DNA of 63,529 nucleotides, the filler included, from Octopus bimaculoides (taxonomy: Eukaryota), in the NCBI RefSeq assembly GCF_001194135.2. It is 6 parts of 5 records of this genome, joined end to end, with 100 filler letters (N's around TTAATTAATTAA, not from the genome) between each part and the next. Parts side by side here need not be neighbours in the genome. Positions count along the whole stretch, not along the records: positions 1 to 23,525 come from NC_068981.1; 5 more parts are not named here. The stretch is one strand, 5' to 3'. Positions 1-63,529 of the stretch are shown here, one piece after another. The notes beneath the pieces are model-generated. The model was given only the letters and a program-made list of their open reading frames with translations, ran no database searches and was not told where the DNA came from. The number at the start of each line of letters is the position of its first letter. Position 1 is the first letter of the stretch. The position numbers were made by a program, and so were the translations under genes.

Positions 1-1571
1 GGAGAAATGTACACCAAAGAAACATCTTAAAAACATGATGAGATAGAAACAACCAGTTTTATGGCGTGTTCAGTAACACATAAATGAATAAAATGAAAAG
101 GAACGTATCTTTAAGTTCATCCATTGCCAACAATTTTTAAAATAACAAGCGAAAAACTAGTTATTACATTTTGAAGGCTGTGCAAGGTTTATTAGTCGTA
201 AGTGGGGTACTTAAATACTCGAATGTGCAATGATTCACAAGATACTGACTCATTTGTTCGCATCTTATCTCTACAATATATTCTGGACTTGACTTTGAAT
301 AAATCTACCTTACTTATTTGGTAATGGAGCAAATAATGATAATAAAAACCACATTAGAGTGTCACACAACAGTGATTTAGAAAAGAGTCACAGCAATTCA
401 GTTGAAGAAAGATTAAATATAAATAAGAACAAGAACAAAGGTTGAACTTCTACCTTTAAAATATTTAATGATACTTATATTTCGGGTAAAAATAATCTTT
501 ATCAATGTGTGAAGAAAACAACGTCTGGCTTTGTTGTATGTCATGTTAGATAGCAATTATTTTGTTGGACACAATGTCAGAATAGCAAACATAAAATACT
601 ACTCACTAATTTTTCGAATTGTCTTGGTAAGCGATTCTGTTAAGATTCATATAAGATTCATATAGATTCGAGTATTTTTCTTTGTGTACCCGCTGAAGAT
701 TATTATTTTAAAAGTAATACAATTATACGTTTTCGTGAGTAAGTTAAGTTGCAGACAGACTGAATCCACAACTTGATTTTGAAGCTATTATCATTACACT
801 TCACTAATATTACTAATGCAGTTTAGACTCTCTTGTTTTCATTATCAAGGTTTCAGCTATATTTATCCTGAATACCAAATCTCTAATTTCTAAAATCTTA
901 CTATCACTTAACTACTGGAAATTATTCCTTGTACTTTCTCTGAGTGGTTATTCATAATGGAAGCATTTAGGAAAATCATGATACATTTTGAAATACATAA
1001 AAATATTATTCAATTTAATCTTCAGTAACAATTTATCATTCAAGAAAAAAAAATAAATAAATAAAAGCGATAACAAAATATTAATGAATTTAAGACATCG
1101 GGTTTTTATTAAGTTTTTGAACTCAGCATGTCAATGACTCGTAAGATACTCATTTTGCTTCTGCTCCCAATTATCTTTTGAGAATTCAAAGCTCGTGAAT
1201 TAACCCTTTCACTGCGAAATTAAATTCGTGGTTATTCCATGAAATTGTTTCATATTTTTCAAGTTTATAGATGTTTTGTTAGTTCATATTCAATGGTGAA
1301 AGAGAATAAGTAACGTAAGTTTGTGGTTGCCGGACTAAAGAGTTTTTTTTACGAGTTTTTACGTCCAGAAATTGGTTGGAATCGCAGGTGTACAAATTCA
1401 GACCTCTTCTTAGTAGTTACTAACCAGAAGGTGTCACTGGGAACTGTGTACATCAAGTGAGAATTATGGGAATTGCAGAAAAATGCAACAAGCCCTTATA
1501 GTTGATATTATCTCCGGACCCATGGACGAGTTAGCCAACATTTGGCGATCTTTGAGCATAGCGCGTCACTT

Positions 1572-1700
1572 TCACTTTCTCAAACTGTACCTCGTTTGTT
1601 TGACGGATGTCGAAAATTTGATTTTTTGAAGCTGTGCTACAGCCAGATTTTTTATGGGTGATATCTTTTGGTGCATTCCTGAATTTCTTTCTTGCTGCTG
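1572..1700 (-). CDS. Putative terminal coding exon of an unidentified gene (QQQERNSGMHQKISPIKNLAVAQLQKIKFSTSVKQTRYSLRK*)
   Basis: On the minus strand the acceptor tatag|CAGCAG gives a phase-0 frame of 42 codons ending in TGA at 1572-1574, which matches the phase of the upstream exon. A minus-strand AATAAA lies near 1105-1110. No homology recognised. Confidence 0.45.
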   Translation of the reverse strand, partial: QQQERNSGMHQKISPIKNLAVAQLQKIKFSTSVKQTRYSLRK

Positions 1701-1811
1701 CTATACATATAACATTTAAATTCAGGAATATCATTAACAAAACATATAATATCCTAACTGAAGCATTTTATTCTAAACTTTAAACTCACCAACTGTTTAT
1801 ATAGCACTTAC

Positions 1812-2018
1812 TGTATCGTTTTTACAATATAATGTTCTATTGTCAAAATTGTCAGAAAATTTAATCTGTCTGTATTTAGAAGATCCCAGACTGATGACAG
1901 CACCTGTATGACTATCCGAGTTGCCAGTATCTTCAATCGTCCTTGTCTCTTCATAAACCATTCGGGGTGTATTTACTTCACCATTCAATTTGTCATGCAG
2001 TACCTTTACAAAATTGTC
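1812..2018 (-). CDS. Putative internal coding exon (69 codons, phase 0-0) of the same unidentified gene
   Basis: Acceptor tttgcag|GAC and consensus donor ACA|gtaagt. The 207 nt are open (DNFVKVLHDKLNGEV...LYCKNDT), and a 111-nt intron separates it from the exon at 1700. Confidence 0.5.
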
Positions 2019-3950
2019 CTGCAAATAGTCATGCTATTTTTAACGATTGCGTAGAAACTGGGATAAATAGGAAGAATCCTCCAATGTACGATTAGGGACT
2101 TGAAAATATACGTACAATAACAACTAGTGATTGGTAAAGGCAACTGAGGATAAGTAGTCTTGGACAAATTGAAAACTAAAGGCTGGGATAAACACTCACA
2201 AAAATGACAGGTAATAAATTAATATAAGTAATTTATTACTTGAGGTCAAGTGAAAAGTACTTTTACTCAAGTGAGAATGCTATGTTATATGAAAATACCA
2301 CTCAATTGTACATTCCATCTTAAACAAAATGAGCAACAACGGCAGTAATTCTAAATAATTTTATACAAGCACACCCTTCCATTTTAAACAATAGCTACTG
2401 ATGCAGCAGTAACCTTTAACAGTTTCCCCTATAACAAGGCAAGTAGGCCATAAAACTTGAGAAAGCGTAAGTGGAGTGTTATACTTAAAGTTCGCCCAAA
2501 ACCTAATCAGTTCTTGCACATCTAGCACATAGCCATTAAGTATCAGAAAAATAACATTTAGTTCTTTCTCGTTTTCATTTTATCTCGGTTTCTTAATTGT
2601 TAACTTTCATACTCTGATGTCATTTCTATAACCTTTAATGTCATCAGATTTATGCTACCCTAATGTTAGTAACCCTGAGATTAAAATGTTTTGGTGGTTG
2701 TAACTAACAGTAATTGCAGTTTCTTTTTTTAATTTCTGAATGATAATAACAGAGCAGAGTGAATTTTTAATATCGTTTCTGAGTTTAATTATCTCTGCAA
2801 ATAATTTTTCACCTTGGAGTGCTGGTCACGAGTGGGTGTGAAATAAATTATATAAGATTTCCACTCAAAATACAATAGACAACAGAAACATTATAGAACT
2901 GGATAGAAGCAATGTAAAAAAAAAAAATACATGCCGAGGCCAAGTAAAATTTTAAAATATCAATTTTAAAGAATAATACCGATTCTTCGGATAGAATAGN
3001 NNNNNNNNNNNNNNNNNNNNNNNNNNNNNNNNNNNNNNNNNNNNNNNNNNNNNNNNNNNNNNNNNNNNNNNNNNNNNNNNNNNNNNNNNNNNNNNNNNNN
3101 NNNNNNNNNNNNNNNNNNNNNNNNNNNNNNNNNNNNNNNNNNNNNNNNNNNNNNNNNNNNNNNNNNNNNNNNNNNNNNNNNNNNNNNNNNNNNNNNNNNN
3201 NNNNNNNNNNNNNNNNNNNNNNNNNNNNNNNNNNNNNNNNNNNNNNNNNNNNNNNNNNNNNNNNNNNNNNNNNNNNNNNNNNNNNNNNNNNNNNNNNNNN
3301 NNNNNNNNNNNNNNNNNNNNNNNNNNNNNNNNNNNNNNNNNNNNNNNNNNNNNNNNNNNNNNNNNNNNNNNNNNNNNNNNNNNNNNNNNNNNNNNNNNNN
3401 NNNNNNNNNNNNNNNNNNNNNNNNNNNNNNNNNNNNNNNNNNNNNNNNNNNNNNNNNNNNNNNNNNNNNNNNNNNNNNNNNNNNNNNNNNNNNNNNNNNN
3501 NNNNNNNNNNNNNNNNNNNNNNNNNNNNNNNNNNNNNNNNNNNNNNNNNNNNNNNNNNNNNNNNNNNNNNNNNNNNNNNNNNNNNNNNNNNNNNNNNNNN
3601 NNNNNNNNNNNNNNNNNNNNNNNNNNNNNNNNNNNNNNNNNNNNNNNNNNNNNNNNNNNNNNNNNNNNNNNNNNNNNNNNNNNNNNNNNNNNNNNNNNNN
3701 NNNNNNNNNNNNNNNNNNNNNNNNNNNNNNNNAGTTCGTTTACGGAAACATTTTTGAGTACGTACATAAAAGCTCCTAAGCTATTATGCCGGCTATCGCC
3801 CAGTAATTCCAGCTTGTAAAAGCAATTTTATGGGATAGTACCGAGCTGAGCCGTTATGACGTAGGATAAATATAACAACAACAACAACAACAGCAATAAT
3901 AATAATAATAATAATAATCCAAGGATGGATTTTCATAAATATTTTAATGC

Positions 3951-4086
3951 ATCGCTACGCGCGTTTCTACAATGCACATGTTATTTACGACTATAATCTA
4001 CATTCATAGGATGATTACAGTATAATCTGTAACATCCATGGACATTACGGTGAGTCGTTATTCATGCGTTCATTTCATCAGGCGAT
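3951..4086 (-). ncRNA. Type I hammerhead-ribozyme-like motif with long branched stem II, in a PLE-terminal-type repeat
   Basis: Minus strand reads AUCGC-CUGAUGA-AAUG...CAUU-GUA-GAAAC-GCGC-GUA-GCGAU. Stem I AUCGC/GCGAU is perfect, stem III is the palindrome ACGCGCGU, and the cleavage triplet is GUA. Three extra nt precede GAAA. Confidence 0.6.
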
Positions 4087-4925
4087 ATAATATCAAAGAT
4101 GGAAGTAATGAATGTTTAACTGAAGGATATTTATCAATTTTTACGAATCAATGGTTCAGTGAAGTATGCAGGCACTCCTGTGTGTATTTGGCCTTACTAT
4201 GTGTGTAAATACACAGAAACAATAAGAGGAGTAGCCATATAATAGAAACAGATAAAACGATACAGTAAAATACTAAATAGATTCAATACACCGCCATAAA
4301 TTTTTCACCAAATTTGGCAAAAATACTCATAACCCTAACGCTAACTCTAAAACCCTAAAGCTAAAACCAGTACAAATGCACGATCGATGTCATAAATAAC
4401 AGTACCGCCGATAGTTGTTGTTGACAAACCACGGCAGTAATTTTATTCAAGGGAAACGATCCCATTACACCACCACAACGTGTTGTTGACAAACCACAGC
4501 AGTAATTGTTTTCACCTCAATAGACGTCAGTGATTGGTTGAAATTACCGAAATACGACAACTTTTAACATGAAATAACTTCGAATATAAAATTTTTTTCT
4601 CTCTGTTCTATAAGTCAAAATATACAAGTATACGAAGTTTTAAAGTGTTTCGGTAGAAAACACATTAAATAAAAACNNNNNNNNNNNNNNNNNNNNNNNN
4701 NNNNNNNNNNNNNNNNNNNNNNNNNNNNNNNNNNNNNNNNNNNNNNNNNNNNNNNNNNNNNNNNNNNNNNNNNNNNNNNNNNNNNNNNNNNNNNNNNNNN
4801 NNNNNNNNNNNNNNNNNNNNNNNNNNNNNNNNNNNNNNNNNNNNNNNNNNNNNNNNNNNNNNNNNNNNNNNNNNNNNNNNNNNNNNNNNNNNNNNNNNNN
4901 NNNNNNNNNNNNNNNNNNNNNNNNT

Positions 4926-5430
4926 TGATGAAAGATTTTCTGAAATTAAAGAAATTTTTGATTATATAAACATTTCTTTAAAAAAAGTAGGATTATACAA
5001 ATTTTATGGAAGTTTTCATGACGTGCAGTTTAAGATTCCTTAAATTTCCGAACCAATCCAATCCACTATGAAAATGAATGAAAGGAAACTTCCTTTTTAG
5101 GGTGGTTGGGGGGTGTTTTGGAAATGAGGAAAACGAGACTGTTACAATTGATCTCTACTGTAAGGACACGAAGATACACCAATATTTGTATTTCAGTTCT
5201 TGATACTCATTCTATATTAAAATAAATATCCTATTTAATATGGCAAGACGTATATTTTCAACACTTATAGAAAAAAGTAGACGAGAGAGACAACTGATAG
5301 AACTAGAAATATTTCTTCAGAAACAGAAATACAACAAAGACTTAGTAAATTATACCCTAACCAAGACAAAAGAGATCCCAATCTCTGTCATACGTAGAAA
5401 CCCTCATAATGAGGGGGAAGACAAAAACAA
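4926..5430 (+). mobile_element. Degraded Penelope-like retroelement RT/thumb fragment
   Basis: Translated pieces KLPFL, DLYCKDTKIHQYLYFSS and NMARRIF...LIELEIFLQKQKYNKDLV...KEIP match the PLE RT C-terminal/thumb pattern (LPFLD, DIYxKPTxxHQYL, ARRI...LxxQxY). Stops and frameshifts are present. Confidence 0.75.
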
Positions 5431-5479
5431 AAATATAAATATTCGGTTGGAATTAAAATATCATTCAAAATTTATTTAG

Positions 5480-7000
5480 TTGTCGATGGCTTAAAGTGGA
5501 CTAACAATATTCTATCAGTAGTGAACATCATGTCAATTCAATTTTTTTGCTAAGGGATACAATGCCCAGTTGCAATATGTACAGCTTCTCACCGAATCAT
5601 GGAGAATTGCGCCTGCTGGGTGAGTAAAAAGGAACTGTATCGAAAATATTCCAAGTTAAGCTAGATAGGACATTTCCCTGGTCCTGGAGCCTCCAGATGC
5701 AACCAGACAAGGAAATGGAGTCTTCCCGGTCCCTGGACCAGGAGTACATATATTGAGTAAACATTCCCTTGAAATTATTGGCTGTAGGTCCCGTATAATC
5801 CCTTGGCATATCATCAGGTATGGCGAGAGTCGCTCTATTGATCAGTATCTTAGGAAGGAAGAATCCATTCAATGGACAAGTGGCTTGATTCCGATAGTTA
5901 CCGGTGGGTGCCTGAATAGAGCCTGTATAGGTGCATGTTTGTTTTTCTGTTGCAGCATGCTAAGCTGGAAACGATGATATGTAGGCAAGACTAACTGACA
6001 TTATGCACGTTAAGAAGTTTGTGGTATTTATATGTTTGGGAAGTATTACCTAAAGAGTTCTTTGAAAATTTCATAGCAACAACGAAATTGATAGGAGGAT
6101 TGAACGAAGTTATTTTCCTTTTTGTAATTCTTTTCTTGTTTGAAGGTAAAAACTACTCCATTGTACCTAAGTTATCACTAAAGCTACTTCTCACTAACGT
6201 GTCATTGTAGTAAAATGCGGTTATATAAAAAAAAAAATCTTTACCTGAAGATAATTTGAAGATTCTTCTACTTGAAACAGCGGCTAAGTTTTTTGTTCTA
6301 TCTGGGTATGTTTGGAGTCACTTTGAATATATACGGTTCCATCATTAGATTTTCTAAAGAAGTATTACTTGATTATTGGAGGGGCTCTAATGTCTTGTCC
6401 AAGAAGCTGAATATGAGGTAAGTTATATTTAAATCAAACTTCTTGACGATTCATATTAAGTTCTCAAACCGTTCATATTGTTTGACATCGCTAGGCCATC
6501 ATCACTGCACAAACCCGCACTGTACTTGTGTAGCGAGATGTGGGCTTCTTGAGTGTATACAGGATAAATAATTTAACAAGGTTCATGACTTCAGCTCCAT
6601 CATAGCTTCTCATCGAGATGTCTAACATCAGATCAACTTTTTTTGTTTCCGGTGTCATTATAATATAAAAATGCTTTTACTAACGTTCGAAGTCGCTAAT
6701 CTGAGGGGAATGATTCCTGAAGTCCGGGGTTTTCAGGAGTAAGGTCTTCGACATGGAAGGATAAAAATCTATAATATCAAACTGGATGAATCTGCAGACT
6801 GCTTTGCTCTCAATACTGCAGAACCAGCAGATAACGACAGTGCTGCAATTCCAATGGCCGAAAATATGATTACTTATTCAACTTTTCTTTTAAAAGGGTT
6901 AATCAGTCTGCATTTAAAGTTGGACAGTAAATTTGATGTGTGACACTTTGGGTTCATATGAAAGGGTCGCATGGTAAAGCAATCTGCGTAACGTTTGTCT
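5480..7000 (-). mobile_element. Degraded Penelope-like retroelement (RT + GIY-YIG endonuclease), a different family from the adjacent plus-strand piece
   Basis: Minus-strand motifs: FKCRLINP (~6895-6918), FIQFDIIDFYPS (~6755-6790), and in the endonuclease region GPTANNFK, SLSGCIWRLQDQG and GEKLYIL...LSKKIEL. Confidence 0.85.
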
Positions 7001-7599
7001 TTAACAGAGGAGCTTGCTCCCGCGTTTCAGTGTTTATGTAGTTGTAGCTGTGTTAGTTTTCCTGAATGTATTGGTTAACTCTTCTACGATATCCTTTTCT
7101 ACGGCGACACTCATTAATAAAGCATTGTTCTGAATCACTGACTGTTCCGAAAAATGACATAAACGAGTCTGTTGACGAAGTAGGCGCACTAGCTGAACGG
7201 TCTGAAATGTGATGACGTTGGCATGTCTATTGACGTTAAACCATCAAGGCAGTTGAGCGGAATGTTACTTTGAACCGAAAGGTGATAACGTAAAGCTATT
7301 CTGTTTGGTGTTAGACGGTTATTGACGAAAAAAAAAAATCTGCCAATTTGAGTATCTGTGTTTGCATCACTGGTGTACCTTGAATATGTTATGGAATATT
7401 CGGTACATTAGTTCTTCTCCAATACAGCTGTTTACACACACACACACACACACACACAAAAAAAAGCAATCTATACTTGTTTTTGAGGTGGTGAAAAACA
7501 AATACAAATACAGGAGTAAAAAATGTTCAGTGAAATTTATAAAGTGTTTTTAATTGAAACGGTCTTACAACATCGGAAATACAACGAGAAGCTCTTACA

Positions 7600-8300
7600 T
7601 CAAAAGCGTACGGTTCGGAACTATGTTGGGGTTAGCAACATAGAGAATTTGTATATTCTTCAAGCAGGATAACATTTGTAGCTTGTTCTCGAAGGAATAT
7701 AATTACATTGAGAGTACAAAACATACAATGAATTTTATTTCATGCGTATAACATAACCACAATACCTCATCAAAAATTTCAATCGCCAATGATATACAGT
7801 TAAACGGAATCGACTATATGTAATATATTTAAATATCTAATTTAGTTGTCGAAGTTGTGCAAGGTGTTAATTCTCTGAGAAAGCAGAAGTTAAGCAACTT
7901 ATTTCTATCTTCCTCAGTTGCTTAACTTCAAAAACTTTTATAATAATACATTATTCTTACCGAACTTTCAATCAATAAGTTGAACGCGCCGGGTATGACG
8001 AATGCTGTAAACGCATAAGCGCCGTCAGTCGAGTAAAACCTGAAAGTTATTGCAGTCTCTTACTACAAAGATCTACTCATTTGTTGCTCCCATCTCCTCC
8101 GAGGTAGAGAGGATGTCTACTTTTCCTTATCCATGAACTCTGTGTTTGTAAAGTATGCCACTTCTTAAATCATTCAATTTGTAACGAATTCGTTTGTGAC
8201 CGCATTTCTTATCTCTTGCTTCATTACCTGGCGTTCACGAAGTAGAAGCCATAGCTATTTTTTATGCAGTTGTCACTGCTATTATTGCTAGTAATGCTTC
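7600..8300 (-). mobile_element. Possible highly decayed hAT-type transposase fragment
   Basis: The minus frame contains STDGAYAF, similar to the hAT (S/T)TDGAPAM motif, with weak upstream similarity. Many stops; boundaries are approximate. Confidence 0.35.
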
Positions 8301-9019
8301 TGTTATATGTTACTGTCGACAGCACTCAGCCACCATAAGATCTCTGTCTGTCTCTGTCTGTCTGTCTCTGTCTGTCTGTCTGTCTCTCTCTCTGTCTTTC
8401 TCAACGTTACAGAAAGCGGAATTAATTGGTTTATATAAATTTATATGAACTAGTACAGCAGAGATCTATATAGACCAACACAACTCTATACAGACCAGTA
8501 CTGCAAAGATGTATATAGACCAGTTCAGGAAGGAATTATTTTATAATTTGAGTCAGAAAGAATATATCACTAATTTGTTTTGTTTTCTTTCAGCCCTCGA
8601 TGTCTCGATCGAGCAGACCAATCAATGATCAAAGTTCTATTGTTTTGTCTTATCACAGTGCATACAGAACTACCGCATTTAAGAGAATATGGTATCATAT
8701 AAGGGAAATTGACTTTTATTTCTAGCAGATCGTTCGACAACATAGAGATTGATCTGTTGACTCATATTCCTCTAAGTCTACTTGTTTTGCTACTTACATT
8801 TATTTAATAAAATCCATACCATAAGTTCTATTAAACTATGCTGTATAAATCACGCTAGCCTTTCAGTCTTTCTCTATGGAGGAAAGGGAAGGGTTTCTTT
8901 TTAAATTTTTATATTTTTCATTATTTATTTATTTCTCTATTATATATTGGCGCAGGCATAGCTGTGCGGTTAAGAAGCTTGCTTTGCAATCCAGTAGTGT
9001 CGAGATCAAATAAATAAAC

Positions 9020-11486
9020 AAAAAGCAAAAAAATAAAATCACGTACAGTTTTCAAGATGAGAAAATTTTTTTGGTTTTAGCTCATGCATTATATAGAAAT
9101 TCCAATTAATGATGTGTATGCATGTATTTCATTTACATCAGGAAAACATACCTGTTATATGGACTGTTAGATATGTAATTCGTCTGACGTTCCGTGTGTC
9201 ATGTGGTTCGTCTGAGTTCATTGTTTCATTGTTGTTGTCTTGTGGGACTGTCGTGGTAAAATGTCATTGAGATATATATGGCGGACATGACTTTTGTTTA
9301 TTCATAACGAACATTGGGTGAGTGCGTTCTTTGTATGTAATTGAACAATAAATGTAATAATTAAATTGTATAACTCGTTGTGTTATCTCTGCGAGTCACC
9401 CGAGGGAAACATAACAATACCTTTAAAATAAACTACACTATTCATTGGTGCATAGTTCAGATGCAGTATTCCATCTTCTTAAATTAACCAATCAAGTTTT
9501 GTCTGATGAAATAGATATTTCAACATCTTAAATTGTCCAGGCATAATTGGTCTGACGAAATATTTCATCTCAAATTCAATATAAATATAACCGTTTGTAT
9601 CTATTTCCTTACTTGTTTTACAGTGTTAGAAATCGTCCTGATGTGTTTTATTATGTCTGTGTACAATAACACCAGATATCAAGAAGTTTTATAAGCTATA
9701 CTTTGATTGTACTCCTGGAGAACAGGACAAGTTATAGGTACCACATTTTATCTGCTCAGCTTGCTCAAATGACTGACGTGACTGGTTCAATAAGAAGTCC
9801 ATGCCATTTGCCATTCCAATGATATGGAGGGAGCAGAAAGACCATTTTTTTTTATGACTGTTAGTTTTGCAAAATAAATGTCACAGGATTTTCTATGAAG
9901 AATAAACACAAAATTGTTTATCCCAATTTGGATTCTGCAATGAGACCTGTGACTCACAATAGGAGTCTGCCAGATGATGGTATGGAAACATCAGATGATG
10001 ATGTTGACTGTCATGATAGTGCTGCTGAGGAAGATTACGTGGCTGATGACAATAGCTTTGAACCTCAGAAATTTTCCCAAGCTGAACTGAATGACCTTGT
10101 CAGAGACCTATCCAGAACTGTTGGCATCAAGACTGAAGGAGTAGTATCTATTAGAGCACGGTATTCGTATAACTTATTTTCGACAGAGAAATGTGGTTCT
10201 ACAAACATGTTTTTCTGTTGAAGGCCCACTTTGCTTTTGCAGTAGCAACGATGGACTCTTCAAATGTTTATCACGAAATCATGATTTTGCAGAGTGGCGT
10301 TTGTTCATTGACTCTTCAAAATGAAGTTTATAAGCTGTACATCTCCATAATGATAATTTAAAGCCCTCCTTTCTGATTGGACACTCCGTTCATCTTCATG
10401 AATCATATGAGAATATGGAACTTTTGCTTCATGCCATTGCCTATTTACTCATAGAAAATGTGTGGAAATTTAAAAGTCACTGGAATGTTAATAGGAATGC
10501 AATCAGGTTTCACAAAATACTGTTGTTTCTTGTGTCTATGGGATAGTCGGGCAACTGGCAGACATTATTCGGAATCATACTGGAAGACAAGAACATCATA
10601 CCATCCAGGATTGTCTAGCGTCAAGAATACAACTCTTGTAGACCCATGTAATGTCATATTGCCTCCTTTGCACATAAAGCTTGGACTGATGAAACACTTT
10701 GGAAAGACACGAGGGAAGAGAAATGCCAGAGGGTTTGAGTATATTGTAGAAATGTTTCCCAAAATCACACAGACGAAGTTGAAAGAAGGTATCTTTGTCG
10801 GACCCCAAATTAGAGAAGTACTCAAAAATGTCAACTTCAAGACAACACTGGATTCAATTGGATCTGTGGGAATTTCTTGGGCAACAAGAAGGCAATGGAC
10901 TACAAGGATGGCATCAGGAGTCTTCTGAGATGTTACTCAGCAATGGGTTGTCGCATGTCACTGAAAGTTCACTTCTTGGACTCCCAACTGGATTTCTTCG
11001 CAGATAACCTTGGCGCAGTGTCTGATGTACATGGTGAAAGATTTCGCTAAGACATTAGTGCTATGGAGAAACGGTACCAAGGCTTTTGGAATGACAGTAT
11101 GCTGGCTGACTACTGCTGGACACTTTACCGTGTTCAACCAGATCAGGAACACCGCAGGAAATCCAAATCACGATGTTTCTAACTCTGTTGTTCTAACGTT
11201 GTCTGTTTTGTCTGTCCCATTGTTTTGTGTATTCACTCTTTGTAGAATGATAGTGATGATTTTTAACTCAATAAACTCATTTATTTCTAAAAATAATATG
11301 TCCTTATTTATTACGTTAATGATTTCATATATACAAATATGTAAATATTTGCATGTATCTACTGAAAAATTGATACGTGCTACATACATATGGAGTGAAA
11401 TTTTGAAATCAGTATTGAAAATTAGTCTAAAAAAAGTTGGTTTACATTCATAATGAGTATAATACATTTAATTTTGTTGACCAGTG
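9020..11486 (+). mobile_element. Chapaev(3)-like DNA transposon (CMC group) with decayed transposase; right TIR intact, left TIR not found
   Basis: Motifs CRNRPDVF, VPHFICSAC, MPFAIPMIWREQKDH, GFTKYCCFLCLWDSRA, ILPPLHIKLGLMK, EGIFVGPQIR and MSLKVHFL. The right end reads TTTTGTTGACCAGTG (CAC terminus) followed by TAA. Confidence 0.72.
9153..9416 (+). mobile_element. Solo LTR (264 bp) nested in the Chapaev-like element
   Basis: Inverted termini TGTTAT...ATAACA, a perfect 5-bp TSD ATACC (9148-9152 and 9417-9421), and an internal AATAAA. Confidence 0.85.
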
Positions 11487-11489
11487 TAA

Positions 11490-12190
11490 TTAGCCCCGAA
11501 CTCAATTCCAAATCACTGACCACTTTAACTGTCCCTCTCCAAAATAATGTCCTGTCACTTGTGCGTTCCTTTATCATTTGGGGGAGGCTCAGTATCCTGA
11601 AGTCAACATTCACCACTACTGCCCATGTCTTCCTTCAGTTTTCCTCTGCCAATTTTACCTTCGACATAAATCTGTTTCCTTCTACACTTCTTTACCCAAC
11701 TTTCATTTATACAACACGGTGGTCTGTTTTGCACACATCTGATTCTTCTTATACGTAGTTTTCCTCTCATCTCTGTACTATGTCGCTTAGAATATTTTTG
11801 ATTCACTTCTTTCTCGCTTTAGCACAACCTCTGCATCCAGTGTTCATGTTCCACTACCATGCAGCATCGTAGTTCGTACATAGGCATCGTACAATCTGCC
11901 TTTCATTCAAAGAGTGATTCTCCTTGTGGCAGAGTTAATAGCTCCTCGAATTATTTGCATTCCATTCTTATTCTGGGTACTATGCTTTCAGATCACCTTT
12001 TCTGCAGCTGATAAGGTCACTTAGCTAGCAGAAAGCTATCAGTTACTTCTACAGGGCCTTCCGAAGAATTAATTGTATGTGTGCTATGGCTACGAACTAC
12101 TCCTGTGCATCGCTTACAAAGTTTTTATTCACTGTCAGTTTGCCTTTGATTCTGGAATTTCTACGTTCCTTTTTTCTATGTATCTGGTGG
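11490..12190 (-). mobile_element. RTE-clade LINE 3' coding fragment
   Basis: Minus translation includes GIKGKLT...VEVTDSF...KGRLYDACVRTTMLHGSGTW, typical of the RTE RT C-terminus. Decayed. Confidence 0.8.
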
Positions 12191-13499
12191 CAGAGTTGGT
12201 GTTCATAATATAAATTTTCTTTGATAAAATCACGAAGAGATAAATTTTATTTTTTAATTCATTAAGTGTCATAATGTTGTATTACTCTGATAGACATAGA
12301 CATTTGAAGTCGTTGGTATACACTGTCACAGATTCGATAGTTGACCACTCAGTGCTGTAATTGAAAATACAATTGTCCTTCAAATTCCAGATGTATTTGG
12401 TGAGTTTTTTTTTGTGCCTATTTCGTCTTTAGATCTGAATGAATACATATGTTCGTTATACCTGAATTTGAAAGTAATCACCGTAAGGCGTATGTAATTT
12501 TTCTATTGTTATTAGTTGAGATTTTAGCTTAGTATATAACATTTTTGACAGTTTTGAATTTAGCAAACAGATTTTGCTACCGAGGTAATTACATTTATAA
12601 AGTTGAACCTTGTGTGTTTTGCCAGTGTTAATTTTTTTCAATTAATTCTAACAAAAAGAGAAATTATCGGTGCAATTGCTGTTTTTATTAACGACATTTC
12701 TATAAAAAAAATTCATGAAACTTATGGTTAGAAGGAAAATATTCGCTAATTAAATTTAGAAAAGTATGCGTAATATTAGGGCAGACAATCAAAATTAATA
12801 CTAGTTTATACCATATAATCTTTTTTCTTCTATTATTAGAAATGTGTGTGAGTGTGCGCACGCGCAAATCACACCATCTATATAAAAAGCTGAGATAAAT
12901 TTAAAGTGTCTAAACTACACCGTATAAGGTTTTCGCTGCTAGGACTTTAAACACATGCGAATATTCCTTATTTTTCTCTTCGTACGCAGAAAAATAACAG
13001 AAATTGTCTTGATATGTGGCATGAATCGTTGACCATTTATCAGAAGAAGAGCAAATCCATTAGAGTTAAACCCCACAAAAGACAAACTAGATCTCGGCTG
13101 TAACGGTTAGACTAATTTCTGTGCCGTACACTTTTCAGCAGCGAGATCATATATTAAATAATTAAACCCAATATAGCGTCTTTTGGGAAACCTAAATTAG
13201 ATTTAGTGTAGTTAATTAGCAGCTTTTAAGCTTTTTGTTATGGAACTTTAAACAGATGTGAATGTTTTGATATTCTCTATGTACAAAGAAGAATAAAAGA
13301 TATTGTCCTGACATATTCCATCGTTCGTTGTCTATCATTAGAGAACAAGTTTTCCCTCCTTCCTCTGTCCATAAAAAGAACTTACAGAAAATCTTTATTG
13401 AAATCATAAAGAAAATATAACTTAGCTGTAATAGCAAGACTAATTTGCTTATCGCTTGTTTGTCGGTGTCATGGTTAAATTACTCTGTATACGTGTTTA

Positions 13500-13526
13500 T
13501 GTGTGCGTGTGTGTGCGTGCGTGCGT

Positions 13527-13616
<90 letters not shown>
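13500..13616. repeat. (GT)n microsatellite
   Basis: Direct reading of the sequence. Confidence 0.95.
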
Positions 13617-13617
<1 letters not shown>

Positions 13618-15113
13618 TGAAGGCGCGAAGTCTATAAAGTGATTGATTATGAAAAAAACAGTAGCGTAGCATTCATTCGCAAGCGAGTGAAACTTTGTAG
13701 TAATTACCATATTTTCGATAATTGTTTCAGGTACTTATGTAGTCGTGAACAGATATAGACACCTTCTCGGCTCTCCTATCTTCCACTATCAAAGGCAGCT
13801 GATCGTCAGTTCAGGCAGAGAACAGCACATTGGTCTAATGAAATAAACAGTGAAAAACCAGTTGAGCAGCTGACTCCAAATGAGTCACCTTCTGAAGCAG
13901 AAAAAACGATTACAAAAAGTAATCGGATGATTAACAAATCACACACACATGTATGTCTGTATGTATAAATGTATGTCTTGAGTTATAATATTTTGCATTT
14001 TGGTTTCATTCCTTTGACGATATTCCTTAATAATTAGTTCTATTTAACTAAGATTTTATTAACAATGTATCTCGAAGATTTAGGTTAAAAAAATCTTGGG
14101 CGGAAAAAAAGACAGATTTTGTTTCGATCCGAAACTAGAATTTATTTATATGTATTATTGTACTCTTCGACAAAATGCCCTGTACAACTATAACACATTT
14201 ATAGATGTTATAACTTCAGCTATTTTTCTATTTTAGGGAATACATTTCTACTTTGGAAGATAAAAAGTTTAGTAAGCAACTTTTTAAATATTTATTCTCT
14301 AAGCAATTTTATTTTTCTACGCCAACCAGAATACAATCTTGCGCATTTACTTGGTGATTCTTCTATCATTATCATATTTTGAGGTCATAATAAGACAGGA
14401 ACATGTCCAGAGTTGTTTCTTGTACTAGGTGAAATAATTTAGATAATAGTAGTCATTGAACAATAACATATTACATAGTTTAAAGTTTTTTTTTTTACCG
14501 CACAATTACTTCTAGTTAGCTTTTTAATACTGCCTGCACGAAATACTTTAGATCTAACTTAACTACTACTTTTCATGCAGAGAGGGTCTCTGAGTAATTT
14601 CTTCTCTGAATAATTTTATCATTAAAGCTTCATCGTTTACACCGTATGACGTATTGCTTAATATATATATTCTGATCTGATACTGCTACTATTACAACGG
14701 TTGCATATATAGTGTATAAAGATGCTGCCTGCTGCTTGCTATTCTAATCCTACAGCATGCCAATCCTCATAATGCTTTTATTATCGCCGTCGTCGAGGAA
14801 TACTCATTATGAAATTAATGTTCGATGGATTATGCACACCAGCTGTCAAGAGCATTCCGAATAAGAAAGAACAAAAAGGACTGGGTGCTGGTTTGAGGGT
14901 GAATATTGAAACGGCTTCCCGTTGTTTTCTCTGCACTTTTTCACAAGTTCATCACGTCAGCAAGATTAAGCGTTTTGGCTATCAAAACAACTGGGCAACA
15001 ATGATGGAATACAAATCATTGATAAATTACCGTTGCATTAACAGTGCTTCTGTTTTCAGTGCTACACTATATTACAAAATATATCTATAGATTTTAGACA
15101 TATATGTTACAGA

Positions 15114-15149
<36 letters not shown>

Positions 15150-15908
15150 NNNNNNNNNNNNNNNNNNNNNNNNNNNNNNNNNNNNNNNNNNNNNNNNNNN
15201 NNNNNNNNNNNNNNNNNNNNNNNNNNNNNNNNNNNNNNNNNNNNNNNNNNNNNNNNNNNNNNNNNNNNATATATATTCTTTTACTTGTTTCAGTCATTTG
15301 ACTGCAGCCATGCTGGAGCACAACCCTTCGTCGTTATACACAATATCTTCGTGGATAGAAAGAAATTAACCGGACTCGTTTCCGGAGCTGTCCACTGAGA
15401 CACTGATTATAAATTCGTTATCACAAAGAGCTTAAAGGGCGGCGGAATGGTAGAATCGTTAGAGAGAAATGCTTTGCAGTATTTGTGCCGGCTCTCCACC
15501 GAGATCAGATTTGTCTTTCATACCTCCGGGGTCGATAAAAATAAAGTACCAGTCAAGTATTGAGGTCGATAGTATCGGCTTACCGCCACTCCTCAAAATT
15601 ACTGGCCTTGCACCAAAATTAGAAACAATTATGACTTCGGATAGACCAAATTGTACATATAATGCATTCTTGATATCTAAGGTAGTTCTGTTAATGAATT
15701 ACTAGTTCGTTAACAGCATTTTGCTTCAATACTGTGCAACACTTTAGAGTACATTTATAGACTTTAGTCAACACTGTATGCAATACACAGCTGCCAAGAA
15801 TGCATTATGTAAGTACATAACGCATTCTTGGATTATGTACTATCAGGTTTACTTAAGCTCTTAGCAATAAACGGTTTATAAGTAGTGCCTTCATGGATAG
15901 TTTAAGAG

Positions 15909-15956
15909 AGTACTCAGTTGCTGATGAAATGGACTGAAACTAGTTTGGCTGGTACT
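15909..15956 (+). ncRNA. Minimal type I hammerhead-like motif
   Basis: AGUAC-U-CAGUUG-CUGAUGA-AAUGGACU-GAAAC-UA-GUU-UGGCUG-GUACU. Both core strands are intact, stem III is the palindrome AACUAGUU, and stem I pairs with three G-U wobbles. Stem II is almost absent. Confidence 0.5.
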
Positions 15957-15977
15957 TTTGTTTCTGTCTGTCTGTAT

Positions 15978-16021
<44 letters not shown>

Positions 16022-16450
16022 GCGTCTAATAACACTATCCGTATCACGTCCTCACGTTGTTGTTTTTGTTATTGTTTTTTGTCTTTTTTTGAACCTATAT
16101 ACACATAATTTTTCTCGTCTGGCCGTAAAGCCTTTTCTGTTTGTTTTCCTGTCTTGTTTTTTGTCCGCCACTACATTCCTCCATGGCTAGATTTAATTTG
16201 CGTATACAGATTTAATCTGCGATCCATGGGACGAGCCGTTTTAACGTTGCGTCCTGCCCGAAGCTCGTCGAAACGCCGGTGTTAAAACGTGGGTAGCTGA
16301 TGAAGTAGAATGTTCTCTATGTGGCTCGTGTGTTCTCGTCTACGTTTGTTTGCAATGTCCTGTACCCAGATATGCACCTATACATACAGGTGGATGTCGG
16401 TATGCACATACCTGTACGTATATATGCATATACTCATTTACTTTTGTTTT

Positions 16451-16482
<32 letters not shown>

Positions 16483-17339
16483 TACACACCCGTCTTCGTC
16501 TTTTGTTTTTTTTTTGTAAATTCTCACTATATATATCTGTTAGGCACGCAGTGACCGCCAACACAATGTTATAGTCGAGTCTTACTGCGTGTCCTGACAA
16601 TATATGCCTAGCTTGCCTACAAAAGTGTAAGGGGGCCGTTGAGATTTGCGCGGTGATCGAGGAAGGGGAGAACACAGTTGTGTAAGCGACAAATATGGAG
16701 TGGCAGTGGGAGAGTAACATTAATATACAGTTGTCATTCAGAGATACACACGTGCGCGCTTTCAATTTCTTTCTGTCTCGCTCACGCCTCTTTCTCTGTC
16801 TCTCGCTCACTTTCTCTCACTCTCTTTCTGTTTGTCTATTTGTCTGTTTGTCTGTTTCTCTCTGTGTCTGTCTGTCTGTCTCTCTCCCTGTAACACACGC
16901 ACATACACACACTCACGAATCTATAGACAAGTATTTGACAAAGTTTAAACCGAAATTATCCGGAAATAACCGAAGTATTCCTTTTTTCGATTTATGAACA
17001 GACGATAAAGAAGTTATCGTCGGCTAAATACTTAGAGTTAAATCACTTTTCTTTTCACGAAAACGACGTTTCAAGTCAACATTGAAGGTGAAGTACCTTA
17101 TTAATTTCGTTTTAATTATTTACAAAATTATAATCACTCATTCATCTATCTCAAAGTTAGAAAGATATATTTCTAAAGGAGAAATTGCTATCAGTCAGTA
17201 TCTTATCCCTTTTGGTCCTGTAATTTTCCCACGTTCTGTTCTCAAAACCATCTAAAGTTTAAAGTGAAGGTGAAGTTCTTTACTGAATTTATTGAAAAAT
17301 ATTCAACAATTACATTAATTTATTAATTCCCCCCTTTAA

Positions 17340-17890
17340 TAAGGACATCAGTGGTGGTAACTATGTTCAGAGCTGTGTCACTCTAGCTCAAAAACAGCAG
17401 AAATTACTGAACTCTTCGGGAAGAGTCCGTACGATACATATACAATAATTGAAAGTATTTTCATTCTTTTATTCTGAAGTGTACAATGCAGGAATACCAA
17501 GCATACATCAGTAGAAATGGAACATATGGCGGTAATGTTGAATTAGCTGCCATTAATGAATTGTACAATGTTGCAATTCAGGTTCATCACAAAAATGAAG
17601 ATGAAATTATTTTTCCTCTGTTCACCGTTTGCGGTCGAACATTTACAGAAAGGAAGATTTTAGTGTTATATAGTGGCGAATTTGACAACGACCACTATGA
17701 TGCTCTCTTTCCCATAAACAATCTGAAAAAAATTTTCCCCTGGGCTCTACGTGCAAACCATGTGAAAAGTGTGGTGTTAGGAAGAGGAATAAAGAATCAT
17801 TAGGTATGTGTTCTTCTAAAGGTGAAGTCCATTTACCAATATTTGAGCCTCCAGAACATATAAAACATCTTCTTTTGGGTACCACTTCAG
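17340..17890 (+). pseudogene. Helitron RepHel N-terminal remnant: OTU deubiquitinase domain followed by the CxxC...C zinc-finger-like motif
   Basis: Decayed G(D)GN(C)xFRAVS, then YGGNVELAAINELYNVAIQV and HYDAL (OTU). After a frameshift in the A-run the frame reads PCEKCGVRKRNKESLGMCSSKGEVHLPIFEPPEHIKHLLLGTTSES, matching the Helitron CxxCxAxKxxxExxGMCCxxGKVxLP...PPE motif. Three stops lie in the OTU N-half. Confidence 0.75.
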
Positions 17891-17991
17891 AATCAATATG
17901 TGTGTGCGTGTGCATGTCTGTGTGTGTGCGTGCGTGCGTGTTCACGCGCGCGCATGCATGTGTGTTTACTTCTCCATTTTCTATGTTTTAG

Positions 17992-19231
17992 ATACCAGAT
18001 ATTACAATTTCCCTTGTGTATTGCATATGCAATTTCTATCCACAAATCACAGGGAATAAGCGTCGATGGTGTCATTCTTGATTTGGGGACCGGTGTTTTC
18101 TCCGACAGTATGGCTTATGTGGCCTTGTCCAGAGCTCGCAAACTGCGCACTGTTCACTTAATTGATCTTGATCCATCGAGTTTGATCATGTGCGATTCCA
18201 GCGCTTGGAAAGAATACAACTATTTGAGAGAGCACATTAATATGGAGCCACTTCCATTGTGTAACGTGAGGCTTAAAATTATTAAACTGGCTAAAAAGGC
18301 GACTAAGAAGAGTAAAGTTGCCTTTAATATGGACAGTGAAATCATCAGCTTGCCGAAATCGAAAAAGGCTAGAATTGAGAACACGGTTGCAAAGCCGTAC
18401 ATCTCGCTAGTGCGTTTTTTTTTTGTGAACAGCACGATACAGGTTATCCGCCAGCTGCCTTTGTTGGCCAAATACATGCAGTCCAGAAATGATATTGTCA
18501 TTCGTGAAATTCACGATATTACATCTTCATCTGGAACTAAATCGGTAGCCAACTCGAGAAATATTATCGGCAGCAGGTTTAACAATGGTACACAGCAGTG
18601 TGCGCATGATTTTTGGAAGCACATTTATCATTTTCTGCTTGAAAATGTTAAACAAACGTTCATGTTTGAGAATGCATTGCTCAGGTGCACCAGAAAACAC
18701 GAGGCCAAATGCCCCAAATTACAAAATAATGAGTGTGATTGTGCATCGACCAACGGCTGTGACACTTCCACGAATACGACCGATCTCAAGTCTGATCTGA
18801 CGCTGAATCTTATTAGTGTTCGGCAACAGTTTAAGAGCTTGCTCAAAAATGAGGCTTCGATTATCAGGAGGTGCAGTCTGTGTGGCATTGACACCGAGCA
18901 CACCGGTATAGTGAGCTACATGTTCCCAAGCACTATGCGTTACCTGGTTGTTTATTTGAACAGATTAAAATATATAGACAATCAGATGGTCAGGATTAAT
19001 TCGGAGTTGATAAATTATTCTCCAAATAAGCAGAACATTTACGACCAGAGATTTCGATTAATCAGCTCAGTGTTGCACACGTTGGCTAGTGCGGACTCCG
19101 GCCACTACACCAGCATCGTTCGCAACCAGGACAAATGGGACATCATTTGACGATGCCGTCTTTTCCAAGCAGTATATAGCTTTCGCGTCTAAACTGCTTA
19201 ACAACTACTTGTTCTTGGAAAAATTGAATTG
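17992..19231 (+). pseudogene. PIF1-like (Helitron) helicase C-terminus fused in frame to a USP/UCH (peptidase C19) domain
   Basis: Helicase motifs QFPLCIAYAISIHKSQG and MAYVALSRAR. USP motifs FVNSTIQ (Cys box with Cys replaced by Phe), QQCAHDF (QQD box), CSLC, RLISSVLH...SGHYTSIVR...W and, after a frameshift near 19147, FDDAV...YLFLEK*. Preceded by a polypyrimidine tract and TAG acceptor at 17990-17991. Confidence 0.8.
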
Positions 19232-19779
19232 AAATGAAATTAATATAAAGCAACAAGCATTATTTGATAAAGGACTTGCTTGACGATCAGACAGGAAATG
19301 ATATATATATATATGAGAGATATAACTTTTATATGACATATATATATATATGAGAGATATAACTTTTTATCTCTATATAGCGCTTTATTTGAATAGCTTA
19401 AGCGCATTTTTGAATTTATTAGGATAATATGAATCTGGTCCCGCCATTGAGCTATATTATCTCAGTGGTGAATGACTGCCATTTTTTGACTTTTGGGAGG
19501 TTGTGGATCGGGTTCGCAGCTTTTATGGCGACTTTTGTTATAATATTGGAAAGTTATGTCACTCGACCAGATTCTTGTAACCATTTTATCTCTCCGTATG
19601 ATAATAAACAAATACGACAATTATTTTCGATTTTATCGTACATTTTTTTAAATATTGTGACAGTCACACAATTTCAATTGGTCGGCGTTCGGGTGTCAGT
19701 TTATTAGAGGCTGCCACATCATTAGGAAAAATGCGGTACATATACAAAATATCACAAGCGTTGCTTTAAAAAGTACGAA

Positions 19780-20877
19780 ACTAGAATTGAAAAATGCGCA
19801 TGCTCAAAAGGGTTACAGAATGTCACAATAAACCTTAAAAGGTATGGGACTAGCATTGCTACTCAAAAATATTGGAATCACTATAGGTTGTACATTCTGT
19901 GGCATCCTTTTATCACAAGAAATGTGTTTAGTTCATCGAAATTAAGTTATATTAAAAATTACGTTAAAATATCGTATTCTCAATTTTCGCAAAACAATTG
20001 TGTACAAATACTAATGACATCTTGAATGATAATTTTTATAAATTCACAAGTAATCAATCAAAAATAATTTAGTAATAATTCGCATAATATGTGTATCATA
20101 ATGCGAATTATCTTTGCTTATAATTATTTCGGTTTCGTACTTTCGCTGTTATATAGATTCGACTTCAGTGGAGGCGCAATGGCCCAGTGGGTAGGGCAGC
20201 GGATTCGCGGTCATAGGATCGCGGTTTCGATTCTCAGACCGGGCGTTGTGAGTGTTTATTGAGCGAAAACACCTAATACTCCACGAGGCTCCCGGCAGAG
20301 GATGGTGGCAAACCCTGTTGTACTCTTTCACCACAACTTTCTCTCACTCATACTTCCTATTTCTGTTGTTCCTGTAATTCAAAGGGTCAGCCTTGTCACA
20401 CTCTGTGTCACGCTGAATATCCCCGAGAACTACGTTAAGGGTACAAGTATCCGTGGAGTGCTCAGCCACTTCTTGCACGTTAATTTCACGAGCAGGCTGT
20501 TCCGTTGATCGGATCAACTGGAACCCTCGACGTCGTAAGCGACGGAGTGCCAACAACAACAACAGATTCGACTTCATCATAAATCCATTTTTTAAATAAT
20601 TATCATGGTAATTTGCATTTTTTTAATATACTTTGGTATGAAGTGTATTATACTGAATTTACTTATTCGAAGTTAAGATCATATTTTGTACATTTTCAAA
20701 TTTTTATATTAAGATATCGTAATTCACACATAGGTCTCTTTTCGTTTTAAGATGCCACAGAATGTACAACCTATAGTGATTCCAATATTTTTGAGTAACA
20801 ATGCTAGTCCCATACTTTTTAAGGTTTATTATGACAGTCCGTAACCCTTTTGAGCGTGCGCATTTTTCAATTCTAGT
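19780..20877. mobile_element. Foldback/MITE-like element with 127-bp terminal inverted repeats
   Basis: Arms 19780-19906 and 20751-20877 are reverse complements with 6 mismatches by manual count. Termini are ACTAG...CTAGT. Confidence 0.85.
20168..20563 (+). mobile_element. Full-length tRNA-derived SINE (family D) with 13-bp TSD, inserted in the foldback element
   Basis: A-box TGGCCCAGTGG, B-box-like GGTTTCGATTC, (AAC)n tail, and TSD AGATTCGACTTCA at 20155-20167 and 20564-20576. Confidence 0.9.
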
Positions 20878-20882
20878 ATATA

Positions 20883-22083
20883 CTAGCAGAAATACCCGGC
20901 TTTGCCCGGGTTAAAGAGAATAATGAAATCTAAAAACGCCGTCTAGACTACGCAACCCTCAACTGTTAGTAGCTACGATACCATATTTCTACATTAATAA
21001 CTCTCCAATCCATGCCAGCATGGAACATAGACATTAAGTGGAATGCCAGTCTCTCATCTTGGAGGGCCTTGAAATCAATGTTACCAACTGGGGACTATGT
21101 GTGTCGTAGTGATAATAAAAAGACCCAAAGGAGGTCTGCAACGAAATAATTTTACTCAACACTTTGCAAGTGAATCAGTGGAGGCAAAGATGCGTCTCAT
21201 TTACTTGACAATTTATGCACCACATTGCAGAAATCACAATGTAAGNNNNNNNNNNNNNNNNNNNNNNNNNNNNNNNNNNNNNNNNNNNNNNNNNNNNNNN
21301 NNNNNNNNNNNNNNNNNNNNNNNNNNNNNNNNNNNNNNNNNNNNNNNNNNNNNNNNNNNNNNNNNNNNNNNNNNNNNNNNNNNNNNNNNNNNNNNNNNNN
21401 NNNNNNNNNNNNNNNNNNNNNNNNNNNNNNNNNNNNNNNNNNNNNNNNNNNNNNNNNNNNNNNNNNNNNNNNNNNNNNNNNNNNNNNNNNNNNNNNNNNN
21501 NNNNNNNNNNNNNNNNNNNNNNNNNNNNNNNNNNNNNNNNNNNNNNNNNNNNNNNNNNNNNNNNNNNNNNNNNNNNNNNNNNNNNNNNNNNNNNNNNNNN
21601 NNNNNNNNNNNNNNNNNNNNNNNNNNNNNNNNNNNNNNNNNNNNNNNNNNNNNNNNNNNNNNNNNNNNNNNNNNNNNNNNNNNNNNNNNNNNNNNNNNNN
21701 NNNNNNNNNNNNNNNNNNNNNNNNNNNNNNNNNNNNNNNNNNNNNNNNNNNNNNNNNNNNNNNNNNNNNNNNNNNNNNNNNNNNNNNNNNNNNNNNNNNN
21801 NNNNNNNNNNNNNNNNNNNNNNNNNNNNNNNNNNNNNNNNNNNNNNNNNNNNNNNNNNNNNNNNNNNNNNNNNNNNNNNNNNNNNNNNNNNNNNNNNNNN
21901 NNNNNNNNNNNNNNNNNNNNNNNNNNNNNNNNNNNNNNNNNNNNNNNNNNNNNNNNNNNNNNNNNNNNNNNNNNNNNNNNNNNNNNNNNNTTTTTTGACT
22001 AAAACACAACTGGAACCCTAAGTAAGGCATGTGTAAAATTTGAATGAAATTGGTTGCGTAGTTCTCGAGTTTTAGGGATTCAC

Positions 22084-22118
<35 letters not shown>

Positions 22119-22144
22119 CACATTCTCAATTTTATATATATAGA
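20883..22144 (-). mobile_element. Non-autonomous Helitron (partly in a gap)
   Basis: Minus-strand 5' end A|TCTATATATATAAA followed by (GTCT)n. The 3' end has the GC hairpin CCCGGGCAAAGCCGGG, then 8 nt, then CTAG|T, giving a canonical A|T insertion site. Both ends are assumed to belong to one element across the gap. Confidence 0.8.
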
Positions 22145-22228
22145 TGTAAAGACAAATTAATTATATCTGCTTATTAAATACACAGTTGGCTAAAATTTAT
22201 AGACATATTGGTTGATAGTTTCATATTT

Positions 22229-22534
22229 TACTCTTTTACTTGTTTCAGTCATTTGACTGCGGCCATGCTGGAGTAAATCGACCCCGGGACTTATTCTTTG
22301 TAAGCCTAGTACTTATTCTATCGGTCTCTTTTGCCGAACCGCTAAGTGACGGGGACATAAACACACCAGCATCGGTTGTCAAGCAATGCTAGGGGGGACA
22401 AACACAGACACACAAACACACACATATACATATATACGACGGGCTTCTTTCAGTTTCCGTCTACCAAATCCACTTACAAGGCTTTGGTCGGCCCGAGGCT
22501 ATAGTAGAAGACACTTGCCCAAGGTGCCACGCAG
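22229..22534 (-). mobile_element. tRNA-derived SINE family A, 5'-truncated
   Basis: Near-identical to the copies at 23640 and 43861. Confidence 0.9.
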
Positions 22535-23525
22535 AACTTATCAAAACTTTATTACTACACAATAAAAAGTAAGCTCCAGATGAACTGAATATGCGAGCAA
22601 ATGTTGATACTCGGTTGAAACGATTTCTCTTCATCTCTATAACTAATCCTTTTCGAAACCAAAACAAAACAAAACAAAACAAACAAACAAAACCATCAAT
22701 TTCTGAATAAATCTAAGGCACTGGACTTACGCAAAAATGAAATTATTGATTTTGTTATATCGATGATTCAAAAGGAATAAAAATCTAACAAGGTATAGTC
22801 ATGTTGTTCGGTATTTAGCGAAACTGAGCGCTCACAGAAATATGAAAAAAAAAAAATAATGTATATGTTTATATACATTTTAAGCATAATGTAAGGAGGT
22901 TGTTATACGAAGGGTGGTATATTTACAAACCCTACTGAAATCTGGGTCCCCGAGTAAAGATTAATTCTGCTACATATCTTTATTTTAATATGCGTTTCGA
23001 TTGTTGATACAACGCATATACAACGCTCTAAATGTATGTAAACAAAATGTACATATTGTGCTGAGCATTCTGCTTTTGATAAACGCAAACAGAATGTATC
23101 GGAGTAAATGATGATATATATCGTATAAAATATTTACTAATTTATATTAGTCTCATCAAGATTTGAATTTAACTTTAATTTTGTTTCGGATTTCACGTTC
23201 TCCTTTCTCTGTACTGAAATGATTTAAAAAAAAAAAAAAAAAAAAAAAGAAACAAATTCAGCAGCTTCCAATGTCACGTCATACAAATGTTCCACTAAAA
23301 ATTCTGTTTCCAGCGTTACGTTAAACAAATGTAGTGACGGACGTATTTTAAAACTGACCGCTTTCCTACGTCTTGAATTTCTACCAATCACAGCGCAGAA
23401 TTTTTCCAAATAAAAGCCCATATATTTCTTTCTAAATTCAGTTCGCTATTAATGATTTCTCTGACGATTCAAGGGATTTTTTTCTTCTGAAACTCGGATC
23501 CAATTAGAAGGTAAATCTGTCTCGG

Positions 23526-23625
23526 NNNNNNNNNNNNNNNNNNNNNNNNNNNNNNNNNNNNNNNNNNNNTTAATTAATTAANNNNNNNNNNNNNNNNNNN
23601 NNNNNNNNNNNNNNNNNNNNNNNNN
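23526..23625. other. Artificial scaffold linker (44N-TTAATTAATTAA-44N); identical linkers at 45913-46012, 51295-51394, 54157-54256 and 59407-59506
   Basis: All five are exactly 100 bp with a centred 12-mer that gives stops in all six frames. Confidence 0.95.
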
Positions 23626-23639
23626 ATCGCCTAGTATAT

Positions 23640-24065
23640 TACTCTTTCACTCTTTTACTTGTTTCAGTCATTTGACTGTGGCCATGCTGGAGCACTGCCT
23701 TTAGTCGAGCAAATCGACCCCAGGACTTATTCTTTGGAAGCCTAGTACTTATTCTATCGGTCTCTTTTGCCGCACCGCTAAGTTACAGGGACGTAAACAC
23801 ACCACCATCGGTTGTCAAGCGATGTTGGGGGGACAAACAGAGACACACATACATATATATATACATATATATGACAGGCAGGCTTCTTTCAGTTTCCGTC
23901 TACCAAATCCACTCACAAGGCTTTGGTCGGCCCGGGGCTATAGTAGAAGACACTTGCCCAAGGTGTCANNNNNNNNNNCTATAGTAGAAGACACTTGCCC
24001 AAGGTGTCACGCAGTGGGACTGAACCCGGAACCATGTGGTTGGTAAGCAAGCTACTTACCACACA
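23640..24065 (-). mobile_element. tRNA-derived SINE family A
   Basis: Same body as 43861-44259, with an assembly duplication around a 10-N gap. Confidence 0.9.
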
Positions 24066-24780
24066 ATACATATATTCATCCACAGGTACAGGCTATCAGA
24101 CAGATGCTAATCAGAAGATTGTTTTATCAAAGACACCTATAAAATCCACAAGTATCCATGGACTTTTTACAATTTCAAAGAAAAATAAGAGCTAGTCCTT
24201 ATATTACAATAATTTACAATTGTTCCATTGAAATTTAGTTTCATGAATATCAGAATTATCCTGTATCTCTTGTTTCGGTCATTAGACTGTGGTCATGCTG
24301 AAGCAACACTGTGCCAAACATTGAATGAACATAAAGCCTCGGTAGAAAACCCTCTGCATTCACTGGACCTCACAGAACTATACTTAAACATTAAACTTTA
24401 TGGTACAAAACTAACAACAGTCAAAAAAAAAAAAAAGAGTGCAACCATTGGACACAAGTACATACAAACACTGAAAGAAATGTGATTGGATTTGGTAGAC
24501 GGAAACTGAAAGAAGCCCGTCGTATATATGTTTATATATATATATGCATGTGTGTGTGTGTATGTATGTATATATATATATATATATNNNNNNNNNNNNN
24601 NNNNNNNNNNNNNNNNNNNNNNNNNNNNNNNNNNNNNNNNNNNNNNNNNNNNNNNNNNNNNNNNNNNNNNNNNNNNNNNNNNNNNNNNNNNNNNNNNNNN
24701 NNNNNNNNNNNNNNNNNNNNNNNNNNNNNNNNNNNNNNNNNNNNNNNNNNNNNNNNNNNNNNNNNNNNNNNNNNNNNNNT

Positions 24781-24885
24781 TCAGACTGGAGCCTGGTGTT
24801 GCCATCCGGTTTCACCAGTCCTCAGTCAAATCGTCCAACCCATGCTAGCATGGAAAGCGGACGTTAAACGATGATGATGATGATA
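24781..24885 (+). mobile_element. LINE/SINE 3' tail repeat (family C, probably RTE 3' UTR)
   Basis: CCAACCCATGCTAGCATGGAAAGCGGACGTTAAACGATGATG tail, the reverse complement of the copies at 27940 and 37958. Confidence 0.8.
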
Positions 24886-27800
24886 TATATGCACACACGC
24901 ACACACAAACAAAGTATGCATGAGTCTGAACACATATATACACATGTTTAAGTGTGTGTGTATGTGTGTGTGTGTGCATATGTATGTGTGTTGGGAGGGC
25001 TATATATATATATACAATTATTTTTATCTATTGCTATTTTTATCTAACAAAATATTAATATCAAAGGGGGTGGGGATAAAGACGATGAGAAAGGAAAGGT
25101 GCCGTCGAGATAATAAAAGGAATGGTTGAAAAGTGCCCCCACCATGTGACATGAGAGATGGTGGTCGTGGTGGTGGTCGTGGTGGTGGTCGTGGTGGTGG
25201 TTACTGCATACGAGAGAGTGTGTGTGTGTGTATGTGTGTGCTCATTAGAGTCAGTGATTGGTGAGTGAACCATCAGATGGAGTGTCGACTATCTCCACAG
25301 CAGATCAATTAAAAAGTGCAGTAATCTAATACGGTGGTCAGGTGATTGTGTGTGTGGGTGTGTGAATGTGTGTGTGTGAGAGACACATGGGTTTTAGTGG
25401 AGAGACGTGCCTCACACAGGCTGGAGAGACAGAGAGAAGGAGGGGTGGTCATACAAGTACAAGTTACACATCTGGTGACTAGCAGTGGATGGTAGTGTTC
25501 GTCGATGATATAGGTGAATGGTAGTGGAGGTGCTCTGCCAGTGGCTACCATTAGCGGCATTGATTGTCATAGATGTTATTTAGCCACAGGATGACCATGA
25601 CTGAGCAAACCTATAATCAAAAATATTCCTATTATGAGAAAGACTAGGTCAAGTCTTTCTCTTGGACATTATGCATTGACTCCTATAAGACAGCAAGCTG
25701 GCAGAATCGTTAGAAGGCTGGACAAAATCCTTAGCAGTATTCTGGGTTCAAGTTCAGCCAAGTCAACTTTGACCTTCCAAGGTCAACAAAATAACCATCT
25801 ACTGAATACTGGGATCAATATCATTGACTTACCCCCTCCCCTAAAATTGCTGGCTCTTTGCCAAAATTGTAAACCATTTTGTGTTGTTTTCTCTACAGCA
25901 AGAAATCTGTTCTTGTTCCTTCTTTGATAATTTAACACTTTGCCTACAATGGAAGTCACCATATTCTTAATATACTATGATTTGTACCTTAGCAGTTTGG
26001 CATAAGAGATCGGTAGAATAAGTACCAGGCTTAAAACATAAGTAGTGAGGTTTTATTTTGTATCACAAAATCCTTCAAGGTTGGGCCCCAGCATGGCTGC
26101 AATCCAGTGATTGAAACAAGTACAAGATATAAAAGAAATGATAAGACTAAGATGATTGGTGTTACGAGATGAGAGTGCAAATGCTGGTTTGCACCAAAGA
26201 TCTAAATAAACTAGGGCATTTTCCTGTTGCTCTAAGTAGTGCACTGTTGAGTTACCTTGTCTGATGAGGGCATAAAAATCGGGGTTGCCAGTTAAGTTTT
26301 GTTGTAATGCTGAAATTAAAATAGATTGTTGTGAAAAGGAAACTGCTAAACAAAAATAATAAAAAAAAAACAATGATAATGTCCTCCATTGCACCATTTA
26401 TGAATGTTTCCAGTTCAATCCGAAATCCAGGCAGTGAATACACAGTTGTAAAAGAACTCATTCTTTCCACCATATATCCAGCTGTAAAACCTTGAGCAAG
26501 TGTCGTCTGTTATAGCTCCAATCCAACCAATGCTTTGTGAGTGAATTTGGTAGATGGAAACTGTATAGTAGTTTGTCATATGAGTGTGTGTGTGTGTTCA
26601 TCACACACTATTTGACAACCAATGTCTGTTTGTTTATGTCCCCATAACTTAGTGGTTTGGCAAAAGAGACTGATAGAATAAGTACCAGACTTTCAAAAAT
26701 ATAAATACTAAGGTCGATATGTTTGATGCCTGCCCCAGCATGGCCACAGACCAATAGCTGAAACAAGTAAAAGATAAATGAACACACATTCCAAGGGCAA
26801 GTAAGCTAAGCTCTTGGCCATTCAACCATCCTTCCTTTTAGATTCAAAAGGAAATTTCTGCAGACAAGATAAAACAGTGAGAGATGGTAAGAGATTTCTG
26901 ATTTGTTGTCAGAGTGAAAGGAAGGAAGGAAGACTAAAAAAAAAAGAAAANNNNNNNNNNNNNNNNNNNNNNNNNNNNNNNNNNNNNNNNNNNNNNNNNN
27001 NNNNNNNNNNNNNNNNNNNNNNNNNNNNNNNNNNNNNNNNNNNNNNNNNNNNNNNNNNNNNNNNNNNNNNNNNNNNNNNNNNNNNNNNNNNNNNNNNNNN
27101 NNNNNNNNNNNNNNNNNNNNNNNNNNNNNNNNNNNNNNNNNNNNNNNNNNNNNNNNNNNNNNNNNNNNNNNNNNNNNNNNNNNNNNNNNNNNNNNNNNNN
27201 NNNNNNNNNNNNNNNNNNNNNNNNNNNNNNNNNNNNNNNNNNNNNNNNNNNNNNNNNNNNNNNNNNNNNNNNNNNNNNNNNNNNNNNNNNNNNNNNNNNN
27301 NNNNNNNNNNNNNNNNNNNNNNNNNNNNNNNNNNNNNNNNNNNNNNNNNNNNNNNNNNNNNNNNNNNNNNNNNNNNNNNNNNNNNNNNNNNNNNNNNNNN
27401 NNNNNNNNNNNNNNNNNNNNNNNNNNNNNNNNNNNNNNNNNNNNNNNNNNNNNNNNNNNNNNNNNNNNNNNNNNNNNNNNNNNNNNNNNNNNNNNNNNNN
27501 NNNNNNNNNNNNNNNNNNNNNNNNNNNNNNNNNNNNNNNNNNNNNNNNNNNNNNNNNNNNNNNNNNNNNNNNNNNNNNNNNNNNNNNNNNNNNNNNNNNN
27601 NNNNNNNNNNNNNNNNNNNNNNNNNNNNNNNNNNNNNNNNNNNNNNNNNNNNNNNNNNNNNNNNNNNNNNNNNNNNNNNNNNNNNNNNNNNNNNNNNNNN
27701 NNNNNNNNNNNNNNNNNNNNNNNNNNNNNNNNNNNNNNNNNNNNNNNNNNNNNNNNNNNNNNNNNNNNNNNNNNNNNNNNNNNNNNNNNNNNNNNNNNNN

Positions 27801-27939
27801 NNNNNNNNNNNNNNNNNNNNNNNNNNNNNNNNNNNNNNNNNNNNNNNNNNNNNNNNNNNNNNNNNNNNNNNNNNNNNNNNNNNNNNNNNNNNNNNNNNNN
27901 NNNNNNNNNNNNNNNNNNNNNNNNNNNNNNNNNNNNNNT

Positions 27940-28163
27940 CATCATCATCGTCGTTTAACGTCCGCTTTCCATGCTAGCATGGGTTGGACGATTTGACTGA
28001 GGACTGGTGAAACCGGATGGCTACACCAGGCTCCAATCTGATTTGGCAGAATTTCTACAGCTGGATGCCCTTCCTAACGCCAACCACTCCGAGAGTGTAG
28101 TGGGTGCTTTTACGTGCCACCGGCACGAAGGCCAGTCAGGTGGTACTGGCAACGGCCACGCTC

Positions 28164-28165
<2 letters not shown>
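27940..28165 (-). mobile_element. Family C 3' tail repeat
   Basis: Near-identical to 37958-38225. Other decayed copies lie near 30665, 36800, 40330 and 46400. Confidence 0.8.
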
Positions 28166-28218
<53 letters not shown>

Positions 28219-28432
28219 CTTTCAAATTCTGGCACAAGGCCAGCAATTTCGGAGGAGTGGGTAAGCCAAGTAAATCAAGCCCAGTGTTCAACCGATACTT
28301 TCTGATACCCAGGAGAAGAATGAAACGCAAAGTTGAACTCAACAGAATTTGAACTCAAAACACAAGACAGACAAAATGTCACTAAGCATTTTGCCCAGCA
28401 TTGCTAATGACCCTGCCAATTCGCCACCTTGC

Positions 28433-28465
<33 letters not shown>

Positions 28466-28471
28466 CCTTAA

Positions 28472-28693
28472 CCCTTTTGATACCAACCCAGCTGAAACCA
28501 CCTCTGACTCTGTAGTACAAATGTCTTATTTTCATAAGTTTTGAATTAAAATCTTCCACCAAACCTTAGTCACAATTTATGCTCCTAACATTAGCTTAAT
28601 GATAACTGAGTTACTTTACTAAATTCTTTGTTATATTTAAAATTAATTGAAAGAAACACAGAGCATCTCAAAATAAATGCAGTAATGAAAGGG
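28472..28693. mobile_element. piggyBac-like MITE (family 2)
   Basis: TTAA-CCCTTT...AAAGGG-TTAA: TTAA TSD and CCC/GGG termini. Confidence 0.8.
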
Positions 28694-30241
28694 TTAATGC
28701 AATACCAGACACTGTCTTCCATGGCTTCAGAGACTACAGCAAATATATTGCTCAATACCACAGATTTGCTTGTCAGTTGTTTGACCTTACCCAGTTGAGC
28801 ATGCCCTTTGGTGGTTAACAGTATGTGCATCTCTGATCACAAGCAGAAGTAGTGGGGGAGCATCATAGCCATATGCTGAGAGGAATTCTTTGGGGTTTGA
28901 ATAATTCGCCTCAGGAAACATATGGTTGGGAAGCAAACTTCTTCAACCATACAGCCATACCTGCACCTGCACTCACAAGGGTGTGATCAGCCTAGGGCTA
29001 TAATAGAAGACACTCACCCATGGTGCTACACAGTGGAACTGAACTCAAGACCACATGGTTAGGAGGCAAGCTTCTTTAACCACACAGCTCACGTTGCTGC
29101 TACACAATAATTACAGACGTTAATTAGTGTTGCACTTTCCAAACGGAGCAGAGTGGTCAATCAATGGCCAAACCAATGGGGGGAAACATCGACAGCACAC
29201 ATTCATTTCGCTGGAACTAATGTTTAAATATATTGCAGAAACGAGGAAGATTGAAATAATTTATGAACATTCTATATATAGACTCAGTCTCTGTGTGTAA
29301 GATCGCATACAACCGACTGCTGACTGAATGAATATGTAATAAGTCCATCAGAATCAACAATGCTTATTCTATCTATTCCTATTGCTTCTAAGTTTTAACT
29401 ATAACAGGTCGTACAGGCAGCAATCAATAGGAAAACAGGGGGAAAGAAAAAAAGAAACTTATTTTATATATATATGTGNNNNNNNNNNNNNNNNNNNNNN
29501 NNNNNNNNNNNNNNNNNNNNNNNNNNNNNNNNNNNNNNNNNNNNNNNNNNNNNNNNNNNNNNNNNNNNNNNNNNNNNNNNNNNNNNNNNNNNNNNNNNNN
29601 NNNNNNNNNNNNNNNNNNNNNNNNNNNNNNNNNNNNNNNNNNNNNNNNNNNNNNNNNNNNNNNNNNNNNNNNNNNNNNNNNNNNNNNNNNNNNNNNNNNN
29701 NNNNNNNNNNNNNNNNNNNNNNNNNNNNNNNNNNNNNNNNNNNNNNNNNNNNNNNNNNNNNNNNNNNNNNNNNNNNNNNNNNNNNNNNNNNNNNNNNNNN
29801 NNNNNNNNNNNNNNNNNNNNNNNNNNNNNNNNNNNNNNNNNNNNNNNNNNNNNNNNNNNNNNNNNNNNNNNNNNNNNNNNNNNNNNNNNNNNNNNNNNNN
29901 NNNNNNNNNNNNNNNNNNNNNNNNNNNNNNNNNNNNNNNNNNNNNNNNNNNNNNNNNNNNNNNNNNNNNNNNNNNNNNNNNNNNNNNNNNNNNNNNNNNN
30001 NNNNNNNNNNNNNNNNNNNNNNNNNNNNNNNNNNNNNNNNNNNNNNNNNNNNNNNNNNNNNNNNNNNNNNNNNNNNNNNNNNNNNNNNNNNNNNNNNNNN
30101 NNNNNNNNNNNNNNNNNNNNNNNNNNNNNNNNNNNNNNNNNNNNNNNNNNNNNNNNNNNNNNNNNNNNNNNNNNNNNNNNNNNNNNNNNNNNNNNNNNNN
30201 NNNNNNNNNNNNNNNNNNNNNNNNNNNNNNNNNNNNNNNNN

Positions 30242-30276
<35 letters not shown>

Positions 30277-33051
30277 TTGCCATGCTGCTACTAGCATTCA
30301 ACATTGTTTATTATCAATGACCTCTCTCTTTCTCTCATTGAAAGATGGTACCAGACAAAGAGCCAAAAGGTCATTGATTAAGCATCATTACATCACTGAC
30401 ATTATGTTGTGTCTATAGCTTGAACACTTAACTATCAATAACCTTCCAAGTCCACCTCGCTCAACTGTTCTTGGCTGTAAGCAATGGCAACAGCAGTTCG
30501 TCAGCCTGAAGTGTTAAAATCAATTCCTCTCGTGAGGAAATTTACTGGCATTAGTCCAGTGTTCTATCCAGGAGAACATTTTATATCTCATCTACTTGTT
30601 TAGGGCTACTATTTATCTCAAGACACATTGGATCTACAGCAAGAAATCTCTAAGGCGCAGACTGGATCATCATCATCATCATTATCATTTAATGTCCATT
30701 TTCCATGCTGGCATGGGTTGGATGGTTTGACAGGATCCTCTGAGCTACAGAGTTGTGCTGAGCTCCAGTGTCAGCTTTGGCATGGTTACATATGGCTGGA
30801 TGCCATTCCTAATGGCAACCACTTTACAGAGGGTACAGGCTGCTTTTTTTTTTCATGCCATTGACACTAATGAGACCATCAAGAATCTTACAAGACAGAA
30901 AAAAGAACAGAAAAGACCCCACCACCACCACCACCACTGACTAAGAGGTGGTGGAAGTGGAGATTGAACATGGGGAGGGACCTTTATGCCAGGTGCTGAG
31001 AGGCTAAAATATGATAGCAGTACAAGAACAATTGTCTTGTTACAGTGGAGATACAAGGCTGCCCTACATTATATAAGGATGTGAGTAGCTAGGAGAAAAA
31101 TAGAGATTTTAGTGATGGGGTGCCAGAGCAAACTCTCAAGGTACAAGAAGGTGAACATGAGAGGATACAGACAGTGGAACAGGGGGGAAGGTAAGTATGG
31201 GTGGCATCATAAGAGAGAGAGGGGAGATTCAGAAAACGATTATAATAATAATATTTTTTATTATAAATGTTCTTGACATTTTTTTACTTTACACATAAAA
31301 TATTCTTTACATTCTACTGTTGTTTTATTGCCATTTATTGATGAGTATTATAAATTTTATAGGTAAAATATCTTTCTGGCAATGAATTACGATTTATAAC
31401 ATTGCTACTATGGGAAATTATTGCTCTGCTTTATGAGTTTTCGCTCTACGAGTGGTTTCCAGTAACAAATTGACTCGTTTATCGAAGGATTACTGTAATC
31501 TGTTAATCTATCAAACAATACTGGCTGGACATGTTTACACAGTAAACAGGAATAAAAAAAAAAGAAAAACATCAAAACAAGTGTTTTTAGTTTACAAAGA
31601 TGACATTACATGTCAAGACACGTCAAGAAGCCTCAACATGCTTTCATGCTTTCATAGTGGACTGTAAGCAAATGACACTGGTAGTGAAGCCATTTTCACC
31701 ACCAACAAATTAGTGCAGCAAGCTGGTAGAATCATTAGCAAACCAGACAAAATGCTTAGCAGCATTTCTTCTGGTTTTATGTTCTGAGTTCAAATTCCAC
31801 CAAGGTCAACTTTGCCATTCATCCTTTCAGGGTTAATAAATTGACTACCGGTCAAGCACTGGGGTCAGTGCAATCAGCTTGCCCCTTTCCCCAAAACCCA
31901 AAATTTCAAGCCTTGTAATGTACATCAGATCGAGGATGGGAAGGATGACTTCCCTTTGCAAATACCGACAGGGCACAGAAAGTGTGTCAATAGCCAGCTG
32001 GAGGAGATGTTCTCCTGGGGCTAAAAGCAACAGTAACATTCGCCCTTAGGGTTTAGCCGCATTTAAGTGGCAAATATACTTCACGTTGTCGTACAGTTAC
32101 TGTTTATACCTCGTTCAGAGATTTAACATAATCATTATCATTATTATTAAAACAGTGAGCTGGCAGAATCGTTAGCATGCTGGGTGAAATGCTTAACGGC
32201 ATTTTGTCTGTGTTCAAATTCTGATGGGGTCAAATTTACCTTTCATCCTTTTGGGATCAATATAATAAGTACCAGTTGAGCACCGGGGTCAATGTAATCG
32301 ACTATCCCCTGCCCCAAAATTTCAGGCCTTGTACCTATAGTAGAAAGGATTATTATTATTATTATCATTATCATTATTATTATTTTAAATGTTAGTGTTT
32401 CAAGTACACCCAGAAAGTTCAGGACACATCTCAGATTTCTCCTGATTTCTAGAAGTAAGCACTCCACCCTCTGAAATACAATATTTCCTGAAATTCTAAC
32501 ACAANNNNNNNNNNNNNNNNNNNNNNNNNNNNNNNNNNNNNNNNNNNNNNNNNNNNNNNNNNNNNNNNNNNNNNNNNNNNNNNNNNNNNNNNNNNNNNNN
32601 NNNNNNNNNNNNNNNNNNNNNNNNNNNNNNNNNNNNNNNNNNNNNNNNNNNNNNNNNNNNNNNNNNNNNNNNNNNNNNNNNNNNNNNNNNNNNNNNNNNN
32701 NNNNNNNNNNNNNNNNNNNNNNNNNNNNNNNNNNNNNNNNNNNNNNNNNNNNNNNNNNNNNNNNNNNNNNNNNNNNNNNNNNNNNNNNNNNNNNNNNNNN
32801 NNNNNNNNNNNNNNNNNNNNNNNNNNNNNNNNNNNNNNNNNNNNNNNNNNNNNNNNNNNNNNNNNNNNNNNNNNNNNNNNNNNNNNNNNNNNNNNNNNNN
32901 NNNNNNNNNNNNNNNNNNNNNNNNNNNNNNNNNNNNNNNNNNNNNNNNNNNNNNNNNNNNNNNNNNNNNNNNNNNNNNNNNNNNNNNNNNNNNNNNNNNN
33001 NNNNNNNNNNNNNNNNNNNNNNNNNNNNNNNNNNNNNNNNNNNNNNNNNNN

Positions 33052-33359
33052 GCGTTGTGAATGTTTATTGAGCGAAAACACCTAAAGCTCCACAAGGCTC
33101 CGGCAGGGGATGGTGGTGAACCCTGCTGTACTCTTCCACCACAACTCTCTCTCACTCTTACTTCCTGTTTCTGTTGTGCCTGTAATTCAAAGGGTCAGCC
33201 TTGTCACACTGTGTCACGCTGAATATCCCCGACAACTATGTCAAGGGTACACGTGTCTGTGGAGTGCTCAGCCACTTGCACGTTAATTTCACGAGCAGGC
33301 TGTTCCGATGATCGGATCAACTGGAACCCTCAACGTCGTAAGCGACGGAGTGCCAACAC
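33052..33359 (+). mobile_element. SINE family D (5' end in gap)
   Basis: High identity to 20168-20563. A minus-strand 5' fragment also lies at ~40935-41052. Confidence 0.88.
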
Positions 33360-34288
33360 ACACATTTGGACAAAGAGGCTGTCTGAATTACACAAATTTG
33401 AGAGAATGTAAGAATTTCATAGCATACCACCCATGGTTGGTCTTTATATAATTAAGACATCACTAAAGTTCCTAACTCAACACTCCCTAAATTACAGTTT
33501 AGAAACCATATCAAGAGACAGACAGACAGACAAAGAAGAAACAATACACGAGAGATTGTGGATAAAATGCTTTAGTGAGTGGGTCATTGATGGTCAGATG
33601 GATGACCGTTTGGGGGGAAGGAAGTAACACAAGGACTATTGTTGATGTTGTTGCTGTCAACACCGGTAGTATGTTAACAGCACTGTGGCTAACATTCAAG
33701 TATTCAAGTGCATTGATGACTGACTAAGGATGATGTATTTTCTGGCTCTAAAGAGAAAATCTATTATTTGGGATACAGTTTCAACAATGTTGTTATATAC
33801 ATCAGGGTCGCTATTACAAGAGATGATCAAAGATCATAAGTGGTTGGATGAGTAATTTAAAAAATTTTGGTGAAATTTTGCTCTTTGTTCTAATGGTTTT
33901 GTTAGAGGAAGAGCAGTGACTAGGATAATTTATCAAGTGCTCTGAGTCAGATGGGAAGAAATTATTTTCAAACTAGACAGATGGTCTGAAAGTTGGCCAC
34001 AGAGTTGACTCTTCCAGGTGGGGGTGTTCAACTAAAAACTGGATTCAGTCTTCCACCCTGAAATAGGAATGGTTCCCCCAGCTCCCATGTAGTAAATTTC
34101 ACTTATAAGGCTTTGGTTACCTCAAGACTATCATAGAAGTCATTTATTCAAAGTTCTGTACAATGGGAGTGAAGCTGAAACTGTATGCCTTACTTTCTAG
34201 CATATAAGTCAAATTTTTCGGACCAAAATTTACAGAAAAAAGAGATCAACTCACACATCAAGATGTGTGTGTGAGATCATCGTTTTAA

Positions 34289-34721
34289 CCCTTTAGCATT
34301 TAAATCATCCATATCTGGCCCAAAATATTCGACCTGTTTCATGTTCAAACTGACTAGATCCAGCCTTTCACACGTACCCTACAATGTCGTTCTAGAAATA
34401 AACACTTACATCATTGAAATCTTGAAGCTATGAGATAACACATGATTAATTCAAAACAATGTGAATAAATAACTGTTATATTTGACAAAGTAATCTGAAT
34501 ACTAAAGGGTTTTAAACTGGCCATATCCTGCCCAAATATTCTACCTGTATTATGTCCAGACTGGGCAGGTCTGGCCTCTCACACCTGTTCTACAATGTCA
34601 CTCAAAAAATAGACAAATTGCATCATCGAAATCTCAAAGCTATGGGATAATGTCTGATTAATTCAAAACAATGTGAATAAATAAACATTACATTTGACAG
34701 GATAATCTAAATGCTAAAAGG
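34289..34721. mobile_element. Tandem dimer of piggyBac-like MITE family 1
   Basis: TTAA-CCCTTTAG...CTAAAGGG (34289-34509) is followed directly by a second copy lacking the outer left TIR and ending CTAAAAGG-TTAA. Confidence 0.8.
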
Positions 34722-36117
34722 TTAATGTCTACTTTTCCATGCTTGCATGGGTTAGACTGGATTCGTTGAGGCAGATTTTCAACTCCATCCCAGATAAACC
34801 CTGATCAAGCAGATCTATGACCAAGGTCATTCCAGCTATGACCATCCCATCTTTTTAGACATATATTATTGCACATTATTATCCTATATGTCCATTCTCT
34901 TTCCGAAGATGCTAAGGGACGTGTGATTTTTAAGGAGATTTAGCTGTTATTTTTAGCAGGTCAGGTGACTGCATAGAGGCTCCCCTCTTATTAGCTAATG
35001 GTTGTTATGGTGATGGTGTTGATGGCAATGGTTGGTGTGTTGCTCTCCTGAAATAACTGTAGAAAATGTTGGTTGTGTAACAGGCAGTCATGTGATAAGA
35101 GTCATGTGACTGGTCAGGCAACTGCACTGGAAGCCGCCCCGCATCTCCTGCAACACACACCAACCTATCCACCCACACAATATCACACACACACAGAGAA
35201 ACAGAAGATAACTGACATTTACAATAAGTCAATAAATGATACAAGACAGAGAGAGAGAGAGAGAGAGATCGGAGAGACAGAGAGAGAGATTGGAGAGAGA
35301 GAGAAAGAGATTGGAGAGAGAGAGAGAGATTGGAGAGAGAGAGAGAGCTTGCTATACTTAGCTCTGGTCTGGATGTGATACCATCAATAGGCTACCATAC
35401 CACTTTTATGAACTAGAAGATCAATATACATACATACATATACCCAAGTGATAAAACCTGTATACACACATACACACACACACACCTGAGGCGTTTATGT
35501 GTGTTTGTACACAAGCATAGATGAACGCAAAGATATTACATACATTCAAGCAAACACACTACATATAAATACACACTACATATAAATACATACTAGATAC
35601 ACAGACACACACATTACACACACACATGCATGCGTGCATATTACATGCACATAGATACACACATTACATACACAAACACACAGACAAATACATACGTATT
35701 ACATACATATAGGCACACAAAAATACATATTGTATACACATAAACACGTAAACACGTAACACACATAAACATATACACATATTACATACAGAAAGACACA
35801 CAAAACATACACACACACACACAGCCATGTATGTATAAATCCAAAATCCGAGTGGTAAAGCAAAAATATTTGCGGTAAAGTTGTATGACTCTGTGACATG
35901 GACATTCAATTAACAAACTACTTTTAAGATTGGCTAAAGATAATTAAGAAGCTATTATAAATACAGACTTGGTTGTGTGGTAAGAGGTTTGCTTCCCAGC
36001 TACATGGCTCCAGGTTTAGCACCAGTGTGTGGTACCTTGGGCAAGTGTCCCCTACTATGGCCCTGTGCCAACCAGAGTTTTCTGAGTGGATTTAGTGGAC
36101 AGAAATTGAAAAGAGGT

Positions 36118-36572
36118 GAGCGAGCTGTCAGAAACGTTAGCACGCCAGGCGAAATGCCTAGTGGTATTTCGTCTGCTGTTACGTTCTGAGTTCAAATTTC
36201 GCCGAGGTCGACTTTGTCTTTCATCCTTTCGGGGTCGATAAATTAAGTACCAGTTGCGTGCTTGGGGTCGATGTAATCAACTTAACCCTTTAGCGTTCAG
36301 ATTAATTTGTCAAAAGTAACCCTTATTTATTCACATTTAAAAAAATTTATCTGATATTATTTTGTAGTTTCAAGATAGGAAAGATGTAATTGCTTGTTTT
36401 TAGAATGACATTGCAGGGTAGGTGTGAGAGGCTAGTTCTGGCCAGTTTGAGCATAAAATGTGTAGAATATCTGGGCTGGATTCAGCCGGTTTAAACACTA
36501 AAGGGTTAATCCCTTTGTCTGTTCTTGTTTGTCCCCTCTATGTTTAGCCCCTTGTGGGCAATAAAGAAATAA
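36118..36572 (+). mobile_element. SINE family B interrupted by a MITE
   Basis: Matches the uninterrupted copy at 58015-58252. Further copies lie near 15440, 25700, 28200, 31715, 32150, 49660, 49910 and 53525. Confidence 0.85.
36286..36505. mobile_element. piggyBac-like MITE family 1 (220 bp)
   Basis: TTAA TSD at 36282-36285 and 36506-36509, with TIR CCCTTTAG/CTAAAGGG. Reverse-complement homolog of the 34289 copy. Confidence 0.9.
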
Positions 36573-36602
36573 GAAACTGAAAAGAGCCAATCACACGTGT
36601 GC

Positions 36603-36641
<39 letters not shown>

Positions 36642-37363
36642 CGTGTGTGTGTGTGTGTATTTTGGGTCCCCTTGTCTAAACATCATGTGATAGGTGTAAA
36701 TGAGTGTCGCTGTCATTCAAGTAGTGTCACTTGTTTTTAATATACACTCCAAGGACATATCTGGCCATGAGGAAACACTGCATTGCTTGGAAACATAAGG
36801 GTTGGTGACTGGAAAGGCATCCGGCCATCGTAATTCTACCCTAAATAAACTCCGTCCAACCCATGCAAGCATGGAAAAGTGTACATTAAATGATGAAAGA
36901 AATCACACACACACACACACACATACACATACACACACACACAATGACTCTTCAGTGCCTCATGAATGTAAACTAAGCATAAATACACCCACACAACAGC
37001 AACAATGATGCTATACTCTAAAACTTGAGGACCGTTTAAAGAGACAGCATTCTATCTCTGGTTTCACAGTCTTGAGCAAATGAGAGAGCAATCTCTCTTG
37101 GATGCATAACATTACATTCACACACACATACACAAACTCTATCTCATATCTCATACCTGAATATGATAACTGTGTCTATCTTTGTGTGTCTTTTTGCATA
37201 TGTGAATGCACAAATACTGTGTATAATATACGGCGTTGGCCTGATTGTTTTATAATCTCCTCAATCAAACCTATTAACTGCCTGACATTGATAATGTCCC
37301 AAGTGTACTAAACCCCTCCTTCCCGCTCTTTCTCTCTCTCTCTCTGTATGTATCAGTATGTGC

Positions 37364-37406
<43 letters not shown>

Positions 37407-37957
37407 TGTATGTATCCGCACACACACAAAGTTAAAGTAAATCTCAACAACATATTCTGCACATGGAGCACTAAAGATCTGAAGTAGAATAAAACATACA
37501 ATGAGATAATCAAAGAGAAAATATTCCTTAATAAAACAGTAAGGTTCATAATAATCTTATTTGTTCATCCCCTGAAGTAATGGGGGGGGGGGGGATTCTG
37601 TACGTGTTTTTACATCATTGAGCATCTTCAGCAACACTGTAAGATTTAAGCCTTGTCATAAACTGGCTGGTAATGTAGTGAACAAACAAACTAGTTGTGT
37701 AAGCAGAGTGAGGGTGCATGGCCTACTGTTTCAGGTGTTGCACTCATGATCACAAGACCATGGTTTTGATCCCCCCAGAGCAGGCAGTGAGTCATGTTCT
37801 TGAGCAAAGCACTTCACTCCACTCAGCTCTAAAAGAGTAATCCTGCATCAGACTGGAATCCCGCTGAAGGAGAGTGTTGCAGCCTTGATTACTTATAAAC
37901 CCAGAAACTAGGTAACTAACTCTGTGAGTCCTAGAACTTAAGACAGTAATTTCATCA

Positions 37958-52429: not shown

Positions 52430-53000
52430 GTTCTTTTTCATTATTTACATTCGACGGATATTTGTCCTCATCTTGTTGTTAACACAACGTTTCGGCTGAT
52501 ATACCATCCAGCCTTCTTCGGGTGTCTTGGCGAAATTTCGAACCTGGGTTCTCATTCCTAAGGTATTTTTTAATTATTATTATTATTATTATTATTAGTG
52601 CTTGGAATCGAACTCGGAATCAGTAGTCCGCGCTCTTAACCACTACGCCATAAGCCCGTGGGCAATTATTGAGTGAATTTTAGGGCTTATAAATCTAATA
52701 TTTTCTTATCCTTCCTCAATACCGGTTCCCATATGCTGCTCATATCTGCACTCGGTCTGCTTAGGAGGTTGTTGTGTCCTAGCATATATGCTGCTTCTTT
52801 TAGTTTTCATATTTTCCTGTGCTGTTCTCTGTCTATTATTTTAACTTCATCCCACAGGGGGAGGTGGTCTCCATTTTTCCATACATGATCAGCTAAACCC
52901 GATTTATCAATATAGAACTGTAGTTCTTTTCAGTTTAATGCTTCCTAACTTTTCCTCATTGTGATATATTTTGGTAAATCAATAATCCTTCGTCCCACCT
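52430..53000 (-). mobile_element. Penelope-like element 3' end: GIY-YIG C-terminus, tRNA-like segment and terminal repeat with hammerhead motif
   Basis: Minus translation DKSGLADHVWKNGDHLPLWDEVKIIDREQH.KI.KLKEAAYML...LLSRPS. A/B boxes lie at 52604-52650 and the hammerhead-like motif at 52481-52526. Confidence 0.8.
52481..52526 (-). ncRNA. Minimal PLE-type hammerhead motif with core U4C substitution (probably inactive copy)
   Basis: GACAC-CCGAAGA-A-GGCUG-(loop)-CAGCC-GAAAC-GUU-GUGUU. Stem I GACAC/GUGUU, stem II GGCUG/CAGCC, palindromic stem III AACGUU. Confidence 0.65.
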
Positions 53001-53723
53001 TAATTTTGTCTTCAAATGCTGGATGGTGGATCTCCGTCACTGAACGATGAAGAATCATGTCTTCAGTCGACTGAATTAGCGGTTCATTGAATTAATGTGG
53101 AAGTGGTTGAATATCTCATTTACATATGTGTTTGTGTGTACGTGTGAAAGTAGTGGCCTTGTGGCTAGGGTATTCGGCTCACGATCGTAAAGTTTTGTTC
53201 TAATATCACAGTATTGTATACAAATTATATAATATTATATTAAATATCAAATGATTCACAGTATATATAAATTAGTAAAATATAACATATTTATACATAA
53301 AAACAGGGCGCTGAGGATGGTCCAAAAAGTTTAAGAACCTCTGCCCTAAACTAACATTTGAACTATTCCTCAAGATAGTCAACCTTGTTGATTCTTGAAA
53401 TACTCGATTACCAAAAAGTTCTGAAATTTATTGCAGGGACTCCAGGTTTCTTTATGTCAATTGGTCTGGAATTCTATGGGATTCATATGAGAGGGATTAA
53501 TGGAATTTGGATTATCATATCTGTTCTTAAGGTGGCGAGCTGGAGAATTGTTATCGAGTCCGACAAAATGCTTGGGCTCTTAACTTTTTGAGTTCAAATG
53601 CCTCCGAGGGTAAATTGACTTTTATTCTACGGGGTCGATGAAATGAAGAATCAATTGGTCACTGAGGGTTGATGTAATCTCTTTTCATGCAACCCTTGGT
53701 TGCCTTGTTAATCCAAAATAAAG

Positions 53724-53755
<32 letters not shown>

Positions 53756-53929
53756 TTCATGGGTACAGGACGTCCCCAACTATAAACAACATGAAGTACG
53801 AAAACAAACGAGTAAAATACGCGAACGAGAGAAGAAAAATGGAAAACAAGACAAGTAACGCAAAGAACGACCCTTCATCAGTTGTCGGCTGTCTATCTTA
53901 TTCCACATTTTGAGATATATATAGGCTTT

Positions 53930-54136
53930 TCAGGCAGTGAATTTTTTTCAAAAGGTGTAGAAGAGTCAACTTGTATGTATTAAAAATGAAGGACGACACT
54001 TTCAACATCTCTTATCAAGTTTTTTTTTAAAGCCTTGTAGAGAGTCTAATAAATTCTTTTGTAGCCTTATACTATCTTATAAATATTTATTTTGCAATAA
54101 AATACTTACTGCGGAGAGACTTTTTGAAAACCCTGT
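53930..54136 (+). mobile_element. Tc1/mariner-superfamily transposon 3' end
   Basis: NEGRHFQHLL* resembles a transposase C-terminus, and GACTTTTTGAAAACCCTGT resembles a TIR end. Confidence 0.5.
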
Positions 54137-54310
54137 GTGTATATATATATATATATNNNNNNNNNNNNNNNNNNNNNNNNNNNNNNNNNNNNNNNNNNNN
54201 TTAATTAATTAANNNNNNNNNNNNNNNNNNNNNNNNNNNNNNNNNNNNNNNNNNNNTGTGTGTGTGTGTGTGTGTGTGTATCATGGATATATACATACAT
54301 ACATGCATAC

Positions 54311-54356
<46 letters not shown>

Positions 54357-55166
54357 TTGGGTGGGTGAGGGTTTGTGTGTATCCTAGAGTAAGCAGATAA
54401 ATGCAAAAAAGGTGGAAAAAATAGTACTGGAATACCAGAGGTATTAAAAAGCATCAAAAAAAGTATCACAAAAACTATTACTCAACGTTTCACGTTCGAC
54501 GGACAGTTTTGTTGATTATATATATTTATATATATATATATATATATATACACATACACACAAACATAAAACAATGCATGTTTAACACAATGTGTTTATT
54601 TGTTACATAATACAAATCACATTATCAAGACTTTATGAGAAACCACCAGAGACGGTAATCATATCTGTTACATTATAATGTTAGAATAGAAGTAGTTACA
54701 GGTATCTGACGATTTGAAATTAGATCTTGGTGACGTAAATCGTATTATGTAAACGATCACCTTTATGGTAATTAAACATAATTAAGATGGCGTAAATAAA
54801 TATCATATTAAGAATGTCTCATGTTTTGTTTTCATTTCTACATATACTCTTAAAAAGAAGGCATACAATTTATCATAGACAAACAGATATATACATGTAA
54901 TTCTTAATATTAGTTATCTGGCTCCTAACTGTTTTAGATGAACATCTTAGTAATACATACATGCATACATACATGCATACATACATACATACTTACATGC
55001 ATACATACATATGTACGTGCATACATACATGCATGCGTACATACATAAAAACTTTCCAATTTATCATTTAATTATATATGAGCATGTCTAGATTTTGCAA
55101 CCATATGCATGACAATACATGCATAAAACATACAAATCTGCACATATATACATACATACATACTTA

Positions 55167-55328
55167 GGCGCAGGAGTGGGTGTGTGGTAAGTAGCTTGCT
55201 TACCAACCACATGTTTCCGGGTTCAGTCCCACTGCGTGGCACCTTGGGCAAGTGTCTTCTATAGCCTCGGGGCGACCAAAGCCTTGTGAGTGGATTTGGT
55301 AGACGGAAACTGAAAGTAGCCCGTCGTA

Positions 55329-55330
<2 letters not shown>
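55167..55330 (+). mobile_element. SINE family A 5' part
   Basis: Reverse complement of the 43861 copy. Further partial copies lie near 26490, 28970, 35977, 41180, 46130 and 59527. Confidence 0.9.
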
Positions 55331-55373
<43 letters not shown>

Positions 55374-55999
55374 NNNNNNNNNNNNNNNNNNNNNNNNNNN
55401 NNNNNNNNNNNNNNNNNNNNNNNNNNNNNNNNNNNNNNNNNNNNNNNNNNNNNNNNNNNNNNNNNNNNNNNNNNNNNNNNNNNNNNNNNNNNNNNNNNNN
55501 NNNNNNNNNNNNNNNNNNNNNNNNNNNNNNNNNNNNNNNNNNNNNNNNNNNNNNNNNNNNNNNNNNNNNNNNNNNNNNNNNNNNNNNNNNNNNNNNNNNN
55601 NNNNNNNNNNNNNNNNNNNNNNNNNNNNNNNNNNNNNNNNNNNNNNNNNNNNNNNNNNNNNNNNNNNNNNNNNNNNNNNNNNNNNNNNNNNNNNNNNNNN
55701 NNNNNNNNNNNNNNNNNNNNNNNNNNNNNNNNNNNNNNNNNNNNNNNNNNNNNNNNNNNNNNNNNNNNNNNNNNNNNNNNNNNNNNNNNNNNNNNNNNNN
55801 TATATATATATATATATATATTTAGAATGGCTCAAGAACCGGACATAAACCCCCAGACCGTATTCCTCACCGCGAGGAGAGTGGATAATTGTGGCAATTC
55901 TAGAGTTATTATATACATATATATATATATGCATGTGTGCATGCATGTGTGCATGCATGTGTGCATGCATGTGTGCATGTATGTATGTATGCATGAAAA

Positions 56000-56348
56000 T
56001 TATGCAAACACCAGCACGGGGCACCACTGCATGGTGCCAAAGATCCCAGCATCGCCATTAAAACACAGGATCAGATTCTGAAACAGGTTGGGTTTCAAGG
56101 GACCACTGCTCTTCACTATCCTCCCAAAATATCTGAGAGACCTGCATGGTGTGGATGTAGGTGTCTTGAAAACAAAACTGGATCTCCTCCTGTTCAGAGT
56201 TCCAAATGAACCATACCACATGGCAGGAGACCCAGATGACAGCAGTAGTATTAAACTCCCTCATTCACCAAATGCCACATATCAGAGAATGTTTCAAATA
56301 ATGAAGGTGTAACATAGCCAACGGTGGTGCCCCAGCATGACCGCAGGT
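56000..56348 (+). mobile_element. CR1/L2-type LINE 3' end
   Basis: HCMVPKIP...LGFKGPLLFTILPKYLRDLHGVDVGVLKTKLDLLLFRVPNEP, then a 3' UTR ending GGTGGTGCCCCAGCATGACCGCAG. Confidence 0.75.
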
Positions 56349-56373
56349 TAAAGCTCTATATATATATATATAA

Positions 56374-57230
56374 CTAGCAGAGAAACGGTGTGTTGCTCGA
56401 GATTAAAAAGGTATAGTTTGTTTATATATCTATATATATCTATATTACAGTTATGGGCGGAAGTAAAGAATACGTACACCACCGGTTTTCGGTATAACAA
56501 AAACCCTAACCCCTAACTACCGGGTGTACATATTCTTCACCTTCGCTCGGTTATGTTGAAGCAGATGATACGGGAAAGCGCAGCATTGACGACAAAATAT
56601 TTGTGGAGTAAATGATGGTCTAATTCGACTAATCGACAGGTAATACATCCGTTTAGAGAATTCCATGGCGTAACCTATCATGGAAAACTGAGTGGTGGGT
56701 GTATGTAATTTTTGAACCCACCGAGAAATTGTCAGTGGATATAATCACCTTTGAGGCGGTCAGCGCTGCGTCTAACACAACCCATCGTATGGTTAATAGT
56801 AAAATGAATGGAAATATTGTACGTAAATGGATACATTCCGAAAATGGGCTGCAATGAGAGACGTTAACGGGGAAGTGAACTGCTGAAAGAGGTTGAGAAG
56901 GAGCTGGTAGTGCTGGTAACCATACCTTACTACCTGAGCAGCATATGCCATTAGTTTCAGTTGGAAATTTGAAAGCTTTGCAGAAACGACAATTTGAGTG
57001 TAGCACACCAATTTGTACAGAATTATTATTTTTATAAGATTGGGATGGATCATATCTGAAGCAGCTCCTGGTGAAGAACGAATTTACATGTGGTCTATTT
57101 CTGAGCGCCATTGTATTGGACATCTGTCTAATTCGGTGTGCTAAACGTTGTTCTCAGCATTAAGTTTTGCAGAATGTCTCTGCTCTTCTTGGGAAAGTCT
57201 CGTCTCTCTTCTAAGGTGGCATATTTTTTT
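56374..57230 (-). mobile_element. Internally deleted Helitron retaining the RepHel N-terminus
   Basis: CFRYDPSQSY...VQIG...CRFCKAFKFPTETNGICCSGSKVWLPALPAPSQPL matches the Helitron N-terminal motif. A 3' CTAG|T end with a decayed hairpin lies at 56374-56400. The 5' terminus was not located. Confidence 0.75.
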
Positions 57231-57769
57231 CAATATTGTAAACAAAAAATTATGAACATAGAAAAAAATATTCAGTAATCTCTATTTTTGTAAGCAGTTG
57301 TGCGTAGATAGTACATTCGTATTTTTGTATGCAGTGTAAATTAACGAAATATAAGCAAATTAACGAAATGCACATATATGGAACTACTAATTCAACGGTA
57401 ACTGCCACAATAATTATTCCAGAGAGACAAAGAATTTTAGGTCTTACCTTGAAATTGTAGCAGTGGTTATTAACTCGCGATGGAACAATAAATGTGTAGT
57501 GTTTTAATGAAAATAGAATTTCGTATTGACACAACGCATGTCAGTCGTCCACTGAGTATATAAAACAGGCAACACACAGCAAGGAGAAAGAGACAAAAAA
57601 TATCACGTGCTCAAATGTTTTTTAATAAAAACGTTCACTGACGTTAATCGGAGTGTGAGGTTCGAATAGACGTCATTCCACATTTTCATTTATCATGTCC
57701 ATTCTATTCATTTGATTTTATTTTTTCCTCACTTTTGCGTTTTGTCGCTCCTTGTGCTATCCCCTCTGT

Positions 57770-57818
57770 GCTTCGACCCTGTTTCGTTAATAAAAAAAAT
57801 CAAGTCATCAGGTACGTA
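57770..57818 (-). ncRNA. Degenerate hammerhead-like motif
   Basis: CUGAUGA-C-UUGAU-(U/A loop)-AUUAA-C-GAAAC-AGG-GUC. The core strings and spacing are correct, but stem I pairs poorly and position 10.1 is mismatched. Confidence 0.35.
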
Positions 57819-58014
57819 TGTTTGTGTGTTGTCCCTGGCCGGCCCGCACTTCCCGCATGTCAGTCGCCAGATATGTATGTGTATGTGTTTAATAACGTGC
57901 CGTATATAGTATGTCTGTATTTTTGTATGCAATGTAAATTAATCCCCCAAAATTGCATGTTGATACTCCTGGGGTCTCATAGTATTACCACTTACATGGT
58001 AATACTATGTCTCT

Positions 58015-58252
58015 TAAGGGCGGCGAGCTGGCAGAGTCGTTAGCACGCCGGGAAAAACGCTTGGCGTTATTTCGTCTGCCGTTACGTTCTGAGTTCAAAT
58101 TCTGCCGAGGTCGACTTAGCCTTTCATCCTTTCGGAATCGATTTAATAAGTAGCAGTTACTCACTGGGGTCGATGTAATCGACTTAATCCCTTTGCCTGT
58201 CCTTGTTTTTCCCCTCTATGTTTAGTCCCTTGTGGGCAATAAAGAAATAAGT
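58015..58252 (+). mobile_element. Intact tRNA-derived SINE family B
   Basis: Head GAGCTGGCAGAGTCGTTAG...GAGTTCAAATT, central GTCGACTTAGCCTTTCATCCTTTCGG segment, and AATAAAGAAATAAG tail. Confidence 0.88.
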
Positions 58253-58566
58253 ATTACCATGTAAAATTTGATTTGAGTTGCTTGAGCTGTTTGACAATGC
58301 ACTTGGAACAGACAGAGATACAAAGGTGGAGTGGATGGAACTGGGACAACTGACGAAGGGTTATACTCTTTATGTTGCATGTCTCGTTTCTCTGTTTGTT
58401 TTTATCGTTGTTCGAAAAAGTTCTTTTTCTGTTTTCGTCTTTATGTTTTCGTTTCTCATTGTGTTTAACGTTTCTTTTTTATGTCCTGTACCCATATATG
58501 CATGTATGTATACATATAGATGTAGGTATGTACATATATGTATGGATATATGCATATATCTATATA

Positions 58567-58607
<41 letters not shown>

Positions 58608-58910
58608 NNNNNNNNNNNNNNNNNNNNNNNNNNNNNNNNNNNNNNNNNNNNNNNNNNNNNNNNNNNNNNNNNNNNNNNNNNNNNNNNNNNNNNNNNNNNN
58701 NNNNNNNNNNNNNNNNNNNNNNNNNNNNNNNNNNNNNNNNNNNNNNNNNNNNNNNNNNNNNNNNATATATAAGATGAGGTACAAAATAATCACAAACGCT
58801 CACATACTTCCCTTGTACACGTACTCACATACACACATGTACTCCCACAGAGTTGAAACGCTGTTCGATTTTTTTTTCAGCATTGAATGTTCACCATCCC
58901 ACTTCCATTG

Positions 58911-58960
<50 letters not shown>

Positions 58961-60571
58961 TTCACATGTCTCCTGTTTACATACACACACATACACTCAC
59001 GCAGAATTGAAACGCTATCTGATTTTTTTTTCACCTTAGAATTTCCATCATCCCACTACCAAGTTTGCTATCACCCCTTCCTTTCTCATTCATATGTTGT
59101 GACGGAGAAATACACAAGAGTATTCGTATTACAGTAGATATTTATTTTAAAACCGAAAAGACTGTTCTAGTTTTGGTTGACGAAAAATAGAAATGAAAAG
59201 AAAAGATATCTAAATGTATTGTTTTATATTATATACAAGTAATTTTTATTTGCCTGTCGTGGTACTTAAATGAGAATGAGATGTAAGGCGACAATGTTTT
59301 TGAGATTCCGGTTCGAATGACATGAGTGTTTTTGTTTCACTTTTGACGCGTAATACTTAAATAGTGGAGGAGATATAATGTTGCTGTGGGCTTGAAGTAT
59401 GCAAGANNNNNNNNNNNNNNNNNNNNNNNNNNNNNNNNNNNNNNNNNNNNTTAATTAATTAANNNNNNNNNNNNNNNNNNNNNNNNNNNNNNNNNNNNNN
59501 NNNNNNTATATATATATATATATATCACGACGGACTCCTCTCATATTTTCGTCAACTAATTTCACGTTACAAGGCTTGGTCGCGCCGAGGCTATAGTAGA
59601 AGACATTTGCCCAAGATATCATGCAGTGGGACTGAACCCGGAAGCAATGTGACTGGGAAACAAATTCCTTACCACACACCCACACATAAAAAAAGAATCG
59701 ATGTAAATACAGAGTATCTCCAAATTTAATGGAATATTACGCATTTCAAAATCATTCACGCAAAAATCTAAACTTTATCAAAGTTTAATAAAAACAGTTG
59801 TTCCATGTGCCAGGAAGAATTCATTTTTGAACTGGAATAATTTCCCAGAAACAACCAAATATCCCTCTCAAAGTACGAGTGCGTATGCGTGTTCGTGCAT
59901 GCGTGTATTAGTGCTTACCACACACTATATGATAACAGGTGTTGGTTGGTTTGCGTCTCAGTAACGTAGTGGTTCAAGGAACGAAACTGATAGAACGTGT
60001 ACCAGAGTGTAAAAAACTGTATGTACCGGCATTGATTTCTTTGATGAAAATCCTTGAAAGGCGGTGCCCCAGTATGGCCGGAATTACTGAAACCAACAAA
60101 CAAATAAAAATATCGTCCCCTACACGATCGAAGTTACATCTCTACTTTCAATTTTCATTGATGAAGTTTAATCACAGACCTATTGGAATCTAGTAGACCT
60201 ATGACCAAATGAATTCCATCCGTGACGTTCCCGCCTGCAATTTTACGCAAGATATCAAAGTACATCCTCTTAAATGTTTTTATGCTTCTTTCTCTTTGTG
60301 TTTGGTTTTATCTTATGTTTAGGTGGTGTGTGTGGGTGAGGTCGAGATGTGACTGCTATTTCTAGCAGAATGAAAGGTCCGTGGTAGACGTTGCCTCGCT
60401 GTCTCGTACAAAAAAAGAGAAAAATTAAGAAGTAAATTATGGAGACAAATGACACTTATCAGTTATAACTCCTTTATATTGTATCATAGCTGCAAGAGCT
60501 AACGACAGATAAAGAGCTACGTGTGGAAACAAACGAATTCAAAAGTCTCTATATTCACTGACGCGTCATGA

Positions 60572-60585
60572 ATAACAACAACAAC

Positions 60586-60630
<45 letters not shown>

Positions 60631-60780
60631 GATGATGGTGACGATGACGATGACAATGACGGTGGTGGTGGTGTTGGTGGTTCAGACTAACAAGAAGAAG
60701 AAGAAAAGAAGAAGAAGAAGAAGAAGGATGGTGGTGATGATGATGATGGTAGTGGTGGTGGTGGTGGTTCACACTAACAA

Positions 60781-60811
<31 letters not shown>

Positions 60812-61002
60812 AAGAAGAAGAAGAAGAAGAAGAAGAAGAAGAAGAAGAAGAATTAGTAGAAGACAATTGATGGTGATTATGATGATGATGATGATTGGCA
60901 CTAATAATAATGAGGAGGAAGAGGAGAAGGAGAAGGATGTGGAAGTGAATGAGGATGGTAATAATAATAATGATAATAATAACAACAACAGCAATAACAA
61001 TA
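60572..61002. repeat. Compound trinucleotide array (AAC/AAT/GAT/GGT/AAG) with an internal duplicated unit
   Basis: Direct reading. The unit (GGT)n-TCA(G/C)ACTAACAA-(GAA)n occurs twice. Confidence 0.9.
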
Positions 61003-63498
61003 GAACGAATGTAAATTTTCTTTTCCTTTTCATTTTTTTTTCTTCGTTTAAAATATTATTTCACGTTTCGAAATATAATTAATTTTTCATTGCTTCTACA
61101 CATCTATTCGTTCGATTTCATTCGAAAGAACAAAAAAACACAAACAATATGGGTTTCTAATATTTCATAGAAAAATTAATTAAATTCTTTCTTTTGCTTT
61201 TGGTTGTTGTTGTTGTTGTTGTTTTCTTGTTTTTTTTTTCAGAGGTTGTCATCTTATTTCATGTAACTAGGTATCTTGAGATACAAAAGTACAATATTCT
61301 GGTTTTATTGTGAGATTCTCTTTACGAAATAGATTATAGTTTATCTTGCTTACCTCATAGTATCTCATGCGACGCAAAAGATCACATTTATAAGAGTCGA
61401 ATGAGGTGATAGAAAAACTGGGTCTTATAATCTTTTTTATCTATTTACGTATATTATCTATTTAGTGTGTGATGGAAATGTATTATATCGCACGGCTAAC
61501 ACTGAAGGTATACATAATTTACTTATAAGCCTTCAATATACTTAATAGTATATTATGGCCGTTACGATGTCCCTACCAGTAATTCATATGTACATACCTG
61601 TTGCCAGCAATGTGTTTAATATGTAAAATTAGTATATGCAACTGTGTTACAATGTTAAATTTGGTGGCTATTTAAGCAATGTGTTCGTGGATGGTTAATG
61701 GGTTGGATGTGGTGCTAAAGAAAGAGGAACAATTCCTGAAGTCATCAAACTAACACGATCTCAGATTCAAATTCACAGGCTTCACATCAGACCGTGATTG
61801 GTGGAGAGAACATACTGAGGCCTTCCTCCTGCAGTGGACTGAACATAGGCAAACCAGTCCAGTCCAGTCCATGTTTCAATATGGTGAGTATGTAGATATT
61901 GACAAGTCCCTTAACCCCTTGGGGGGATCGTTAGAGCGCTGCAGCTATGTAGTGTAACTAGGGCATGAAAGCATGGCGGATCTCATCGCTCTCCAGGCTA
62001 AACTCATTTCTACAGCTGAATGGACTGGAGCAACGTGAAATGAAGTGTTTTGCTCAAGAACACGACGGATCCCTCGGTCCAGGGATCTAAGCCACAATCT
62101 TACTATCATGACTCCAGATATATGAACACCACCTACAAACTTGCTGAATTCCCTTTCACTATCGCCACCTGGAGTAAACCACATCACTACCCTAACAAAT
62201 ATGAAAACCAAACATTACAGAAATCAAATCAGCCATTTTAACCTGAGAACAGTTCGAAATGTTGATCTCTGTTTCATTCTGCTGCAGGATTCTACGAATA
62301 ATAGAATCTCTCCCTCTCACTGTTGCTGAATCATTGCTAATGACTATGATCACTGTTTTTGGCCCTTTCAGTAAATCATAAACATTAAAATGAAAATTCG
62401 GTCGAGTACTACAATCCCTTGCCCAAAAAACATATAGTCTAAAGTCTCTGGTAGGACACGAACTGCTAATTCTTCGACTGGCAGTCACGTAGCAGACCAA
62501 CAGATTCAATCAACCGTAACTCACTGGTTCTCTTAATGATGAAAAAGGACTGTTTATAGTCCAATTTAGGAATTTCAGCTTTCACGATTGATTAAAGGTG
62601 GCGGTAATGATGATGATGCTGCTGCTACTGATGATAATGGTGATGATGCTGTTGCTAATGCTGTTGTTAGTCGTGGCACTGGACGTGTTGCTGGTCCGGT
62701 AGAGATGTTGGTTGAGGAGATAAGGGCGTGGGAGGGGGGGAATGTGCTGGTACCGGTGAGGAATTTTCAAATAACTGGAAAGTTGATTGGATATTACTGA
62801 ACATAAGAAGGAAAAGATTGGCTGACAAATAATAATACTACGACCATTGTTACTGGAACTTTCTACGAAATGTTTGATTGCAATACAAACATAAATAAGC
62901 CAAGGCTATGGATGATGACAATGCTGACGATGATAGTGACAATGATGACATACGTGACGACGACGACGATGATGATGATGGAAAGATATTAATGTAATAA
63001 AAATAAATCGGAGACCTGATTAATAACTAACAAGATCAGAGGGAAATCCTATTATATTCAGCCTCGCATGTCAACTTATGACTCAAACGAAACATGCAAT
63101 GAGTGATTCAATATTAATGTATGCTTCATCGATATTTTCTTTTGACCGGTGATAGGAAAACATTCACCGCATTACTAATTCATAAAATCTTACCCATAAA
63201 ACTAGATCACATGTGATTTTAGTGCGGATTAGATTTGTAAATAACAGCGTTTGCTGAGTAAGTAGGCTTTGAAGATTAAACTTGTAGTAATTAATCAATG
63301 TGTCACCTCGTAGTGTATTATTAAAACTTACAGATCTGTGTGTTCTGTGTTGGTGTGTTTATTAAACCACGATGCATGAAAATGTTTCCCCTCTTCAGTA
63401 TGGACATGTAGCTAGTTCAAATGAAATCAGCAAAACCAACAAATCGGGAAATATATACAAATACATGTGTATGTATTCCTCCATACGCATTTGTATGA

Positions 63499-63529
<31 letters not shown>

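What the first reader, a model, noticed from the sequence alone, without database searches (positions are those of the whole stretch)
17340..19231. Helitron whose RepHel is bracketed by two unrelated deubiquitinases (OTU upstream, USP/C19 fused to the helicase)
Seen in sequence: one strand carries, in order, an OTU domain, the Helitron N-terminal Cys motif, a break (Rep and most of the helicase are missing), the PIF1-like helicase C-terminus, and an in-frame USP domain with QQxA and His boxes. Established: some animal Helitrons/Helentrons carry an OTU cysteine protease, and Helentrons usually end in an AP endonuclease. Inference: a rolling-circle transposon with a USP in that C-terminal position plus an OTU could strip ubiquitin from its own transposase or from stalled-fork and repair factors. 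I know of no formal description of this two-DUB architecture, but novelty is unverified.
Basis: partly seen in the sequence, partly recalled or inferred. Interest (0 to 1): 0.82.

Follow-up and report, generated by a model that had tools for sequence, protein, structure and literature searches.

The report
Two dead Helitron fragments side by side
The sequence features are real, but they most likely come from two unrelated, decayed rolling-circle transposon fragments lying next to each other in the octopus genome, and the helicase-deubiquitinase fusion carried by one of them belongs to an already catalogued transposon lineage.

Summary
The window is Octopus bimaculoides chromosome DNA. These are an OTU pseudogene (17270-17722), a Helitron N-terminal Cys motif (17746-17895), a GT-rich microsatellite at the break (17898-17975), a PIF1-type helicase C-terminus (17990-18280) and an in-frame USP/UCH domain (18386-19231; Pfam 39.7 bits, E 5.6e-10).

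The helicase-USP fusion is a family trait. The window aligns to its last residue with about two dozen Hel-USP proteins. Seven full-length relatives all read DUF6570-Rep-PIF1-UCH, which is the HLE2 architecture. None has an OTU or the window's Cys motif.

That Cys motif instead matches canonical Helitron (HLE1) N-termini: Helraiser, and P0192, whose contig carries STPRs-Rep-PIF1 without DUF6570 or UCH. The two halves also differ in decay. The OTU half has 6-7 disabling lesions in 208 codons, against 1 in 414 for the Hel-USP half. CpG o/e is 0.52 against 0.93.

The best reading is therefore an old OTU-bearing HLE1 5' fragment next to a younger 5'-truncated USP-bearing HLE2 fragment, not one two-DUB element. 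UCH in HLE2 was catalogued by HELIANO (2024), and two-DUB Helitrons (VTD+OTU) were described in 2022. Interest is low.

The parts
17270..17722 (+). OTU cysteine-protease pseudogene. The Cys-box region at 17335-17383 is split by two frameshifts. The His motif DNDHYD lies in 17684-17722. There are four in-frame stop codons.
   Evidence: It is 66-70% aa identical to O. bimaculoides OTU protein P0036. P0036 scores 40.4 bits on Pfam OTU; the window copy scores 17.1 bits. Lesions were counted.
17746..17895 (+). N-terminal Cys motif of a canonical (HLE1-type) Helitron RepHel: CxxC, 17 residues, C(C>S)SKGEVHLP, 4 residues, PExIKHLL. It is in a different frame from the OTU.
   Evidence: BLASTP against Helraiser 7LCC residues 139-248 gives E 7e-4. 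tblastn with P0192 gives E 0.002, the best hit in the window. Shuffle z-scores are 8.2 (P0192), 6.9 (P0195) and 5.2 (Helraiser), against -0.8 to 2.1 for HLE2 N-termini. The per-comparison HMM E-value is 3-5e-4 for the HLE1 model against 0.11 for DUF6570.
17898..17975 (.). GT-rich (GTGTGC/TGTG)n microsatellite at the junction between the two fragments.
   Evidence: TRF rows 17898-17941; sequence; GC 0.505.
17990..18280 (+). PIF1-type helicase C-terminus (motif region AISIHKSQG...MAYVALSRARK) plus the HLE2-specific C-terminal extension. This is the 5'-truncation point of the HLE2 fragment.
   Evidence: UvrD_C_2 28.2 bits. It is 46-61% identical to USP-bearing HLE2 proteins (E 1e-21 to 1e-28) and 40% identical to the HLE1 helicase of L008 (E 7e-9).
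18281..18385 (+). Lys-rich linker between the helicase and the USP domain.
   Evidence: Alignment A1.
18386..19231 (+). USP (peptidase C19 / Pfam UCH) domain, in frame with the helicase. The Cys box is at 18413-18433 with Cys replaced by Phe. The QQ box is at 18587-18613 and the His box at 19097-19120. A +1 T insertion lies near 19145. The C-terminus is LFLEKLN, ending at 19229.
   Evidence: Pfam UCH 39.7 bits, E 5.6e-10. It is collinear to the last residue with P0002-P0006. The family profile matches USP12 in the PDB at E 1e-13. Coordinates come and the catalytic-box comparison.
19301..19379 (.). AT-rich 37-bp x2.2 tandem and palindromic repeat about 70 nt after the USP stop. It may be a 3' subterminal structure of the HLE2 fragment, but this is unverified.
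   Evidence: No other copy was available to test it.

Best explanation
The locus holds two unrelated, dead fragments of Helitron-like elements. They lie on the same strand and are joined at a GT-rich microsatellite.

(a) The first is an older 5' piece of an OTU-carrying canonical Helitron (HLE1). It consists of an OTU pseudogene followed by the HLE1-type RepHel N-terminal Cys motif, and it is cut off at about 17895.

(b) The second is a younger, 5'-truncated 3' piece of a USP-carrying HLE2 element: the helicase C-terminus fused in frame to a USP domain, 17990-19231.

In intact members of lineage (b), the transposase is one polypeptide, N-extension-DUF6570-HUH Rep-PIF1 helicase-USP. Most members keep the Cys, QQ and His boxes.

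By inference, the USP acts as a transposon-borne deubiquitinase. It would protect the transposase, or host replication and repair factors needed for rolling-circle transposition, from ubiquitin-dependent degradation or signalling. The same role has been proposed for the VTD and OTU domains of Helentrons.

The octopus copy cannot do this. It has no Rep, it lacks most of the helicase, its USP nucleophile is Phe, and its 3' end is frameshifted.
For: Shown:
- The Hel-USP part is collinear to its last residue with independent Hel-USP proteins. About two dozen distinct Hel-USP proteins were found.
- Seven full-length relatives all have DUF6570+Helitron_like_N+PIF1+UCH: P0098/L006, L001, L002, L007, L018, L011 and L043. 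Four of them are single uninterrupted ORFs of 2188-2618 aa.
- None of the seven has an OTU or the CCxKGxV motif.
- HELIANO gives DUF6570 and UCH as HLE2 markers and STPRs as an HLE1 marker.
- The window's Cys motif matches HLE1 N-termini: Helraiser 7LCC at E 7e-4 and P0192 at E 0.002. Shuffle z-scores are 5-8, against no more than 2.1 for HLE2 N-termini. The HMM E-value is 3-5e-4 for the HLE1 model against 0.11 for DUF6570.
- The CxxC-to-KG spacing (17 residues) fits HLE1 and does not fit DUF6570, where the gap is about 75 residues.
- P0192's contig L008 reads STPRs, then the motif, then Helitron_like_N (194 bits), then PIF1 (202 bits). It has no DUF6570 and no UCH.
- The window's helicase piece is closer to HLE2 than to HLE1 helicases.
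- Decay differs between the halves. There are 4 stops and 2-3 frameshifts in 208 codons, against 1 frameshift in 414 codons (binomial p 0.003-0.012). GC is 0.34-0.39 against 0.42. CpG o/e is 0.52 against 0.93.

Inferred: the deubiquitinating role in transposition. It rests on conserved catalytic boxes in most family members and on the analogy to Helitron VTDs, which are biochemically active DUBs.
Against: - No second octopus copy of either fragment with its flanks could be obtained, so the join was never seen to be absent elsewhere.
- The Cys-motif match is short (about 50 aa). It is significant only per comparison, not database-wide (E 1.2 among 2332 fragments).
- All seven full-length USP-bearing relatives are only about 25-30% identical to the octopus USP. 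They come from unidentified, mostly non-animal-looking contigs, so an octopus-specific N-terminus cannot be excluded.
- Two Helitron fragments in the same orientation, in N-to-C order and only about 100 nt apart is a coincidence that a single element would explain more simply.
- No downstream continuation of the HLE1 element was found.
- DUF6570 contains a KGxVxhLPLP core faintly like the HLE1 motif.
Confidence: 0.7

Rival explanations
1. A single Helitron family encodes OTU - RepHel - USP. This copy lost Rep and most of the helicase by an internal deletion, and the deletion site is now occupied by a microsatellite.
For: The pieces share a strand, stand in the correct N-to-C order, and are separated by only about 100 nt. 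Helitrons with two DUB classes (VTD+OTU) exist. OTU occurs upstream of RepHel in both HLE1 and HLE2.
Against: The N-terminal motif is HLE1-type, whereas the Hel-USP part is HLE2-type. Seven of seven full-length USP-bearing elements have DUF6570 and lack both the OTU and the motif. Lesion density and CpG depletion are unequal between the halves.
Confidence: 0.17
2. This is a chimeric, non-autonomous Helitron, or a recombinant. It would have picked up a fragment of another Helitron by read-through or template switching, and the OTU/N-terminal piece and the Hel-USP piece would now be mobilised together as passengers.
For: Helitrons are known for capturing fragments in a common orientation. The two pieces have different origins but share a strand.
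Against: No termini, hairpin or second copy could be identified. The different decay of the two halves argues against one recent common insertion.
Confidence: 0.1
3. The 416-codon open frame (17900-19150) is a domesticated host gene derived from the Hel-USP fragment.
For: The open frame is unusually long for a region of about 40% GC. A gene caller predicted it as P0001.
Against: The catalytic Cys is lost, the helicase is reduced to its last motifs, the C-terminus is frameshifted, and no orthologue or close paralogue was found in 5.8 billion proteins.
Confidence: 0.03

Closest known systems
USP/UCH-carrying HLE2 (Helitron2/Helentron-group) elements, HELIANO subgroups c and d (Li et al., NAR 2024, PMC11417382)
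   Same: A PIF1-type helicase is followed by a Pfam UCH domain. Full-length relatives carry the HLE2 marker DUF6570.
   Different: HELIANO states that UCH lies in a separate ORF and reports it mostly from lungfish and axolotl. Here it is fused in frame to the helicase in at least four uninterrupted ORFs. The window adds a decayed cephalopod copy that lacks Rep and DUF6570 and has a dead USP.
Helraiser / canonical Helitrons (HLE1), PDB 7LCC
   Same: The N-terminal CxxC...CCSKGKV...P..L..L motif is shared; the window has CSSKGEV.
   Different: The window keeps only about 50 aa of it, preceded by an OTU. The Rep and helicase of this element are missing.
Helentrons with VTD and OTU deubiquitinases (Erven et al. 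2022, PMC9741609)
   Same: These are rolling-circle transposons carrying DUB domains, sometimes of two classes in one element. The proposed role is protection of transposition proteins from degradation.
   Different: Those DUBs are N-terminal VTD and OTU domains in elements that end in an AP endonuclease. Here the DUB is a C-terminal USP, no AP endonuclease was detected in any relative, and the OTU appears to belong to another element.
Cellular USP12/USP46-type ubiquitin-specific proteases
   Same: They are the best solved-structure sequence match of the Helitron-USP profile (USP12, E 1e-13, spanning the Cys-to-His boxes).
   Different: Similarity is low. The Helitron USPs form their own group, fused to a transposase, and no WD40-cofactor dependence is known for them.

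Membership tests
USP-carrying HLE2 Helitron-like elements | PIF1-type helicase C-terminus collinear with that of other members | tested here: met
   46-61% identity, E 1e-21 to 1e-28; alignment A1.
USP-carrying HLE2 Helitron-like elements | UCH/USP domain downstream of, and in frame with, the helicase | tested here: met
   Pfam UCH 39.7 bits against a cut-off of 23.9. Collinear to the last residue.
USP-carrying HLE2 Helitron-like elements | DUF6570 N-terminal domain (HLE2 marker) and HUH Rep domain | tested here: not met
   Neither is found anywhere in the window. The fragment is 5'-truncated, so their absence says the copy is incomplete, not that it is unrelated.
USP-carrying HLE2 Helitron-like elements | HLE2 termini (asymmetric terminal inverted repeats, subterminal hairpins, T|T insertion) | not testable with these tools
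   No other copy of the octopus family was available. Only a candidate palindromic repeat at 19301-19379 was seen.
Canonical Helitron (HLE1) | N-terminal CxxC...CCxKGKVxLP...PxxLxxLL motif upstream of Rep | tested here: met
   The spacing and flanking residues fit HLE1 and do not fit DUF6570.
Canonical Helitron (HLE1) | HLE1-type Rep and helicase following the motif | tested here: not met
   No HLE1 Rep or helicase remnant was found in the window. The only helicase piece is HLE2-like.
Canonical Helitron (HLE1) | 5'-TC ... hairpin ... CTRR-3' ends, A|T insertion | not tested
   Boundaries cannot be set without other copies.
OTU cysteine protease (PF02338) | Profile match with catalytic Cys and His motifs | tested here: inconclusive
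   The window copy scores 17.1 bits, below the 23.3 cut-off. It is 66-70% identical to P0036, which scores 40.4 bits. The Cys box is split by frameshifts, and the HYD His motif is present.
USP / peptidase C19 (PF00443) | Catalytic Cys box, QQ box, His box | tested here: not met
   The QQ and His boxes are present, but the nucleophile Cys is Phe (RFFFVNS, 18413-18433). It is a homologous domain but a dead enzyme in this copy. Most relatives keep the Cys.
Helentron sensu stricto | C-terminal AP endonuclease (Exo_endo_phos) after the helicase | tested here: not met
   A USP occupies that position. No Exo_endo_phos hit was found in the window or in any full-length relative.

The most novel reading that the evidence does not exclude
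Octopods carry a genuine hybrid Helitron family whose single transposase combines an N-terminal OTU and an HLE1-like N-terminus with an HLE2-type helicase fused to a USP. That would be two different deubiquitinase classes bracketing RepHel, and the window would be an internally deleted copy of it.
Probability: 0.15. Interest if true: 0.5.

Novelty: new member of a known kind. Interest (0 to 1): 0.2.

Why it matters
This locus matters little. It is a non-functional relic, and the striking two-DUB layout is most likely a juxtaposition.

The family behind its right half has modest interest. The work shows that a whole HLE2 lineage encodes one polypeptide, DUF6570-Rep-PIF1-USP. Most members have intact catalytic boxes, and the lineage is spread over diverse eukaryotic contigs and now a cephalopod.

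Together with VTD and OTU, USP is a third deubiquitinase class recruited by rolling-circle transposons. This strengthens the idea that these elements repeatedly need deubiquitination. The USP domains have not been tested biochemically in any paper found here.

The fusion in one frame refines HELIANO's statement that UCH lies in a separate ORF.

Tried and rejected
- A PDB search with the 61-aa motif alone returned only a chance zinc-finger hit. Helraiser was reached only with a longer HLE1-like query.
- The HLE1 motif HMM searched against 2332 six-frame fragments ranked the window motif first. The E-value was 1.2, which is not significant database-wide. At 11,000 fragments it fell below E 0.01.
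- The contig of the octopus OTU protein P0036 is not on record, so no second copy with flanks was obtained.
- The tail of P0036 against the window motif gave no significant alignment (p 0.58), so the OTU-motif junction could not be confirmed in a second copy.
- A search for the HLE1 continuation (N-terminal region, Rep, helicase) downstream of 19231 found nothing.
- A search for HLE2 Rep or DUF6570 remnants in the window found nothing.
- The homologue search with OTU plus motif returned only P0036. The A3 profile returned only short HLE1 fragments.
- The HELIANO supplements are not held, so OTU/UCH co-occurrence in their Figure 8B could not be read.
- The Paramecium Helitron paper does not mention DUBs.
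- Inverted repeat 17099-17117 / 19227-19245 (19 nt, 89%) was considered as a possible terminal repeat. It was rejected as untestable and AT-rich.
- Other window ORFs gave no Pfam hits.

Full report
**Origin and observation**

The Hel-USP open reading frame of the window (P0001) is recorded once, on Octopus bimaculoides chromosome CM046601.1 of GCA_001194135.2. The region is AT-rich and full of microsatellites and assembly gaps.

The + strand carries these features in order:
- **OTU remnant, 17270-17722.** It reads in one frame apart from two compensating frameshifts at the catalytic-Cys box, and it has four nonsense codons. It is 66-70% identical to the O. bimaculoides OTU protein A0A0L8FT09 (P0036): (E 5e-59). 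P0036 passes Pfam OTU at 40.4 bits. The window copy alone scores 17.1 bits, below the cut-off.
- **Cys motif, 17746-17895,** in another frame.
- **GT-rich microsatellite, 17898-17975**.
- **Helicase C-terminus, 17990-18280** (UvrD_C_2 28.2 bits).
- **Lys-rich linker.**
- **USP domain, 18386-19231.** Pfam UCH scores 39.7 bits against a cut-off of 23.9, E 5.6e-10.

The OTU starts about 70 nt earlier than stated. The USP nucleophile Cys is Phe, inside a poly-T run. A +1 T insertion near 19145 breaks the last 28 codons; once it is removed the frame reads KWDIIDDAVF...LFLEKLN-stop.

**The helicase-USP fusion is a family trait**

The window piece aligns without rearrangement, down to the terminal LEKL(N), with five independent proteins that combine a Pif1 2B/C-terminal region with UCH.

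A profile of the USP part, searched against 1.84 billion representatives, gave 341 hits at E<=1e-10. BLASTP showed about two dozen of the best hits aligning over both the helicase end and the USP.

Seven full-length units were recovered:
- P0098/L006 (2245 aa, one ORF), L018 (2188 aa), L011 (2569 aa) and L043 (2618 aa) are uninterrupted.
- L001, L002 and L007 are split by short introns or insertions. One example is the Walker A motif GVAG|TGKS in L002.
- All seven read N-extension - DUF6570 - Helitron_like_N - PIF1 - UCH.
- None has an AP endonuclease.

Most members keep the Cys box, the QQ box and the GH[YF] box. The profile's best solved-structure match is USP12 (E 1e-13).

**Comparison with the literature**

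HELIANO (PMC11417382) lists UCH among 20 domains stably included in Helitron-like elements. It describes UCH as almost exclusive to HLE2 and enriched in subgroups c and d. It gives DUF6570 as an HLE2 marker and STPRs as an HLE1 marker, and it finds OTU upstream of RepHel in both groups.

Erven et al. (PMC9741609) showed that Helentron VTD domains are active deubiquitinases. They found that 121 VTD Helitrons also carry an OTU, and they proposed that Helitrons benefit from deubiquitination supplied by different DUB classes.

A Helitron-borne USP and two-DUB Helitrons are therefore both on record. One detail differs from HELIANO's text: here UCH shares the RepHel reading frame.

**Do the OTU half and the USP half belong together?**

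None of the seven full-length USP-bearing units contains an OTU or the window's Cys motif. This was checked by Pfam, regex, tblastn and HMM.

A query written from my memory of HLE1 N-termini matched Helraiser (PDB 7LCC, residues 139-248) at E 1.3e-24. That retrieved a real HLE1 sequence...RCCSKGKV...YPAYLKRLM....

The window motif compares as follows:
- It aligns to the Helraiser stretch at E 7e-4.
- A profile of the two sequences retrieved 24 real HLE1 N-terminal fragments from arthropods, a nematode and bats.
- The best tblastn hit of these fragments anywhere in the window is P0192 on 17764-17976 (E 0.002). P0195 and P0205 hit the same place.
- Shuffle tests give z = 8.2 (P0192), 6.9 (P0195), 5.2 (Helraiser) and 5.1 (P0205). 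The four HLE2 N-termini tested give -0.8 to 2.1.
- Per-comparison HMM E-values are 3-5e-4 for the HLE1 models against 0.11 for a DUF6570 model.
- The spacing between CxxC and KG (17 residues) fits HLE1. In DUF6570 the corresponding gap is about 75 residues.

P0192 lies on contig L008, which reads STPRs - motif - Helitron_like_N (194 bits) - PIF1 (202 bits). Its helicase ends without a USP, and there is no DUF6570. That is an HLE1 element.

Conversely, the window's helicase piece is 46-61% identical to HLE2-USP helicases and only 40% identical to the L008 helicase.

The two halves have also decayed unequally:

| Measure | OTU + motif half | Hel-USP half |
|---|---|---|
| Codons | 208 | 414 |
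| Disabling lesions | 4 stops + 2-3 frameshifts | 1 frameshift |
| GC | 0.34-0.39 | 0.42 |
| CpG o/e | 0.52 | 0.93 |

The binomial p for the lesion split is 0.003-0.012.

**Conclusion and limits**

The best-supported reading (about 0.7) is two fragments. One is an old OTU-bearing HLE1 5' end. The other is a younger, 5'-truncated, USP-bearing HLE2 3' end. They abut at a microsatellite.

The main weaknesses are these:
- The Cys motif is short and significant only per comparison.
- The full-length USP-bearing relatives are distant (25-30% identity) and of unknown host.
- No other octopus copy could be fetched.
- No continuation of the HLE1 element lies downstream.
- Same-strand, correctly ordered adjacency is a coincidence that a single element would explain more simply.

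A single hybrid element (about 0.17) or a chimeric non-autonomous Helitron (about 0.1) therefore remains possible. A genome-wide search of the octopus assemblies with each half separately would settle it.

**Mechanism**

Shown: intact members encode one DUF6570-Rep-PIF1-USP polypeptide with conserved USP catalytic boxes.

Inferred: by analogy with Helitron VTDs, the USP removes ubiquitin from the transposase or from host replication and repair proteins during rolling-circle transposition. The sequence affinity to USP12-type enzymes is only a weak hint.

The octopus copy is inert.

**Verdict**

This is an ordinary pair of transposon relics. The helicase-USP fusion is real but catalogued, and the two-DUB architecture is not supported. 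Interest is 0.2.

Noticed in passing
L001:1590-2591 and L001:4611-11950: A second USP-like ORF (family HMM E 3e-53) lies about 2 kb upstream of a complete DUF6570-Rep-Hel-USP unit on the same strand. This suggests head-to-tail tandem copies of the element on that metagenomic contig.
   Followed up: partly
L006:76-6813, L018:870-7433, L011:679-8385, L043:3-7856: Four uninterrupted ORFs of 2188-2618 aa carry DUF6570, Rep, PIF1 and UCH in one frame. The HELIANO paper states that UCH lies in a different ORF from RepHel.
   Followed up: yes
DUF6570 regions of P0098, L001, L002, L007, L011, L018, L043 (alignment); window 17806-17838: DUF6570 contains a conserved 'KGxVxhLPLP' core that faintly resembles the HLE1 'CCxKGKVxLP' motif. 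The N-terminal regions of HLE1 and HLE2 transposases may be remotely homologous.
   Followed up: no
window 9895-11453 (+): Three consecutive ORFs (108, 156 and 147 aa; e.g. ...KYCCFLCLWDSRA...LPPLHIKLGLMKHF...) look like pieces of one decayed gene, probably another transposable-element protein. They have no Pfam hit.
   Followed up: partly
window 19301-19379: An AT-rich 37-bp unit is repeated 2.2 times and forms palindromes, about 70 nt after the USP stop. A short GC-stem hairpin candidate follows at about 19380-19405. These may be Helitron 3' subterminal structures or just a microsatellite.
   Followed up: no
window 17085-17111 and 17267-17293: A 15-26 nt direct repeat (AAGGTGAAGT...) lies 182 nt apart. 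One copy sits at the very start of the OTU homology, so this may be a small duplication at the 5' edge of the OTU fragment.
   Followed up: no
L002:4100-4800: The helicase of this AT-rich (32% GC) USP-bearing element is interrupted by several introns of about 50-60 nt, for example inside the Walker A motif (GVAG|TGKS). The host is therefore a eukaryote with short introns; its identity is unknown.
   Followed up: partly
P0040, P0053, P0072, P0105, P0148 (one search hits): Several long proteins consist of 3-10 tandem UCH domains and have no transposon domains. They are cellular USP arrays unrelated to the Helitron lineage, and they rank high with the Helitron-USP profile.
   Followed up: partly
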